Source: a virus (taxonomy: Duplodnaviria; Caudoviricetes). From it: a DNA stretch of 64,000 nucleotides. The DNA lies in IMG/VR virus record IMGVR_UViG_3300029305_004474, positions 1 to 64,000 of that record; one strand, written 5' to 3'. Under the pieces are notes generated by a model, which worked only from the letters and a program-made list of their open reading frames with translations, was not told the DNA's origin and did not search any database. The translations under genes and the position numbers were made by a program. This document shows, piece by piece, positions 1 to 64,000 of the stretch. Position 1 is the stretch's first letter. Each line of letters opens with the position of its first letter.

Positions 1-984
1 TCAAGCCTTCAAATTACTACTTGTATTATATGTAGCTTTTGGTTGAATGCCATACATCTTCAAATTAGTAGGCTTGATATAAACATTAGGCAAGTCAAAA
101 TGCATATCGACCATGTTCATATCAATCTTTGTCCATAACATACAATCTGAAGACTGATAAATAGTAGATGTACCATTATCATAGATATATGCATTAACTA
201 CAATATGAGTTGAATCCTCAAATACCATTAACTGTGGTTCTACTAAGTTATCGTCTAAGTAGATTTTAGAAGAACTTCCTGGTCTACTGTAAAGAAGCAT
301 GTTGGAATTTTTGAATGTCATAATAAAATTAACAGGATCTTCTGCAATATATTTCATGGATGATAGGGCATATCCTATCCAATCGGTATTATCAGATATA
401 GTCCATTCAATACCTATTGCACATCCTGTTAAGGCAACGTACATATCATCTACATATCTAAAAAAATCAGTTTGTCTCAATTCACTATCATAAATACTTT
501 GACGCATAATGTCTGGAATTGATACAAGGACAAATTTTTCTTTTTCTTTATCATAAATATTAAGTGTATAATTACCTTCTTCATCTTTAAGGATAGCTAA
601 ACTATTAGGTTCTGGTTCATCAGGTACACTCTCAGTATAGATATAATTTGAAGTCTTTCTCGTATACCATTCATCTGGATACATGCTATAATCGTCACCG
701 TTTCTATAATATAAATCATCTAGCATATTAATATACTGAATCAATACATTATTTTTGATAACGACTGTTATATTGATAGGTGTAATTTCTAAACTCACTG
801 GTCCATTGATAAAATATTCTATAATATAATTACCAGGTGATTTCAGTTCATTTAAGTCAATGGGATAATCTTCGCTAGAAGGAATCTTAATCCATCCATT
901 TTCTTCTGGATTAAATTTTAAAGCGTTTTCAATTGCCATATCTATTTGAGCACCCGAATACTTAGATTTATATATTCCAGCCAT
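1..984 (-). CDS. Tail fibre/receptor-binding-like structural protein with pyocin-knob-like segment
   Basis: 327 aa; N-terminal YKSKYSGAQID motif seen in tail proteins; DLNELKSPGNY...QY...YYR...W resembles the pyocin-knob pattern; late promoter upstream. Confidence 0.5.
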   Translation of the reverse strand: MAGIYKSKYSGAQIDMAIENALKFNPEENGWIKIPSSEDYPIDLNELKSPGNYIIEYFINGPVSLEITPINITVVIKNNVLIQYINMLDDLYYRNGDDYSMYPDEWYTRKTSNYIYTESVPDEPEPNSLAILKDEEGNYTLNIYDKEKEKFVLVSIPDIMRQSIYDSELRQTDFFRYVDDMYVALTGCAIGIEWTISDNTDWIGYALSSMKYIAEDPVNFIMTFKNSNMLLYSRPGSSSKIYLDDNLVEPQLMVFEDSTHIVVNAYIYDNGTSTIYQSSDCMLWTKIDMNMVDMHFDLPNVYIKPTNLKMYGIQPKATYNTSSNLKA

Positions 985-1018
985 AATCTCTCTAACCTTC
1001 CTTTCTTCCTTATTTTAA

Positions 1019-1033
1019 TTATCAGTGTGTTTT
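1019..1033 (-). promoter_or_regulatory. Late promoter AAAACA-CACTGA-TAA
   Basis: Matches the AACA-N6-TA motif recurring upstream of structural genes. Confidence 0.75.
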
Positions 1034-1042
1034 TAGAGTACC

Positions 1043-1450
1043 AAAATGAAGAAAAAAAGAAGATTAGATAAACTGACCAGACTAACGGTCAATTTACCTG
1101 AACAATCTCCTTTCCACCATAGCAATTCCCTGCATATCCCCATTATCTCTAGATAATCTCACGACTATCTGTGCAAGATAATAAGAGATATTTGTTAGAT
1201 CGTCAATCTAACTGCGTTAATCCCTATGGTTGTTCGGAACCTTATAGCTCGCTTTCAGTATTCCCTTTTCGTATAAGAGAGCTTATAGAAGAAGGTCTCA
1301 TCACCTAGAATGTGCATAGGTAGAGTTTTACTTCCATAAGGTTATTATACTACTTCGGTACTAACTTAATCACGAGGTATAAGTTTAAGTTTTCAATCCT
1401 CCCAAAAGGGAACTTGCACCAAGGCTGAACTGAAAACTTTATTCCTTATT
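1043..1450 (-). ncRNA. Candidate ~400-nt structured non-coding RNA
   Basis: ORF-free; early promoter at 1460-1469; multiple nested stems whose G-U pairs form only on the minus strand; terminal hairpin and U-rich tract at ~1043-1099. Confidence 0.55.
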
Positions 1451-1459
1451 ATCAAATAA

Positions 1460-1469
1460 ATCATGTATA
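1460..1469 (-). promoter_or_regulatory. Early promoter core TATACATGAT
   Basis: Identical core at 26866-26875; one of ten WATAYATNAT sites. Confidence 0.6.
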
Positions 1470-1495
1470 TCCCAAATTTGATTTAAAAAATGGGG

Positions 1496-1530
1496 AAAAA
1501 TACCGAATAGGTAAATCCTATTCGGTATTT
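1496..1530. terminator. Hairpin/intrinsic terminator
   Basis: aaataccgaatagg-taaat-cctattcggtattt perfect inverted repeat. Confidence 0.7.
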
Positions 1531-1977
1531 CTAAATTAATGAGATAGCCAATTTCTTTTTAAAGAACACTATTTACATATGTAAATTAAATTAAGTTAAC
1601 TTAAATCAAATTGTGAAAAAATATGTAATGATGAAAACTTCAATCTTGCTATTTTTAGATTAATTATTTGATCTATATTGGTTAATTACTAGATTGTAAT
1701 ACAATCCAAATCTATGGTTGTTAAAAACCTAATGATAAAGAAAATATAAAAAATCTCTGGAAATATTTTTCTGATAATACATAGCTGTATAAAAAATTTG
1801 GTGTGAGAGGACATACTCTCACGTTAAAATGTCTTGATATATGCTACAATCAAATTCCTATAAATTCGCTTATCTTGTACAATTTTTTCATTAAAAAATC
1901 TATATAATAAATCACAAATATATTTTAGATAGACTAACCGTCATGGATAAATTTATTAAATATAAAAATCTTATAGA

Positions 1978-2017
1978 AAGGAGTGTACAGATAATTTTAC
2001 TTATCTGTACACTCCTT
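1978..2017. terminator. Intrinsic terminator downstream of helicase
   Basis: aaggagtgtacagataa-ttttac-ttatctgtacactcctt 17-bp stem. Confidence 0.75.
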
Positions 2018-2034
2018 ATATATTATTTAATACA

Positions 2035-3231
2035 TTAAAAATATCTTCTATTTGGATATCCATGGTCTGTGAGAAATGTTATACTATCTCTGGCTCTAGT
2101 TACCGCAGTATATCTTAACCTGCGTGTAATATCAGAACTATGCATGAGTTCATCCATATATAACACATCATCTGCTTCAGAACCTTGAGCAAGGTGTGTG
2201 GTCAATACATACCCGTATTCAAATTTGTTGTATTGTGATAATCCATATTCTTTTTTCTCTTCGTATGGAGAGTAAAAATATCGTTTATCTAACTTAATAT
2301 CTTCAAAGCAAGAATCTAAGAAATCTGGTCTAAAATCAAATGATATAAACTTACTATTATTTCTAGATGAATGAATATCGTCAACAAATCCAACCATACC
2401 ATTAGTAAGATATATATCTCCAATGCATTCCTCCCAATTATTTTGTCTGCATACTAATTTCTCACCTAGATATAGTTTTTTATCATTAAGATGAAGAATT
2501 TCTTTTCTGATTCTATCATTTAATTCTTCCCTAGTCTTATTCTTTCCACAAAGAATCATATTAAAATCCTGAAGTAAATGTTTGTCAAATGGAATGGATT
2601 CAACTATTTTAGATTTACCATATATGCCATATTTTAAAGGAATATCATCCAATATCCAATTTGCTATCATTACAATAGGATCATCTTCTGCTTGACGCAT
2701 AATTTCATTGAGTATAAAATCTGGTTCAGATAATATTTTTGATGTACCCATTACAGGAGGTAATTGATTTTCATCACCCATGAATATAATCGGTATACCA
2801 AATGACAATAATTCCTTTATCATTTTATCAGGAACCATCTTACATTCATCTACTACAATACACTTTATCATATCAGGAAGTTTTTCTTTCAATTCAAACA
2901 TCATTATCGATTTCTTCTTTTGGTATTCTTCTCCAAATTCATCATATCCTTTTTCTATGAGATTCTTTATGATCACATCATATATCAAAGAATGAATAGT
3001 TGATGCATTATATCCTTTTCTAAGTAAAACCATAACTGCTTTGCCTACATAAGCACAGCATATATATTCTCCATTCTCATATCCCAAATCGTCTAAAAAT
3101 GCTCTAACTACTGTAGTTTTCCCAGTTCCTGCTCTACCTGAATAATAGAAATATGGTTTATCCATATTTTTTCTCCATTTGTGAAGCCTTTGCTTCAATT
3201 CGAGTTGTTCATTATTAAGAATGATACCCAT
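2035..3231 (-). CDS. SF1B RecD/Dda-like DNA helicase
   Basis: Walker A GRAGTGKT, VVDE, GDENQLPPV, MRQ, TTHLAQGSE, YTAVTRAR. Confidence 0.92.
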   Translation of the reverse strand: MGIILNNEQLELKQRLHKWRKNMDKPYFYYSGRAGTGKTTVVRAFLDDLGYENGEYICCAYVGKAVMVLLRKGYNASTIHSLIYDVIIKNLIEKGYDEFGEEYQKKKSIMMFELKEKLPDMIKCIVVDECKMVPDKMIKELLSFGIPIIFMGDENQLPPVMGTSKILSEPDFILNEIMRQAEDDPIVMIANWILDDIPLKYGIYGKSKIVESIPFDKHLLQDFNMILCGKNKTREELNDRIRKEILHLNDKKLYLGEKLVCRQNNWEECIGDIYLTNGMVGFVDDIHSSRNNSKFISFDFRPDFLDSCFEDIKLDKRYFYSPYEEKKEYGLSQYNKFEYGYVLTTHLAQGSEADDVLYMDELMHSSDITRRLRYTAVTRARDSITFLTDHGYPNRRYF

Positions 3232-3271
3232 TTATTTTATCACCCTTCTTTCTATAAATGAATTATCCCCA

Positions 3272-3286
3272 AAAACCTACTAATAA
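3272..3286 (+). promoter_or_regulatory. Late promoter variant AAAACC-TACTAA-TAA
   Basis: One mismatch to AACA-N6-TA, just upstream of baseplate genes. Confidence 0.55.
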
Positions 3287-3301
3287 CTATAATTAGAAAG
3301 G

Positions 3302-3688
3302 GTGGGGGTTATGACTAAGTTTACAGATACAATTCAATCCTGGTTTATGCCAGAAAAGGTTGTAGGTAAATACGCAAATACATCTGGTAGTTCTGGAAGC
3401 TCATCTCATCCAGTTTATATTCCAGCATTGATGCCTTTAATATCTTTCGGTAAAAAGACTACTACATCGAACGCACTTAGAAGCTCGTGCTTTTGCAATG
3501 ACTCCAAATGTAAACCTGCGATATCTGGTTCTATTATTACACAAAACTATATTACTGTACCGGTATATGAACATCAAGATTTCTCATTACCTAGATTTAC
3601 TCTAGGTGCTACTATGCAAATAGATGCATTAAATGGTGACTATGATGAACTTCGTATATCTCATAAACAAGATAGTTCCGTTTGGTGA
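3302..3688 (+). CDS. Putative baseplate hub/spike OB-fold-like small structural protein
   Basis: VYIPALMP and LNGD motifs resemble gp5 N-terminal OB-like domains; late promoter; overlaps gp53-like gene. Confidence 0.45.
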   Translation: MGVMTKFTDTIQSWFMPEKVVGKYANTSGSSGSSSHPVYIPALMPLISFGKKTTTSNALRSSCFCNDSKCKPAISGSIITQNYITVPVYEHQDFSLPRFTLGATMQIDALNGDYDELRISHKQDSSVW

Positions 3689-4140
3689 AAGGAGACTATA
3701 TGCAAATTCAAGAATATACAATACAAAATTATATAGATGCAATATCTAATGAAAATATTACAATGAAAAGTTTACATTATCAAACCATAATTAGTACAGG
3801 AGCACACTTGGTGTTAAATGCAGAATCTGTATTAAGACTATACAAAGCCGATATAACTAAAAATACTGTTTCTATCACATTCGATCAAAACCAGAAAAGA
3901 AAATATTTTTATAAACCGTGGGTTTATTCCTTTGACGTATTTGGTACTTCTGAATTATGGAGGGAGCTTCTAGATTTAAATCATATGCGTTCTTTTTCTG
4001 AATTTGATCATGAAACCATCAAATCTTTTTCTCCATCGATAGTAAATATGTTAAAGACTATTCTTAAATTAGAACAGGAGAAGATAAATTATAATTCATC
4101 AGATATGGTAGAGAAAATTAAAGAAGCAACCCTCGCATAA
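3682..4140 (+). CDS. Baseplate wedge protein, T4 gp53/LysM-like
   Basis: KPWVYSFDVFGTSELWRELLDLN matches the gp53-like RP-x-L-A-x3-YG-x3-LW-x-I-L-x2-N pattern; likely start is ATG at 3700. Confidence 0.65.
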   Translation: MVKGDYMQIQEYTIQNYIDAISNENITMKSLHYQTIISTGAHLVLNAESVLRLYKADITKNTVSITFDQNQKRKYFYKPWVYSFDVFGTSELWRELLDLNHMRSFSEFDHETIKSFSPSIVNMLKTILKLEQEKINYNSSDMVEKIKEATLA

Positions 4141-4156
4141 AGGGTTGCTTCTTTTT
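4120..4156. terminator. Bidirectional terminator between convergent genes
   Basis: aagaagcaaccct-cgcataa-agggttgcttctt with A/T flanks. Confidence 0.8.
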
Positions 4157-5825
4157 ATGCTATCCTCTTAACATTTGCAAAATTAGTTCTTTCGATCACA
4201 TTAATTGGTTGCTCTTGATTAATTTTTGGTCTCTTAGGAGTTCCATATCCACCAAATGCATCTTCTTTATCTTCATCTACACTTTCTAGATCTGATGCAT
4301 TCAATATCATAGACACTGATTTCTCTTTATCTACATCCGGCATCAATCTTAAAGTATTTCCAACGAATGGATGATTAAAGTAGTCAACTAACATATCATC
4401 TTTCTTACCTCTAATCTTATAGAGTTTAAATGACATATGATTTGAATTAGTAGATCTTCTTCTTTCCAAATTGATAGAACCTACCCAATCCGCTTCTTGT
4501 ACCAATCCCCACGCAGTACCGATTAAAGCTGGACCAACGAAATTCAATATTCCTTCTTTCTCATCTCTCGTAGCAGCATCGATAATCGAGTTACCCTCTC
4601 TATTAAACTGCATTGCTGTAATAACTGGAATATCGAAAACCTGTGAAAAAGTCTTTAATTCTTTTGCAGAATAAGTCAATCTTAATCTTTCATCATTATT
4701 ATTATCTCTACTAGAATCAATTTTGAGAATATAATCGAGTACTAAAGCTATAGGTTCTTTGCCCATATCTCTTAATCTGTACCATATATTATATAAATCA
4801 GATGTAGCAATTTCCAAATCACTATAATAAAGAATATCTAAATCTATACCAGTATCATCTGAAAATACAAATCTACCATTCTCTTTTAATATTCTCTTAA
4901 CTTCCTCAGGATCTAGCATCTTCAACGGAATACCTGTATCATTATACATATCAAACAGACGTTCGATTGTTTCATTAACAGTATTTTCCATTGTTATGAA
5001 CACTACCGTTTTTCTTATCCCATTTTCAACTGCTCTTATTTGTGGATTGAACAGCCTAAGCTGGTCTGCTATATTTAACAATGTACCAGATTTACCTTTA
5101 CCAGTACCACCTAAGAACAAATAAAGTCTACTACCCTCAAATCCAGGAGACAGCATTGCATTCATGCATCTCATCCCAGTCTTTAATATAGTAGACGATT
5201 TCTTAGCTCTTGCCACAATTTTATCCATCATGACATCATATAAATATCCACTAAAATTAAATTCTTTGATCATTTCATCAGCTGTAGAAGCCGACTCTAA
5301 AGCAGCCATCAAATTTGTTAACGAAGATTTCAACTTACTCACTGCTTCATAATAAGAATGAAATCCAGGTTTCTCTATTTCGGTATAAAGTTCACTTAAT
5401 TCATCCTTATATTGATATAAATATGAATATTGCAATCTTTCACTGATTGCTCTTTCTATTGTATCACATTCTGACTTATTTAATTTATTGGTATCTAGTC
5501 CTATATTAATAAGGACATCTACACCGTCAGGAACTTTTTCCTTAACGTACATTTCTAATACATCTGGATCATTGATATTTTCCTCTATAGTTCCTGCACA
5601 TATCGCCATTATAAGTTTAATACGAACTTGCATATCTTCATTATAATTATATGAAGATAAGTCAAGTTTTCTTAATAATTTTAATAGTGAATCAAGTTGT
5701 GGTCTTTTAACCCAACCTGTACATCTAGTATATTTAATTAGTGCATTCAGCATCGTTATGTCAAAATTAATATGAATTTGACCATTCTTTGCAGTCTGCT
5801 TCTGTCGTTTTTGTATCTTCGGCAT
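4155..5825 (-). CDS. dnaB: DnaB-like replicative helicase
   Basis: GGTGKGKS Walker A, FITMEN, LVLDYI, ITAMQFNR, ADWV motifs. Confidence 0.88.
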   Translation of the reverse strand: MPKIQKRQKQTAKNGQIHINFDITMLNALIKYTRCTGWVKRPQLDSLLKLLRKLDLSSYNYNEDMQVRIKLIMAICAGTIEENINDPDVLEMYVKEKVPDGVDVLINIGLDTNKLNKSECDTIERAISERLQYSYLYQYKDELSELYTEIEKPGFHSYYEAVSKLKSSLTNLMAALESASTADEMIKEFNFSGYLYDVMMDKIVARAKKSSTILKTGMRCMNAMLSPGFEGSRLYLFLGGTGKGKSGTLLNIADQLRLFNPQIRAVENGIRKTVVFITMENTVNETIERLFDMYNDTGIPLKMLDPEEVKRILKENGRFVFSDDTGIDLDILYYSDLEIATSDLYNIWYRLRDMGKEPIALVLDYILKIDSSRDNNNDERLRLTYSAKELKTFSQVFDIPVITAMQFNREGNSIIDAATRDEKEGILNFVGPALIGTAWGLVQEADWVGSINLERRRSTNSNHMSFKLYKIRGKKDDMLVDYFNHPFVGNTLRLMPDVDKEKSVSMILNASDLESVDEDKEDAFGGYGTPKRPKINQEQPINVIERTNFANVKRIA

Positions 5826-6426
5826 ATAACATGTTCTCTCTTTCTAATGTATTTGTATACATCTCCGCTAAACCTGGTTTAAGGTCATAGAGAAGACTAA
5901 TCATTTGAGGAGTGAGATTGTCAATGTATACGCACACATTTGGGTCTTTCTCTAATGCCGCATATTTTAATTCCTCACTTGGGTTATTAATATACCTTAT
6001 ATCAGATGGTCTTTCACGAACTCTTCTTAGCAAATAATCATTGCCTAAATTATCATAAGCACCTAGTAAAGATGGTTGCGAGTTGAAAGCCATGTTAAAC
6101 ATTTCCTCACATAAAATATTTTGAGGAATATATAAGATAGCACCTGGATAGCTTCTTAATGCTGTAAATGCCATTTTCTTTGTTACTGGAATATAATCAA
6201 ACTTATTCACTAATGGAATAATATTCTCACCGCATACATCTAAAGCATAAATTGCAATATCTTCAGTAGGATTTTCCATTTGTCCAAATAAAGATGGTTC
6301 TCTTTCTATACAAAACTTCCAAACTTTTGGTGTTTGATATCTATTCTTTAATAGTAGAATCATCTCCGGTGTATCATAGAGCATATCGAACAATTTTTCA
6401 TCGAATGATTCTTCATAAATACTCAT
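5767..6426 (-). CDS. DUF4116-like helical repeat protein
   Basis: Repeats of A-L-x3-P-x2-I-x-YI type (ALRSYPGAILYIP, RPSDIRYINNP, ALEKDPNVCVYI). Confidence 0.6.
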   Translation of the reverse strand: MSIYEESFDEKLFDMLYDTPEMILLLKNRYQTPKVWKFCIEREPSLFGQMENPTEDIAIYALDVCGENIIPLVNKFDYIPVTKKMAFTALRSYPGAILYIPQNILCEEMFNMAFNSQPSLLGAYDNLGNDYLLRRVRERPSDIRYINNPSEELKYAALEKDPNVCVYIDNLTPQMISLLYDLKPGLAEMYTNTLERENMLYAEDTKTTEADCKEWSNSY

Positions 6427-6446
6427 AATTTATTTCACCTCTTTTC

Positions 6447-7658
6447 TCATTGCGTATATTTCTTAACCAACTTTTCAATGTATTCTAAAGGTACTTTAGT
6501 TTTACCTCTTAATTGAATAAATTCATAAAGTTGCTGTGATATACCTAAAGATTTATCTTTTATAAAAGATAAATCTTCTTTTACTTCAGGTTTATCCTCT
6601 CCTTTCTTTTTATTTGATTTTTTATTTTTACTCTTAACCTTAATAACCACATTCTTATCTTTGACAAATGCGTCTTTAAGAGTTTTTATAATAATTTGAG
6701 ATTTAGCACATTTATCTATCTCATAAATCACTATTCTAATATGGACTTCCCTTGTATTTGTTTCTTGAGATAATGATTCTCTAATATTATTTATAAGAAT
6801 GTAAATATCATCCATATAATTGTCAACATTTATCATCTCATCGGGTCTTATATCATATGATTTATATATAGGAGCTATCGGATTAAGAATTTTTTCATAT
6901 GTATATTCTTCACTTTCTGTGTCAATGGATATCAAACCAATACCTTTAGGACTATCTTCTCCGTGTATCCACTGAGTAGGACTACCAACATAATATATCC
7001 GTTCATATTGTTTTCCATCATGCCAATGTCCACCGACTAGACAATACTTAATTATCTTCTGAAAATAATTCATTGGAAATGTGATAGATGTTATCACATT
7101 CATATCCTCTGGCTCTTCATATAATAACTTAGATACGTTTATATCCTGTCTTAATACCACATCAAAACTTCCATGGAAGAAAGCAATATCATTTTCATTA
7201 AGTAAGGTATCGGTATATCTGAGTATATAATCTTTAATGCTCATTATCTCATCCGGACAATATAGGCACTGTAACCCCGGTAATGTTTCTTCACTAAAAC
7301 ACTTTTCGATAACTTTAAAGTACGAAAACTCGTCCTCATATTTATAAAATACTGACATTTGATCCGCATCGTGGGATAATGTGCCTCTTATCATTCTTAT
7401 CTTCTGTACTCCTCTTGACTGACATAATTTAAATAATTCATCAAACCAATCAAGGGAACGTATAGTTCTTTTAGAATTAAGATATAGCTTACTATCAAAA
7501 TAATCACCTGCGATAACAACTATATCTATATCTCTGGTATCTATGGCATTTAAGATGTACTGATATTGACAGTACATCCTATAATCATCCATAACACCCC
7601 AATGTAAATCTGCTACAACTAGAATGTTATATTTCATATTATTTTTACCTTTCATCAT
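6447..7658 (-). CDS. sbcD: SbcD/Mre11-like metallophosphoesterase nuclease
   Basis: ADLH, AGDYFD, GTLSHD, FHG, GHWH, YVGS motifs. Confidence 0.88.
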   Translation of the reverse strand: MMKGKNNMKYNILVVADLHWGVMDDYRMYCQYQYILNAIDTRDIDIVVIAGDYFDSKLYLNSKRTIRSLDWFDELFKLCQSRGVQKIRMIRGTLSHDADQMSVFYKYEDEFSYFKVIEKCFSEETLPGLQCLYCPDEIMSIKDYILRYTDTLLNENDIAFFHGSFDVVLRQDINVSKLLYEEPEDMNVITSITFPMNYFQKIIKYCLVGGHWHDGKQYERIYYVGSPTQWIHGEDSPKGIGLISIDTESEEYTYEKILNPIAPIYKSYDIRPDEMINVDNYMDDIYILINNIRESLSQETNTREVHIRIVIYEIDKCAKSQIIIKTLKDAFVKDKNVVIKVKSKNKKSNKKKGEDKPEVKEDLSFIKDKSLGISQQLYEFIQLRGKTKVPLEYIEKLVKKYTQ

Positions 7659-7761
7659 CCATATTTCATTATCATAATAGTAACTGATAGTTCTTTACGA
7701 TTTATCATATGTGTCTTTACCATCATAATAATTATCCCTCCCATAAAGTTTCATCATAAAT

Positions 7762-7771
7762 ATAATATATT
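7762..7771 (-). promoter_or_regulatory. Early promoter core AATATATTAT for sbcD-DUF4116-dnaB operon
   Basis: WATAYATNAT motif upstream of replication operon. Confidence 0.55.
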
Positions 7772-7791
7772 GCTGAGTACAATTTAAGAAT

Positions 7792-7806
7792 AAAACATGG
7801 GGATAA
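7792..7806 (+). promoter_or_regulatory. Late promoter AAAACA-TGGGGA-TAA
   Basis: Exact AACA-N6-TA; overlaps the annotated ATG, so the true start is probably 7836. Confidence 0.75.
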
Positions 7807-7835
7807 TTTATACGAGAAGGAAGGTGAATTTTTAC

Positions 7836-8843
7836 ATGTTAAAGATTACTGATTCTGACATCTATAGAATGCAAGATAGTACTGGAGTATTAACAGCTAA
7901 AATATCCAACGTACTAAAAAAAGGTATGAGTGGATTTATGGGTGACGATATTATTATCTTGAATGGATTATTAGACGATTCTTTACAAGGATTGAGAAGA
8001 TTATATAATGAACCAATTATTTTAGATATCCTCAATGCGGTCAAAGATGGAACGATTCTTTTAGTTAGTTTATCTCTAGAATACAGCATTCCTAAATGTA
8101 TGCCATTTATTAAATACGCTGGTCAAGATAAAAGAGCTAAAATGTTAGTAAACCTTACCCCTTATGTGGTAACTAGACAATCAACTATGGGGGATAAGAT
8201 CTATTCTATTTCTGCTCAAAGATTATATCCTATTTTAGTCAGTGCATATCTCACCCTTACGAGATTTGATGGGACATATATGCCACCATCAAAAGCTATT
8301 GATATTGGTGCGTATTTATGGGCTAATATGTATAATAAAATTCTTTGTAAGACTGTGGCATTAGGTACTAATAAGGAACGATATGACGCATTTATGTATT
8401 TAGCCATGAAGTTTTTCTGTATCAATATTTTACAAACACCAGAGCAGATTGCAGAAGATGTAGCAAGAGGTTATTTGCTTAAGAAGGGAAGAAAGGATTT
8501 TCCGTTATTGAATGATATTTTACAGAAGATTCAAATAAAAAATGCAAATATTTATCTATCTTTTACCACTTTCTGTAAAACACTATTTGATAATGAAATT
8601 ACTAATCTTAGAGTTAACTCTCAGAGATCTGAAGCAACTATTAACACAGAACTTTTCTTGAATAGATTCGTAGATCAGTATAAATACGAATCATTATTTG
8701 CATTAGGTTCATTCCCATATTTCTTATTTGCAATTATGAACGCTACATTGAAAACTAGAGTAGTTAACGATATGGCATTCCAAGATATCATCTCTGATAA
8801 AAACTATAACGTGTATCAATTTATTAATTCAGTATTACAGTAA
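7836..8843 (+). CDS. Hypothetical late (probable virion) protein
   Basis: Long ORF, SD aaggtg before ATG 7836, late promoter, own terminator. Confidence 0.7.
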   Translation: MLKITDSDIYRMQDSTGVLTAKISNVLKKGMSGFMGDDIIILNGLLDDSLQGLRRLYNEPIILDILNAVKDGTILLVSLSLEYSIPKCMPFIKYAGQDKRAKMLVNLTPYVVTRQSTMGDKIYSISAQRLYPILVSAYLTLTRFDGTYMPPSKAIDIGAYLWANMYNKILCKTVALGTNKERYDAFMYLAMKFFCINILQTPEQIAEDVARGYLLKKGRKDFPLLNDILQKIQIKNANIYLSFTTFCKTLFDNEITNLRVNSQRSEATINTELFLNRFVDQYKYESLFALGSFPYFLFAIMNATLKTRVVNDMAFQDIISDKNYNVYQFINSVLQ

Positions 8844-8845
8844 TT

Positions 8846-8875
8846 TAGAACCTGAGATAAAAGTCTCAGGTTCTT
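8846..8875 (+). terminator. Intrinsic terminator
   Basis: agaacctgagat-aaaa-gtctcaggttct stem. Confidence 0.7.
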
Positions 8876-8940
8876 ATTTCCCTTTTATCTACGTTTGACA
8901 AACTAATAATTTTAATAAAAAACGGAAAGGAGATAAATGA

Positions 8941-11589
8941 ATGCAATCGATTTCAAAAAATGAACTGTATTTTTTCAATAATCTCTATGATGATCATATA
9001 ATTAGACAGGCATTAATTGATAATAGAAAGACTAATTTCTATAAGTGCTTAAGAAGACAAGAAATACTTCAAAAATTTGATATTGTTACTGGTAAGATGT
9101 CAGATTTTACTATTGATGAAAGCGTTAATTCGTTATTAGGTATTCCTAGAGGCAGTTATACTCTTCATCTTAAAAAATCTATTGTACCTTACTATACAAA
9201 GAAAGCATTTTTAGATAAATTTAAATATTATCAACCATTGTCGATAACACAACTCATTCAGAATCCTGCAATATTCAGTAATACGATTATTTTCCAAGTA
9301 GGAAATACTTTCTGTTTTGGAATGATGGTAGCTGAATCAAATGATGGTTGTTATATTATTCTTACCAATAATAGAACTACTGGTATTACCAAAGAAGGAA
9401 TGAAGAATTATATAGAGAATGATTATAGATGGTTCGTTAATTTTCAGAACCATGCTGATGCTTATTATCTATATAAAAATAGACTATTAGTATTCACTGA
9501 TATGATAGACCCTGAGACAGGTCTATATTTGATTCCGCTTAGTATCTTTACTAATTTAATTAAGCTCAATAAACCAAAAATTCAAAATGAATGGGCTATG
9601 TATATAGGTAGTACACCATACGATGAAAATATCATGTTAGGCACTACTAAAGCTAGCATTATCTCTAAAGATAGTGTAGAGTATGTAGCGATAGATAAAG
9701 AATTTATTGAATATATCAAAAATAATGTCAGTAATGCAAAAATATACTTGATTAATCAGTATCAAAAGTATGGTCATTGTGAAATATCCACAAATGAAAG
9801 CAATGTAGTAAAATTCGAATTACCTTACTTTAATAATCCCATTCATCCAGAAAACATTCATGTTTATGCATACGATTCAATCAATAGAATTAGATTTCAG
9901 GCTATCGAATTTGACTATATACAAGAACATCCATCCATCTTTGAATTAACGTTAAAAAATTATGAAGATAATGGATTACCAAACACTATATGGATTGAAT
10001 GGTATGAATCTCTTAATACATTAACTAAGTATGATAACGCAATTCAATCTGTTATTGATTATTGCACAGATAATAATGCGACATACTTAACTTATAAAAA
10101 TGAAGGTAAATTAGGAGATAAAGTATCTGAGTATGAGCCATATCATCTATCAAGTTACGATTATAGAGCGTTCTTGGCGTATGATGAGTATCCAGATATT
10201 AGATCTTTTAGATTAAATAGATTAATCGAAACTTTAAAAGAAAACCCTAATAGATATAAATATCTTCAGAAGATATTAAATGCAAAGAATAAAAAGACTA
10301 TTAGGCACGAATATCTCCAATCTAAAAGTCCAGAAGTATTTTCTAGGTCTCTTATGTCTAACATAGGAGAGGTTATAGATCCTAACGACGAATATAAATT
10401 CTCTGAGCCAATGCTATATTTTAAAGTACACTTAGGTGAGAATATTAAACCATCGGCACTGGTATATGTAAATGGTGTTAGAGTCAATATTGAATATTCG
10501 CATGTTATTAAACGAGATGCTTATTTCTATATTAAGAGAACTCATCTTATAGATAATATTGATAACCTTATTGATGTAGAAGTATATATTATCGATTCTT
10601 CGCTTATGCATAAACAGGAATCGGATCTTACATTCTATGCTACCGATGTCCCTTATCTTTTAATGAATGATGATGTATTCGGAATGATCGATATCAATAA
10701 CGTTATGGTTTATGATAAGCAAACTAAAGCAGTATTAAAACCTGGCGAAGTTACGTACAGATATTCATTATCTAAAGTGGAAATTACTCCACCTACTGGA
10801 GAAATTATAGATTTCTGTTTTATAGATGAAGATGATTATGATTTCTTTTTAACTTCCGACGAAGAATTCTTTGTAGATAATATTGCCAATTATCTCACAG
10901 TAAGAAAAGAAAATCAGATTGAAGATGTGCCAGTATCCTGTCATAAACCTTTAGATATGACAAGAATGTATGCTATTCTTCATACAGTACATAGAATAAA
11001 TAAAACTATGTCTGTTACAAATATTAACAACTATAGAAAAGTTTATACCAAAGACGCTTCGTTGTCAGATGGAATTTTGGTTATGAAAAACTTTAAGGAA
11101 TCACCAGACTATACTAGATTTAGAATCTATTATGGTGGCAGATTACTCAACGAAACAGAGTATGTATTATCCATACCCGCAAAATATGGTGGAGATGTAA
11201 ATGTTAAACTTAACAATATGCTATCTACTGATAGTAATAGGGAACTTATATTAGAATACTTACCAGTTAACGAAACCATTATATTTGAGGGAACGCCAGA
11301 TACTGAACTATATCACGATGAATTATTCTGGTTCAACGATTTAGAACAAATTTTATTACCTGATATGATGAGAGTATTTATTAATGGCAAACGCATTCCG
11401 GTATCTAGTGTTAAAGATATTGGAGCTATTAATATTTTCAAAATAGATGGATATAAAGATGGTGATTATATCCAAATCTTCATACCAGCTATGGATAGAT
11501 TTTGTTATAATCTCCTCGAAAGTGAAAGGATCATTAATGATGAAATATCACTTAATGAAATTTTTAGAAATTTTATGAAAAGCAAATAA
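8941..11589 (+). CDS. Large virion structural protein (beta-rich, repeated VxxNG motifs)
   Basis: 882 aa; LVYVNGVRV, RIYYGGRLL, RVFINGKRIP; late-like promoter TTGACA-AACTAA-TAA at 8895-8909. Confidence 0.55.
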   Translation: MQSISKNELYFFNNLYDDHIIRQALIDNRKTNFYKCLRRQEILQKFDIVTGKMSDFTIDESVNSLLGIPRGSYTLHLKKSIVPYYTKKAFLDKFKYYQPLSITQLIQNPAIFSNTIIFQVGNTFCFGMMVAESNDGCYIILTNNRTTGITKEGMKNYIENDYRWFVNFQNHADAYYLYKNRLLVFTDMIDPETGLYLIPLSIFTNLIKLNKPKIQNEWAMYIGSTPYDENIMLGTTKASIISKDSVEYVAIDKEFIEYIKNNVSNAKIYLINQYQKYGHCEISTNESNVVKFELPYFNNPIHPENIHVYAYDSINRIRFQAIEFDYIQEHPSIFELTLKNYEDNGLPNTIWIEWYESLNTLTKYDNAIQSVIDYCTDNNATYLTYKNEGKLGDKVSEYEPYHLSSYDYRAFLAYDEYPDIRSFRLNRLIETLKENPNRYKYLQKILNAKNKKTIRHEYLQSKSPEVFSRSLMSNIGEVIDPNDEYKFSEPMLYFKVHLGENIKPSALVYVNGVRVNIEYSHVIKRDAYFYIKRTHLIDNIDNLIDVEVYIIDSSLMHKQESDLTFYATDVPYLLMNDDVFGMIDINNVMVYDKQTKAVLKPGEVTYRYSLSKVEITPPTGEIIDFCFIDEDDYDFFLTSDEEFFVDNIANYLTVRKENQIEDVPVSCHKPLDMTRMYAILHTVHRINKTMSVTNINNYRKVYTKDASLSDGILVMKNFKESPDYTRFRIYYGGRLLNETEYVLSIPAKYGGDVNVKLNNMLSTDSNRELILEYLPVNETIIFEGTPDTELYHDELFWFNDLEQILLPDMMRVFINGKRIPVSSVKDIGAINIFKIDGYKDGDYIQIFIPAMDRFCYNLLESERIINDEISLNEIFRNFMKSK

Positions 11590-11622
11590 AAAAAGAGGTG
11601 CATATAATTGCACCTCTTTTTT
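11588..11622. terminator. Bidirectional terminator
   Basis: aaaaaagaggtgca-tataat-tgcacctcttttt. Confidence 0.8.
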
Positions 11623-11634
11623 ACCCCAATATTT

Positions 11635-11994
11635 TTAACCTACCGAATCTTCAATTTGATTCATTGGCTCTGCTTCCCATATAAAGAAATTCGGCTCATC
11701 ATCTTTCAAAATAATACTAGAAGAACCATCTCCGATTCTGACAATGTTATCATATGCCATATTTGTATAATGCTCTGCAATCTGCACATCGGTAGGAGTG
11801 CCTCCAGATAACCATCTGTAACAGAAATTATACTGATCGATTAATTCAGGTATATAGGATTCGTCGCACACCCTATAATATTCGGTAAATCTTCGGTTAA
11901 GTTCTTTTAGGTTAAATTGAGTTTCATTTACATTTACCGAGTTGGACACTGAAGCACCTAATAAGCATCCAACAAATAATAGTTCTTTAATCAT
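11635..11994 (-). CDS. Hypothetical protein with N-terminal signal/membrane anchor
   Basis: MIKELLFVGCLLGASVS; SD ggagg; early promoter core 12027-12036. Confidence 0.65.
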   Translation of the reverse strand: MIKELLFVGCLLGASVSNSVNVNETQFNLKELNRRFTEYYRVCDESYIPELIDQYNFCYRWLSGGTPTDVQIAEHYTNMAYDNIVRIGDGSSSIILKDDEPNFFIWEAEPMNQIEDSVG

Positions 11995-12050
11995 ATAAAA
12001 TACCTCCTCTGGTTATTATCATAATTATTATATATAATTAGAAAATTTAT

Positions 12051-12857
12051 TTAGAAGGTAAATGTACGATTTAATGTATTATGATAATGAGCAGAAGCCT
12101 TGTTAATGATATCATAATTCTTTGCCATGTTTGCAGCCATCTTATAATACTCGGTGATATCTTTATAACCGCTATCCACCACATCTTTAAAAAGATTCTC
12201 AAATTTTATAATCATTGCTTTTAAATCATCTTGTGATGCACCATCATCTATACTAGCAAGATAATCATAAAAACTCTTACAATTATCTTCTGCAGCATTT
12301 ACAACACTTTCGGCTTTAAATTTAAGAATCCTAGTAGCATTATTAACATAATTAATACAATTAGGTACATAATCCTTCACAATATTTGTAGCTGTATAAT
12401 GAGTAATATCTGTGTCTAGTTTGCATTTTAATTCATTTTTCATAGCATCATATGTGTATTCAGATAAATATGTACCAGTTACAGAAGGAGACAAGTTGAT
12501 CGAGGATTCATCAACGGTATATCCTGCAGGAAGACCTTGGTAATTGATAACCATATTATTTAATCGATTTCTTGTATCCTCGTTAATATTTAATGAAACA
12601 GATAATTTTCTTGCATCTACTCTAAGAGAATTAAGAAATTCGGCAATTGAATCGGAATGATATTTGATATAATTTACAAAATCTGATTCGATAGCCATAT
12701 TTCTAACTTCTGTCATATCCGCACGGAATTTTTTATCAATCTCATTTCTAAGGTTAATAATTTTTTCTCTGAATTCGCTAATATTTGAACTCATTTCAGC
12801 AGCTAATGCTGCCACATCGTTAAATAAATCATGTAAATCTGAAAATGCTCTATACAT
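12051..12857 (-). CDS. Hypothetical helical protein
   Basis: 268-aa ORF with SD aagggg. Confidence 0.65.
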   Translation of the reverse strand: MYRAFSDLHDLFNDVAALAAEMSSNISEFREKIINLRNEIDKKFRADMTEVRNMAIESDFVNYIKYHSDSIAEFLNSLRVDARKLSVSLNINEDTRNRLNNMVINYQGLPAGYTVDESSINLSPSVTGTYLSEYTYDAMKNELKCKLDTDITHYTATNIVKDYVPNCINYVNNATRILKFKAESVVNAAEDNCKSFYDYLASIDDGASQDDLKAMIIKFENLFKDVVDSGYKDITEYYKMAANMAKNYDIINKASAHYHNTLNRTFTF

Positions 12858-12879
12858 ATTTTACCCCTTTCATGTAATT

Positions 12880-12912
12880 AACGGTGCATAAGATATCTTA
12901 TGCACCGTTTTT
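12880..12912. terminator. Palindromic terminator
   Basis: aacggtgcataagat/atcttatgcaccgtt perfect palindrome. Confidence 0.7.
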
Positions 12913-12922
12913 AATAATTATT

Positions 12923-14140
12923 TTATAAGAATGTAAACTCAGAATTATTTCCTGAATTTGATGGTTGACTTGGAGTTGGTGGTTTATATGAACTATATGT
13001 AGATTGATATTGACTACGGGGTTCATCATCAACTCTTGCCTGATCAAAATTATCTGGACCAATATCTGCAATAGTAAACCTAGCTTTATTAGCAGCTTTA
13101 AGGTTCTTAGATGCTTTTGTATTTTCTGCAAATACCTTACTTTCAATAGTATCATTGATACGATTGTAAAACTCAAGTATTTTTTCTTGTTTCAAAATAG
13201 CATCTGTAGATTGATCCAAGGAGTGCTGTAATGTATATTCTACGAACTGCTTATTTCTCTTAACAGATTCGTCAATCTTATAAGCAGTACTATAAAATAC
13301 ATAAATAATCTTTCTTAAAGAAATGATAAAAACAATCAATGTCACAACCGTAACTACTGCAACACCCTGAGGTGTTGCAACCATCATAGGACCAAGATCG
13401 GCTACTAAATTAGCATGACCTGCAATTTGACCAATTACTCCAAGCCAGTTATTTCTACCTTTCTTGAATGAATTAATCATTTGTGTCCATTCACCTTTAT
13501 CATACATCTTTAAGATCTTTTCTACACCCTCAATGATCAATAATCTTTCTGCCGTAGCGGCAGGTGTCATATCTGTAGCATGAGCATATTTAAAGTTGAG
13601 AGCAACATTAGTTGCTTTCTTAGTGATACCTTGAATGATACTTTGTGATGGAGTATCATTTTGAACTCTGATGTGTCTAATATAACTAAGCATTGCAATA
13701 TCTAAAATTCGATGTAAAGCAAGAACTAATGTATTGTATGAAAACATGATAAGTTCAATATCATATTTAAATCCATATTCAAAGTCTGCTCTACATGAAA
13801 TAATCATATTATACAATTTCTGAGTCAATTCAAATTCTGGAGTAGATATACCTTTAAATAACTTCTCCATATTCTCGATTGATTTAGTAAGGTTTTGAAA
13901 ATGCACGTATTTTGTAAAATCACCTTTCGATAAAGGAATCTTATCGAAATCAATAAAACCTTTTTTCATCAAATCATCATATAATCGATTGACTAATTTT
14001 ACTCTAGTTTGTGGATTACTAATACCCTCAGTAGCCACATCTAAATATTTCAATATATCTTTAGGATTCTGATCAGCTCTTAATTCGCAAAATGCTTCGA
14101 CAGCAAGATCATCTAATTTATATCCATCAATGATCATCAT
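12923..14140 (-). CDS. Probable virion (head/ejection) protein with hydrophobic segment
   Basis: Co-oriented behind the 879-aa late gene; VATEG motif; hydrophobic GVAVVTVVTLIVFIISL. Confidence 0.55.
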   Translation of the reverse strand: MMIIDGYKLDDLAVEAFCELRADQNPKDILKYLDVATEGISNPQTRVKLVNRLYDDLMKKGFIDFDKIPLSKGDFTKYVHFQNLTKSIENMEKLFKGISTPEFELTQKLYNMIISCRADFEYGFKYDIELIMFSYNTLVLALHRILDIAMLSYIRHIRVQNDTPSQSIIQGITKKATNVALNFKYAHATDMTPAATAERLLIIEGVEKILKMYDKGEWTQMINSFKKGRNNWLGVIGQIAGHANLVADLGPMMVATPQGVAVVTVVTLIVFIISLRKIIYVFYSTAYKIDESVKRNKQFVEYTLQHSLDQSTDAILKQEKILEFYNRINDTIESKVFAENTKASKNLKAANKARFTIADIGPDNFDQARVDDEPRSQYQSTYSSYKPPTPSQPSNSGNNSEFTFL

Positions 14141-14155
14141 AGCTTAATCTCCTCC

Positions 14156-16795
14156 TTATCTTAAACTTACTAAATTACTTAAGGACTGTGATACGTCCAT
14201 AGATTTCTTTTGCTCACTTTGAATATATGTCATAGACATTTCGACAAAATCTGGATCACCATCATACATAATGGATAACTTTCTAGTACTAGAATTATAT
14301 ATACCAAAAGCAAGGAGATAATACTTATCCATAAAGGCTTTAGCATTTCTAGCATTAGATAAATCAACACCAGTTACTTGAGCAGCTTGGGCAATTTCAT
14401 AATCTGTTACAATCAAACTTGTATATGGAAGAAGTCTATTTGCTGCAAACTTAGTTACGTTATCAATAGCCTTTCTATCCTTACTCATATCAAGTAAGTT
14501 ATATTCATTTCTTCTCTTATCTCTAAATTTCTTCTTCACATCTCCAATATTAAAGATAAGATCTTTAACTACATTAACTTCTCCTCTAGTCCAAGAGATA
14601 AACTTGAAAATTGGATTAGAAGACTTACTTCCTTCGACTAAATCATTGATAACATATGTGCTATTATACATTCTAGCCATACATTTAACACCAAGAACCA
14701 CTTGCTGATCAAAAGATGCTTTTTGACCATGCATATAAAATCTAACATTAATCATTGTAGGATTAGAGTCGATTTTTCCAGTTTCGATCTTATTTTGATT
14801 GAGAGTTGGTTGATCAAACTTATGATTTGATCCTTGAAAAGTTCTATTTAATCGATTATCACTATTCCCAGCTACAGTAATAATATCTCGGTAAGCACCT
14901 TGAGTAATACCATTACTTTGATCACCATTTCTAAAATTATCATCAAGACGCTCATTGATATCTCTAAGTCTTTCTTCAATAGACTCAGTAGCCATAGCCA
15001 ATCTTTCTTCAAGTAACATTTGAGTTCTCTTATAAGGAAGAGAAATCTCATTTACATTACTTTCGTTAAGAGCTCCACCTTGTAACCCCCAACATTCACA
15101 ACCTAAGTCACTATTTTCAAGTTCAAAAGTCGTAGCATTGACACATAATCCAGATGGTTCATCGTTAACTAAACAAAATTCGTTATCTTCCATAAAACTT
15201 TCTACAGAAGGAACTGCTATCTGTTCAAGTGTCTCTTTAATTCCTTTAAGATTTCTTTCAATTAATTTTAAATAACTCTTATATCCGTCCGCATTAATAA
15301 CATAAGTTGCATTACTTGCCAAAGCAATATTCTCCAACGAACTTTTATCTCTTGGAGATATTTGATTCATTGATTTAAGACCAACTTCAAATTGAGATAT
15401 TAAGATATTGATATCATCAATATGAATTTCTAAAAATTGCATAGCTTTGCTACTATTCTTAGCTTTATCACTATTAGCGAGTTTCTCAATTTCTCTTTTT
15501 GCATCTTTTAACTTTTCTAAAGTATTCTTACTATATTTCTTTACATCTGCTAAAGTAGTTTTATAATCAACACCGTAACTACTAATCATAGCAAAACTAA
15601 ACTTTCTAGCAGCCATATTATCTAGTACGGTATTTGCAGTTTTCTTAACAGCATTTGCTGCACTAGCTGCTAAATCAGCAAAACCTTCAGTACCAGTAGT
15701 ACCTGGAGTAGGCTTTGTATTATAAGGAGTAGGTAATTGACCTGGTTTTAATACAGTAGGATCTTTAGATTCTCTACCTGCAAGAACTGCACGATATGCT
15801 TCTGTCTTATATGATTCAATACATCTTTCAACGGAATTCTTATAAGCTTTAAGTTGCATTTCATCATAAATAATTCTTAAACTACCAGTAGCATACTCAA
15901 GGTCTCTAAGATTATCTCTCTTACCTTTGATATCTTTAATCGTCTTTAAAGCTTTACATCCTTCAGATAATTCAGAGATATCTTTACTTAATACACTCAA
16001 GGCTTGTTCGAGAATAACATGAGCATTAACATAACGCTTATCTGTACTCTTCTTAGCCTTAACTAAATTGAAATAACCTTTCTTAGCTTTTTCAAGTGCA
16101 TCTGCCGTATACTTGGTTGCAGAAATAAGATCTGGTTTATAACCCTTTGGCTCAAATCCAACCGAACTCAATACGGATTTTACTCCAGAATCAATAATAT
16201 CTTTCATTGGACGCACTGCGGCAAGATTATATACAGTGGAAGGTCTAGGTAATTGCTTACCTTCATCTGAACGTACCAATGAACCAAATTTCACACTCAA
16301 TTCTGCTCTATCATTACCCTTAAATAAACCTTCTTCTGCAATATCAGATGTATCTTCTAAAGATTCTTTAGAAATAAAATGATCCATCTTCTTAAAGTTA
16401 CTAGGTATATTATTATTGCTATGAATAGACTTGATATACTCAGAAATGTTATTATATTCTTTCAATGCAACTGCAGGTCTCAAAGAAAAAATAGAAACCA
16501 TAAGTGAAGCATAATATCTTTCAAGCATCTTTGCGATTGCAATACCATCATCCAAATCAATACTAGAAGAAAAAATAGCAGGAAATTCCAAAATACTTTC
16601 TCTACCCATTCTTGTAATGGAAGATTTGCCAATCGTACCTTTTACGGATTTGACAGCATCGCCTGCAACACTAATTGCTTGAGCTACATGTCTAGCATTC
16701 TTAGCCAACTCATATGCAGCACCATAAGAAGATTCGGTGGCTTCTTGTTCTAAATCAATTTCTTCTTCATAAAAAGCCGATTTAGGTATAATCAT
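14156..16795 (-). CDS. Probable virion protein with internal duplicated domain and [AGS]-x-E processing motifs
   Basis: Late promoter 16856-16870; ATES, AEEG, GTEG, SVES and second ATES motifs; two ~130-aa internal repeats. Confidence 0.6.
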   Translation of the reverse strand: MIIPKSAFYEEEIDLEQEATESSYGAAYELAKNARHVAQAISVAGDAVKSVKGTIGKSSITRMGRESILEFPAIFSSSIDLDDGIAIAKMLERYYASLMVSIFSLRPAVALKEYNNISEYIKSIHSNNNIPSNFKKMDHFISKESLEDTSDIAEEGLFKGNDRAELSVKFGSLVRSDEGKQLPRPSTVYNLAAVRPMKDIIDSGVKSVLSSVGFEPKGYKPDLISATKYTADALEKAKKGYFNLVKAKKSTDKRYVNAHVILEQALSVLSKDISELSEGCKALKTIKDIKGKRDNLRDLEYATGSLRIIYDEMQLKAYKNSVERCIESYKTEAYRAVLAGRESKDPTVLKPGQLPTPYNTKPTPGTTGTEGFADLAASAANAVKKTANTVLDNMAARKFSFAMISSYGVDYKTTLADVKKYSKNTLEKLKDAKREIEKLANSDKAKNSSKAMQFLEIHIDDINILISQFEVGLKSMNQISPRDKSSLENIALASNATYVINADGYKSYLKLIERNLKGIKETLEQIAVPSVESFMEDNEFCLVNDEPSGLCVNATTFELENSDLGCECWGLQGGALNESNVNEISLPYKRTQMLLEERLAMATESIEERLRDINERLDDNFRNGDQSNGITQGAYRDIITVAGNSDNRLNRTFQGSNHKFDQPTLNQNKIETGKIDSNPTMINVRFYMHGQKASFDQQVVLGVKCMARMYNSTYVINDLVEGSKSSNPIFKFISWTRGEVNVVKDLIFNIGDVKKKFRDKRRNEYNLLDMSKDRKAIDNVTKFAANRLLPYTSLIVTDYEIAQAAQVTGVDLSNARNAKAFMDKYYLLAFGIYNSSTRKLSIMYDGDPDFVEMSMTYIQSEQKKSMDVSQSLSNLVSLR

Positions 16796-16855
16796 ATATG
16801 TTTACCATCCTTTCATCTATATTCATGGGCATTCTTAAACAAATATGCCCGTAAG

Positions 16856-16870
16856 TTATCCAAATGTTTC
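16856..16870 (-). promoter_or_regulatory. Late promoter GAAACA-TTTGGA-TAA
   Basis: Exact AACA-N6-TA. Confidence 0.75.
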
Positions 16871-16952
16871 AGTATAGCGTTATATTTTAAATGAAGAAAA
16901 AAGAGGGTTTGATATTGCTAAACCCTCTCCTTCTTTTTAGGAAAATGACATT

Positions 16953-17123
16953 TTAAATATCATCATCGTCATCATCATCTTCGTCCATATCACCACCAAT
17001 AAGATTACCAATGAGATATGCACCAGCAGAAATCGCTGCCAAACCACCAAAGAGAAGCATACCACTTTCTCCTAATCCTTCCATAGCGTTACCTGTTCTT
17101 ATCATAATACCATTTTTCTTCAT
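16953..17123 (-). CDS. Small membrane peptide (56 aa) not in ORF track
   Basis: MKKNGIMIRTGNAMEGLGESGMLLFGGLAAISAGAYLIGNLIGGDMDEDDDDDDDI; SD aaggagga; followed by hairpin at ~16895-16935. Confidence 0.75.
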   Translation of the reverse strand: MKKNGIMIRTGNAMEGLGESGMLLFGGLAAISAGAYLIGNLIGGDMDEDDDDDDDI

Positions 17124-17144
17124 AATTTTATCCTCCTTTTATTT

Positions 17145-18290
17145 TTACAGAAGTCCTTCTAGAACTTCCATTTGTTTTGATATTTCATATTCTTTCTTTT
17201 CAATACTCATGTATTCCTCACTATCGTAATACGATTTGAGGAATGAAGTATCACCAACGCATTTAGGGTGCTTGCTCATAGGTTCATGTTGATTATCATC
17301 ATTCCAATAATCACCCCTCATAGCACCCTCTATATCTCCCTGCATCATATGTCTAATGGCATCTACAACATAAGTTGGATTGTCATTGGGATCTTGAATC
17401 CTATACATTACAGAAGCTCTATTAGAATCAATATATTCAGGTTGCGATATCTGTTCATAGATATCTTTCATTTCTTCTATAAAACAATCCGCATCATCAT
17501 TGTCGAATTTCACCTCCTCTCCATTAACAAGTGGCATGTATATGTTATCAAACGCCTCATCAAACGCTTGTTTTTCAGCCTCTCTCTTGGCAAGTTTACA
17601 ATCTTTCAATTCTTTATATAATGCTTTAAGCAAGGCTTTAATTGTATCCTTGCCATCTCTTCAACATCCATACAAAGCCTCAGCTTCTGGTCTATATGGA
17701 TTAGAAGACCACAATCCATTGATATATCCCTGACGTTTCAATATCTTATATATATCTCTACAACGTTCTCTAGGACAGGATTGTGTGATCTTCTTAAAGA
17801 ATACAATTTTACCAGTTTGAGTATCTACTACTTGATAGTAATCTTCCTTCTTTGTCGAAGACTGATCAGCAGATACTATCTCAGGCTCAACTTTATTAAA
17901 TCCTCTTTTTCTTCGATATTCTCTAAGACATTTCGCTACACCAGAATCTTTTATTTCTTCATCAGAATATCTATTTTCACGGTCATCCTGATCAATATCC
18001 TGGTCACGATTAATAATATCTTTAGCTTTGATTTTCACCTCCTTCTTTGTACGTTCTGTCTTAACTACATCATCAGCAGTTTCAACTTCTTTAACCTTAT
18101 GCTTTCTAAAAGCTCTTCTAAGCTTTACAAAAGATAAGACTGCTGAAGAGACAGATGTAAAGAATTTACAAACACCTCCGATAACCTTACCTGTATTACC
18201 GAAGACGAATCTAAGGATTCCACCTCCGATATTCTTTAAAGCTTCTAATATTTTCATTTTATTTTTCCTTTCATTGTATAATTTATCCAA
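17145..18290 (-). CDS. Hypothetical protein interrupted by a single in-frame TGA (ORFs 17661-18290 and 17145-17633 share a frame)
   Basis: ...EALYGC-TGA-RDGKDTIKALLKALY...; downstream ORF has only a TTG start and no SD; early promoter 18330-18339. Confidence 0.55.
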
Positions 18291-18386
18291 ATCAAAAATG
18301 AACTATAATTTACTTCTTCATACACTAAAATCATATATATTTCAATCGTTATTTGAAAATGGTAAATACCACATTCTATTGCTCAC

Positions 18387-18401
18387 AAAACATTCCGATA
18401 A
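18387..18401 (+). promoter_or_regulatory. Late promoter AAAACA-TTCCGA-TAA
   Basis: Exact AACA-N6-TA. Confidence 0.75.
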
Positions 18402-18412
18402 CTATTTAGAAT

Positions 18413-19981
18413 ATGGAAAGAGGTGATTTGCAAAGCATGGCTACAATTATTTCATCAAAAAAACCTATGCCCATAAGCATTAGTAGTGGCAATTCATATG
18501 TTAAGAAAAAAAATACCAAAATTAAAAGTACACCTACTGCTGTACCAATTATCCCACTAAAAAAACAGAAAGATACTAAAATAGCAGCAAAGAGCCCAAA
18601 TACTACAACCGATAAAGCTATAGAGGCAGAATCCACATCTTCTTCTAAGTATGTCAAAACTGTACCTCTTACTCAAAAAGATAATGGAATAGGATTTGAT
18701 ACTACAAAGGGTATGACAGAAGCAGATTTCAATAGAAACTATCATAATTTTATTGCCAATAGAGGTAATTCTAAAGTAACCAACTATGAATTACCTCTAT
18801 CACAATATAGCGAATTAGATTTTCTATACGAAAATACGATATCAAGTATACCTTTAGAATCCATAACCAATGCAAGTGACGATACTGCATATATCGAAGC
18901 ATTTTCAGCATATAGCAAAGAAGCAAGGGATGCTTTATTACATAAAACATTGAACTTGCCCCCAGATTTAATGTCTAAATCGGATTTGAATACCAATATT
19001 TTTTCTTTGTTTGATAGATATTATTCAGTGTATCCGGATATGGAATTAAGTGGTTTATGTCACTATATATTTATGACAAGACCAGATCTAAATATAACAC
19101 CTAATTCAGATGTATCTTCTGAACTAGCTGTAAATGCTGATGTTATTAGAGAAAGCAATCAATTTTGGTCTGTATTCAAAACGAATCCAGACATAATACG
19201 TTCTTTGTCAGGTACTGGATTTAGTGAACATCAATTCATACCTATTATAACATCTAGAGTTGAAAGTTTACAGGTACCCGATTATTCTCTTAGAACTTAT
19301 TCTATAGAGCAGCCTTATAGCGGATATACAATGCCAATATCTTCACATGGTATTCATTCCACCACCGGTGGACAATTCGATTTAACTTTAAGAGAAACTT
19401 CAGATCTTAGTTTACATAAGCTATTTCAATTATGGACTAGGTATATTAGTGATATATCTATAGGTAAGTATAGCCCTAGACGTACATATATCAACGAAAA
19501 TAGATGTGATTATGCGGTTTCTTTATACGATATAGTATGTGCTCCAGATGCAAAAACTATTTTATTCTGGTTTAAATATGTAGGAGTATTTCCTAATATG
19601 ACACCTAATAGCACCCTTAGTTTTAATAGAGGTGGTAGTGTCGATAACCAAATGACTATCAATTTCGAATATTTTTTGTGTGAATCTATGGATTACTACT
19701 CATTAGTGGATTTTAATATCAATTCTGGTATTGTTGATATCAGTGGTAATATTAAAGATGCATATAAAGTGGATGGTTCTAATAGACTTGCTATCAATGG
19801 ATTTGACGGAATATCTAGAGACCGAATACAATACATCAATAACACTCAAACTAAAACTGGATATATAAATGTACCAATATATGGAACGGGCGACGCATTA
19901 TATACTATTCCATATATCAAATTTCATTGGGATGAAAAAGAAGTTCATAAAAGATTTCCTACATTAGAATGGTTAAAATAA
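18413..19981 (+). CDS. Tail tube initiator/baseplate protein (tube fold)
   Basis: YIFMTRPDLN, ESLQVPD, FKYVGVFP, MTINFEY tube-fold pattern; precedes wedge gene; probable start 18437. Confidence 0.6.
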   Translation: MERGDLQSMATIISSKKPMPISISSGNSYVKKKNTKIKSTPTAVPIIPLKKQKDTKIAAKSPNTTTDKAIEAESTSSSKYVKTVPLTQKDNGIGFDTTKGMTEADFNRNYHNFIANRGNSKVTNYELPLSQYSELDFLYENTISSIPLESITNASDDTAYIEAFSAYSKEARDALLHKTLNLPPDLMSKSDLNTNIFSLFDRYYSVYPDMELSGLCHYIFMTRPDLNITPNSDVSSELAVNADVIRESNQFWSVFKTNPDIIRSLSGTGFSEHQFIPIITSRVESLQVPDYSLRTYSIEQPYSGYTMPISSHGIHSTTGGQFDLTLRETSDLSLHKLFQLWTRYISDISIGKYSPRRTYINENRCDYAVSLYDIVCAPDAKTILFWFKYVGVFPNMTPNSTLSFNRGGSVDNQMTINFEYFLCESMDYYSLVDFNINSGIVDISGNIKDAYKVDGSNRLAINGFDGISRDRIQYINNTQTKTGYINVPIYGTGDALYTIPYIKFHWDEKEVHKRFPTLEWLK

Positions 19982-20004
19982 TAAAAGAAAGCTGGTGATA
20001 GAAA

Positions 20005-23000
20005 TTGGGTTCTATTCATAATTATAGCAGTATAGCAGATATACAAAATTATTGGTTATCTGATATTGCTTCAAAATACTTCAATTTCTCTGATACTAAT
20101 AATTATAAAATTGGTATATTTGGTTATATTAACGAAGTAATGTCAACTGTTACTCAGGATGCATTTAATAGTATCAATGTAGCTAAAAGAGAGTTCTACG
20201 CTGCATCGGCAGAAAATATTGATTCTTTCTATAAAATGGCTGGAAATTATGAAGTAGATATACCTTTAGTAGTTCCAGCTAAATGTAATATAGCTCTTTT
20301 TATTACAGAGAAAGATATCATTGAAAATAGCAGTATAGTAGATGGAACGTATACCTTTATTCTGGATAATACAATGGAAATATTAGCCGATGGTATCCAG
20401 TTTACATTAGACTATCCTATTAGAATTCTTGCTAGATATTCTAATGGTAAATACAACTATACCACATATTATGATACTACAAAAAATAATAGTTTAGCTA
20501 AAATAAGTAGTAAGTATATTCAAAATAAATGTGTTAATATAAATAATACAAAATATCTAGCATTAAGCATTGGAGTTCAGCAATATGTTATTACAAACAA
20601 AAATGAAAATATTACAAAAAACTCTAGCATTGAAACCACTTCACTAATATTTCAATACGATGGAGATTTAGCAGGTTTCGATATTTATTATACAGAAAAT
20701 CCTGGAGTTAGTGTAGAGGAACATATTCCAAAATATGATATAAACGATATTACACCTGCTGGTAAATTTTGTATATATGAATACCTTCCAGATAATAAAA
20801 TAAGAATCACGTTTCCTCGTAGTGCTTATTTTTCTCCTAAAATAAACGCTGAGATTAGATGTGCCATATACACATCTGGAGGTACATCTAACGAATTTGA
20901 TGAATTTTTAGGAGACCTTGAATGCAGCTGCCAATCTGATGATTACCCGTACAATAATGGATTAATGATTAGGGGGGTTGTGAATGGGAAATGTTCTGGT
21001 GCTATAGATAAGCAAAGCGACGAAGATTTCAAGAGAGATGTTAGATATGCGATTAAAACCAACTCGACTATCACCTGTGCATCTGATTTAGAAGAATTTT
21101 TCAATGATGTAGCATCGGATAAACAAATCAGAGTTAAATTTTCCAAAAATAGAGATGATGCTTTATATAGAATTTATAACTCATTTGTATTATTAAAAGA
21201 TAATTCCGATAACGTAATTCCTACGAATAGTTGTGATATAATAATTAAACGTAGTGAATTTGACGAATTTCAAGGTGATAGAGGCATTATAAAACCAGGT
21301 AAAATATTTCAATATACATCAAGAAACGACGGATCTGTTGAAATAGTACCGTATAAATTATCCGATTCATTACCTAGTGAATTAGAGAATAGCGATACAA
21401 TCCTATTTGCAAATCCATTTCTTATCGCATGTGCAATGGAAAATGGTATTGTAGGGTATTATGGTAACGCTATATCAGAAATTCATAATACTGAATTTAC
21501 ATTTGTAGAAGATAGAACTGTTAATCAATTCATCTGCTTGGGTTTCCAAATTGATAGAAATCCTATAGCTGGTGAAAAATATTATACTTTTACTGTAAAA
21601 ATTTCATCTAGTTCTGATTTAGATCCCGCTACATTGGTAACTATAACCGATAAAGAAAACGAAGATAATCTTATTAGAGCACGTTATGATGGGGTTGTAT
21701 CAGAAACGTTCTATAAGGATGGAGCAGTTTGGTTTAGAGTAAAATACATTACAGACAACGAGGATGAGTCAACTGAAGATATTCAAATAAGTACTTATTC
21801 CACTATAAATGAAGATGGAGAATCTTTTACATATCATACTGGATATAGTATGAATTTTGATGTATTGGACACATTTGTTCAGGGAGATATCCTCGCAGTA
21901 AAGAAAGATAAAGATTTAGGTAAAGTACGTGGATGTATTGACATAGATAATACTTTAACTAATCATGGTATGTATATTCCTCTCTATATAGAAGAGTACG
22001 ATGAAGAAAAAGATGCATATACAATGAGAGCTTATATATCTACTAATGACTTTATATCACTTAATCAGACAATTACATTAGATCACGGCATCTATATGAC
22101 AAATGGGTTAGAAGATAATTCTGTAGCTATACCTATGGAAAATACTACATGTACTATTTCTATCTTTTATAAAGATGATATCGCAAACTATGTACACAAT
22201 ATGTGGGGTTATTCATTCTTCAAGAATTACACCTTGACAAACCAATATTCTACGCCTTCATCTGAAGCATTTTCATTAGCTAAAGGAATTACATTTTTCA
22301 AATCAAATTTGAAGTTTATAGATAATACTACTATAGAAAATGTAATATCTTCATCCACTGGAATGGTTTCTAATATATATACCGAAAATAATAATGTAAA
22401 TGCGTTGGTGAAGTATGACGATGGTACCGAAGAAATTATAGTTGTTAAAAAAGGAGTGATTGATACATCTGGTAACATTTCATATACAAATGAATTTGAA
22501 TTAAAGTATGAGGTAGGTGTAAAGTTTGATTCAAATGCTATTATAGCATCTAAGCAGGTTTATGAAGGAGATATAGACGATTATCAAATGAGGATATCAC
22601 TAACCCCTCTCACTAGGGCAGATTGGATTAAGAACTATGACAACTATAATACTCTCATTAATAAGATCTATAAAACCTTTGATGTTTTATATGAGGCTTA
22701 CTTCTCATTAGAAAATCAGTATGGAATAAGTATGTCATTATTTAATACTTATGGTAAATCTAATAGATACGAAGTCGGTAACTACAATGCTATGTATCCA
22801 TTAAGTAGAGTGAATTGCAGCATGTCTATCGGTGTAGAAGTAGATGCTATGACCAATATAACACTATTTACAGAAAAACTTCGTTTGTATATTAAAGAAT
22901 TTATCGAATCATTTAATGATTTAGATCAGAACGGTAAACCGTTATTTATTATAGATTTACTTGGAGATATTAAAGACGAATTCCCAGAAATTATACATGT

Positions 23001-23190
23001 AGAATATTATGGATTTAATGAATATGGCACTGAAGCACAAGTAATATCACCTAAGAAAGAAGATGCAATTACTACGGATTATGTACAAACTTACGTACCT
23101 GAATTCATCAACATATACACTTATACCGAAAATGGTATAACCATACCTAAAATAGATATAAGAATTTTAAATAGCGTAGCTCTCCAATAA
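20005..23190 (+). CDS. Baseplate wedge protein (T4 gp6/baseplate J-like)
   Basis: IGIFGYINE, A-x4-S-FYKMA, FTLDYPI, YTSGG, ITCASDLEEFF, KNRDD motifs. Confidence 0.7.
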   Translation: MGSIHNYSSIADIQNYWLSDIASKYFNFSDTNNYKIGIFGYINEVMSTVTQDAFNSINVAKREFYAASAENIDSFYKMAGNYEVDIPLVVPAKCNIALFITEKDIIENSSIVDGTYTFILDNTMEILADGIQFTLDYPIRILARYSNGKYNYTTYYDTTKNNSLAKISSKYIQNKCVNINNTKYLALSIGVQQYVITNKNENITKNSSIETTSLIFQYDGDLAGFDIYYTENPGVSVEEHIPKYDINDITPAGKFCIYEYLPDNKIRITFPRSAYFSPKINAEIRCAIYTSGGTSNEFDEFLGDLECSCQSDDYPYNNGLMIRGVVNGKCSGAIDKQSDEDFKRDVRYAIKTNSTITCASDLEEFFNDVASDKQIRVKFSKNRDDALYRIYNSFVLLKDNSDNVIPTNSCDIIIKRSEFDEFQGDRGIIKPGKIFQYTSRNDGSVEIVPYKLSDSLPSELENSDTILFANPFLIACAMENGIVGYYGNAISEIHNTEFTFVEDRTVNQFICLGFQIDRNPIAGEKYYTFTVKISSSSDLDPATLVTITDKENEDNLIRARYDGVVSETFYKDGAVWFRVKYITDNEDESTEDIQISTYSTINEDGESFTYHTGYSMNFDVLDTFVQGDILAVKKDKDLGKVRGCIDIDNTLTNHGMYIPLYIEEYDEEKDAYTMRAYISTNDFISLNQTITLDHGIYMTNGLEDNSVAIPMENTTCTISIFYKDDIANYVHNMWGYSFFKNYTLTNQYSTPSSEAFSLAKGITFFKSNLKFIDNTTIENVISSSTGMVSNIYTENNNVNALVKYDDGTEEIIVVKKGVIDTSGNISYTNEFELKYEVGVKFDSNAIIASKQVYEGDIDDYQMRISLTPLTRADWIKNYDNYNTLINKIYKTFDVLYEAYFSLENQYGISMSLFNTYGKSNRYEVGNYNAMYPLSRVNCSMSIGVEVDAMTNITLFTEKLRLYIKEFIESFNDLDQNGKPLFIIDLLGDIKDEFPEIIHVEYYGFNEYGTEAQVISPKKEDAITTDYVQTYVPEFINIYTYTENGITIPKIDIRILNSVALQ

Positions 23191-23199
23191 TACATTGAG

Positions 23200-23214
23200 A
23201 AAACACTGCTGTAA
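23200..23214 (+). promoter_or_regulatory. Late promoter AAAACA-CTGCTG-TAA
   Basis: Exact AACA-N6-TA. Confidence 0.75.
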
Positions 23215-23238
23215 GTAATAGAATAATGAAAGTGAGGA

Positions 23239-24816
23239 TTGAAAGAAATGATAAACAATTCTTTATTTTACAGTACAGTCCATGATAAGATGATGGATTT
23301 ATCACTGACTATAATTGCAGAAGAAGCTTTCTTTCTAGGATTACCTTATTCTTTCTCAGAATTAGATCAGAAAGAAAAAATGGCTTTACACGAATATGTA
23401 AATGTTGCCGTAGAACAGCTCGGTGGAGCAAAACACATTCTTCGTAATGCTATGGAATCCCATCAGAAAAATGATAAGGCTAAATATTTATATGTAAAGA
23501 AAATGTATGATGTCTGTACAGAAGCAGCATCTGAAGTAGCAGAAAGAACTACTAAAGAATTAAAAGAAGAAACCCCTTTCAATAAAGCATTGTCGGAAGC
23601 AAACTTTACAGAAGAAGAATATAAGAACTTCGAAAAGAATGCTGACAAATTAGAGCTTGAGGATGTAGGAAAAATCGTAGGCGAAAAGGTTATTGCTACA
23701 ATTAAATCAGAACAGGAAGCACAAACTAGAGAACAAGAGCTTTCTGATAAGATTAGAGAATTAGCAGAAGATCAATCTGGTAACGAAGAAGAAGCTGAAA
23801 AGGCAAATGAATCGTTCTATAAGATTGCTTTAAGTCCAGATGATCCTAGACATCATATCTCATTATTCTCTAAATTATTTGAAGTTGCTACAGAGTCTAT
23901 GGCTACATTATATCCAGAAGAAGCATCATCAAATCTTTGTGAATATACTCTTAATGATTTAACATTCTTATTCTCTTTAGATTCCTTCAAGAGAGAAGTT
24001 AATGCTTTGGAATGTTTAGAGAGATTGATTAATTTAGATGGTGTAGTTCTTAATGATGGTCAATTACAAGAAGCTGCTATGGAGGGTCTTTCTAATGGCA
24101 TGATTAGCAAATCTGCATTTGTAGGTGCAGCTACTTGTTACACTTTATTAGAAACTTTAAATACGATGAATTTACATACTCCTACTAAAGCAGAAGTAGA
24201 TAAATTCTTAAATACAAAATCTGACTTCTCGAATTATAGAAATTTTGCAATTGAAAGTTTTATGAAACAGAGTAAAGGTATCTTCCACCATATTGAAAGG
24301 GATTTGAATCAGATTAAAGATGAAGAATCCATTAGAGAATACAGAAACGAACTCGGAATTATAGAGAATAAAATATCTAATATTGAAGTTGGCACCGAAG
24401 GTTTTGCTCAATGTAAATCTAATATTTTACAGAACATTAATCATCTTTATAATAAAATCGATAATAAACTTGGTAAAATCAATAAAGAGCCAATTAAACG
24501 TTCGGCATCTCAACAGGTTGCATTTGAACAAGATTTGGGTGCATTAAATAGATTATATACTCTTTATGGTAGAAGAGATAATGTAGACGGAATTAAATTA
24601 ATTGCAATTGATTCTAAAACTTCTAAAGAAGTTCAAGTAGATTTCTTGGATGCTATGGAATCTGTAATGTTTACTAGAAGCATTAATCTTACCGGTAAAA
24701 CATCTGATATTTCAACTAGAGACTATGTAAAAGAGATTGTAGACGGATGTAAATTCAAACAAAATGAAAAAAAAGTATTCTTCAGATCCAAAGATGGAGT
24801 ATCAGAAAAAATGTAA
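23239..24816 (+). CDS. Probable internal head/scaffold protein, protease processed
   Basis: Own late promoter; AMES, ANES, ATES, AMEG, AIES, GTEG and second AMES motifs. Confidence 0.55.
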   Translation: MKEMINNSLFYSTVHDKMMDLSLTIIAEEAFFLGLPYSFSELDQKEKMALHEYVNVAVEQLGGAKHILRNAMESHQKNDKAKYLYVKKMYDVCTEAASEVAERTTKELKEETPFNKALSEANFTEEEYKNFEKNADKLELEDVGKIVGEKVIATIKSEQEAQTREQELSDKIRELAEDQSGNEEEAEKANESFYKIALSPDDPRHHISLFSKLFEVATESMATLYPEEASSNLCEYTLNDLTFLFSLDSFKREVNALECLERLINLDGVVLNDGQLQEAAMEGLSNGMISKSAFVGAATCYTLLETLNTMNLHTPTKAEVDKFLNTKSDFSNYRNFAIESFMKQSKGIFHHIERDLNQIKDEESIREYRNELGIIENKISNIEVGTEGFAQCKSNILQNINHLYNKIDNKLGKINKEPIKRSASQQVAFEQDLGALNRLYTLYGRRDNVDGIKLIAIDSKTSKEVQVDFLDAMESVMFTRSINLTGKTSDISTRDYVKEIVDGCKFKQNEKKVFFRSKDGVSEKM

Positions 24817-24819
24817 AAA

Positions 24820-24855
24820 AAAAGGAAGGAGCCTATTAGTAGTAGGCTCCTTTTG
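24820..24855. terminator. Bidirectional terminator
   Basis: aaggagcctatt-agt-agtaggctcctttt. Confidence 0.75.
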
Positions 24856-25144
24856 CTTTCCCTAACCAGTTATATATGGTTGGGATACTTACTTCAAAGT
24901 AAGTAGCTATTTCTGCTACTTTGAAGCCAACGGATTTTAGTTCTATCACCTCCTTCATTTTTTCTACTGTTAATCCGCCAGCTTTACTGTAGCTCCTGGT
25001 TGCCGATTTCACCTCCTTTCTATTTCTAAGGTTGTTCAATGTTGTCACCGAACAACCAAAACGCTCAGCTACTTGATATGTATAGTAGCCATTTTCGAGC
25101 ATTGCCTGCATAGCTACCATTTCATTTCTACTAAACTTCTTCAT
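24836..25144 (-). CDS. Tandem HTH DNA-binding protein (2 HTH)
   Basis: GYYTYQVAERFGCSVTTL and GFKVAEIATYFEVSIPTIYNWL. Confidence 0.8.
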   Translation of the reverse strand: MKKFSRNEMVAMQAMLENGYYTYQVAERFGCSVTTLNNLRNRKEVKSATRSYSKAGGLTVEKMKEVIELKSVGFKVAEIATYFEVSIPTIYNWLGKAKGAYY

Positions 25145-25301
25145 AATATCCTCCTATCTGTCCCTATCTACTGAGGGACTTAACCAAAATTTTTATCGAA
25201 TGGATATTCATATTTATCCATTCTTATTATCAATTTATATAAAAGGGATTTTATTAAGAGCTCCCTGTCTACTCTTTATATCACATAAATAATATATATT
25301 C

Positions 25302-25311
25302 GGGGGGGGGG
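25302..25311. repeat. G10 homopolymer in early promoter region
   Basis: Ten consecutive G three bases upstream of the minus-strand TATATATTAT core (25289-25298). Confidence 0.85.
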
Positions 25312-25320
25312 CAATTACGA

Positions 25321-25352
25321 AAAAAAAAGAGTGCTTATAAGCACTCTTTTTT
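25321..25352 (-). terminator. Intrinsic terminator
   Basis: aaaaaaagagtgctt-at-aagcactctttttt. Confidence 0.75.
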
Positions 25353-26114
25353 TAACCACTTACTTACAGTGGATCTATGCATGTTGATCAGTTCTCCAAT
25401 CTGAGCATATGTAAATCCCAGCTTTTTCAATTCTTTTGCTTTATTGATTTTATCTATTAGAATATGTGATTCACGACTATTTATTGCTCTAAAATCGTGA
25501 ATCTCATTCCAATACACTACTCTTGATATCGGTACTCCTAACTTATCCGCAATTGCCTGATATGTCATACCATCATCAAAATATCTTTGCAATTTTTTTC
25601 TAGTTTCAGAGTCACACGCGACTCTATATAGTATTTTTTTACACCTGGTTGTCTTTCTGAATTTATCGTAAACATTATATCTATAAATCCATACACTTAT
25701 CGTGTTTCTAGATATACCCATACGTTCTGCAACTTCACATCGATGCAATCCTGAATACATTAATTCAACCACTTGCTTCAATATCTCAAATGTCAACTGC
25801 TTACATGAATATTTATTATGATATAAATCATATAAAGCACAAGTTATTGAATATGGAATGTCTATCTCCTCTGAAATTTCCTTACAGTCTTTGCCTAATT
25901 CAAATAAGCTTTCGACTGTACTTAATATCTGAGGTGTCAATCTTCTATTTTTTGAATTGGTATCATTATGTAAATCCATTGAAATCATATTATAGCTTTT
26001 AATATAATCGAATACTCTAGACTTACTAATACCAACCTCTCTAGCGATTTTACTAATATGAATATGCTCATTTAATCGCTTTTCAATTGTGCTAATTTTT
26101 TCCTGTTGTGTCAT
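25335..26114 (-). CDS. Tandem HTH DNA-binding protein (5 HTH)
   Basis: IAREVGISKSRV, ISEEIDIPYS, VAERMGISRNTI, IADKLGVPISRV, IGELINMHRSTV; early promoter 26170-26179. Confidence 0.8.
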   Translation of the reverse strand: MTQQEKISTIEKRLNEHIHISKIAREVGISKSRVFDYIKSYNMISMDLHNDTNSKNRRLTPQILSTVESLFELGKDCKEISEEIDIPYSITCALYDLYHNKYSCKQLTFEILKQVVELMYSGLHRCEVAERMGISRNTISVWIYRYNVYDKFRKTTRCKKILYRVACDSETRKKLQRYFDDGMTYQAIADKLGVPISRVVYWNEIHDFRAINSRESHILIDKINKAKELKKLGFTYAQIGELINMHRSTVSKWLKKECL

Positions 26115-26213
26115 AAATTTTATTTCTCCTTTCGTTATTCAAATATTTGATAAGAATGTTATCTTATATATGATATATTTTTTAGAGGGGAATTAATTAC
26201 GAAATCGTGTCCT

Positions 26214-26819
26214 CTATATATGACATTCTTGATTTAACAATTTAGTCACAGTGGTTCTATGAATATTAAGTCTACGACCAATTTCTATCTTACTATAGCC
26301 TAATTCTTTTAAAGCTTTAGCTTCTTTTATCTGATTATCTCGAACATCTCCTGTTCTTCTTTTTATCTCCCTAAAATGAAACTTCTCATTCATTGCAAAT
26401 ATTTTGTCAATAGTAATACCCGTCTTTTCTGAAATTTCCTGATATGTATTACCATCGTCAAATAAATCTTGAAGATACTCTTTAAGATAATTATCATCAT
26501 TCATTAACTTATACCTTCTAGACTTCCCATCCAAGTTATATTTAGTGATCCACTTAGATACTACAGCTTCAGATACATGAAGCATATTAGCGATTTCTCT
26601 ATTACTCTTTTTATCTTCTAATGCTAATATCACTTCAATCAACGTTTCAAATCTAATAATAACTCTACTATCCTTAGGCTTATTAACATATAATTCATAA
26701 ATATTTTGAATTGTTATAATATCGAGATCTAATCGATTTGATATTTCTTGCGAAGAAATATCATCTAATATCATAGACCCAATCATTGCTAAAAGTTCAC
26801 TATTTATCATTTTCTTCAT
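26214..26819 (-). CDS. Tandem HTH DNA-binding protein (4 HTH), paralog of 25335-26114
   Basis: ISNRLDLDIITI, IANMLHVSEAVV, FDDGNTYQEISEKTG, IGRRLNIHRTTV; early promoter 26866-26875. Confidence 0.8.
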   Translation of the reverse strand: MKKMINSELLAMIGSMILDDISSQEISNRLDLDIITIQNIYELYVNKPKDSRVIIRFETLIEVILALEDKKSNREIANMLHVSEAVVSKWITKYNLDGKSRRYKLMNDDNYLKEYLQDLFDDGNTYQEISEKTGITIDKIFAMNEKFHFREIKRRTGDVRDNQIKEAKALKELGYSKIEIGRRLNIHRTTVTKLLNQECHI

Positions 26820-26903
26820 AAATTATACCTCCATTAATATGAAAATTTCTACGTTCCTTACCAATATCATGTATAATTAGAAAATCTCACAGTAACGGAT
26901 CTA

Positions 26904-26940
26904 AAGGTACTATTACAATCATATGTAATAGTACCTTTTC
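26904..26940 (-). terminator. Intrinsic terminator ending tail operon
   Basis: aaaggtactattaca-atcata-tgtaatagtaccttt. Confidence 0.75.
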
Positions 26941-26946
26941 TGTTTA

Positions 26947-27204
26947 TTAAATATCTATTTGCAGTAAAGTCTTATCTTCGTAATGCACAGCATATAAATC
27001 AGTTGCTGTATTAATATCCTTATTTACTGCGTTAATTCCCCTTATAACTTCGTCTACTGTATCATCTACTAAATAGTAGGCTTTTCGACGTTCTTCTCCC
27101 GAAACGTTTGGTGAACCATATATGTTAGTAAGTGCCTCTAAAATGTCATTGTTTGATGTCATAAATTCACCTAACCTTTCAAAATTTATATAAGTGTAAC
27201 TCAT
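26947..27204 (-). CDS. Hypothetical protein
   Basis: 85-aa ORF in operon after RusA. Confidence 0.5.
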   Translation of the reverse strand: MSYTYINFERLGEFMTSNNDILEALTNIYGSPNVSGEERRKAYYLVDDTVDEVIRGINAVNKDINTATDLYAVHYEDKTLLQIDI

Positions 27205-27215
27205 CGATTTTAAAT

Positions 27216-27860
27216 TTATTTATATTTTTTCTTAGCCAAGCTATTCAATCTAGCATTCAAAATTTTTTCATTGTATTTTGAATCTGGTCTAGTTTGATAA
27301 GCTAATTCTAGAAATATTCTAGGTTTAACCGAAAAATATTTTTTTATCTGAGCATCTGTAATTATATTATCGTCTGCTATTAAAACTCCTTGTATTGCAT
27401 CCATATAAGATTTTGCAAAATTATCAAAATCGGGATCTATTAAAGGTCTAATTTTACCTAACTCTGCCAAATATATCTCATTTTGATTCATTTTATAGCA
27501 TGGAGTAGGTTGATATGTGTGTAAAATAACAGCTACCCTAGATAAAATAAGATTATTTGATAAACCCAAAATCTTTTTCATAATGTTCTTATTTGTAGCA
27601 GAACCTGGTACATAAAAATGTTCAGTTTCAAAACTATATCTAGGTCTCTGACCTGGTTTAGGTATAATTGGTATTAAATAAGTCTCTGTATTCCATGGAA
27701 TATTATCTATTTCGTCAGATAACCTTTCAATTTCATCCAAATTAATTTTTTTGTACTTGTTTCGGAGATATTCCAGTATAGCTTCTTGGTCTAGGGGTAT
27801 ATCTCCATATTTTTGATCGTACTCATATAAGATTTGATCTACAGATTTATTTTTAGCCAT
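27216..27860 (-). CDS. rusA: RusA-family Holliday junction resolvase
   Basis: PKPGQRPR and PDFDNFAKSYMDAIQGVLIADDNII catalytic motif. Confidence 0.88.
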   Translation of the reverse strand: MAKNKSVDQILYEYDQKYGDIPLDQEAILEYLRNKYKKINLDEIERLSDEIDNIPWNTETYLIPIIPKPGQRPRYSFETEHFYVPGSATNKNIMKKILGLSNNLILSRVAVILHTYQPTPCYKMNQNEIYLAELGKIRPLIDPDFDNFAKSYMDAIQGVLIADDNIITDAQIKKYFSVKPRIFLELAYQTRPDSKYNEKILNARLNSLAKKKYK

Positions 27861-27888
27861 AATTAATTTTCCTTTCGGTTTTAATTGA

Positions 27889-29814
27889 TTAGTTAAAACT
27901 GAAAATATTATTAATTTTAGCCTTAATGGATCCGGCTATCTTTCTACCTACTGTAGTAGGAGTATCTCTTAAATAATCACCCATTAATTGAGTAATTAAA
28001 TCGAGCTTCAAATTAATCTGTGATACATTTAAATCTATACCACAGAGATTTCCCAAATACTCTAACAAAGGACCGTTTTCCATAAATAAGAATGGATTTC
28101 TACCATTACCACCCATCAATGAGGAATGTAAAGGTACGATGTCAAATGTTACCTTAATTTCTGTAGCTAGACCAGCTTCACTCCAATTAATATCATCTGA
28201 ACCACCACGCTCTACTCTTACATTGCTAATAACCGCCAAATCCGAATTATATACACCTCGTTGATACGACTTAACAATGTATGGATATCCGTACATATTT
28301 TTCGATAATTGTTTAGGCCAGGCAAAATTCAATATTGCTAATGTAGGTAATATTACTCTTAAAAACACATCTTGAGGATCCGCAGATAACGACTTAAAAT
28401 AAAGTGTACAAGATGTGGTTTGTTCATATAAAACATCATCGATCATATCAGGTACAACCATTTTTCCACCCTTCATATAACCACGAAGAACTGTTGCTAA
28501 AGAACCGACAATAGTACCAGAATTATCTCCTATTTCATCCATTAATGTATCAAGATCCGACTCTAGATTAGCAATAACTCCTTTATCTTGATTCATTGCT
28601 CCACCAAATAGAAAATTTACACTTTTCACAGTATTACGCAATTTATCTTGGTTGAGCACATCTGCTAAAGGTGATTCCATTGTAGTGATAGTATACCCTT
28701 CACTCATACTAGTACCTTCATTCGTTAAAAAGAAATGAATATACTGGTCATCATTAAATGTAGATTTAATACCGGTAGCAAATTGCCAAAACATAGTATC
28801 TATTATACCTTTATAATTTCCATCTGCAGCATGTTGCGAATTGCGTTTTGATGTTGTATAATAACTCCAATCAAATCTTTTATACTCAATTTTGGTTCCC
28901 GGAACCAATTCGTTCCCTATACCTAACATTATAGCAGCAACTCTAGCAGTTACATTAAGTCTATTGGAATAATCGTCATAATCACATTCAAAATCATATA
29001 ATTGCTCGGCTAATGGACCTTCACCACCAAGATCATCCTCTTCCGATATTAATTCATTTACTTCTCTTCCAATACTTTTAGTTATTCTCTGCATAACCGT
29101 TTCCTGATCATCTTTTTTAACTCCGGGCATATATACTGCTTTACCAGGACAAATAGAAAAAACAGAAGGATTTGAATAAATAGTATTAAGCTGACTTCTA
29201 CCTATTCTAGGTACATTGGGACTAGACTTCGCATAATAACATATATCAGTACTATCTAAAAATACATACGGAGAACCAAACGTGTTATAATATTTAGATA
29301 TCTGCTCTGATACTTCATCGATTATTGTACCCTCACCTTTAATTATTTTATTTAAAAATGAGTCTTTATCTTCTACTGGTGGATACTCTTTTACTGGTAC
29401 TTCATATGGTGTACCATCTTCCTGAGGTATATCCACCTTAGTTTCTAATGAAGGGTTAGTGGGGGTAGAATTACTAGTATTTTTCTTTAAAGATTCATTC
29501 ACTTTTTTTTCTTCTGTTCCGGTAGGAGTTTTAGTACCTACATCATAAGAAGTTTTATATTCTTTTATATAGGTTGCTGGTATGTATAGCCCTTTATACG
29601 TACCTTCTTTTATTTCGTGATAACCATTTTGTGGTGCATTCCAACAATTTACAATACTTGCTGGCTCAACTCTCATCGCAACCAAATTAAACGTTGAGCT
29701 TCCGGATCTTCCATACAACGGTGCAGCTTTTCCATCAAGAACAATATATTTTTTTACAGAACCCATACCAGCTGCCTCAAAAGAAGTCTGTACAACGTTT
29801 GAATTCAATACCAT
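27889..29814 (-). CDS. Baseplate hub/tail tube-associated protein
   Basis: Directly downstream of TMP; C-terminal YGYPYIV...GVYNSDLAVISNVRVERGG...W...GLATEIKVTFDI tube-like pattern. Confidence 0.6.
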   Translation of the reverse strand: MVLNSNVVQTSFEAAGMGSVKKYIVLDGKAAPLYGRSGSSTFNLVAMRVEPASIVNCWNAPQNGYHEIKEGTYKGLYIPATYIKEYKTSYDVGTKTPTGTEEKKVNESLKKNTSNSTPTNPSLETKVDIPQEDGTPYEVPVKEYPPVEDKDSFLNKIIKGEGTIIDEVSEQISKYYNTFGSPYVFLDSTDICYYAKSSPNVPRIGRSQLNTIYSNPSVFSICPGKAVYMPGVKKDDQETVMQRITKSIGREVNELISEEDDLGGEGPLAEQLYDFECDYDDYSNRLNVTARVAAIMLGIGNELVPGTKIEYKRFDWSYYTTSKRNSQHAADGNYKGIIDTMFWQFATGIKSTFNDDQYIHFFLTNEGTSMSEGYTITTMESPLADVLNQDKLRNTVKSVNFLFGGAMNQDKGVIANLESDLDTLMDEIGDNSGTIVGSLATVLRGYMKGGKMVVPDMIDDVLYEQTTSCTLYFKSLSADPQDVFLRVILPTLAILNFAWPKQLSKNMYGYPYIVKSYQRGVYNSDLAVISNVRVERGGSDDINWSEAGLATEIKVTFDIVPLHSSLMGGNGRNPFLFMENGPLLEYLGNLCGIDLNVSQINLKLDLITQLMGDYLRDTPTTVGRKIAGSIKAKINNIFSFN

Positions 29815-29835
29815 ATTTATACCTCCTTTAGCATA

Positions 29836-29870
29836 AAGAGCTAGATGAAATCAATTTCATCTAGCTCTTA
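29836..29870. terminator. Hairpin after TMP
   Basis: aagagctagatgaaat-ca-atttcatctagctctt. Confidence 0.65.
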
Positions 29871-29876
29871 TTATAT

Positions 29877-32800
29877 TTATTTTCTAGCTATAATTTCGTG
29901 TAATGATCTTCCACCACTCGATAATGCACTTTCTGTACTTCTATAAGAACGATTCGTACCTATATTAGTAGAATTATCGTTGTCAGTGGATCGATTTACA
30001 GTGTTATTAGTTGTGTTTAAATTGACCGTTGAACCATTATTAGCAGTTATTCCATCCATAGCATCAAGAATTCTATTCTTAGAATCTGCGTCTAATGTAG
30101 ACCATCCAGTTAATAATGTAACAATATCTCTTAAACTATCAACTACTTCGTTTAATCTATCGTCTGAATTAGAACTATTCCCTATCATGGTAAGAATATC
30201 ATCTTGACCACCTAACGAAGAACCGTTTTTAGACATAACCTCGTCTAATTTAGATTCCATGATATTTAAGTTTGTCTTAATACTTCTAGTCAAACCATGT
30301 TTAGAAGCATCTATTGTAGATAATGGATCTACGATATGTTCATGCTGTCTTACTTCATAGTGTACGTGTGGTCCGGTACTTCTACCAGATGAACCTACAT
30401 AACCTAATATATCACCAGTATTAATCTCAGAACCAATTCTGTACTGAGAAGCATTATTCATATGAGCAATTAAATGCTTCTTACCTGTATTATCTTTGAT
30501 AACCACATAGTTACCATAATCAGAACCATACGATTCAGATTTATTCTCCACAATCTTACCAGACACCGGAGATTGAATTGGAGTATTATATAAAGCAGCA
30601 ATATCTGTACCTCTATGTCTGGATATAATACCAGTAGTAGGATCAATGTTCATTCCTACTGTTTGAGTAATACGTCCGCCCAAAGTGTTTAGTAAATATG
30701 CCACTTCATTAGGAGTTGAATATCTTATATCATCGATATATGTCTTGAAATCATTTTCTCCACCTAAAGCTACTTCGGTAAAAGGAGAAGTCTCTTTCTG
30801 TCCAGAAGTAGTCGCATAATTCAAATATTTAGATTTACCCCAATGAGTCCAATTATTTGACGAAAGCTTTTCGATCTGTACATCAGACGATGAGTTGGCA
30901 CAATAGCCTCCGGTATGAATCACATTACCATCTCCCATCAAAATACCTACATGAACCATATTCGAATTTTCTGTGGACTTTCTAAATACAAGTATACCAG
31001 GAGTATATAAGTATTTATTAGGTATCTTTGATATAGTTCCCTTATCGGTAGACGAATTATATAAACTATTCGCTGTGTGAGAAGTACTTCCTGTATAACC
31101 TCTAATAAGACCAGAGCAGTCTGATACATATCCTCCACCAAACATATCAAACTTTTCTCTATAATATTGAGCATTATGTGTAGTACCTTCTTTTGCATGT
31201 ATACTCTTTAAAGATTTATAATATGATTCTGTGAGTTTTTTACCACTACCTCCCCATACATACCTACAACCTAAATTCTTTAAAGAAACTGCATACCTAA
31301 CTAATCCGTATGCACTCTTACCATCGCCCGTATCAGGTGTACCAGTAATATTAGCAGTCCATTTTGTATTAGTTAACTTATCTAATATATTGGCAGGTTT
31401 ATCGGTTTCTTCACCCATTTCCTTTTTACCAGAAGCAGATCCTAGATATTTACCAAGATGAGTATCGATTATACTACTAAATTTACCGAAAACTCCAGTT
31501 ACAGTAGTAAGATCATATTCGTCATCTTCGCCACCTGCGGGACCATACATTTTTGCATTAGATAAGTAATTTTGATAATTCGTTGAATTGTATCTTGAAT
31601 ATGTAGATTCATCAATTTGAGGGTATTCCCCAAATGTTTCAAAATATTTCTGTTCATATATAGCTCTGGTTCCAGAATTGTATTTCATAGTCTCAGGATA
31701 TATACGATTAAATTCTTCAAGACTCTTTGAACTATTTGTAACGACTCCCGCGTTTTTATTAATCAAATCATTATAATATTCAGTACTTAAAAGTCTGATA
31801 TTTTTAAAATTATTTACTCTATCTAAAGATATATCAATATTATCTAAATTGGTAAATAGTGATCGATTAAATGATTCATTCGCTTCTAAGATATTACGTG
31901 CTACAGCAAGATCTCTTTCACTATAAATATTTTTATCATTTTCGATATCGATATTTCTATTTTTCAACAAATCGATGAATTTCTTAGTTTCTTCGTCTGC
32001 ATTAGAATAATTGATATTATATTTAATGATATTTCTAAATAATTTCTTCTTATCTTCAGGCAACGATACAAACTTATTATTGCTTTCAATGATATTCTTT
32101 GCATTAAGATAGTTGATATTTTCTCGCATTTCACTAAGAAAACTACTCTCTCGATAAGCAAGTTCGTTTATGATAGCAGATTTCTCAGCATTACTAAGCT
32201 TATAACTTCTTTCTTCTAGTAAGATATTAAGAGTTTCATCGTCCATATCTTCAATAGCGGTATCAGAAAAAGATACATAACTTCTATCAAATAAATTTAA
32301 CGTATTCAAATTAGATCTATTAGACAGCTTCCCGTTATTCTTGCTAGAAACGTATGTAGATTGTAAGTACTGCTGCATATCTTCTTCTGAATTAAGATAT
32401 GATAACTCTGCAATTTTTGCGGCTTCTTCTTCACTAAGTTCTTCTCCCTCATCTTCAGATGAAAAGATAGACTTATATTTTCCATCTCCCAATAAACTTG
32501 CTAAAAGATTATCAAACATTGAAGTCATAGCATCAAATATTGAACTTAATGCACTAAGACCGCCTTTTGCATTTTCTTTAATGGTTTCCCATATACTCTT
32601 TTTAAATTTAGGTGCATCGATATCATTAATTGGTTCTTCTGGTAATCCTTTACCATATGGATTAGAAAAAATAATACCACTAATAGTACCAGCACTTGAT
32701 AAAGCTTCATTAGGTAATACAATATCGGATGTTCTATCAGGATATTGTGGATCATTTACTAAAAACATACTACCTGTTTCATCCGCACTATGACCTATAA

Positions 32801-35800
32801 CAACATTCGAAGATCTTCCTCCAAATATTTCATTACTTGTGGAACCTCCAAGCGGTGTCAACATAACAAGTTTATTATCTTGCATAGCTTTTATCATTTC
32901 TTTAGCTTTAGTTGTACCCTCAATCTGTAAAGGTTTATCCTTAACATAAGTCTCAGTCAAAGACTGTAAACCATTTGATGAATAGAATGTAGGTAATATA
33001 CCTTTATCATTATACCATTCTGGATGTTCTTCTGTAAACCAATTGCCAAGAATATAACTTGGTGTAATGGCTCTACCATTACCAGAAAACATGTTAAACG
33101 TGGTTAAAATAGATGCAAGTGTTGCAATTTCATGACCTTGATCACTAAAAGGACTATTTTTCCATTTCAATTCTTCCCACATATTATCATGAATTGAATA
33201 ATATGGAATACCGTTTACTACGCCGTATGGTCTAGTAGAGGATGTGCTATAGTCATTATTTGACATATCGACTGAAGTCACTCTACCTAAATAATTAGAT
33301 AAGAGCGCAATTTTTTGCTCATCTGTCTTACCATTAAGATCCGGTGAATTTAAATATTTCGTAATTTTACTGTATAGCCAAGAATCGTTAAGTGATTCAT
33401 TACCACCATACAACGGATCATTGAGTTTAAGAATAACTACAGGATTGATACCTTTAGCATTATCTTCAGATGGTAAATATACATTTGGATCATTTGGCGA
33501 AGCTACAACTTTTTCTATACATTCGGCAATTGCCGCTTTCAAATTATCGGATGCGATTTCCATTCTTGCTTTGTTGACATTTTCTTCATCATATATATCA
33601 AAATCAATATTTTTGTATCCGTGTAATGTATGGATGCTCATAAGCTCGCTATTAGTTAATTTTTCAATTTCCTTTGCAACTTTAGGCATCAATACGAATT
33701 CAATCATTGCTTCGATATCATATCCTTTAGGATTTAAACCTAAACTTTTTATAGAATTATTTAAAGATGAGCCAAAATTGTTAACTCCTTTATTATATCT
33801 ATAATTATAACTATAAAGCCATCTGTTTAATTCCAACTTTCTTTCAGTATCGCTTAAGTTACTCCACCATTCTTCGATTACTTTTCTAAGAATAGAGATT
33901 TCACTTGAATCGTTATTCGCTCCTTCTTTTATACCAATAATATCATCGATAGTATATAATCTAGAATCAGAAAATGCGTTATTATAGAAATCCTTATATT
34001 CTCCTTTATGCTTTTTATCAGTAGAAAATAAACTTGCAGGTTTTATTAAACGTTTTACATCTTTCATGTACTCTGCAGCTTCGGAATGCGATATCTTATA
34101 ATTACTATAAGCAATATCTTCTGGATTCATGTATGGGTCTATAGCTGAAATGGAATCATACAATCCATATCCAATCGATTCATTTGCTATAGGATCAATA
34201 ATATGCTTAGCTTTACCATACTGATCTTTATATGCCCACGCATTTGTTAAATATGGAGAAATTTTATTCATCGAATAAGCCGAAATTTCCCCAGTTAAAG
34301 GATCTGATACCAATACTTGATTTCCATCTATCGACTCAAGAGTTACAATATGACCAGCTTCTGTAAATAATCCGCCATATTCGGATACTCCACTAACAAT
34401 GATTTTCTCACCATTTTTCAAATGACTAAATACATGATTGGTAGATATTTTCTTTCCTTCTAGACCTAAATCTCTTGCTCCAGATTCAAATAATTTAGCA
34501 TTAGCACCACCATTTGTAATATATCCTTTATTAACTGCCATTTGAGCAACTTCTAATGGTGTAGCATTACTAATGTTAGCCAATGCTGTAGGTCCACATC
34601 CTGCTAATTGCATAGTTGCGATATTTCCATTAGGCAATGTGCCTAATTTAAAATTTGCCCATCGTGGATCATTTTGAGCATAAGAAGTGAGCGATGAATT
34701 TTTAAAGCCATAACCTACAACTGCTTTACCATAGCCAGGAACTTCTTCTTTATTATCCGATGTGACGGTCGTATTATAATTTTCATTATTGATAATTATA
34801 TTGTAACCAACGTTCGAAGCATTATGACTACCTGCACTTGTAGCATAAATATTCATGTCTTCTATAGCAGATTTAAGACCTAAACTACGTTTAATCTTAT
34901 TCCACCAAGAATTACTTTGCTCTTTTAACTCAAGATATTCATCCATCGTAAGTTCGCCACCTACGTGAGCATCATTATAGTTTTCTAATTCTTTTTCCAT
35001 TATTGCCTGAGCATTGGAAAAATCCTCTAGAGCTTTATCATTACCAAATGTTTCTAGTATAGTAACATATATTTCTTGTGCAAATTTTCTCTTTTGATCC
35101 TCTCCTGTTACAGATGAATAGATGGTAAGCATAATGTCGAATATTGCACCCACTGCAGTACCAAGTATAACATTTGTGAATGTTGATACTATTCTCATAG
35201 TTCCATCTGCCATACCTTCTGGAACACCAAAAAGCGTTTCTGTATTTGCAAATCCCATTATACCATCATATGCAGTCAAAACGATTCCTATATAAGGTAA
35301 CATTTTACTTGCACCTTTAAAAACTCCTGATGCACAACTACCAGCGAAGTTTGTTAATGTCTTAGATGAACAGCCTAGAAATCCTGTACAGAAATCATCA
35401 AATCGTTTAACCACTGCCGTGATCACGTTGTCGTCTATTATCTTACTAAAAAGCTTCTTTGCATTTTTCTTAACCCAAGTAGTAAGCCTATTAATAAGAC
35501 CTTTAGCAGATTCAACACCTATATCATCTGAACTCTTTCGTATTATATCACCAGCCCTGTTTAGAACTTCAGAAGTACCTTCTTCAACTAATTTAGTAGC
35601 ATCTACAAATTTAGCCTTTTTAGAAATGCCATGTACTACATCTTCCACGCTTTCTTTTGCTCTATTTTCATAGATGGAACTTATTTGTTTTCTTAAATTC
35701 GAAATTTGTTCTTCATTTGCTGTATTGATTATTTTTGCAACATCTCTGCTACTATAAAACGAATCTCCATTTTTAATTCCGTTTTCCCTAAAGAGCTCAA

Positions 35801-38800
35801 CTATTTCTTTTACATTCTTGCTATCTGCTCGTCCTTTTTTATTTTTGACTAAAAGATTATCAATTCCTGAAAGATTTTTAGCTAACTCCTCTGAAATACC
35901 CGTAATCTCATCTTTCATTACACGATTAGCATATTTACTTCCAAATACACCAGCCTGTCTATCAGCTGCTTCACCTAGTAAATCAAGTGTGGTTTTCTTA
36001 CCACCCTCTTTTAATGACTTACTCATAGTTTTACTTAATTCAGTCATGCCTTTTCCAGCAGCTTTAGTTAATTTAAACGGTCTTCCGATTCCAGGTATCC
36101 AACTAACTAACGATGATGTAGCATTTAAAGATCTGCCTACTAATTTTAATCCCGATGCCGCATTACTAGGATTTTTTATAACCTGAAAACCGTATCTTGC
36201 TAAATTACCACCAGTACCTCTACTGATATTTGCTATTCTACCATCATCAGTAATATACTGATAATCATCGAGTACTTGGTATTTCCCATCTTTATTGGTA
36301 ATGTATTCATACTCGCCAGTTTCTGGATTATACCATCTAGCAAGCTTCTTAGCATCTAAAGTATACCCGGTATTTAGATTGACATCTTCTGCACTGTATG
36401 CAGTCGTCTTATTATTCCACCCTATCCAATCTAAGAATGTAGAGCCTAAATCCAATAATGAATCACGAAGCATTGGGATTGATTGCCACATAACCGTAAT
36501 CGCAGTTTCTGCCACATCTGTAACATGTGAAAATACCCAAGGAATAGCTTCATCGGTTACAAAATTTATCGCGTCTGGTAAATATTCTGTAGCTACATCT
36601 TTAACACCTTTCGCAAGACCTCCTATTACAGCTCCAATTTGATCTTTAAATACAAAGCCACCGACCATTAATGCTGCCTGTAATAATGGACTATCTTTTA
36701 CCTTAACACCGAAACCAAAAATACCAGAAGCTAATCTACCAATCCAGGATTTTTGAACAGCATTGAATCCTTTGCCGATAAGATTCATGCTACCATCTTT
36801 TTTTGTGGTGAAACTATCATACCATCTACGCTTATGCGTATCTGCAAAATGATCTTTACCTTCTTCAGCCTCTGCTCCAAGAGCTTGAGCTGCTGCAGTT
36901 TCCTCAGCTTCTCTTATTAGTTCAGCCTCTGCTAAATCTTCTTCGTCTTCTTCTTTATCTATGTCTTCATATGCATCCATAATCGAATCACTAATAAGAT
37001 TTTTTATGGTTGCTAACCAATTATGCAGTCCTATTTTTTTACCTTTGGATTCTAAGTCAGCTTGATGAATAATGGCACGACTTGCAATATCCTCACCAAC
37101 CCAATTAGCCTCGGTAAATTCTTGCATAGTTTCAGTCATATCAACATCATTATCTACGCTAGTTTTTGGCTTGAGCCCTTCATATAAATAATCATACTTA
37201 TCCTGAACCACATCGATTAATCTATTCAAAGAACTAAAGTCTTCATTTTTATATTCTCGCATTAATTCAGTATGAATAAAAGGAGGAATAATTTTTCTAT
37301 TTAAAAGATCATCAAATAAATCTGTATTGTCAATGCTAGCTTTTCTTTCTTCTTCACGAAGTTTAATTTCTTCTTCTTTCTCTTCTGCTCTGATTTCTTC
37401 GATAACTTCTTCATATGATTTCACATTTACTACATTTTTTCTCTGTTCCATCATACGGTCATATGTTTCTTTATCTATATAAAATTCTCTACCTTCGGCT
37501 TCTGCTAAAGCTTGAGCTTCTTGAAATCTTTCTAATATATCTTCTGATAAATCAATATCACCTCTAAGAAATTTAGATATCATACCAATATCTTTAGTAG
37601 TAACATTAAATTTCTTATATAATCTAGAATTTCTAGTATCAATAGCTTTATCAACTTCTTCAGTTACTATATCTGCACTACGAGCAGCAGATGTAACTCT
37701 AAGGTGTTCAAAAATATTCTCAAGAATATTTAATACTTTACCCTGGTATTTTTCGGTAGCCTCTTTATGGGCATCATCTTTAGTTTTTGATTCCTCGATT
37801 TTTGCTTCAAGAGTTTTAGCTAATAAATTCTCCGTACCGAATTCTCCGTACTTAGATTGCCAATCTTTTCGACGGTACATGAACTCTTTAACTTGAGATT
37901 CAGTTTTAATCCCGTCCCCAATAATACCAAGTTTTCTCAATTGTCTAACGCGCTCATCTAATACTTCATCAGTCCAGCCCATGTCTTCATTATATCTGTC
38001 TTGCTTTTTCCATTTAGATGCTAAGCGTTCACTTTGTCTGAAATTCTCACGATTTTGTTTTTCGACGTCATGCTTCTTCTTTGCTAAGTTGTAATTTGCC
38101 AACGCTTGAAACCATCCCAAACGGTTTCTTCCAGCCGCATCCATGCCCTCTCCCCATTCTCCTCGGGCTGCCGCTTCAACTGCTTCATCAGCAAATCCAC
38201 CCATTCCTAATAAATCTTTAGCACGATCTCTTAGTCTAAGTAAAGAACCAAATCTTCTATTGTATTTATCGCCTGCATCATCTACAGTCCATTTACCAGT
38301 TAAATCATCAAATAATGCATTTCTATATGCTTTATCTTCTTGCTTACGTTTACGATATTGAGTAAGAGCCAATAACTTAAGTGGCATTGTAGCAGCTCCG
38401 CCAACAAACTGTGCAGTATATCTAGTAGCTTTACCTGCTAAATTAAATCCTCCACTTACTGCCCTGGTAATAGGAGACAATAATCTTTCAATGCCACCAC
38501 TAAAGATAGCAATAATATTTTCTCCAACTGTATCAAATGTTTCTTTTACAGTATCGGTTAATTCTCTCTTAAATTTAGAAAAATCGTCTGCTATTGGACC
38601 AAATGCCAATTTAAATGGTAATTCTATATTTTTCTTAGCCCATATTCCAAAATCGCTAAGATTATCTTCTATAGTATGCTTCATAGGTATAATAGCTTCA
38701 TCCATGATAAGTTCCATACTTCTATGAATTAAACCATTCTTATGACGAGATGCAACACCTTCTTCATCTATATATTCATCACCAAAGAGATACCTATTGA

Positions 38801-41800
38801 ATCTATCTGTATTCGAAGCAATGCCTAATCCAAGACCAGCAATAGCCATTCCCACAGGTCCACCAAGTGTAAGTGCTCCACCTAATAATCCCATCTCGGC
38901 TAAAGCAGCTCCACCAATTAATCCAAAACCTGCTCCTTTAATACCTTTTTTGAGATATTCGCTACTACTTTTAACTACTTTAGAAGTAGCATTCAGTGTT
39001 CCGGATAATATTCCTCCAGAACGTTTGTTATCAGCACCTTTGGTACCAAACAATTTTTTCTGAAGAGTCTCATTATTTTTAAGAATACCAAGACCTAATC
39101 CTACAATACCAGCACCTATTGGTCCTGTGCCTAATAACGCACCAGTGATTAATCCTGTAGGGGTAGGCAATCCAATTGCTCCACCTATTACATGTTTTAG
39201 CACACCTAAGGTAGCTCCACCTATCGCATATGGCATTGCTTGTTTAAAAGCATCTGCTTGAGATTTGGTGATGATACCCTCGTGCATAATACCGTCTTTA
39301 TCTTCACCGCCGAATAAAATTCGGTTCATCGTTTTAGATTTAGCAAGTAAAGTAGTACCTAAACCTACTATAGCACCACCTACCAAACCAGTAGGAAGAA
39401 ACATGCTCGTTAATAATCCCCGACCACCAAGATGTAAAAGACCAATAGCACCACCAGCCAAAGCTCCCTTTGCTAATGATTTAGGAAGATCTTTATATTT
39501 AGCATTTATCTGAGACATCTGTCTCATAAATCTATCTTTAAAATGTTTAGGATCCTCTATAGTATCAGAAATTATAGTACTAGCATTTCCTGCACCTACA
39601 GTTATTGCATCCTCGAGTTTTTGAATTTCGTCTTTAAGCTGTTCATTCTTAGTTTCTTCAAGTTTTGCATCAATCTTTGAATCTAGTTCATTAATAGGTG
39701 TAGGTAAAGGAATTTGTGTATTAATTTGATCACCTTGATCAATAACCTCACCAATTTGCTTAATTAATGCTTTACCAGTAATATTAATAACTGCATTAGT
39801 GACACCTATGGTCGCATTTTCATATCCTGCTTCATATATATGAACATTCTGTTCATTTTTCACAACTTGAGTGGTACTTTTTTGTGCTATGTTTAAATTC
39901 TGACCGCTATTTGTCAATCCCTGTATCTGTTGATTAGGTGAGCCAAATAAATGATAATATGCCCCATATATAAGCTCATGTATATCAGCAATAGCATTAT
40001 ATAATATATGGGTTCGTTTTTGTGGAAGAATTTTTGAATTGATCTCGGATAATACTTTATTAGTAGTATCTATAGGATTCACTCTTTGAGTTCTAGAAGG
40101 GTTAATATTGGTACTTTGCGGTTGTGTACTTGAGATAGAGGATTCATTGCTAAAACCTAAAGGTTTTTCATAACTAAATGCATCACTAACACCTTTAAAT
40201 TTAGACATATCTTGTTTAGATATAAATCCTGTCTCAGGATCCATAACTGCCAATTTATCATCATCTGCACCTACTAAAGCTACAATGTGACCTTGCTTAG
40301 AGAATATAGAAGATAATCCTCTACTCTTACCAGCAATGATTGAAGGAATTCCATTCTTTGCATTATCAATTGCTGCAGAAAAAGAAATTTTCCTTCCTTT
40401 CAATCCTATCATAGATGCACCTTTAGTAAATAAATCCTCAGTAGCACCACCACCAGATAAAAATCCATTCTCTCTAGCAATTTTTAATATCTCACCAGGT
40501 TTAATATTCTTATGATATAAAGAAGCTAAAAAAGATAAAGCTGTAGGTCCACATCCCGCATTATCCATAGTACTAACTTCACCATTATCCATAATGCCAG
40601 TAATGATATTAGACCACAATGGATTATGCTGACTATAATATCCAATACCTGTACCGAAGAATTTTCGTGGTTTCTTCTTTTTAAATTCCATGGTAATACC
40701 AAGACCAGCCAATTCGTCAAAAAGATCTTCGTTTTTCTTAGTAATCCTTTTATAAATTCCAGGATGTTCATCTCGCAATAAAGCAACGCTATTAAGCATT
40801 CTCTTAGCAAGGGTTAAATCTGCTGAGGTTATAACTTCATTTCTAATAATACGATCTCTTATACTTTTCAATTTAGCATCGTATTCGGCTTCTATTTTTA
40901 AGTCATCTTTATATTTACCAAAACTATTTTTAATGTCTCTTAACCCTTCTGGACTAGCCCATCTAAAATATTTTTGATATTGCTCGGATTTTGCATAATC
41001 TGAATCAAATAAGCTTACCATACTACTATTAAAGAAATCACCATATAAATCCTTAGCGTATGCCAAAAGATTTTGATCCTTATCTTCATATACAGTACCA
41101 TCTCTAGCAGTATAACCTTTACCAGTAATTTGATATTTTAGCCAATTAATCATTGGTGTTAAAATACCTTCTTCGTCCCCGAATAATTTTTCTCTAAGAA
41201 GGTTGAGAGTGCTATTTGGATCATCCCCAAATACTTTTTGAATCATACCATCTTTACTGAAAAAATCCCTATACATAGGAACAAGAAGATTGCTATGAAG
41301 ACTCATAACAAGACCTTGAATCATATTCTCGGTTCTGCCAGTAGCGATAGATTCACCTATTGTCATATTGATCGATTTATTCTTAGCATCGTTCATGCTA
41401 TCATAATCAATATTACCATATTCATCAAATTTATATCCTGAACGTTTTCTGAATTTATCTGCTTGAGAAGATGCAATTTTACCTTCTTTCTCAAGTCCGA
41501 TTCTTTCTCTTTCGGCATTTTCTTCATATATTTCACGATGGAATTCAGGAATGAATGCTCTAACAGTAATGCCTTCTCCAATTGTTTTAATTGCATCTCC
41601 TATAGCACTACCTATCTCATCTCCTCCGAGTAAGTCACGTTCTCCTGTTTTTCTAATCTGATCGTAAATTCTTTTTCCAAATGCGTCTTCTCTAGAAGCA
41701 GTATACCCACCATCGTCTAATCCTAAAGCAGAATTAAACTGTCTTGGACTCATACGAGCTTTGGATGCTTTGTCAAACGCTTCTGCTTTTCGTCTAGTGC

Positions 41801-43526
41801 TTTCATTAAACGCATTGAATATATTTCTATATTTTAATGATTCGGTAGATTCATCAGATATAGTGGCATAAAATTCATTCATAGATCTGGTTATTTCATT
41901 TAACGATTCTTCTATAGATGCTTGAATCTTTGCACTATCCTTTTCACTTATCTTAGCATTACCTAAGAGAGTATTTATTCGCATTCTATACTCATCGGTA
42001 TACCCAGTACCTAAAGAACCATCGTCATTAATAGTAAACATTCTCTTATTTAAAAGATCATTAATACTATTAACTAATTTTGTAACATCGTAGCTACTTG
42101 CCCCGTTTCGTTCAAGACCTTTGATCAACCTGCTAACTGGTTCAGAAAATGCTGCGTTATTCATTTCAACCATCTTTACTACAAGATCGTCCATCAACTC
42201 TTCCTGAGTTTTAAATACACCACTATCATAATCGTAATATTTCATTGCAGAACCAGTAATAGAACTTTCAATAGATGCTAAATAGTTAGGAATTACTTGA
42301 GTCAATGCTGTTTGAGCTACACCATTCCACCCAATTACTTCATCCTTTCTACCTTTAGACATATCTATTCTAGTCATTTGAGGTCTTTTTATACCAAGTA
42401 ACCTACCAAGTAATATTTCTAAACCATTTCTTCCATTGGTTTCTAAATCACCCAATCTATATAAAAGATGCGTAATAGCAGACGTAATTTCTCTATCTGC
42501 GTCCATTAATTTAGATTTGGTATCTACACCAATAGCTCCTCCTACAATAGACTTTGCAAAAAACTTAGCAAAATCTTTACCCATACCTTTAACAGAACCA
42601 CCCACACCACCTCTAGCAGCTGGTGCATATGTGCTGGCTAAGGTTCTTATAGCATTTATGCCCTGACCCACGGTAGTAGTATCAAAGCCTTCTCTTACTT
42701 TCTTTTTATATTCCCCTATATTAAATCCAGCACCATCCGAAAAGAATTTTTCTAAAGGATTCTCTTCTGGAGAATGTTCTCTAGCAATACTATTGCTTTT
42801 ATTAGATGACATTTCATCTAACTTTGCTGCTATAGTAGATAATGCATTGGTAATATTTTCATTACTTGGAGATACATTTGTATTCATAAAATCTAATATA
42901 CTAGATAGCAAACTATTCGTGGTACTGATACCACTCTTCATTTCTGACAATCCGCCGTGAAGTATATTAGTTTGAGCCATGCTCATATTTTCAATAGTAG
43001 CAGCAATGGCTTTGGTACCTTCTAAATTTACATTGGCTAATGTATTAGTCATATTAGCATTGCTTTTAATTTGTGCCAGTCCATTTACATTAATACTGCG
43101 ATTTACTGCAGCCATAGCTTTAACACTTTGACTATTTGCATAATTAAAAGAATCATTACCCTCGTCACTACTAGAAAAACTATCCTCATCAAAATCCAAT
43201 GATGAATGTTCTAATTCCATAGACAATTGTCTACTTGAATAATTGGAGGAATCGATTTTATCAACTGCTTTTATAAAAGCACTTTGAATCTTCCTCCCAA
43301 GTTTAGTCCTAGCAACATGGTTGCTATATTTATCCATGTCCGATCTAACCCTATTCAATGATTGATTAAGAGTGTTAGATGCTTCGTTATGTGCAGATGC
43401 TAAGGTTTGAGAAGTATTTGGCATTACTTCTGTAACTACTTCCTTAGTAGACTCTGCTATCATCTGTGTCGCTGATTTGATACCTTTGACAACAGACCTA
43501 ACTGTAAGTGGCGGTTTATTAGCCAT
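29877..43526 (-). CDS. Tape measure protein/tail-associated lysin with 3 C39-like, NlpC/P60 and M23 domains
   Basis: 4549 aa; Gly/Ala-rich TMP repeats; two QxxPxW...GCGPTA...GHIV...DP domains plus one degenerate copy; YVWGG...DCSGL...HVGI; HRGTD...HVHYE. Confidence 0.88.
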   Translation of the reverse strand: MANKPPLTVRSVVKGIKSATQMIAESTKEVVTEVMPNTSQTLASAHNEASNTLNQSLNRVRSDMDKYSNHVARTKLGRKIQSAFIKAVDKIDSSNYSSRQLSMELEHSSLDFDEDSFSSSDEGNDSFNYANSQSVKAMAAVNRSINVNGLAQIKSNANMTNTLANVNLEGTKAIAATIENMSMAQTNILHGGLSEMKSGISTTNSLLSSILDFMNTNVSPSNENITNALSTIAAKLDEMSSNKSNSIAREHSPEENPLEKFFSDGAGFNIGEYKKKVREGFDTTTVGQGINAIRTLASTYAPAARGGVGGSVKGMGKDFAKFFAKSIVGGAIGVDTKSKLMDADREITSAITHLLYRLGDLETNGRNGLEILLGRLLGIKRPQMTRIDMSKGRKDEVIGWNGVAQTALTQVIPNYLASIESSITGSAMKYYDYDSGVFKTQEELMDDLVVKMVEMNNAAFSEPVSRLIKGLERNGASSYDVTKLVNSINDLLNKRMFTINDDGSLGTGYTDEYRMRINTLLGNAKISEKDSAKIQASIEESLNEITRSMNEFYATISDESTESLKYRNIFNAFNESTRRKAEAFDKASKARMSPRQFNSALGLDDGGYTASREDAFGKRIYDQIRKTGERDLLGGDEIGSAIGDAIKTIGEGITVRAFIPEFHREIYEENAERERIGLEKEGKIASSQADKFRKRSGYKFDEYGNIDYDSMNDAKNKSINMTIGESIATGRTENMIQGLVMSLHSNLLVPMYRDFFSKDGMIQKVFGDDPNSTLNLLREKLFGDEEGILTPMINWLKYQITGKGYTARDGTVYEDKDQNLLAYAKDLYGDFFNSSMVSLFDSDYAKSEQYQKYFRWASPEGLRDIKNSFGKYKDDLKIEAEYDAKLKSIRDRIIRNEVITSADLTLAKRMLNSVALLRDEHPGIYKRITKKNEDLFDELAGLGITMEFKKKKPRKFFGTGIGYYSQHNPLWSNIITGIMDNGEVSTMDNAGCGPTALSFLASLYHKNIKPGEILKIARENGFLSGGGATEDLFTKGASMIGLKGRKISFSAAIDNAKNGIPSIIAGKSRGLSSIFSKQGHIVALVGADDDKLAVMDPETGFISKQDMSKFKGVSDAFSYEKPLGFSNESSISSTQPQSTNINPSRTQRVNPIDTTNKVLSEINSKILPQKRTHILYNAIADIHELIYGAYYHLFGSPNQQIQGLTNSGQNLNIAQKSTTQVVKNEQNVHIYEAGYENATIGVTNAVINITGKALIKQIGEVIDQGDQINTQIPLPTPINELDSKIDAKLEETKNEQLKDEIQKLEDAITVGAGNASTIISDTIEDPKHFKDRFMRQMSQINAKYKDLPKSLAKGALAGGAIGLLHLGGRGLLTSMFLPTGLVGGAIVGLGTTLLAKSKTMNRILFGGEDKDGIMHEGIITKSQADAFKQAMPYAIGGATLGVLKHVIGGAIGLPTPTGLITGALLGTGPIGAGIVGLGLGILKNNETLQKKLFGTKGADNKRSGGILSGTLNATSKVVKSSSEYLKKGIKGAGFGLIGGAALAEMGLLGGALTLGGPVGMAIAGLGLGIASNTDRFNRYLFGDEYIDEEGVASRHKNGLIHRSMELIMDEAIIPMKHTIEDNLSDFGIWAKKNIELPFKLAFGPIADDFSKFKRELTDTVKETFDTVGENIIAIFSGGIERLLSPITRAVSGGFNLAGKATRYTAQFVGGAATMPLKLLALTQYRKRKQEDKAYRNALFDDLTGKWTVDDAGDKYNRRFGSLLRLRDRAKDLLGMGGFADEAVEAAARGEWGEGMDAAGRNRLGWFQALANYNLAKKKHDVEKQNRENFRQSERLASKWKKQDRYNEDMGWTDEVLDERVRQLRKLGIIGDGIKTESQVKEFMYRRKDWQSKYGEFGTENLLAKTLEAKIEESKTKDDAHKEATEKYQGKVLNILENIFEHLRVTSAARSADIVTEEVDKAIDTRNSRLYKKFNVTTKDIGMISKFLRGDIDLSEDILERFQEAQALAEAEGREFYIDKETYDRMMEQRKNVVNVKSYEEVIEEIRAEEKEEEIKLREEERKASIDNTDLFDDLLNRKIIPPFIHTELMREYKNEDFSSLNRLIDVVQDKYDYLYEGLKPKTSVDNDVDMTETMQEFTEANWVGEDIASRAIIHQADLESKGKKIGLHNWLATIKNLISDSIMDAYEDIDKEEDEEDLAEAELIREAEETAAAQALGAEAEEGKDHFADTHKRRWYDSFTTKKDGSMNLIGKGFNAVQKSWIGRLASGIFGFGVKVKDSPLLQAALMVGGFVFKDQIGAVIGGLAKGVKDVATEYLPDAINFVTDEAIPWVFSHVTDVAETAITVMWQSIPMLRDSLLDLGSTFLDWIGWNNKTTAYSAEDVNLNTGYTLDAKKLARWYNPETGEYEYITNKDGKYQVLDDYQYITDDGRIANISRGTGGNLARYGFQVIKNPSNAASGLKLVGRSLNATSSLVSWIPGIGRPFKLTKAAGKGMTELSKTMSKSLKEGGKKTTLDLLGEAADRQAGVFGSKYANRVMKDEITGISEELAKNLSGIDNLLVKNKKGRADSKNVKEIVELFRENGIKNGDSFYSSRDVAKIINTANEEQISNLRKQISSIYENRAKESVEDVVHGISKKAKFVDATKLVEEGTSEVLNRAGDIIRKSSDDIGVESAKGLINRLTTWVKKNAKKLFSKIIDDNVITAVVKRFDDFCTGFLGCSSKTLTNFAGSCASGVFKGASKMLPYIGIVLTAYDGIMGFANTETLFGVPEGMADGTMRIVSTFTNVILGTAVGAIFDIMLTIYSSVTGEDQKRKFAQEIYVTILETFGNDKALEDFSNAQAIMEKELENYNDAHVGGELTMDEYLELKEQSNSWWNKIKRSLGLKSAIEDMNIYATSAGSHNASNVGYNIIINNENYNTTVTSDNKEEVPGYGKAVVGYGFKNSSLTSYAQNDPRWANFKLGTLPNGNIATMQLAGCGPTALANISNATPLEVAQMAVNKGYITNGGANAKLFESGARDLGLEGKKISTNHVFSHLKNGEKIIVSGVSEYGGLFTEAGHIVTLESIDGNQVLVSDPLTGEISAYSMNKISPYLTNAWAYKDQYGKAKHIIDPIANESIGYGLYDSISAIDPYMNPEDIAYSNYKISHSEAAEYMKDVKRLIKPASLFSTDKKHKGEYKDFYNNAFSDSRLYTIDDIIGIKEGANNDSSEISILRKVIEEWWSNLSDTERKLELNRWLYSYNYRYNKGVNNFGSSLNNSIKSLGLNPKGYDIEAMIEFVLMPKVAKEIEKLTNSELMSIHTLHGYKNIDFDIYDEENVNKARMEIASDNLKAAIAECIEKVVASPNDPNVYLPSEDNAKGINPVVILKLNDPLYGGNESLNDSWLYSKITKYLNSPDLNGKTDEQKIALLSNYLGRVTSVDMSNNDYSTSSTRPYGVVNGIPYYSIHDNMWEELKWKNSPFSDQGHEIATLASILTTFNMFSGNGRAITPSYILGNWFTEEHPEWYNDKGILPTFYSSNGLQSLTETYVKDKPLQIEGTTKAKEMIKAMQDNKLVMLTPLGGSTSNEIFGGRSSNVVIGHSADETGSMFLVNDPQYPDRTSDIVLPNEALSSAGTISGIIFSNPYGKGLPEEPINDIDAPKFKKSIWETIKENAKGGLSALSSIFDAMTSMFDNLLASLLGDGKYKSIFSSEDEGEELSEEEAAKIAELSYLNSEEDMQQYLQSTYVSSKNNGKLSNRSNLNTLNLFDRSYVSFSDTAIEDMDDETLNILLEERSYKLSNAEKSAIINELAYRESSFLSEMRENINYLNAKNIIESNNKFVSLPEDKKKLFRNIIKYNINYSNADEETKKFIDLLKNRNIDIENDKNIYSERDLAVARNILEANESFNRSLFTNLDNIDISLDRVNNFKNIRLLSTEYYNDLINKNAGVVTNSSKSLEEFNRIYPETMKYNSGTRAIYEQKYFETFGEYPQIDESTYSRYNSTNYQNYLSNAKMYGPAGGEDDEYDLTTVTGVFGKFSSIIDTHLGKYLGSASGKKEMGEETDKPANILDKLTNTKWTANITGTPDTGDGKSAYGLVRYAVSLKNLGCRYVWGGSGKKLTESYYKSLKSIHAKEGTTHNAQYYREKFDMFGGGYVSDCSGLIRGYTGSTSHTANSLYNSSTDKGTISKIPNKYLYTPGILVFRKSTENSNMVHVGILMGDGNVIHTGGYCANSSSDVQIEKLSSNNWTHWGKSKYLNYATTSGQKETSPFTEVALGGENDFKTYIDDIRYSTPNEVAYLLNTLGGRITQTVGMNIDPTTGIISRHRGTDIAALYNTPIQSPVSGKIVENKSESYGSDYGNYVVIKDNTGKKHLIAHMNNASQYRIGSEINTGDILGYVGSSGRSTGPHVHYEVRQHEHIVDPLSTIDASKHGLTRSIKTNLNIMESKLDEVMSKNGSSLGGQDDILTMIGNSSNSDDRLNEVVDSLRDIVTLLTGWSTLDADSKNRILDAMDGITANNGSTVNLNTTNNTVNRSTDNDNSTNIGTNRSYRSTESALSSGGRSLHEIIARK

Positions 43527-43576
43527 ATAATATACCTCCTTTTACATTAATTATTATACTATAATACCATTATAGC

Positions 43577-43591
43577 TTAACCTCGTGTTTT
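43577..43591 (-). promoter_or_regulatory. Late promoter AAAACA-CGAGGT-TAA
   Basis: Exact AACA-N6-TA upstream of TMP. Confidence 0.75.
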
Positions 43592-43617
43592 AATGCTATT
43601 TATACTAGAAAAGGGGA

Positions 43618-43654
43618 ATAAAAACCCCGTGGGACATTTCCCACAGGGTTTTAT
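43618..43654. terminator. Hairpin bounding non-coding block
   Basis: ataaaaaccccgtggga-catt-tcccacagggttttat (imperfect stem). Confidence 0.6.
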
Positions 43655-45120
43655 CCGATCTCTATATATTTTTCTTTATGTTTTCATAATGATTCCGTAT
43701 TCCAACTTCAAAATATCTTTAACGACTGCTAATCTATAAATAAACCTACCTCATCATCCTGTCCTCACAAACATATCATATACTAACAAACAACTGGATC
43801 TATATTTTTACTGCACCAAAAACTATTCAACTTTTTGAAACTCATTTAAGAGCTTCTTAGAATAATTTCATTTTCCTCTTAGCAGATATAATATTAGATG
43901 CTGGGAATGTCTAACATATAATACATCATCCATAATCTGATGACTTGCCAAGTTTGCCTATATAATACTGCCTTATTTTGATAGGGAATAAACCTTCCTC
44001 TTTGATCAAAATTACTTCCATTAAATACAAAATCTATATTTCGATCTTTTAATCATAAGTTATATTATAATTTTTAAATAATCATTTATAAAGATTAATA
44101 GTCATCTCTAATATCTCCATTGAAGTACCACTTCAATTATTCTATAGGAGATTATAAAAGATTATCAAGATTTCAGTATATCTATTAATTATACATATAA
44201 AGGATTGGATACAGTATATCTGCTATATCGTTCTACTTTACGACGAATAATACTTATGTCTATATTCTATCTATCTAATTAGATATGGCTATTTACATAT
44301 CCTATATTCGTATTGAATATATACCCTTTATATTCTATATTGATATAACTATATAGAATATACTAAGTTAATTAGCAAAAGTAATACACCCTTTATCGAA
44401 ATCTTTATATTGGAATAATCTATATACCATATAGATTCTAATTAATTCCAATCTTATTAAGATTTATGTTAATGCTACATATATAAAAATTTCTATATAG
44501 GGGTTAAAAAAATAGGATTTATTCTAAATCCTATCTAAATAATACTATCCCCCTTCAAAAAACGGAGTACTGTTCCGCTCGTCATCTTCCTCATTCTCTC
44601 GCTTGTCTTCACTCGATGATTAATCATCTTCGTGAATCCATAGAAGCTCCTTCTCTCAGTCGATTTCCTCTCGTGGGTATTTCGCTCAGGTTTCCTCCCC
44701 ACTCGGGTCCCCTCCTATCGCTCCATTTAACATTCTCTGAGTTTGTATCGATATATTTCATATAGCAAACCTCATAATCATTATGTCTTCGCTTTCTACT
44801 ATTTAATATTCTATTTAGTAGTTTTATACTAACTCTCTCTTCCCTATTTCCTCTTCCCCCCTTCGTCCCCCCTCCTCCTCTTCCCCCTCTCTCTCTTTAG
44901 TAAGAAGTTAGTATAGGAATTTTTTTATAACATAGATTTCTGAATAAAAAATAAAATTGTGTACTACACTTAGGTAACCTTGTAAAGATGATAAGGTGTA
45001 CCATTGGTATGACAACATGTTCTTTTTCTTCTACTACAACATCAAAAAAATAAAGAACTTGTAAACATTTTTCGCCCGTTCTCCCCATTAGGATTGAGAA
45101 CGGGCTCTCTCCCTTAAAAA
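43655..45120. other. Long non-coding hairpin/iteron-rich block, candidate replication origin or large ncRNA
   Basis: No credible ORF; 11 CTATAT copies; many hairpins; C/T-skewed TCG-rich tract; polypyrimidine loop. Confidence 0.45.
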
Positions 45121-45122
45121 GG

Positions 45123-45164
45123 AAAAAAAGAGTGCAAGATAAATCATATCTTGCACTCTTTTTT
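45123..45164. terminator. Bidirectional terminator
   Basis: aaaaaagagtgcaagata-aatca-tatcttgcactctttttt. Confidence 0.8.
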
Positions 45165-45424
45165 GTTTCGTTTACAAAGCTTCCTAGTATTGCCAATAGA
45201 TACTTCGGAGAGGGATGATAGTATTCAATATAAGTAATGGGAATATTTATGGAAAAATATTTTTGATAAGGTAATATCAAGTTTTATCCCTCTCAACGTT
45301 GTATCTATTTACTAAAGCAACAAAAAAATACTAGAAAGGAGATCCCTACATCCAAAACCCAACAACAAGTTTCAGACACAAAGAAAGTTATCTAAACGTG
45401 ATACAAAAAATAGTATCACAAATA

Positions 45425-45452
45425 GCTTAGGTGGCGATGAAACCACCTAAGC
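45425..45452 (-). terminator. Hairpin after HU-like gene
   Basis: gcttaggtgg-cgatgaaa-ccacctaagc. Confidence 0.6.
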
Positions 45453-45461
45453 CAAACCCAC

Positions 45462-46010
45462 CTATTTAACTTCTGCTTTAAGCCATCCTGGTACTTTGTT
45501 ACCAGCCTTAAGCACAGATCGTTCCGCGGTTTTCATTGTTTTACCTGTTGGAACTTGAAGACCATTTTCGATCTTCTTTGTGGCTTCCACCTTTTCAGGT
45601 AAAATAGCCATTCCTAATGTTACTGTTGTTTCGTTTTCTTCCAATTGTGGAAGACGAATTTTTTTACCTGTTGAAAGATAATCATGCTGCACAACTTGTG
45701 CAACGTCCACGATTGCTTCTGCATGTTTCTTGCTAAATTCCATTGCATCTAATTTAGCAAGTTCATTTTTATCCACTCCAAATTTAGCAACCACGTCTTT
45801 AAGAGAATCTCTATAAGCTTTTGCTGGGTTTTTGGATACCACTACCGGTGAATCTGCCGACGGATTTGTATAGTAATCTACTTCACAATCTGGTTCATTA
45901 ATAAACGCCGTTGCGAGTTCTACATAATCACCTTTACTATATCGTGTAGATGTTTTTGCACTTTCATTGAGTGCTTTCATAATTTCAATGTATGACTTTG
46001 ACTTTGCCAT
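45462..46010 (-). CDS. HU/IHF-like DNA-binding protein with extended N-terminus
   Basis: C-terminal GKKIRLP...PTGKTMKTAERSVLKAGNKVPGWLK resembles the HU beta-arm (GxKVxL...PxTGxxIxIPAxxVxKFxxGxxLK). Confidence 0.5.
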   Translation of the reverse strand: MAKSKSYIEIMKALNESAKTSTRYSKGDYVELATAFINEPDCEVDYYTNPSADSPVVVSKNPAKAYRDSLKDVVAKFGVDKNELAKLDAMEFSKKHAEAIVDVAQVVQHDYLSTGKKIRLPQLEENETTVTLGMAILPEKVEATKKIENGLQVPTGKTMKTAERSVLKAGNKVPGWLKAEVK

Positions 46011-46098
46011 ATAATAATGTGCCTCCTTTTGTAAGATTACTTATAGTGTAAATGGCTATATAAGATATTATAGCCATTTACACCTACTCTAGTTTATT

Positions 46099-47211
46099 TT
46101 AAATTGTCCCATTCCTGTTTTTAATTAATTCTGGGATTGGGTTTTCTGAATGTGATTCAATACCAATCGGTGTATCAGAATACTCGACTTCTTGATATAT
46201 TTCTTCGGTTTCTGGTTCTAGCATTCTGGTTAATGCTACAGAAGCCTCGTTATCCAAAGGACCAGTGATATATTCTTCGTCCTCATCCTCTTCATCCTCA
46301 TAAAGACCTTCAATCTGTGAGGATAAATTCAGACAAATTTTTTCTAATCTATCTAAACGAAAATCCATGTTATTAGGTATAGAAATAGGATTGTTATATC
46401 CATTTGCTGTCTCTTTTGTCATAACAGGATGATTTGGTTGCTGGTTAGTTTGCATGGACAATATAGCACCAAGAGCAGATAAAACTTTTTCCATTTTATC
46501 ATTCTGCTCTTCCATTAATGCTGCCATTTGATTTTCGTCGTCGTCCTCTTCGTCCTCTTCGTCATCGTCATCTTCTAATCTGCGATAATTAACCTTGGAT
46601 GAGCCACGTTTACGACTATTAATAATTCTTTCAATATCATAATCCTCCTCTTCGTCCTCTTCGTCATCGTCATAATCATCATAAATATCAGACAAATAAC
46701 TTTCGTAAGTATTCCCGGAGTATTTTTTATTGAAATCTATCAACAATGAATACTTTTTCTTCGGTTTAGAACTATTAGAACCTTTGTCAATCCCAAGAAT
46801 TGAACGAAAACGCTTTATCGTTTTCTTATATATCTTATAAAGCTTTTCATATCTATTCTTGGTACCTTTACATTTTTTTCCCTTCTTCGTAAGACGTTTA
46901 ATCTTACGTTTTAACGACTGAATCTCTTTATCTAATTCAATTAGTGATGCTAATGCACCTAACTGGGATTCAGTATTAACGATATTTAAAATATCCATTA
47001 AATGAGCCCCATTGAATATGAGTCTAAGCTCTACATCATTTTTTATATTACATAACCTAGTGAAAAATTTTCTTTGACCTGTAATGTCTTTCATTACCCG
47101 GTCAAGAGCTTTTGCATTAATTGGTTGACCTGTATTATCACAGGCTAGTGCTACAAACGTTTCAGCAACTCTGCGATAATTCTTTTTATCAACTCTAATA
47201 CGTTTTTCCAT
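46099..47211 (-). CDS. Hypothetical protein, basic N-half and acidic low-complexity C-half
   Basis: 370-aa ORF with SD aaggag. Confidence 0.7.
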   Translation of the reverse strand: MEKRIRVDKKNYRRVAETFVALACDNTGQPINAKALDRVMKDITGQRKFFTRLCNIKNDVELRLIFNGAHLMDILNIVNTESQLGALASLIELDKEIQSLKRKIKRLTKKGKKCKGTKNRYEKLYKIYKKTIKRFRSILGIDKGSNSSKPKKKYSLLIDFNKKYSGNTYESYLSDIYDDYDDDEEDEEEDYDIERIINSRKRGSSKVNYRRLEDDDDEEDEEDDDENQMAALMEEQNDKMEKVLSALGAILSMQTNQQPNHPVMTKETANGYNNPISIPNNMDFRLDRLEKICLNLSSQIEGLYEDEEDEDEEYITGPLDNEASVALTRMLEPETEEIYQEVEYSDTPIGIESHSENPIPELIKNRNGTI

Positions 47212-47226
47212 ATTATTTCTCCTTTT

Positions 47227-47754
47227 CTAATAATCAGAATCTTCCTCTTCATCGAAATCGTATTCACTAAATTCCAATTCTTCATCTTCTGATTCTGGAA
47301 GTTTTATGTTTTCTTCTACCGCATCGGATATGATGCCCATTAATGATGACGCACTACTAGAGATATCCTGACCAGCAATTAAATTAGCTGGTGGTATTGT
47401 TATATCTAACAATTCATCTACTGCAGAATGTACTGCAGTCGCTAATACTACGTCATGAAAATCTTCAGCATACGCTAAAGAAGTATTTTCCAGTTCAGGT
47501 TTAATTTCTTTGAAGTCTTCAGCTAATTCTTCTGGAAGATAATCTTTAGCTGCATCCAACATTTTAGATATACTTTTTCGATCAAAATAGTCTGCTGTAC
47601 CGTCACCGAATACTTCATTTAATGTTTGCTTGTATTCTCGACGGTCTGCCATTGAACTTGGATTAGACAATGCCGCCAAATTATCAACGATTTGTTTTTC
47701 ATCTTCGGATAAATCTGAAGATGTGATTGTTTGAAGAAATTTTTTAAAGTTCAT
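47227..47754 (-). CDS. Hypothetical acidic protein
   Basis: 175 aa, SD aaggag, early promoter 47902-47911. Confidence 0.7.
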   Translation of the reverse strand: MNFKKFLQTITSSDLSEDEKQIVDNLAALSNPSSMADRREYKQTLNEVFGDGTADYFDRKSISKMLDAAKDYLPEELAEDFKEIKPELENTSLAYAEDFHDVVLATAVHSAVDELLDITIPPANLIAGQDISSSASSLMGIISDAVEENIKLPESEDEELEFSEYDFDEEEDSDY

Positions 47755-47793
47755 TTTTTGATTCTCCTTTTTGTATTTTTTGTATGAAAAAGT

Positions 47794-47856
47794 TTTATAG
47801 TTACAATGTAATTATTTTTAATAACCACATTGCAATTTTTGATTTATAGTTACAAT
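47794..47856. repeat. 14-bp direct repeat TTTATAGTTACAAT x2
   Basis: Exact copies at 47794-47807 and 47843-47856 in the leader of an early operon. Confidence 0.75.
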
Positions 47857-47991
47857 AATGAAACGTATCAAATACGTCTCACCCTATACACATTCAAGTT
47901 TATAATATATACTTAAAACGCTATTCGAAAGTTAATAAATGTGTATTTATAGGTATTATATTTAATATAATAAGCATTTACTATCAGTAAA

Positions 47992-48006
47992 AAAACACCG
48001 TTGTAA
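47992..48006 (+). promoter_or_regulatory. Late promoter AAAACA-CCGTTG-TAA
   Basis: Exact AACA-N6-TA upstream of RNAP gene. Confidence 0.75.
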
Positions 48007-48025
48007 ATATACTGAAAGGAAGGGT

Positions 48026-51000
48026 ATGACTATGCTTTTTAAAAGTTTAGTACCACTCACCTTATATCAAGGACAGAAGGATTGTCCTACTCCTAAAGGT
48101 GAACCAATAGGAAAAGGTGAGATGATTTGTTTATTGAGTCCTAATACAAATGCTACTATAAACCTCCTTACTAGTGGTTTTTTAGACTACGGCGAAGGTT
48201 TATTTAAGAAGCTATATATGGACTATGCATATTATGAAACGATTGGAACTGTTCCAGTCAGAGAAAGGTTAGATACTGATGAAATTAAAAAGATAAATGA
48301 AACCAAATTCCCTAATGAAATGGATCTTATCCCTAAAGGCGGTTTGAATACTATCCTTAAAAGTGAAAGAAATTTTATTTTTGATTTTGGAAAATGGAAC
48401 GAGATTTATTTTACTTATAGAAGAAAGACTACCCCTCTTAAGATGAGTAATGATTATATTTCATTCATATATAAGAAGATATCTTCTGATTTATATGATA
48501 AATATCACAAGACTATCTTTATTGACGTAGCTGCGTGGAATAAACAAATAGGAGCAAAGATGGCATTATCTACTAGCAATATTAATAATCCTATTGCTAT
48601 TCTATTATTTCTTTTATACAAGAATCCAGATGCTCTTACATTCATTCGAAGATTTGATTTTATGATTTTTAATTCGTCCAATGGTACTATGACATATATT
48701 CCTGGTAATTACTTAACCAGCGAAAATTTCTCTAAAATAAAAAGTAGATTATCTTCTATTTGTGGAACTGAACTAGAACCTGAGAATATTGAAGATTTGG
48801 ATGCTGAAGCTGAAAGAGTTGCTCTTAGTATAAGCGGAGATATGTCAGCAGATAAAAAAAGGGAAATGCGTGTTCGAAAGAAACTTAGAGAAAGAATCTC
48901 TAAGAATTTTGAAGATTACGTTCCTGAGAATGAGCTTATCAATATTGAAGATGATGACATGTACAGATCTGAATATGAAGAAGATGAAGAAACTGGGGAT
49001 GAAGATAATTTAGAGAAACAGTTTGTGCTTAAACAGAGTAAAGATTTTGAGGACGATAAAGCAGATGAAAAATCTATTGAAGATCAAATTGAAGATGAAA
49101 TTGATAAATTGATTGCAGAAAAAGGTTTAGACGAAGCCGAATTAATTGCTAATGATGAAAGCGATATTCAAGTTAATCAAATGGCTAGATCTGCCGCTAA
49201 AGTTATTTATAAAAACACATTTATTCCAGAATATACTAAAGTTCAATTAAATAGAATCGATAGGTTAACTGAAAAGCAGAATAGTATTATTAGACCTAGA
49301 AATGCCAAAGAGAAATTAGAAGCTCTTAAAATTGACGAAACCTCATTAGAAGGTGCAGTTGATATTCCTACTAAAGAATATTTACATCCTAAATTCTCAA
49401 ATTTTGATAAGTCGTATAACAATAAGAAACTTGAAAGAGATCTTGATGAATCTGTAGCAATATTATCAACTGCTAGAAAGAAGATATTTGTAACAGATTT
49501 AAAGGTTGAAGATACATCAGATCAGATGACTCTTAAAGAAACTAGAACTTACCATTTAGAAGATGAAGATGGTAAAAAGATGAGTATAAAAATAGATGTG
49601 CCTAAAGTTTTTGATAATCATTATGTATATATTGGAGGTAACAAAAAGATTTTAGGTCATCAGATTATCATTCTTCCTATTATAAAAAATAAGTCAGATG
49701 AAGTAAAAATTAATACTTTTTATAATAAATCTATTCTTAAAAGAAAAGGTAGGGAGGATGCTAGTGCTTCTCCATTATTAAAATATCTTATGAAAAATCA
49801 AAAGAAGTTTGATGTTAAATTGGGTAATGGCGAAAGAACTAATGAAAACTATTTAGTTCCATTAGAATTTTCCTTAATTGGGAAGAGAATATACACATTT
49901 AATATTGGAGATTATAAGGTAAATACTTCAGTAGATATGCTATGTGAAGAAATGAGACAAAGTGGAATTAGTTTTAAGAAACCTACAAAAACTGTATATC
50001 CTATAGCATATAATACGGCAAAGAAAGAAATTGTTTATTTCGATGCAGAAAAAGATTCTTATGCAGAAAAGTTATTAGGATTATTAGGAGAAGATATTGA
50101 AAAAGAGATTAGAAGAATGGGTATTTCTACTAGACAATTCTATGCTACATGTGAAATTATGCAAGAGACCATACCTTTAGCCCTTTTAATTCTTCATGCA
50201 GTCGGATTGACTGAGATGCTTAAGAAAGCAAATATCAAATATGAATGGATTCCTAGAGACGATGAAGCTAAAAAGAAGCTAAAAGAATATCATCCACATG
50301 ATTATGGTAGAACTGAATTAGCCGATGGTACTATTGTATGGTCGAGAAAACCAGACGAGGCTGCATTTCTCATGAATGGTATTAATAAAATCAATTTTGA
50401 TGCATTCACACGAGAAGAAATGGATGATAAAGATACATTTATTTTTACCCTCAATAAGTACTATGCACATTCTAATATGTCATATAATATTGATCAGTTT
50501 ACTGATTTTATGGTAGATCCGGTAAGCAAAGAAATATTAGAGCATTATGGCTATCCTACAAACTATATTGACTTATTAATATTAGGAAACAAGATGCTTA
50601 CTAAAGTAGATTATATTCCAGAAACTGATATTCGAAATCAGAGAATTCGTAGTAATGATATTATTGCTCAATATACCTATAAAGCTATAGCAAATGCGTA
50701 TAATGATTATCGTAAGACCGCTAATAATGTACATCCTAAACCTATTAGTGTCAAACAAGATATAGTTATGCAAAAAATATCTACCAATAGCACTACTGAA
50801 GAAGCATCAATTATTAACCCATATTTCGAAATAGATAGAATATTCGGTGCTACATTTCACGGTGAAAACGGTATTAATGAAGCTAGAGCATTTAGTGTTG
50901 GTAAACGTGCGTTTACTGAGTCTATGTTAGGCATAATTGCACCTGTTACCGATAACGCTGGTAATGTAGGTATTAACAGATATCTTACACTCGAACCTAA

Positions 51001-52351
51001 TCTTGTAAATACAAGAGGTATTATCGATATTAAGACGAAGAAAGATTTGGATGATATGAGTGCTACTCAGTTATTATCTCCTAGTGAATTACTTACTCCT
51101 ATGGGTGTTGAACATGATGATCCTGCACGTATGGCGATGGCTGTAAAACAGTCAAGAGTAATGATACCAGTAGATGCATCTGAACCAGGTATGATTTCTA
51201 ACTGTATGGACAAAACTCTTCCTTATTATCTTTCTAAAGAATTTACCGTGGTTGCAGAAGATGATGGTGAGGTAGTTGATGTTAAAGGAAATCTTATCGT
51301 AGTCAAATATAATAATGGAAGATATCAGACTATTGATACATCACCTCAAATGAAGCATAATAGTGATGCAGGTTTTTATATTGAAACTCAAATGCAGTGT
51401 GATAAGAAAAAGGGAGATAAAGTAAAGAAGAATGAAATTATAGGTTATGACAAAACTGCATTTAGTAAGAATAATAATGATTTGGGTGCTACTATGACTA
51501 GAGGTCCTGTTGCCAAAATGGCTATTGTTCCTAGATGGGATTGTTATGAAGACTCTGTACCTATCAGCGAAGGTTTATCCGAAAAGATGGCTTCCACTAT
51601 GGTAATGGAAGAAACCGCTTCAATCAAACCTAGTATGCCTATTCATTACATAGTTAAAGTAGGAGACACTGTTAAAACAGGTGAACCTCTCATAACATTT
51701 GATCAATATTCACAAGATGAAGAAGTACAAGCATTTATGAATATTATTAGAGATAAACTTAGAAGCGATGGTGATGCATTTATTGAAAATTCATCTACAA
51801 GTGTAAAGGCTCATTATACAGGTGAAATAGCAGATATAAAAATATTCTCTACTGTTCCTTTGGAAGACATGTGTCCTGAGACTAGAGCAGTTGTGGAAGC
51901 TTATTATAAGCAAATTGATGATAAGATTAAAGTTCTTAAGAAATATCAGAATCCAGGAGATAATGACTATTATACAAGTGGTCAGAGAGTATCTGAATTT
52001 CCAGAACCAGTTAAAGCAAATTCAACTGGATTTATTAAAGGTGAAAGGGTTGGAGATGAAGGTATTGTATTCTGTTTCTATATAAAGTTTAAAGATTATA
52101 TTAAGAAAGGTGATAAGGTAACAGCAGAGTTTGCACTTAAGGGCATTAATTCTCAAGTATTTCCAGAGGGAATGGAACCTTATAGCGAATTTAGACCGGA
52201 TGAACCAATAGAATTTGTGCTGGCTCCACATTCTCCGCTGGCTCGAAAAACAAGTGGTGTATTCAAAACTATGTTTGTAAATAAATTGCTTATTGAAAAG
52301 AAGAGACAACTTATGGAGTATTGGAATAGCGTAAAAGATCAGTTGAAATAA
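48026..52351 (+). CDS. rpoB: Phage multisubunit RNA polymerase beta-like subunit (probably virion RNAP)
   Basis: TDNAGNVG, HDDPARMAMAVKQ, CYEDSVPISE, KVGDTVKTG, GDKVTAEFALKG, SPLARKT motifs of beta; late promoter. Confidence 0.9.
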   Translation: MTMLFKSLVPLTLYQGQKDCPTPKGEPIGKGEMICLLSPNTNATINLLTSGFLDYGEGLFKKLYMDYAYYETIGTVPVRERLDTDEIKKINETKFPNEMDLIPKGGLNTILKSERNFIFDFGKWNEIYFTYRRKTTPLKMSNDYISFIYKKISSDLYDKYHKTIFIDVAAWNKQIGAKMALSTSNINNPIAILLFLLYKNPDALTFIRRFDFMIFNSSNGTMTYIPGNYLTSENFSKIKSRLSSICGTELEPENIEDLDAEAERVALSISGDMSADKKREMRVRKKLRERISKNFEDYVPENELINIEDDDMYRSEYEEDEETGDEDNLEKQFVLKQSKDFEDDKADEKSIEDQIEDEIDKLIAEKGLDEAELIANDESDIQVNQMARSAAKVIYKNTFIPEYTKVQLNRIDRLTEKQNSIIRPRNAKEKLEALKIDETSLEGAVDIPTKEYLHPKFSNFDKSYNNKKLERDLDESVAILSTARKKIFVTDLKVEDTSDQMTLKETRTYHLEDEDGKKMSIKIDVPKVFDNHYVYIGGNKKILGHQIIILPIIKNKSDEVKINTFYNKSILKRKGREDASASPLLKYLMKNQKKFDVKLGNGERTNENYLVPLEFSLIGKRIYTFNIGDYKVNTSVDMLCEEMRQSGISFKKPTKTVYPIAYNTAKKEIVYFDAEKDSYAEKLLGLLGEDIEKEIRRMGISTRQFYATCEIMQETIPLALLILHAVGLTEMLKKANIKYEWIPRDDEAKKKLKEYHPHDYGRTELADGTIVWSRKPDEAAFLMNGINKINFDAFTREEMDDKDTFIFTLNKYYAHSNMSYNIDQFTDFMVDPVSKEILEHYGYPTNYIDLLILGNKMLTKVDYIPETDIRNQRIRSNDIIAQYTYKAIANAYNDYRKTANNVHPKPISVKQDIVMQKISTNSTTEEASIINPYFEIDRIFGATFHGENGINEARAFSVGKRAFTESMLGIIAPVTDNAGNVGINRYLTLEPNLVNTRGIIDIKTKKDLDDMSATQLLSPSELLTPMGVEHDDPARMAMAVKQSRVMIPVDASEPGMISNCMDKTLPYYLSKEFTVVAEDDGEVVDVKGNLIVVKYNNGRYQTIDTSPQMKHNSDAGFYIETQMQCDKKKGDKVKKNEIIGYDKTAFSKNNNDLGATMTRGPVAKMAIVPRWDCYEDSVPISEGLSEKMASTMVMEETASIKPSMPIHYIVKVGDTVKTGEPLITFDQYSQDEEVQAFMNIIRDKLRSDGDAFIENSSTSVKAHYTGEIADIKIFSTVPLEDMCPETRAVVEAYYKQIDDKIKVLKKYQNPGDNDYYTSGQRVSEFPEPVKANSTGFIKGERVGDEGIVFCFYIKFKDYIKKGDKVTAEFALKGINSQVFPEGMEPYSEFRPDEPIEFVLAPHSPLARKTSGVFKTMFVNKLLIEKKRQLMEYWNSVKDQLK

Positions 52352-52357
52352 AGCCAT

Positions 52358-52394
52358 AAAATAGGCTATGGATTTTAAATCCATAGCCTATTTT
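52358..52394 (+). terminator. Intrinsic terminator
   Basis: aaataggctatggattt/aaatccatagcctattt. Confidence 0.8.
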
Positions 52395-52728
52395 ATATAT
52401 AGAATTAACATATTTCACATTATAACAGCAAAAGAAATATATATACATATACAAATAAGATGAAGGTCATAAAAGAACCCATATAATCGTTTCGGTGTAA
52501 GTAATAAAAATTTTATAAGGAGTTCGTATGAGCTATGAAAAAATTAACAAAAAATATGCAATTTGGCAAGTACAAAAATCATGGTGAAATATGTTAATTT
52601 CCAAAGTAATTATTAACTATGTTATTTAAAAATCTTTCATCAATAATTACACTTATATATTATTTTCATATAAAAAGCTTAAAGCTGATACATTAAATCA
52701 AATAATATTTATAAGAAAGGAGAAAATA

Positions 52729-53379
52729 ATGAATAAAAGCGATTTTAAATCAAATTTATCTTTAGAATTATCTAATGATGAAAAAGAAATAGTGGATTCA
52801 ATGAATTATATCTCAAGTTTATATAATGAAAGCAAAGAGCCAGTAAAAATAATCGATCGTAGTTTTGGAAAAAATGTTGCTTATTGTGCATTTTATAAGA
52901 ATATCTTATATGCAATTTCCGAGTATAAGGAAAGAGTTGTACATTATATGGAAGAAAATCGGTATTGCTTAAATTATGAAATTAGAATTTATGATTTAGA
53001 TCATATTGCATTAATTGGTAATCCTGAATTATTTCTTTATAAATTTAATGGGGTTTATATAACCGAAAGAGATATTATAATGATAGAAATGAATCTCACT
53101 CCAATCGCTGACGAAATTGATGATACATATGATAAATTGTATTCATTAGTTAAAAAAATTGGTCAAAGTGGGAAAAAGAAAAAAACAATATCAAAATTAA
53201 TTGATGCATTGAATGCGTTAACAACACTAAAACTGGATTCTAAGTTTATGGAAGAATTAGAAGAAATAAATGGATTGGATAATAGTATCATTTATTGTCC
53301 GATAGATAAATATAATAACTATCTTAAAGAATATGAAGAATATTTCAATGCTTATAATAGATGGTTTTATAAGGATTAA
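52729..53379 (+). CDS. Hypothetical early protein
   Basis: 216 aa, SD aaggag, early core TATATATTAT 52654-52663. Confidence 0.7.
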   Translation: MNKSDFKSNLSLELSNDEKEIVDSMNYISSLYNESKEPVKIIDRSFGKNVAYCAFYKNILYAISEYKERVVHYMEENRYCLNYEIRIYDLDHIALIGNPELFLYKFNGVYITERDIIMIEMNLTPIADEIDDTYDKLYSLVKKIGQSGKKKKTISKLIDALNALTTLKLDSKFMEELEEINGLDNSIIYCPIDKYNNYLKEYEEYFNAYNRWFYKD

Positions 53380-53412
53380 TAAAGGTGGAAAGGTTCTAAC
53401 CTTCCACCTTTA
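53378..53412. terminator. Bidirectional terminator
   Basis: ataaaggtggaaggtt-ct-aaccttccacctttat. Confidence 0.8.
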
Positions 53413-53893
53413 TTTGTGGTTTATATACTTTTATAATTTCTAAAAGATGCCTTCCTAATATAGGCATTTGTTCGGGTGCTCTCCAGAAATTTGGAGCTTT
53501 TGTATTAGTACTCAGTTTTAGCGTATTCAAAATGCTCATGAAAGTATTAGCTTCTAGTGGAACCATTGCAAGAAAAGTGTCTTCAAAAAATTCTTTTACT
53601 TTATCTTGTAATAAGCAATAATAAAATCCTTGAATAGAATGTCTATCCCCGAGTACTGGCAACATATATAATACAAATGGCATGTTCATTGTATTTGTAG
53701 TTTCAAATAACATGAAATAGTCATACTGATCTTCCATATTCCAGTTAAGATATGCTCCTAAAAATTTAAGATTTGGGAATTTCTTAGGCATATCAGTAAC
53801 TATAGTCTTGAATAATTTCTTTCGAAGTTCAGGTTCTATTTTTTGATAATAATATGCCAACGGTACATCAAACTTCTTATTGACTTCTAGCAT
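53396..53893 (-). CDS. Hypothetical protein
   Basis: 165 aa, SD aggagg. Confidence 0.7.
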   Translation of the reverse strand: MLEVNKKFDVPLAYYYQKIEPELRKKLFKTIVTDMPKKFPNLKFLGAYLNWNMEDQYDYFMLFETTNTMNMPFVLYMLPVLGDRHSIQGFYYCLLQDKVKEFFEDTFLAMVPLEANTFMSILNTLKLSTNTKAPNFWRAPEQMPILGRHLLEIIKVYKPQIKVEG

Positions 53894-53976
53894 TTGTGTA
53901 TACCTCCTATGCTTTTTAATTAATAAGAAGTTATAGATGAGTAGTTAAAATAAACCTTTGACAAAGGAGATTTCTT

Positions 53977-55083
53977 ATGAAAAAATCTAAGAAGAAAAAA
54001 GATTCGAATATTATGACATTTATGAAAGATCATAATATTCAAGTTATCCCAGAAAATAAAATCCCTAATGCAAAAGATATAAAATTTATATTAGTGCCTA
54101 TGATAGGTTTTGATACAGTAGGATATTTTCATATAAAAAATAAAGAAATTATGAGTTTTAAAAGAGCTACTGTCTCCTATCAATTTTCAATTGAGTACTA
54201 TACCGATGGTATTGGTAATGAATATACAGTAACCATGGATGAGTATTCTGAAGAACTTCGCTCAATTACAAAATTATGTAATATGCTTTATTCATTTGAA
54301 AGATATGAAAAAGTGATGATGTTAGAAAATACTTATTTGTTGGATAATGTTCCAAGTGAAATGGTAATCTATCCAGTATACTTTTATATGAGTTTGTATG
54401 ATGAAGACGATAATATTATTTATAATATATCTATTAATCCATCTATGAATGGAGTAGAAAAAAGTTCATTGATTGATGAGATGAAAAGAGATATATTTGG
54501 TACGTTTGGGTGTAGATTTAAAGATCCTAGTTATATAGTGATTAGAAACAATCTGTGGAAAAAGATTAATAAATCGGAAATAAAAATGTCAGATATAGTA
54601 GGAGTATGTTCTTATATGACAAATACTGTAGTGTTTGTAGAAGCAAAAGAGTTGAACTGCTTATATGATTCAGTATCTTCATTATCTATCGAATTTGCGA
54701 TATTGGATATGAATGAATATGGTGATTATTTTAAAAATGGAGATTTTCTAGATCAGATGTCTATTGATTCGTGTAGTGGTCTCATGGATACAAACATAGA
54801 ACCATATAAAATGGCATCTATATGGGTAAATGACAATGATAGTATCTTGGGCATGATAGATAATTTAAAGTCATATGCTTTAATTCTTAATTCATTTATA
54901 GAATTACTATACAAATTCTTTAGCGATAGATATAAGAAAATGAATTTGATGCCATTAGTTATAATTCACAATGAGTTACTCAGTAACTCATTAAGAAATC
55001 ATTCAGATTTTTTCGTCGGAAATGATATATTGAATATAGAATCATATATTAGTATGATACATGATTTGCAGGAATATTTATAA
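53977..55083 (+). CDS. Hypothetical protein, paralog family member 1
   Basis: 368 aa, SD aaggag; shares layout with next two ORFs. Confidence 0.7.
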   Translation: MKKSKKKKDSNIMTFMKDHNIQVIPENKIPNAKDIKFILVPMIGFDTVGYFHIKNKEIMSFKRATVSYQFSIEYYTDGIGNEYTVTMDEYSEELRSITKLCNMLYSFERYEKVMMLENTYLLDNVPSEMVIYPVYFYMSLYDEDDNIIYNISINPSMNGVEKSSLIDEMKRDIFGTFGCRFKDPSYIVIRNNLWKKINKSEIKMSDIVGVCSYMTNTVVFVEAKELNCLYDSVSSLSIEFAILDMNEYGDYFKNGDFLDQMSIDSCSGLMDTNIEPYKMASIWVNDNDSILGMIDNLKSYALILNSFIELLYKFFSDRYKKMNLMPLVIIHNELLSNSLRNHSDFFVGNDILNIESYISMIHDLQEYL

Positions 55084-55100
55084 AACGAAAGGAGAATATT

Positions 55101-56177
55101 ATGAAGAAAGAACGAGATAATGTAATACTTATGTCATACAGTGGCTCAATTAAATATATGAGATTAGAAGAATTTATGAAACTGACTGATAGGAAGAAAT
55201 ATCAATACATTCTTTTTCCAAATATTGATGATGCCAATTATATCATATGCATGAATAGTAAGATTATGGATATGCTTCATGGTTATATACGATATAATAT
55301 GAGTATTTATTCATATACAGACGAATCTGTTGCAGAAGATGATCCCAGAGAGTTTAAAGATGAACAAAGAGAACAGATTATAGAGGTTGAAAATTGCTAT
55401 GATTTTTATAGTGCGTTATACAGTATACTCAAACTAAGATACGCTATATATTTATTACATGATACATTTGTAAATTCTGACGAAGATATTAATGGATTTT
55501 CTATTGATGATTTATACGCGGAAGTAACATTATCCGATAATTCGGTTATTAAATATGAATGGAAATACATCGATAAAATCAGTATATTTAGTAATTATGA
55601 TAAACTATGTAAAGGGATATCTATTGCATTTAACGTTCCTTGGAAAGATTTTAGATCTACTGAAGATGTATTTAGAATTAAGAACGATGATTGGGATCTC
55701 ATTCATTATACTAAAATAAAGAAAGATGATTTAATAGGATTTATTAGTCAGGATACATTGGCAGTTCAATTTATATCTATAGATATGAACTACGCATACT
55801 TCTTTGATTCACAAATAGATATCGAAATTTATGGAGCCGAAATAGACGAAATAAAAAAAGAGTATCCAGACATTAAGAAATATAAGCATGATGGAGCATA
55901 TCTTAATCGAATAGATATTGGTAATTTTATGAGGGTTGTGATGTGTTATATGATTTCTTTATCAGTTGGCAGATCCCCAATAGAAAAAGCTCAGATTATA
56001 TCTAACATGATTTATTTATGTAAATATATAGAAGCTTTATCATCTGAATATTGTGGTATGCATACTATAGATGAAATGATATGTTTAATACGTATGACAT
56101 ACGATAAATACACAAAGTATGATTGTAAACGAGGTGAAGTGATTTTGAGTAAGTATAATACAAATATTTTTAGATAG
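55101..56177 (+). CDS. Hypothetical protein, paralog family member 2
   Basis: 358 aa; IKNDDWDLIHYTKIKKDDLIGFIS aligns with IRNNLWKKINKSEIKMSDIVGVCS of member 1. Confidence 0.7.
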   Translation: MKKERDNVILMSYSGSIKYMRLEEFMKLTDRKKYQYILFPNIDDANYIICMNSKIMDMLHGYIRYNMSIYSYTDESVAEDDPREFKDEQREQIIEVENCYDFYSALYSILKLRYAIYLLHDTFVNSDEDINGFSIDDLYAEVTLSDNSVIKYEWKYIDKISIFSNYDKLCKGISIAFNVPWKDFRSTEDVFRIKNDDWDLIHYTKIKKDDLIGFISQDTLAVQFISIDMNYAYFFDSQIDIEIYGAEIDEIKKEYPDIKKYKHDGAYLNRIDIGNFMRVVMCYMISLSVGRSPIEKAQIISNMIYLCKYIEALSSEYCGMHTIDEMICLIRMTYDKYTKYDCKRGEVILSKYNTNIFR

Positions 56178-56188
56178 GAGGTATTTCG

Positions 56189-57127
56189 ATGTACGTTGGA
56201 TTAATGGAAAATGGAAAATACGAAATTCTTAAGTCTGATAAAGATATCTTTAATAATAAAAGTAGATATAAACTTTGTATATTTGATTGCTCCAGTAGTT
56301 TAAAAGGACCAGCTCATGTAATTGTAAAATCTAAAGATATTAGATACTTACCAGATGAACTTAGAATAGAAGTAACCGTCAATATAATCAATCCCAATAG
56401 TGGATTATCGTATATAGATTCTGTTAAATTAGACTATGAAATCGAAAATTTAAGCATGTTGTACTCGGTAGTTAGCAATATATATCAATATGATTTATTT
56501 AATGCTTATATGGCAGAAATAACATATGATTTAGATATTGTCGAATATACTATGATGATTGAAGATATACGAATATTTCATACAAAATCTAATAGTGATA
56601 CTACTCTAACATTCAAGTATTATTACGATGTACCTTGTGATTTTCTTGACAAATTTTTAAAAAGTGTAAATATGAATGTAGTAACAGATAAAGTGTTTAA
56701 AATCCATCAGTATCTTATACTTGATACTGATGGATTTTGGTATTTCGCAGAAAAAGTTCCAAGCACTGCTAAATATATAGGTATATCTATAGGTGGGAAT
56801 ACTATGTATTTTATAAATTATAAGAAATATAAAAGAATCAATAAAGTATCTACTATAGAAGTATCTATAGGTGGCATAGGATTATACGAAGTTTCAGAAT
56901 ATGATCAAATATTCACATTTTATGAATGTTGCTTAAATTATTCGGCACTTATAGTTATACCACAATATATTCTTTTATTTATCAACTTTATTAATCCAAA
57001 TATTCTAATATATACTTCCATAACATTAGATGATGGCACAGAATATAAACTTACAACTTCTACGGATGAATTAATGAAGTATGGATATAGTTTATTTAGT
57101 ATTATTGATAAATTAACTAAAATATAA
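56189..57127 (+). CDS. Hypothetical protein, probable paralog family member 3
   Basis: 312 aa; similar W...IGIS...TMYFI pattern. Confidence 0.65.
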   Translation: MYVGLMENGKYEILKSDKDIFNNKSRYKLCIFDCSSSLKGPAHVIVKSKDIRYLPDELRIEVTVNIINPNSGLSYIDSVKLDYEIENLSMLYSVVSNIYQYDLFNAYMAEITYDLDIVEYTMMIEDIRIFHTKSNSDTTLTFKYYYDVPCDFLDKFLKSVNMNVVTDKVFKIHQYLILDTDGFWYFAEKVPSTAKYIGISIGGNTMYFINYKKYKRINKVSTIEVSIGGIGLYEVSEYDQIFTFYECCLNYSALIVIPQYILLFINFINPNILIYTSITLDDGTEYKLTTSTDELMKYGYSLFSIIDKLTKI

Positions 57128-57144
57128 TTTTATAGAAAGGAGAA

Positions 57145-57381
57145 ATGTCAATGAAGCAGTATGAGAACGATGTAATATTAAATATAGCAAACGAACTGAA
57201 AATCATTTCAAGCAAATACAAATATAATTTTAATAAAGAGTCTGAGAAAATAGTTTATGATGTTCTTGCATCTGATGGTATTAGAATAATTAATATCTCT
57301 GTATCTAAAGATAGACCAATTGTTAATGCTATAATTCGAGTTCCTGCTGTGATTTGTGAGGTAAATTTAAATGATAGGTGA
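57145..57381 (+). CDS. Hypothetical protein
   Basis: 78 aa, SD aaggag. Confidence 0.6.
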   Translation: MSMKQYENDVILNIANELKIISSKYKYNFNKESEKIVYDVLASDGIRIINISVSKDRPIVNAIIRVPAVICEVNLNDR

Positions 57382-57856
57382 ATTTAATAGGCAAAATCCT
57401 TATGTTGTTCAGATTATGGAAAACATAGAACCTTTAGCAGCATTAACATTGGAAACAACTAAAGGTTTCACTATTAATTTTATACTTGGTAGTGTAGTGG
57501 GTGCATTAGCAACTGTATCATCAATTGGATTTAAGATTGGATGTGATAAATTCATTTGTATATATATAGCATATGTATGGATTATAGTTTCATTATTTAA
57601 ATATATTATGAAGCGTAATCCAAATGCGGAGGCTACACGAATTATATACGGAAATCAGTATGAAAATATTTATGTGAATAATGAATTGCTTCTGGAACTT
57701 ATCGAAGATATGGCAGGATTTAAAAATTCTTTAATTGTGTTCGATGAAGCATGCCGTCTCATGTATAAAGCATATTTGATATTGAATTGCGTACTGATAG
57801 CGATTCCGTTTATTACACCATTAATAATAGGAGGTATAAAAATATTATGGGATTAG
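57371..57856 (+). CDS. Membrane protein (about 3 TM)
   Basis: Hydrophobic segments FILGSVVGALATV, ICIYIAYVWIIVSLF, LILNCVLIAIPFITPLII. Confidence 0.7.
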   Translation: MIGEFNRQNPYVVQIMENIEPLAALTLETTKGFTINFILGSVVGALATVSSIGFKIGCDKFICIYIAYVWIIVSLFKYIMKRNPNAEATRIIYGNQYENIYVNNELLLELIEDMAGFKNSLIVFDEACRLMYKAYLILNCVLIAIPFITPLIIGGIKILWD

Positions 57857-58773
57857 GATTAGAAGGGATGAAGTCATTATTTGGATCCAAGAAAAATGAA
57901 ATGCGAGGAGTAACTCTTAGTCAGCTTTTAGTTAATAATGATGGATTTCCATTAAATTACTTACCACAGGTGAGACATTTAGATGGTCAAGATTACATTA
58001 AGACCACTGCAAATGGCAATGATGTAAATAATATGCCAGTATTCTATAAATGGATTTTTATAAATACGATCGATTTATCAGCAACCCCTGACTCTAATTT
58101 AGAGTATGCACGAATTCCAGAATCAGGATATATTATGAGAATTATGCAACGTTCTTTATTACCATATCACGAAAACTTTGTAATTGATTATTTTGAGAAT
58201 ATTAATTCAATTAATGTTATTACATTAGATCAGGAAACCAGAGCACAATATGGTTATCAACAAGATAAGGCATATCGAACATTTAGAATAGGTGATAGTG
58301 CAGTTCCTAAGCAATTAAAAGATGAAATCTTTAGCTATCCAGATGTATTCTTTAAAGCTTATATAGAGGAAGCAATTCCACCTAGTTTGCTTTATAATGA
58401 ATCTGGCTCTAGTTCGAATCACATTTCTGCGTATGGTGGAAGTTATACAAATAATAATAATGGATATAATAATCATATTGATATGAATATTATGTCACAC
58501 GGATTAAAATCTCCTACAAGCAAGAGTGTGAATAATAGTCAATATTCTCCATCGGGTAATAGACCAAAAGCTCCAAATAATGGTAGGGTATATTATCCTA
58601 GAGGTACAAATATGAACGCCAATACGATTCAAAATAAAATTAATCAACAGGTTGCATCACAACATAATATGTATGGGGGTCCAGCTAGAGGGGAACATAT
58701 TCAACCTCAGAAATCAACAAATCAATCTAAACCATTATCAATTAGTGAAACTGGATTTAGATATCAGATTTAA
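57847..58773 (+). CDS. Hypothetical protein with N/Q/S-rich disordered C-terminus
   Basis: Likely start ATG 57847 after ggaggt; 308 aa. Confidence 0.65.
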   Translation: MGLGLEGMKSLFGSKKNEMRGVTLSQLLVNNDGFPLNYLPQVRHLDGQDYIKTTANGNDVNNMPVFYKWIFINTIDLSATPDSNLEYARIPESGYIMRIMQRSLLPYHENFVIDYFENINSINVITLDQETRAQYGYQQDKAYRTFRIGDSAVPKQLKDEIFSYPDVFFKAYIEEAIPPSLLYNESGSSSNHISAYGGSYTNNNNGYNNHIDMNIMSHGLKSPTSKSVNNSQYSPSGNRPKAPNNGRVYYPRGTNMNANTIQNKINQQVASQHNMYGGPARGEHIQPQKSTNQSKPLSISETGFRYQI

Positions 58774-58806
58774 AAAAAGGCAGGTGTTATTATACACCTG
58801 CCTTTT
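58772..58806. terminator. Bidirectional terminator
   Basis: aaaaggcaggtgt-tattat-acacctgcctttt. Confidence 0.8.
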
Positions 58807-59608
58807 GAGTATATTGATCTGCAACAAGAAGAAAATTATTTACATCTTTACCCATTCTTTCTATTGCTCTACTAGCTTCAGGATGATCTTCAGCAATACT
58901 TGTATTAGGTTTTATATATAAATCTCCCATAGCGGAAATAATAATAGAACCCATCTGAGCGATTTCTTTTTTATTCAGATTTAGTAACGTATCTACATGA
59001 GAACCCATACCCACATCATTAGCTCTTATTCTACTTATAAGATTCGCTTTCCATTTTTTCATATTGGTTCTTACCATGATGGACAGATTCAACATTCTTT
59101 TTTGTACTTTTACAGTCTCTTGATATGATAAGAAATCATCTTTTTTAAAATAACCTTTGGATACCAGTTCTTTATGTTTTTCATGCATCTTAACTGCAGC
59201 ACTTATAAGATTCATATTAGTTTGCATAGAAGTAATGGGTGAAGCATTGAATATTTGAACACCCTGTTCAGCTTCTTTTCTTGTCATGCCTCTAAATAAT
59301 CTTTCGTAATTATACGTGCTATTTTTGATAATTTCCTCGAAAATATCTAGAATTTTATTAATTAACGTTCCTGAGATTCGATGCATTCTATACCCTTCTA
59401 AATTCTTTGAAAATACTATTATATTGGCAGCTACTGATTCACCGATGCTAAGCAAACCATCAATAGCAGTTTTTGATAATTTATTAGTTACTTTTTCTGC
59501 TGCTGCTATTACGTCAGATAGTGATTCTTCAGCTGGCATACCATATATATTAATCAAATCTCTAGACAATACAGATTCATATTCCTCATATCTATTCATA
59601 TCTATCAC
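58790..59608 (-). CDS. Probable internal virion protein with N-terminal propeptide
   Basis: Late promoter TTAACA-GTTCAC-TAA (59624-59638); PAEESL near residue 25. Confidence 0.55.
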   Translation of the reverse strand: MIDMNRYEEYESVLSRDLINIYGMPAEESLSDVIAAAEKVTNKLSKTAIDGLLSIGESVAANIIVFSKNLEGYRMHRISGTLINKILDIFEEIIKNSTYNYERLFRGMTRKEAEQGVQIFNASPITSMQTNMNLISAAVKMHEKHKELVSKGYFKKDDFLSYQETVKVQKRMLNLSIMVRTNMKKWKANLISRIRANDVGMGSHVDTLLNLNKKEIAQMGSIIISAMGDLYIKPNTSIAEDHPEASRAIERMGKDVNNFLLVADQYTQKAGV

Positions 59609-59667
59609 CTCACATTTATGAAATTAGTGAACTGTTAAAATAAATATCAATACTAAAACATATTAGT

Positions 59668-59819
59668 AGGAATCAGCTATTTCAAGTACAAAACAGTTTT
59701 TACTTATCTAAGAAACAATAATAATTTAAAACTCTAGTACCTTGCATACTAGAGTGCTCCTTTGGTAAATAATTGAAAACAAAAAAAGAGGTAACCGTTT
59801 ATTGGTTACCTCTTTTTTT
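59668..59819 (+). ncRNA. Candidate ~150-nt late small RNA
   Basis: Late promoter AAAACA-TATTAG-TAG (59655-59669), no + strand ORF, two hairpins, terminator 59781-59819. Confidence 0.4.
59781..59819. terminator. Bidirectional terminator
   Basis: aaaaaaagaggtaacc-gtttatt-ggttacctcttttttt. Confidence 0.8.
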
Positions 59820-59837
59820 CCTTAACCGGAAAAAGAC

Positions 59838-60557
59838 TTATTTCTTTTTCTTTTTCTTTTTATTAGATTTATCTTTTTTGAACAGATCGTTTTTTGTCGA
59901 TTTCTCTGCAAACTGAGCAGAAATGTGATTGATAAATGCCAATCGATCGGATTCATCTAGCATCTTCAGCATTTCCTTTAACATATGCTCTTTGACAGAA
60001 GCATAATTTTTGGAAAAACCGTAGCCTATACAAACATTAGTACATTTATGCTTTATAGTATCTAACATTGATTTTTCAGCAAAGAATAATTCTTTATATT
60101 TCTTAATGTATTCTACTGAAAGTTTATCTAATTTATCAGCATCATATAAAATTGCAAGATAAGGATTCTTCTTACACTTTTCAGCCATGTTCTCTGCGCC
60201 AGAATGAAATTTAACCGCATGAATTACTTTTTTCCATTCTTTTCTTTCTTCCGAAGACATGTCCCATTGATCCACGATACTTAACATAAAATCTGCAGTT
60301 AAATGACCATGATCTTCACGCACTGCAACATATTTGTGCATATCATGAATTTGACATGCAATCATAAGTTTATGAATATCTATGCTATCATATCCTTTTG
60401 CCAAACCCATGGCAATAGCTTGTACTCTAGTTATATGATCGTTTCTAAATGAAACAATCTCCTCTTCTGCAGCCGTACATTCAATCATTTTGATTGCTAT
60501 ACCTGCAAAATCAACCTTTGCTAAGTTATCTCTAGTTAGCTTATTATAATCTGCCAT
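59838..60557 (-). CDS. HD-domain phosphohydrolase with poly-Lys tail
   Basis: RNDHITRV, IHDMHK, DHG, FHS, LYDADKLDK; early core 60638-60647. Confidence 0.85.
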   Translation of the reverse strand: MADYNKLTRDNLAKVDFAGIAIKMIECTAAEEEIVSFRNDHITRVQAIAMGLAKGYDSIDIHKLMIACQIHDMHKYVAVREDHGHLTADFMLSIVDQWDMSSEERKEWKKVIHAVKFHSGAENMAEKCKKNPYLAILYDADKLDKLSVEYIKKYKELFFAEKSMLDTIKHKCTNVCIGYGFSKNYASVKEHMLKEMLKMLDESDRLAFINHISAQFAEKSTKNDLFKKDKSNKKKKKKK

Positions 60558-60663
60558 AATAGGCTCCTTTCTGCACTCTTTAGTGCTTTAAAGTAAAATT
60601 ATAGAAGAGTTAAAATCATCTTCATTGTATCTACCTAATGATATATATTCAAAAAACAAAAGA

Positions 60664-60700
60664 AAGTACGGAATGGATTTCGTATATCCATTCCGTACTT
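60664..60700 (-). terminator. Intrinsic terminator
   Basis: aagtacggaatggat-ttcgtat-atccattccgtactt. Confidence 0.75.
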
Positions 60701-60701
60701 A

Positions 60702-61085
60702 TTAATTTACTTTAGATGCTAAATAGCTTTTTACTTTTCTTGCAATCAGCGTATATACAAATTCTTCTGTGATATATACAGTAATCGCTTTCATAAAATC
60801 TTCCGATATATGTTCTTGAATGCTTAAGCATAAATCGTGATAGAAGTTTTTGAAGTTGGCATTTGTGATCCCTTCCCTATCACTAAAAATTTCTTTTTCG
60901 TATAAATCTAATTCGATGGCTATCATTCCGTGCAAGATTTCGATAAGATTTCCGAAATCGCCAAACTCAACATTTTTCTTATATTTTTGACGATAGATAA
61001 CCACGAGTTTAAATATTGTAAAACATATTATCTCTAATAAAGCAAATACTATGAATATTAAAATTATCCGTTGGATAAAACTCAT
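60702..61085 (-). CDS. Single-pass membrane protein
   Basis: N-terminal TM IILIFIVFALLEIICFTIF. Confidence 0.7.
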   Translation of the reverse strand: MSFIQRIILIFIVFALLEIICFTIFKLVVIYRQKYKKNVEFGDFGNLIEILHGMIAIELDLYEKEIFSDREGITNANFKNFYHDLCLSIQEHISEDFMKAITVYITEEFVYTLIARKVKSYLASKVN

Positions 61086-61095
61086 GATAATTCAC

Positions 61096-61314
61096 CTACT
61101 CTCTTTTTGTAGCTTTACATAATGGGGCGGGCCATTCATTAGGAGTTTTATAAAGTTCTCTAGCTTTAGATTCTGCGACAAACTCATTTGGAGCCTGTAC
61201 TACATCGGTTTTAACACACTCATCGAGGTCAAACCAATGCACTTCAAATGTATAAAGTTTAGTCTTTGAATGCTGATTCCCACAAGCCAGCATCTTCATC
61301 ATCTCCTTCGTCAT
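61096..61314 (-). CDS. Small hypothetical protein (VxAxxExxAxxK domain)
   Basis: YTFEV...VVQAPNEFVAESKARE. Confidence 0.55.
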   Translation of the reverse strand: MTKEMMKMLACGNQHSKTKLYTFEVHWFDLDECVKTDVVQAPNEFVAESKARELYKTPNEWPAPLCKATKRE

Positions 61315-61915
61315 TGTCTAATCCTATACTAACATAACCATCGTCATCATTATTATCGCTATCATTACATGCTTCTTCAACGGAGATAATCTCGATTTCA
61401 TCCTCGTTTCTAGAGATTACTTTCTTGACTGCTTCATCCTCGTCTTCTGCAAAAACACTAATTGTTAATTCTTTGTCAAGTCCTGCGATAGTATATGTTA
61501 CGGAGAACTCGATATCTGTGAACTTACCTAAGAAAGATTTTTCTTTTTTCTTTTTTTTCTTATCTTTCTTCTTTTTCTTTGGGATTTCTTCCTTTTTTTC
61601 TAATTTCTCCGTAATTGACTTTCTCTTTTCATTTTTGTAAGTGTCATTATTATCCCATCTGGAGTCACGACCATGTTGGTTGTTTCTATTCTTTTCGTTA
61701 TTTTGAAAAGTCCTTTCTTGTCTTCTGAAATTTCTACCGGATGAAGATTCTGTATTGGATACTGGTACTTCCTTAACTTTCTCTTCATGTTTAGTTTCTT
61801 TTTCTGGTTCTTCAAGGAAAACAACCTCAGACACCGATACATCTTTTTTCGTTTCTTCTACTTTAGGAATATCATTAATTTCCTCTTTAGTAGCTTCTGG
61901 CATGATTCGTCTCAT
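61259..61915 (-). CDS. Hypothetical protein, charged low-complexity with VxAxxExxAxxK domain
   Basis: Poly-Lys tract; ISVFAEDEDEAVKKV. Confidence 0.65.
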   Translation of the reverse strand: MRRIMPEATKEEINDIPKVEETKKDVSVSEVVFLEEPEKETKHEEKVKEVPVSNTESSSGRNFRRQERTFQNNEKNRNNQHGRDSRWDNNDTYKNEKRKSITEKLEKKEEIPKKKKKDKKKKKKEKSFLGKFTDIEFSVTYTIAGLDKELTISVFAEDEDEAVKKVISRNEDEIEIISVEEACNDSDNNDDDGYVSIGLDNDEGDDEDAGLWESAFKD

Positions 61916-61967
61916 ACTTTACCCTCCTATTTGTTTTTTACCATTACGTTAATAACGGTTTATTTTA

Positions 61968-62738
61968 TTATCTTAAAAGCCTTATCAATGGAAGAATTAC
62001 TTTTTCATAATTATAAGTAATATCCACCAAATCTAATAACTCATCAGAATCAATATTATCAACAAGTGTTTCTGTACCATATAGATTTAATCTAAACTTA
62101 GAAGTTTGATTGAATTCTCTATAGAAATCATATAGTAGCTCTCGTTTTTTATATTTTAAAACCAGATCACTAAATAACTCATTTATATCTTTAAGAGGAT
62201 TAGCCGAGCCCATGCAGTTACATATAATTTTTATTAGCGATATTATACCATTTTCATGTAACTGAATTAGCTCATCCCCTATACCCTTTATATCTATTTT
62301 ATCGTCATTACTTACATATATATCTAGATCTTTCCCTTTATCGGGTTTAAGATATATATGATGAGAGTAAACCCCTTTGGGTCTAAATAAAATATTAGTA
62401 CCTACAAGGGGTTTATTAATTTCTTTATTTATTATAAAAGCAGCATCTTTTCTAATCGATAGAATATCCCAATCTAAGTCTAATTCATTTTGCTCAATAA
62501 ATTTGTTCATGACTATATCAAACTTAGATTCTAATGCTTTTGAAAAATCTTTATCTTTTTTCATTAATAAACCAATTTTTACTTCTCTTTTAGACTTATG
62601 CATAGATTCAATTCTATTAATGGTTGATTCAGGTAGAAGATGAAACTCTCTACAAATAGATGTATTTGCAGACTTAATATCCCATTCTATGATGGAAACA
62701 TTAAAATCTTCTAACCTGTATTTGTTTTGATAATTCAT
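61968..62738 (-). CDS. DNA polymerase palm-like protein (minimal/divergent)
   Basis: IIEWDIKSAN resembles motif A, ILSIRKDAAF resembles motif C, IDIKGI follows. Confidence 0.55.
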   Translation of the reverse strand: MNYQNKYRLEDFNVSIIEWDIKSANTSICREFHLLPESTINRIESMHKSKREVKIGLLMKKDKDFSKALESKFDIVMNKFIEQNELDLDWDILSIRKDAAFIINKEINKPLVGTNILFRPKGVYSHHIYLKPDKGKDLDIYVSNDDKIDIKGIGDELIQLHENGIISLIKIICNCMGSANPLKDINELFSDLVLKYKKRELLYDFYREFNQTSKFRLNLYGTETLVDNIDSDELLDLVDITYNYEKVILPLIRLLR

Positions 62739-62750
62739 CTTTCTATCTCC

Positions 62751-62930
62751 TTATATATTAAATTTTGTAATATTCATGGCTACTTCGTCAGAAGTCACAT
62801 AGTCAATTATTTCATCTTTTGTTCGCTCTATCCTTTTTTGTAGTAATTCCGATTTCTCACTATATTTCTTAAGAAGTTCTTTATCGGTATTATACCGATT
62901 AATCAGATTGTAAAGTCTAGGTTTATTCAT
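62751..62930 (-). CDS. Small hypothetical protein (59 aa) not in ORF track
   Basis: MNKPRLYNLINRYNTDKELLKKYSEKSELLQKRIERTKDEIIDYVTSDEVAMNITKFNI; SD ggagg; fills operon gap. Confidence 0.7.
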   Translation of the reverse strand: MNKPRLYNLINRYNTDKELLKKYSEKSELLQKRIERTKDEIIDYVTSDEVAMNITKFNI

Positions 62931-62943
62931 GATAACCTCCTCA

Positions 62944-63573
62944 TTATTTTATTTTCTCATTTAAGTACTTGATCATTTCTGTCTTCAGAGATGAATATGT
63001 AGGAGTGAATCCAGGATAATCTTTTATAGCATTGATCAGATTATTCTTAGTTTCAGACAGTGTCTGATTCTTCAAGAATCCTCCATTCAATGATTTAACG
63101 TGTTGAATATGAATCTTATCCAACGTATCGGCATCTGCAAGTATTGCCAAGTATGGATTTATAACTTGAATAAATCTATCCTTATCGCTATGCATTGCTA
63201 TAGCGTCAATTACTTTTTCCCACTCCATTCTTTCTTGACCATGTGGATAATATTCGTCGATTATAATTCTTAAATATGCTGCGGCGCATTTACCATGATC
63301 ATGTGTATCCGCAACATACTTAAACATATCATGTACATAGCACATTACTTGTACTTTATGCATATCTATATTAACATTTGTATACGCTAAAGCCAATTTT
63401 CTAGCTATTTTGTAAACTCGTTTGGTATGATCGATTCTAAAATGAGCGTATGGTTTGCAAATAGCAGTTGCGTGGATAGTACTTTCTGCTAATTTTAAAA
63501 AATCAATTTTTTTAAAGGGTTTATCCCTGTATTTTTTCTGTTGAGCAATTTCATTCATTTTATTTTCCTCCAT
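62944..63573 (-). CDS. HD-domain phosphohydrolase, paralog of 59838-60557
   Basis: RIDHTKRV, VHDMFKY, DHG, MHS, NPYLAILADADTLDK. Confidence 0.85.
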   Translation of the reverse strand: MEENKMNEIAQQKKYRDKPFKKIDFLKLAESTIHATAICKPYAHFRIDHTKRVYKIARKLALAYTNVNIDMHKVQVMCYVHDMFKYVADTHDHGKCAAAYLRIIIDEYYPHGQERMEWEKVIDAIAMHSDKDRFIQVINPYLAILADADTLDKIHIQHVKSLNGGFLKNQTLSETKNNLINAIKDYPGFTPTYSSLKTEMIKYLNEKIK

Positions 63574-63640
63574 TATAAAAGTAAAAAAGGAGAGTAAGGT
63601 CTTTTACAACCCCACTCTCCTACCAAAGACAGGAATAATC

Positions 63641-64000
63641 TTAATCTGCGAAGAGGAACTTGTTTTTCTTCTTTTTCTTCTTTTTATCCTTGTCTTTCTT
63701 CTTTTTCTTCTTATCGTGTTTCTTTTCTTTTTCTTCCTTGTCTAATTTATCAGATACTTTTTGAGCGGCTTTATTAAGCTCTCTTCTACTTTCCTCAGAG
63801 ATTTTCTTGCTGAGAATTTTGTCATTCGTATCTTTTAAAAGGAAGAAAATATCATCGCTTGTTGGGAATAATTCTTTAAATTTCTTATAGATTTTCTTTC
63901 CATAAGCTTTGAAGTCTTTATTCTTAAAGACTATGAAATAATTTAAGTCGGATTTAGCCTGAGAAAATGCTAAACCCATAGCTGCATTCAGGAATTCTGG
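63641..64000 (-). CDS. Partial hypothetical protein with poly-Lys C-terminus
   Basis: Frame is open to the window edge (PEFLNAAMGLAF...). Confidence 0.6.
   Translation of the reverse strand, partial: PEFLNAAMGLAFSQAKSDLNYFIVFKNKDFKAYGKKIYKKFKELFPTSDDIFFLLKDTNDKILSKKISEESRRELNKAAQKVSDKLDKEEKEKKHDKKKKKKDKDKKKKKKKNKFLFAD

Follow-up and report, generated by a model that had tools for sequence, protein, structure and literature searches.

A gene-free interval in an uncultured bacteriophage probably carries a stand-alone gene for a two-domain noncoding RNA (ncRNA) of ~400 nt, which belongs to a clade of gut jumbo phages related to AR9 and PBS1 and would act in trans as a scaffold or decoy. The DNA analysed, hereafter the window, covers the initial 64 kb of an IMG/VR viral contig 100.7 kb long, whose estimated completeness of ~42% implies a phage of jumbo size. 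The interval comprises ~1050 bases between a Dda/RecD-like helicase gene, which terminates with its own stop codon and terminator, and a gene for a 327-aa fibre-like protein, which has its own ribosome-binding site (RBS). A sequence-only reading had proposed at 1043–1450 an undescribed stand-alone jumbo-phage ncRNA with an early promoter and a terminator. Our analysis supports this proposal as far as sequence can, and an RNA is indeed predicted there, with boundaries revised slightly to ~1453 and ~1052 (Table 1).

In agreement with the sequence-only reading, no open reading frame (ORF) of more than 45 codons overlaps 1043–1450 on either strand. When any single stop codon is recoded, as in an alternative genetic code, the longest minus-strand frame has 67 codons and none spans the region; the genes flanking the ncRNA use standard stops. 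The minus strand folds with −133.3 kcal/mol (z = −6.97 against 100 dinucleotide shuffles), compared with z = −2.57 for the plus strand, an asymmetry that minus-strand G-U pairs would produce. Specifically, conserved U-G pairs in helices P1 and P5 become A-C mismatches if read on the opposite strand, consistent with the earlier suggestion that G-U pairing reflects selection on a minus-strand RNA structure. The fold of one homolog, L005, has z = −9.2.

The early-promoter core previously seen to point into the RNA is present, with an AR9-like layout in every homolog. In particular, TATAYATNAT-N6-G precedes every copy at an equal distance from P1, and this layout predicts transcription start at G1453. 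Early promoters of AR9, which are used by its virion RNA polymerase and have been mapped experimentally, have the form AAATATATATTAT-N6-G(+1), and the layout in the window agrees with them (PMC5312081). The core sequence TATAYATNAT differs from that of AR9, and the RNA polymerases share only ~28–29% identity. Specifically, the 1441-aa RNA-polymerase beta-like ORF of the window has its nearest counterparts in Listeria phage LPJP1, PBS1/AR9-like Bacillus phages, Staphylococcus S6-like phages and Yersinia phage phiR1-37, with 27–29% identity, and this relationship to the PBS1/AR9 group makes it reasonable, if still inferential, to borrow the AR9 promoter rules. TATAYATNAT-N6-G is modestly enriched in the window: it occurs six times, always on the minus strand (2.4 occurrences expected), and 4 of 100 shuffles reach six. 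These exact matches, at 1453–1469, 12020–12036, 18323–18339, 25282–25298, 47895–47911 and 60631–60647, are candidate early promoters.

At the other end of the RNA, the terminal hairpin and U tract described in the sequence-only reading belong to the MFE structure, and every homolog likewise ends in a long hairpin of differing sequence followed by a U tract. The outer stem of this terminator pairs a Shine–Dalgarno (SD)-like purine run with a pyrimidine run; a small ORF behind the SD-like run was considered and rejected, because it lacks a start codon in the window and its frame is closed after two codons in L004. All homologs preserve AACA, the N6 spacing and TA between the terminator and the fibre RBS (AACATCTCGATA in L004, L101, L102, L103 and L005, AACATCTCGTTA in L105 and AACACACTGATA in the window), as in the late consensus AACA-(6N)-TA/G of the AR9 non-virion polymerase (PMC5312081, PMC7598289). 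The motif suggests that the phage uses AR9-like non-virion polymerase promoters and possibly has dU-DNA. Late-type motifs also lie upstream of two large virion genes, which start at 16795 (minus strand) and 18413 (plus strand).

The RNA is thus preceded by the promoter layout of an AR9 early unit and the fibre gene by that of a late one. Together, the early-promoter motif, the terminator and the separate late promoter of the fibre gene indicate that the RNA is a separate transcription unit, predicted to extend from 1453 to ~1052. By motif, the window and every homolog combine the early element, N6 spacer, G+1 and downstream intrinsic terminator. The terms noncoding and non-coding are absent from the searched passages of the AR9 transcriptome paper.

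Table 1. Coordinates of the predicted RNA, its structural elements, neighbouring features and related loci (window positions unless a contig is named)
Feature	Position	Strand	Remark
Predicted ncRNA, ~400 nt, +1 G to terminator U tract	1052–1453	minus	no ORF, MFE z, nhmmer homologs
Early-promoter core TATACATGAT, then 6 nt, then G at 1453	1460–1469	minus	AR9 early layout
P1 5′ strand GGAAU	1441–1445	minus	closes ~210-nt 5′ domain with GUUCC 1240–1236
P1 3′ strand GUUCC	1236–1240	minus	
P2 subdomain	1387–1439	minus	encloses conserved loop and hairpin P2a
P2 13-bp stem AAGUUUUCAGUUC/GGAUUGAAAACUU	1439–1427/1399–1387	minus	in MFE
Conserved motif AGCCUUGGUGCAAG, consensus RGCCWURGNGCA	1413–1426	minus	best-conserved 5′ block, all members
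P2a hairpin	1411–1408/1403–1400	minus	
P4 core	1282–1340	minus	stem, internal loop, P4a, P4b
P4 stem	1340–1331/1291–1282	minus	
P4a CUC/GAG	1325–1323/1299–1297	minus	
P4b hairpin, conserved loop UGCACAUUC (AUGCRCAUUC)	1320–1317/1307–1304	minus	
3′ domain	1117–1229	minus	P5-closed multibranch
P5	1229–1219/1127–1117	minus	
Junction AACGC	1218–1214	minus	
P6 GCA/UGC	1215–1213/1134–1132	minus	
Intrinsic terminator	1052–1112	minus	in MFE; equivalents in homologs
Terminator outer stem AAGGAGAU/AUCUUCUU, 8 bp	1112–1105/1064–1057	minus	
Terminator inner stem AGGUAAAUUGACC/GGUCAGUUUAUCU, 13 bp	1099–1087/1078–1066	minus	
Terminator U tract	1056–1052	minus	
Late promoter, AR9-type, AACA-N6-TA, predicted +1 A at 1020	1020–1031	minus	for fibre-like gene; outside RNA
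Fibre-like gene, 327 aa	1–984, ATG at 984	minus	
Dda/RecD-like helicase gene	2035–3231	minus	
RNA homolog	L004:7149–7566		
RNA homolog	L101:1112–1524		
RNA homolog	L102:774–1191		
RNA homolog	L103:774–1191		L104 identical
RNA homolog	L105:2489–2969		
RNA homolog	L005:5726–6294		L006 identical
ORF-free block	L007:6025–6495		
ORF-free block	L007:6500–7215		
ORF-free block	L090:5175–5655		
ORF-free block	L090:5790–6290		

Homologs of the RNA were obtained from metagenome assemblies. Neither blastn of the RNA region against GenBank phages nor exact-pattern scans of IMG/VR gave a match, and no close relative was found in these two collections; a helicase-alignment scan of IMG/VR returned distant phages only (≤42% identity), five of which have no fibre gene. 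Nine matches of a JGI metagenome scan and eight of a GTDB genome scan were not homologous by nhmmer, and L112, read through, looks coding. Relatives of the helicase with 50–78% identity occur in Logan and ENA assemblies, and homologous contigs were retrieved via the helicase and via the downstream fibre-like protein. Six further distinct copies of the RNA were found, giving with the window seven sequences from ~5 lineages. The window sequence detects five of the six by nhmmer (E = 3e-9 to 1e-4), and L005 was recognised through common blocks and structure. The comparison of helicase/fibre loci that the sequence-only reading had named as a check has homologs to draw on, and their helices carry compensatory changes. 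So far the family is known from a few related phages of animal faecal and bovine-gut metagenomes; four faecal DNA runs yielded only low-depth, identical contig pieces and no variants, and the sequencing runs listed as containing the sequence include no RNA run.

In all seven loci, the RNA lies between the orthologous Dda-like helicase and fibre-like genes, directly upstream of the latter, whose N-terminal 320 aa are conserved. This constant linkage fits a cis role and favours the main rival explanation, which we nevertheless regard as unlikely, namely that the RNA is a leader of the fibre gene, i.e. an attenuator, an antiterminator or an mRNA-stability element that controls early read-through. 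The early and late promoters would then put the fibre gene in the ‘continuously expressed’ class of AR9, a phage that has genes with both promoter types upstream, and the SD-like run, being paired within the terminator's outer stem, also fits a leader. However, the terminator is strong, combining the 13-bp inner and 8-bp outer stems with a U tract, and is conserved in kind, and the intervening late-promoter motif is complete, so that the fibre gene needs no read-through. Furthermore, no alternative antiterminator pairing was seen to be conserved among the homologs, no riboswitch or leader family matches, and an elaborate two-domain fold with invariant loops exceeds the needs of known attenuators.

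In the window, the stop codon of the fibre-like gene is formed by the first bases of the contig; the orthologous proteins have 870–905 aa and share only the N-terminal ~320 residues; the receptor-binding part of the window protein either has been split off or lies past the contig end. In the L004 group, the RNA is immediately preceded by a gene for a protein of 217–236 aa that lacks a Pfam hit (L004:6436–7089, L101:395–1051, L102:2–712), and the window has no ORF at this place.

The structure model combines RNAalifold output for the four closest members, an alignment of the 5′ domain over six members, and inspection with the invariant blocks as anchors. Judged by this comparison, the RNA fold is composed of two domains. 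Enforcing the conserved helices on the window RNA gives −132.2 kcal/mol, compared with −133.3 kcal/mol for the MFE structure, i.e. at a cost of 1.1 kcal/mol.

In the 5′ domain, closing helix P1 shows both-side changes at three of five pairs, with 96.6% of cells paired in six sequences, and the equivalent of P1 in L005, AGAGUGAAG/CUUCAUUCU, is paired at 9/9 positions. The P2 stem, which the sequence-only reading had already assigned to the 5′ domain, has an outer part that reads directly as UAAUUUA/UAAAUUA in L004 and AGUAU/GUACU in L102. Hairpin P2a is UCCC/GGGA in the window, GUCGUGA/UCACGAU in L004 and L101, GAAAGG/CCUUUC in L102 and L103, and GGAA/UUCC in L105, fully paired in each case. 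The adjoining RGCCWURGNGCA motif is probably unpaired or engaged in a tertiary contact. The P3 region in the middle of the domain gives no consistent alignment and contains a conserved RAGUA motif. P4 holds an invariant core, in which AAACUCUAC is followed by P4b bearing the loop AUGCRCAUUC and then by GAKGAGUCC, and the first and last of these blocks are invariant or nearly so. P4 itself changes on both sides at four of five pairs (six sequences, 86.7% of cells paired), and from it an A-rich linker returns to P1.

The six-member alignment over P1, P4, P4a, P4b and a proposed kissing helix has 93.9% of cells paired, compared with 31–43% when the partner strands are slid, and none of 500 shuffles reaches its covariation score. 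MAFFT misaligned the variable hairpins, and P4 and P5 were for this reason counted over all seven members in a register anchored on the conserved blocks; with this register, 37 of 42 P4 cells pair, compared with 13–22 of 42 with a slid partner.

In the 3′ domain, the two P5 strands differ wholly in sequence among the seven members (CCAUAGGGAUU/AAUUGCUAUGG, GUAUCCUGAUU/AAUCAGGAUAU, GUAUUCUGACU/AGUCAGAAUAC, ACAUCUUGCUU/AAGUAAGAUGU, ACAUCUUGCUU/AAGUAAGGUGU, UUGGAUUUAUU/AAUGAAUUCAA and CAAAUCAAU/AUUGAUUUG) yet pair at 9–11 of 11 positions in one register beside UAAC...GGGA. After correction by hand, the counts are 10/11 for the window and 75/77 for all seven. Among the four close members, 100% of P5 cells pair, with both-side changes at 6 of 11 pairs, compared with 32–46% of cells in slid controls. 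P6 is GCU/AGC in the L004 group instead of GCA/UGC, and the domain is completed by two hairpins, which vary in length, together with GGGA on its return strand. A covariance model of the four close 3′ domains (R1) missed the copies of the window, L105 and L005, also when its filters were switched off, which we attribute to the narrowness of the model.

Compensatory substitution, as expected of a conserved structured ncRNA, is found in P1, P4 and P5 against the controls across ~5 lineages, and the comparison indicates that helices P1, P2a, P4 and P5 are kept by such substitutions. A formal covariation test would have little power with only ~5 independent lineages. The blocks AGCCWUGGNGCA, AAACUCUAC...GAKGAGUCC and UAACGC...GGGA stay fixed beside these varying helices.

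Other pairings proposed in the sequence-only reading fared unevenly. The CCAUAG/CUAUGG and UAUCUC/GGGAUA helices are present and part of the MFE structure. The GAACAA/UUGUUC helix occurs in the window copy only, and the central ACCUU/AAGGU helix is not conserved and competes with the covariation-supported P1 and P4. The 5′ hairpin CUUGGUGCAAG presenting GUGCA and two UGCAC loops, one at 1316–1312 and one within the long 3′ hairpin, do exist in the window; the second UGCAC loop is not conserved, nor is the CUUG/CAAG stem of the 5′ hairpin, which is broken in L102, L103, L105 and L005. The GUGCA/UGCAC kissing loop itself does not covary: four of its pairs are invariant, and the sole variable pair is U-A in 2/6, U-G in 2/6 and A-A, hence broken, in 2/6 members, so that the evidence for a loop–loop contact is neutral to mildly negative. 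Pairing may equally be intermolecular, given the palindromic nature of the conserved UGCA/GCGC cores (AUGCGCAU in L004 and L101, AGUGCACU in L105).

Rfam 15 assigns no family to the window copy or to any homolog. Specifically, nothing rises above noise in the RNA region at E up to 10, no family matches the whole window at gathering scores, and none matches the seven homologous loci at E up to 0.5; the best scores are 18–27 bits, compared with gathering scores of 55–100, and all fall on terminator-like hairpins. The unmatched models include those of RNase P RNA, SRP RNA, 6S RNA, group I and II introns, hammerhead and other ribozymes, riboswitches and leaders. ARAGORN found no tRNA and no tmRNA in the window, and the earlier failure to match the RNA to tmRNA, RNase P, SRP, a group I intron or a hammerhead is thereby upheld. 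RNase P RNA, tmRNA, 6S and SRP RNA resemble the RNA in size range, long-range closing helices and invariant junction nucleotides, but the lack of any Rfam match and of a tmRNA call separates it from them. No K-turn, C/D box, hammerhead, T-box or tetraloop-receptor motif was recognised on inspection.

To our knowledge, large structured RNAs without an assigned function are rare, and the study of such RNAs has repeatedly given new biology, as with ROOL, GOLLD, OLE and HEARO/omega RNA. ROOL and GOLLD (Rfam RF03087 and RF01998) are large ornate ncRNAs that are frequent in phages and prophages of Firmicutes. Both form homo-oligomeric cages, the structures of which have been solved (PMC12286853). 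The RNA described here is likewise stand-alone, several hundred nt long, multi-domain, phage-borne and of gut or rumen origin, and by analogy its loops with palindromic cores may mediate RNA–RNA contacts. In contrast to ROOL (~580 nt) and GOLLD (~800 nt), it has ~400 nt and a different architecture, and it is not beside tRNA genes, of which the window has none. The ROOL and GOLLD covariance models are unmatched in the region (E ≤ 10), in the window (gathering scores) and in the seven homologous loci (E ≤ 0.5). By these comparisons, the RNA is a new family of the same general kind as ROOL and GOLLD, unrelated to both in sequence and fold.

The phi29 pRNA is also a structured phage RNA with an early promoter, as predicted here. 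It acts in trans and uses loop–loop pairing, the counterpart of which here is the proposed pairing without covarying support; unlike the present RNA, it has ~120–174 nt and is confined to phi29-like podoviruses, and the Rfam searches gave no match to it.

The family described here has defined, if predicted, 5′ and 3′ ends and a two-domain fold supported by covariation, and its carriers are jumbo phages that bring their own RNA polymerases. In the mechanism that we propose, the injected virion RNA polymerase would start at G1453 early in infection and stop near 1052, so that the RNA would be one of the earliest molecules to appear once the DNA has been injected. A discrete ~400-nt RNA would be released and act in trans through its fold, offering as contact surfaces the single-stranded AGCCWUGGNGCA, AUGCRCAUUC with its palindromic UGCA/GCGC core, UAACGC/GGGA and the A-rich linkers. 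The partners of the invariant single-stranded blocks might be a phage or host protein, or the blocks might serve RNA–RNA association, and the RNA could thereby act as an RNP scaffold or decoy in host takeover. We infer such a trans-acting role, whether as a protein-binding scaffold or decoy or by self-association via the invariant unpaired blocks, with modest confidence. As a possible function, the sequence-only reading had named a decoy, a scaffold or an anti-defence RNA. A role as a CsrA sponge was considered and rejected, as GGA is only ~2-fold above expectation by hand count and lies mostly within stems. The family also offers a concrete case in which to test whether the promoter rules of the AR9 type hold for uncultured relatives from the gut.

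A bolder reading, to which we attach a low probability, is that the RNA belongs to a new functional class, being a multimer built through palindromic loops or a catalyst that serves host takeover early in infection, with the unrelated RNAs of sister phages marking the locus as an RNA hotspot. Jumbo phages of the dU-DNA type would then have their injected polymerase make the RNA in the first minutes, to take over or disarm the host.

The two remaining readings are less likely. The size, the multi-domain fold and the invariant junction nucleotides are ribozyme-like, the ACUC...GAGUCC pairing recalls a conserved core helix, and introns with HNH genes occur in the RNA-polymerase genes of PBS1/AR9-type phages, all of which would suit a catalytic or mobile-element RNA, intact or decayed, such as the remnant of a divergent self-splicing intron, a ribozyme of another type, or an RNA that serves as guide or template and has a distant partner gene. 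Intron, ribozyme and guide-RNA models, however, are unmatched at E up to 10 in the region and 0.5 in the homologs, flanking exons are absent, with the helicase stop and terminator and the fibre RBS in place, none of the loci has a neighbouring gene for a reverse transcriptase, nuclease or transposase, and the RNA is present as a single copy in the genome, which together make this origin very unlikely. Most unlikely of all is a DNA-level element (a replication origin, packaging site or recombination hotspot) whose inverted repeats would incidentally give the fold: the location in 1 kb of gene-free DNA next to the DnaB and Dda helicase genes, a flank of 21–25% GC at 1500–2000 and frequent breaks of relatives' assemblies there would fit it, but folding is strongly strand-asymmetric, the conserved U-G pairs and compensatory changes point to selection on RNA pairing, the promoter and terminator bracket the structured region exactly, and this region is the GC-richer segment (33–38% in the flagged RNA part), not the AT-rich, helicase-proximal flank.

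The AT-rich and gene-free stretch at 1500–2035 has features of its own. It contains more terminator-like hairpins at ~1500–1535, 1805–1835 and 1976–2027, several relatives' contigs break off in the equivalent stretch, and parts of it match many unrelated contigs of the faecal runs, as a repeat would.

In the wider clade, the helicase/fibre interval has other contents. Sister phages L007 and L090 each carry two other long ORF-free blocks there (Table 1), none with an Rfam match, and L091 has no structured block at this site, which suggests that the RNA is dispensable or replaceable. Three of the blocks were folded (z = −7.9 for L007A, −6.5 for L007B and −7.9 for L090B), and each fold ends with a hairpin and then a U run; the GC content of L007B and L090B is markedly above that of the phage. 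L007A and L090A have the same early-promoter layout and +1 G as the RNA family, and L007A also has the AGCCUUAGCGCAC motif; by nhmmer, both compare with the family at E = 0.08 or worse. Given the other large structured RNAs of sister phages, the helicase/fibre slot might serve phages as a reservoir for ncRNA genes. Elsewhere in the window, an ORF-free 900-bp block at 43654–44551 resembles neither the RNA family nor the L007 and L090 blocks. It folds only moderately better than shuffles, on either strand (z = −4.3 and −3.5), a pattern that suggests inverted repeats at the DNA level rather than a strand-specific RNA.
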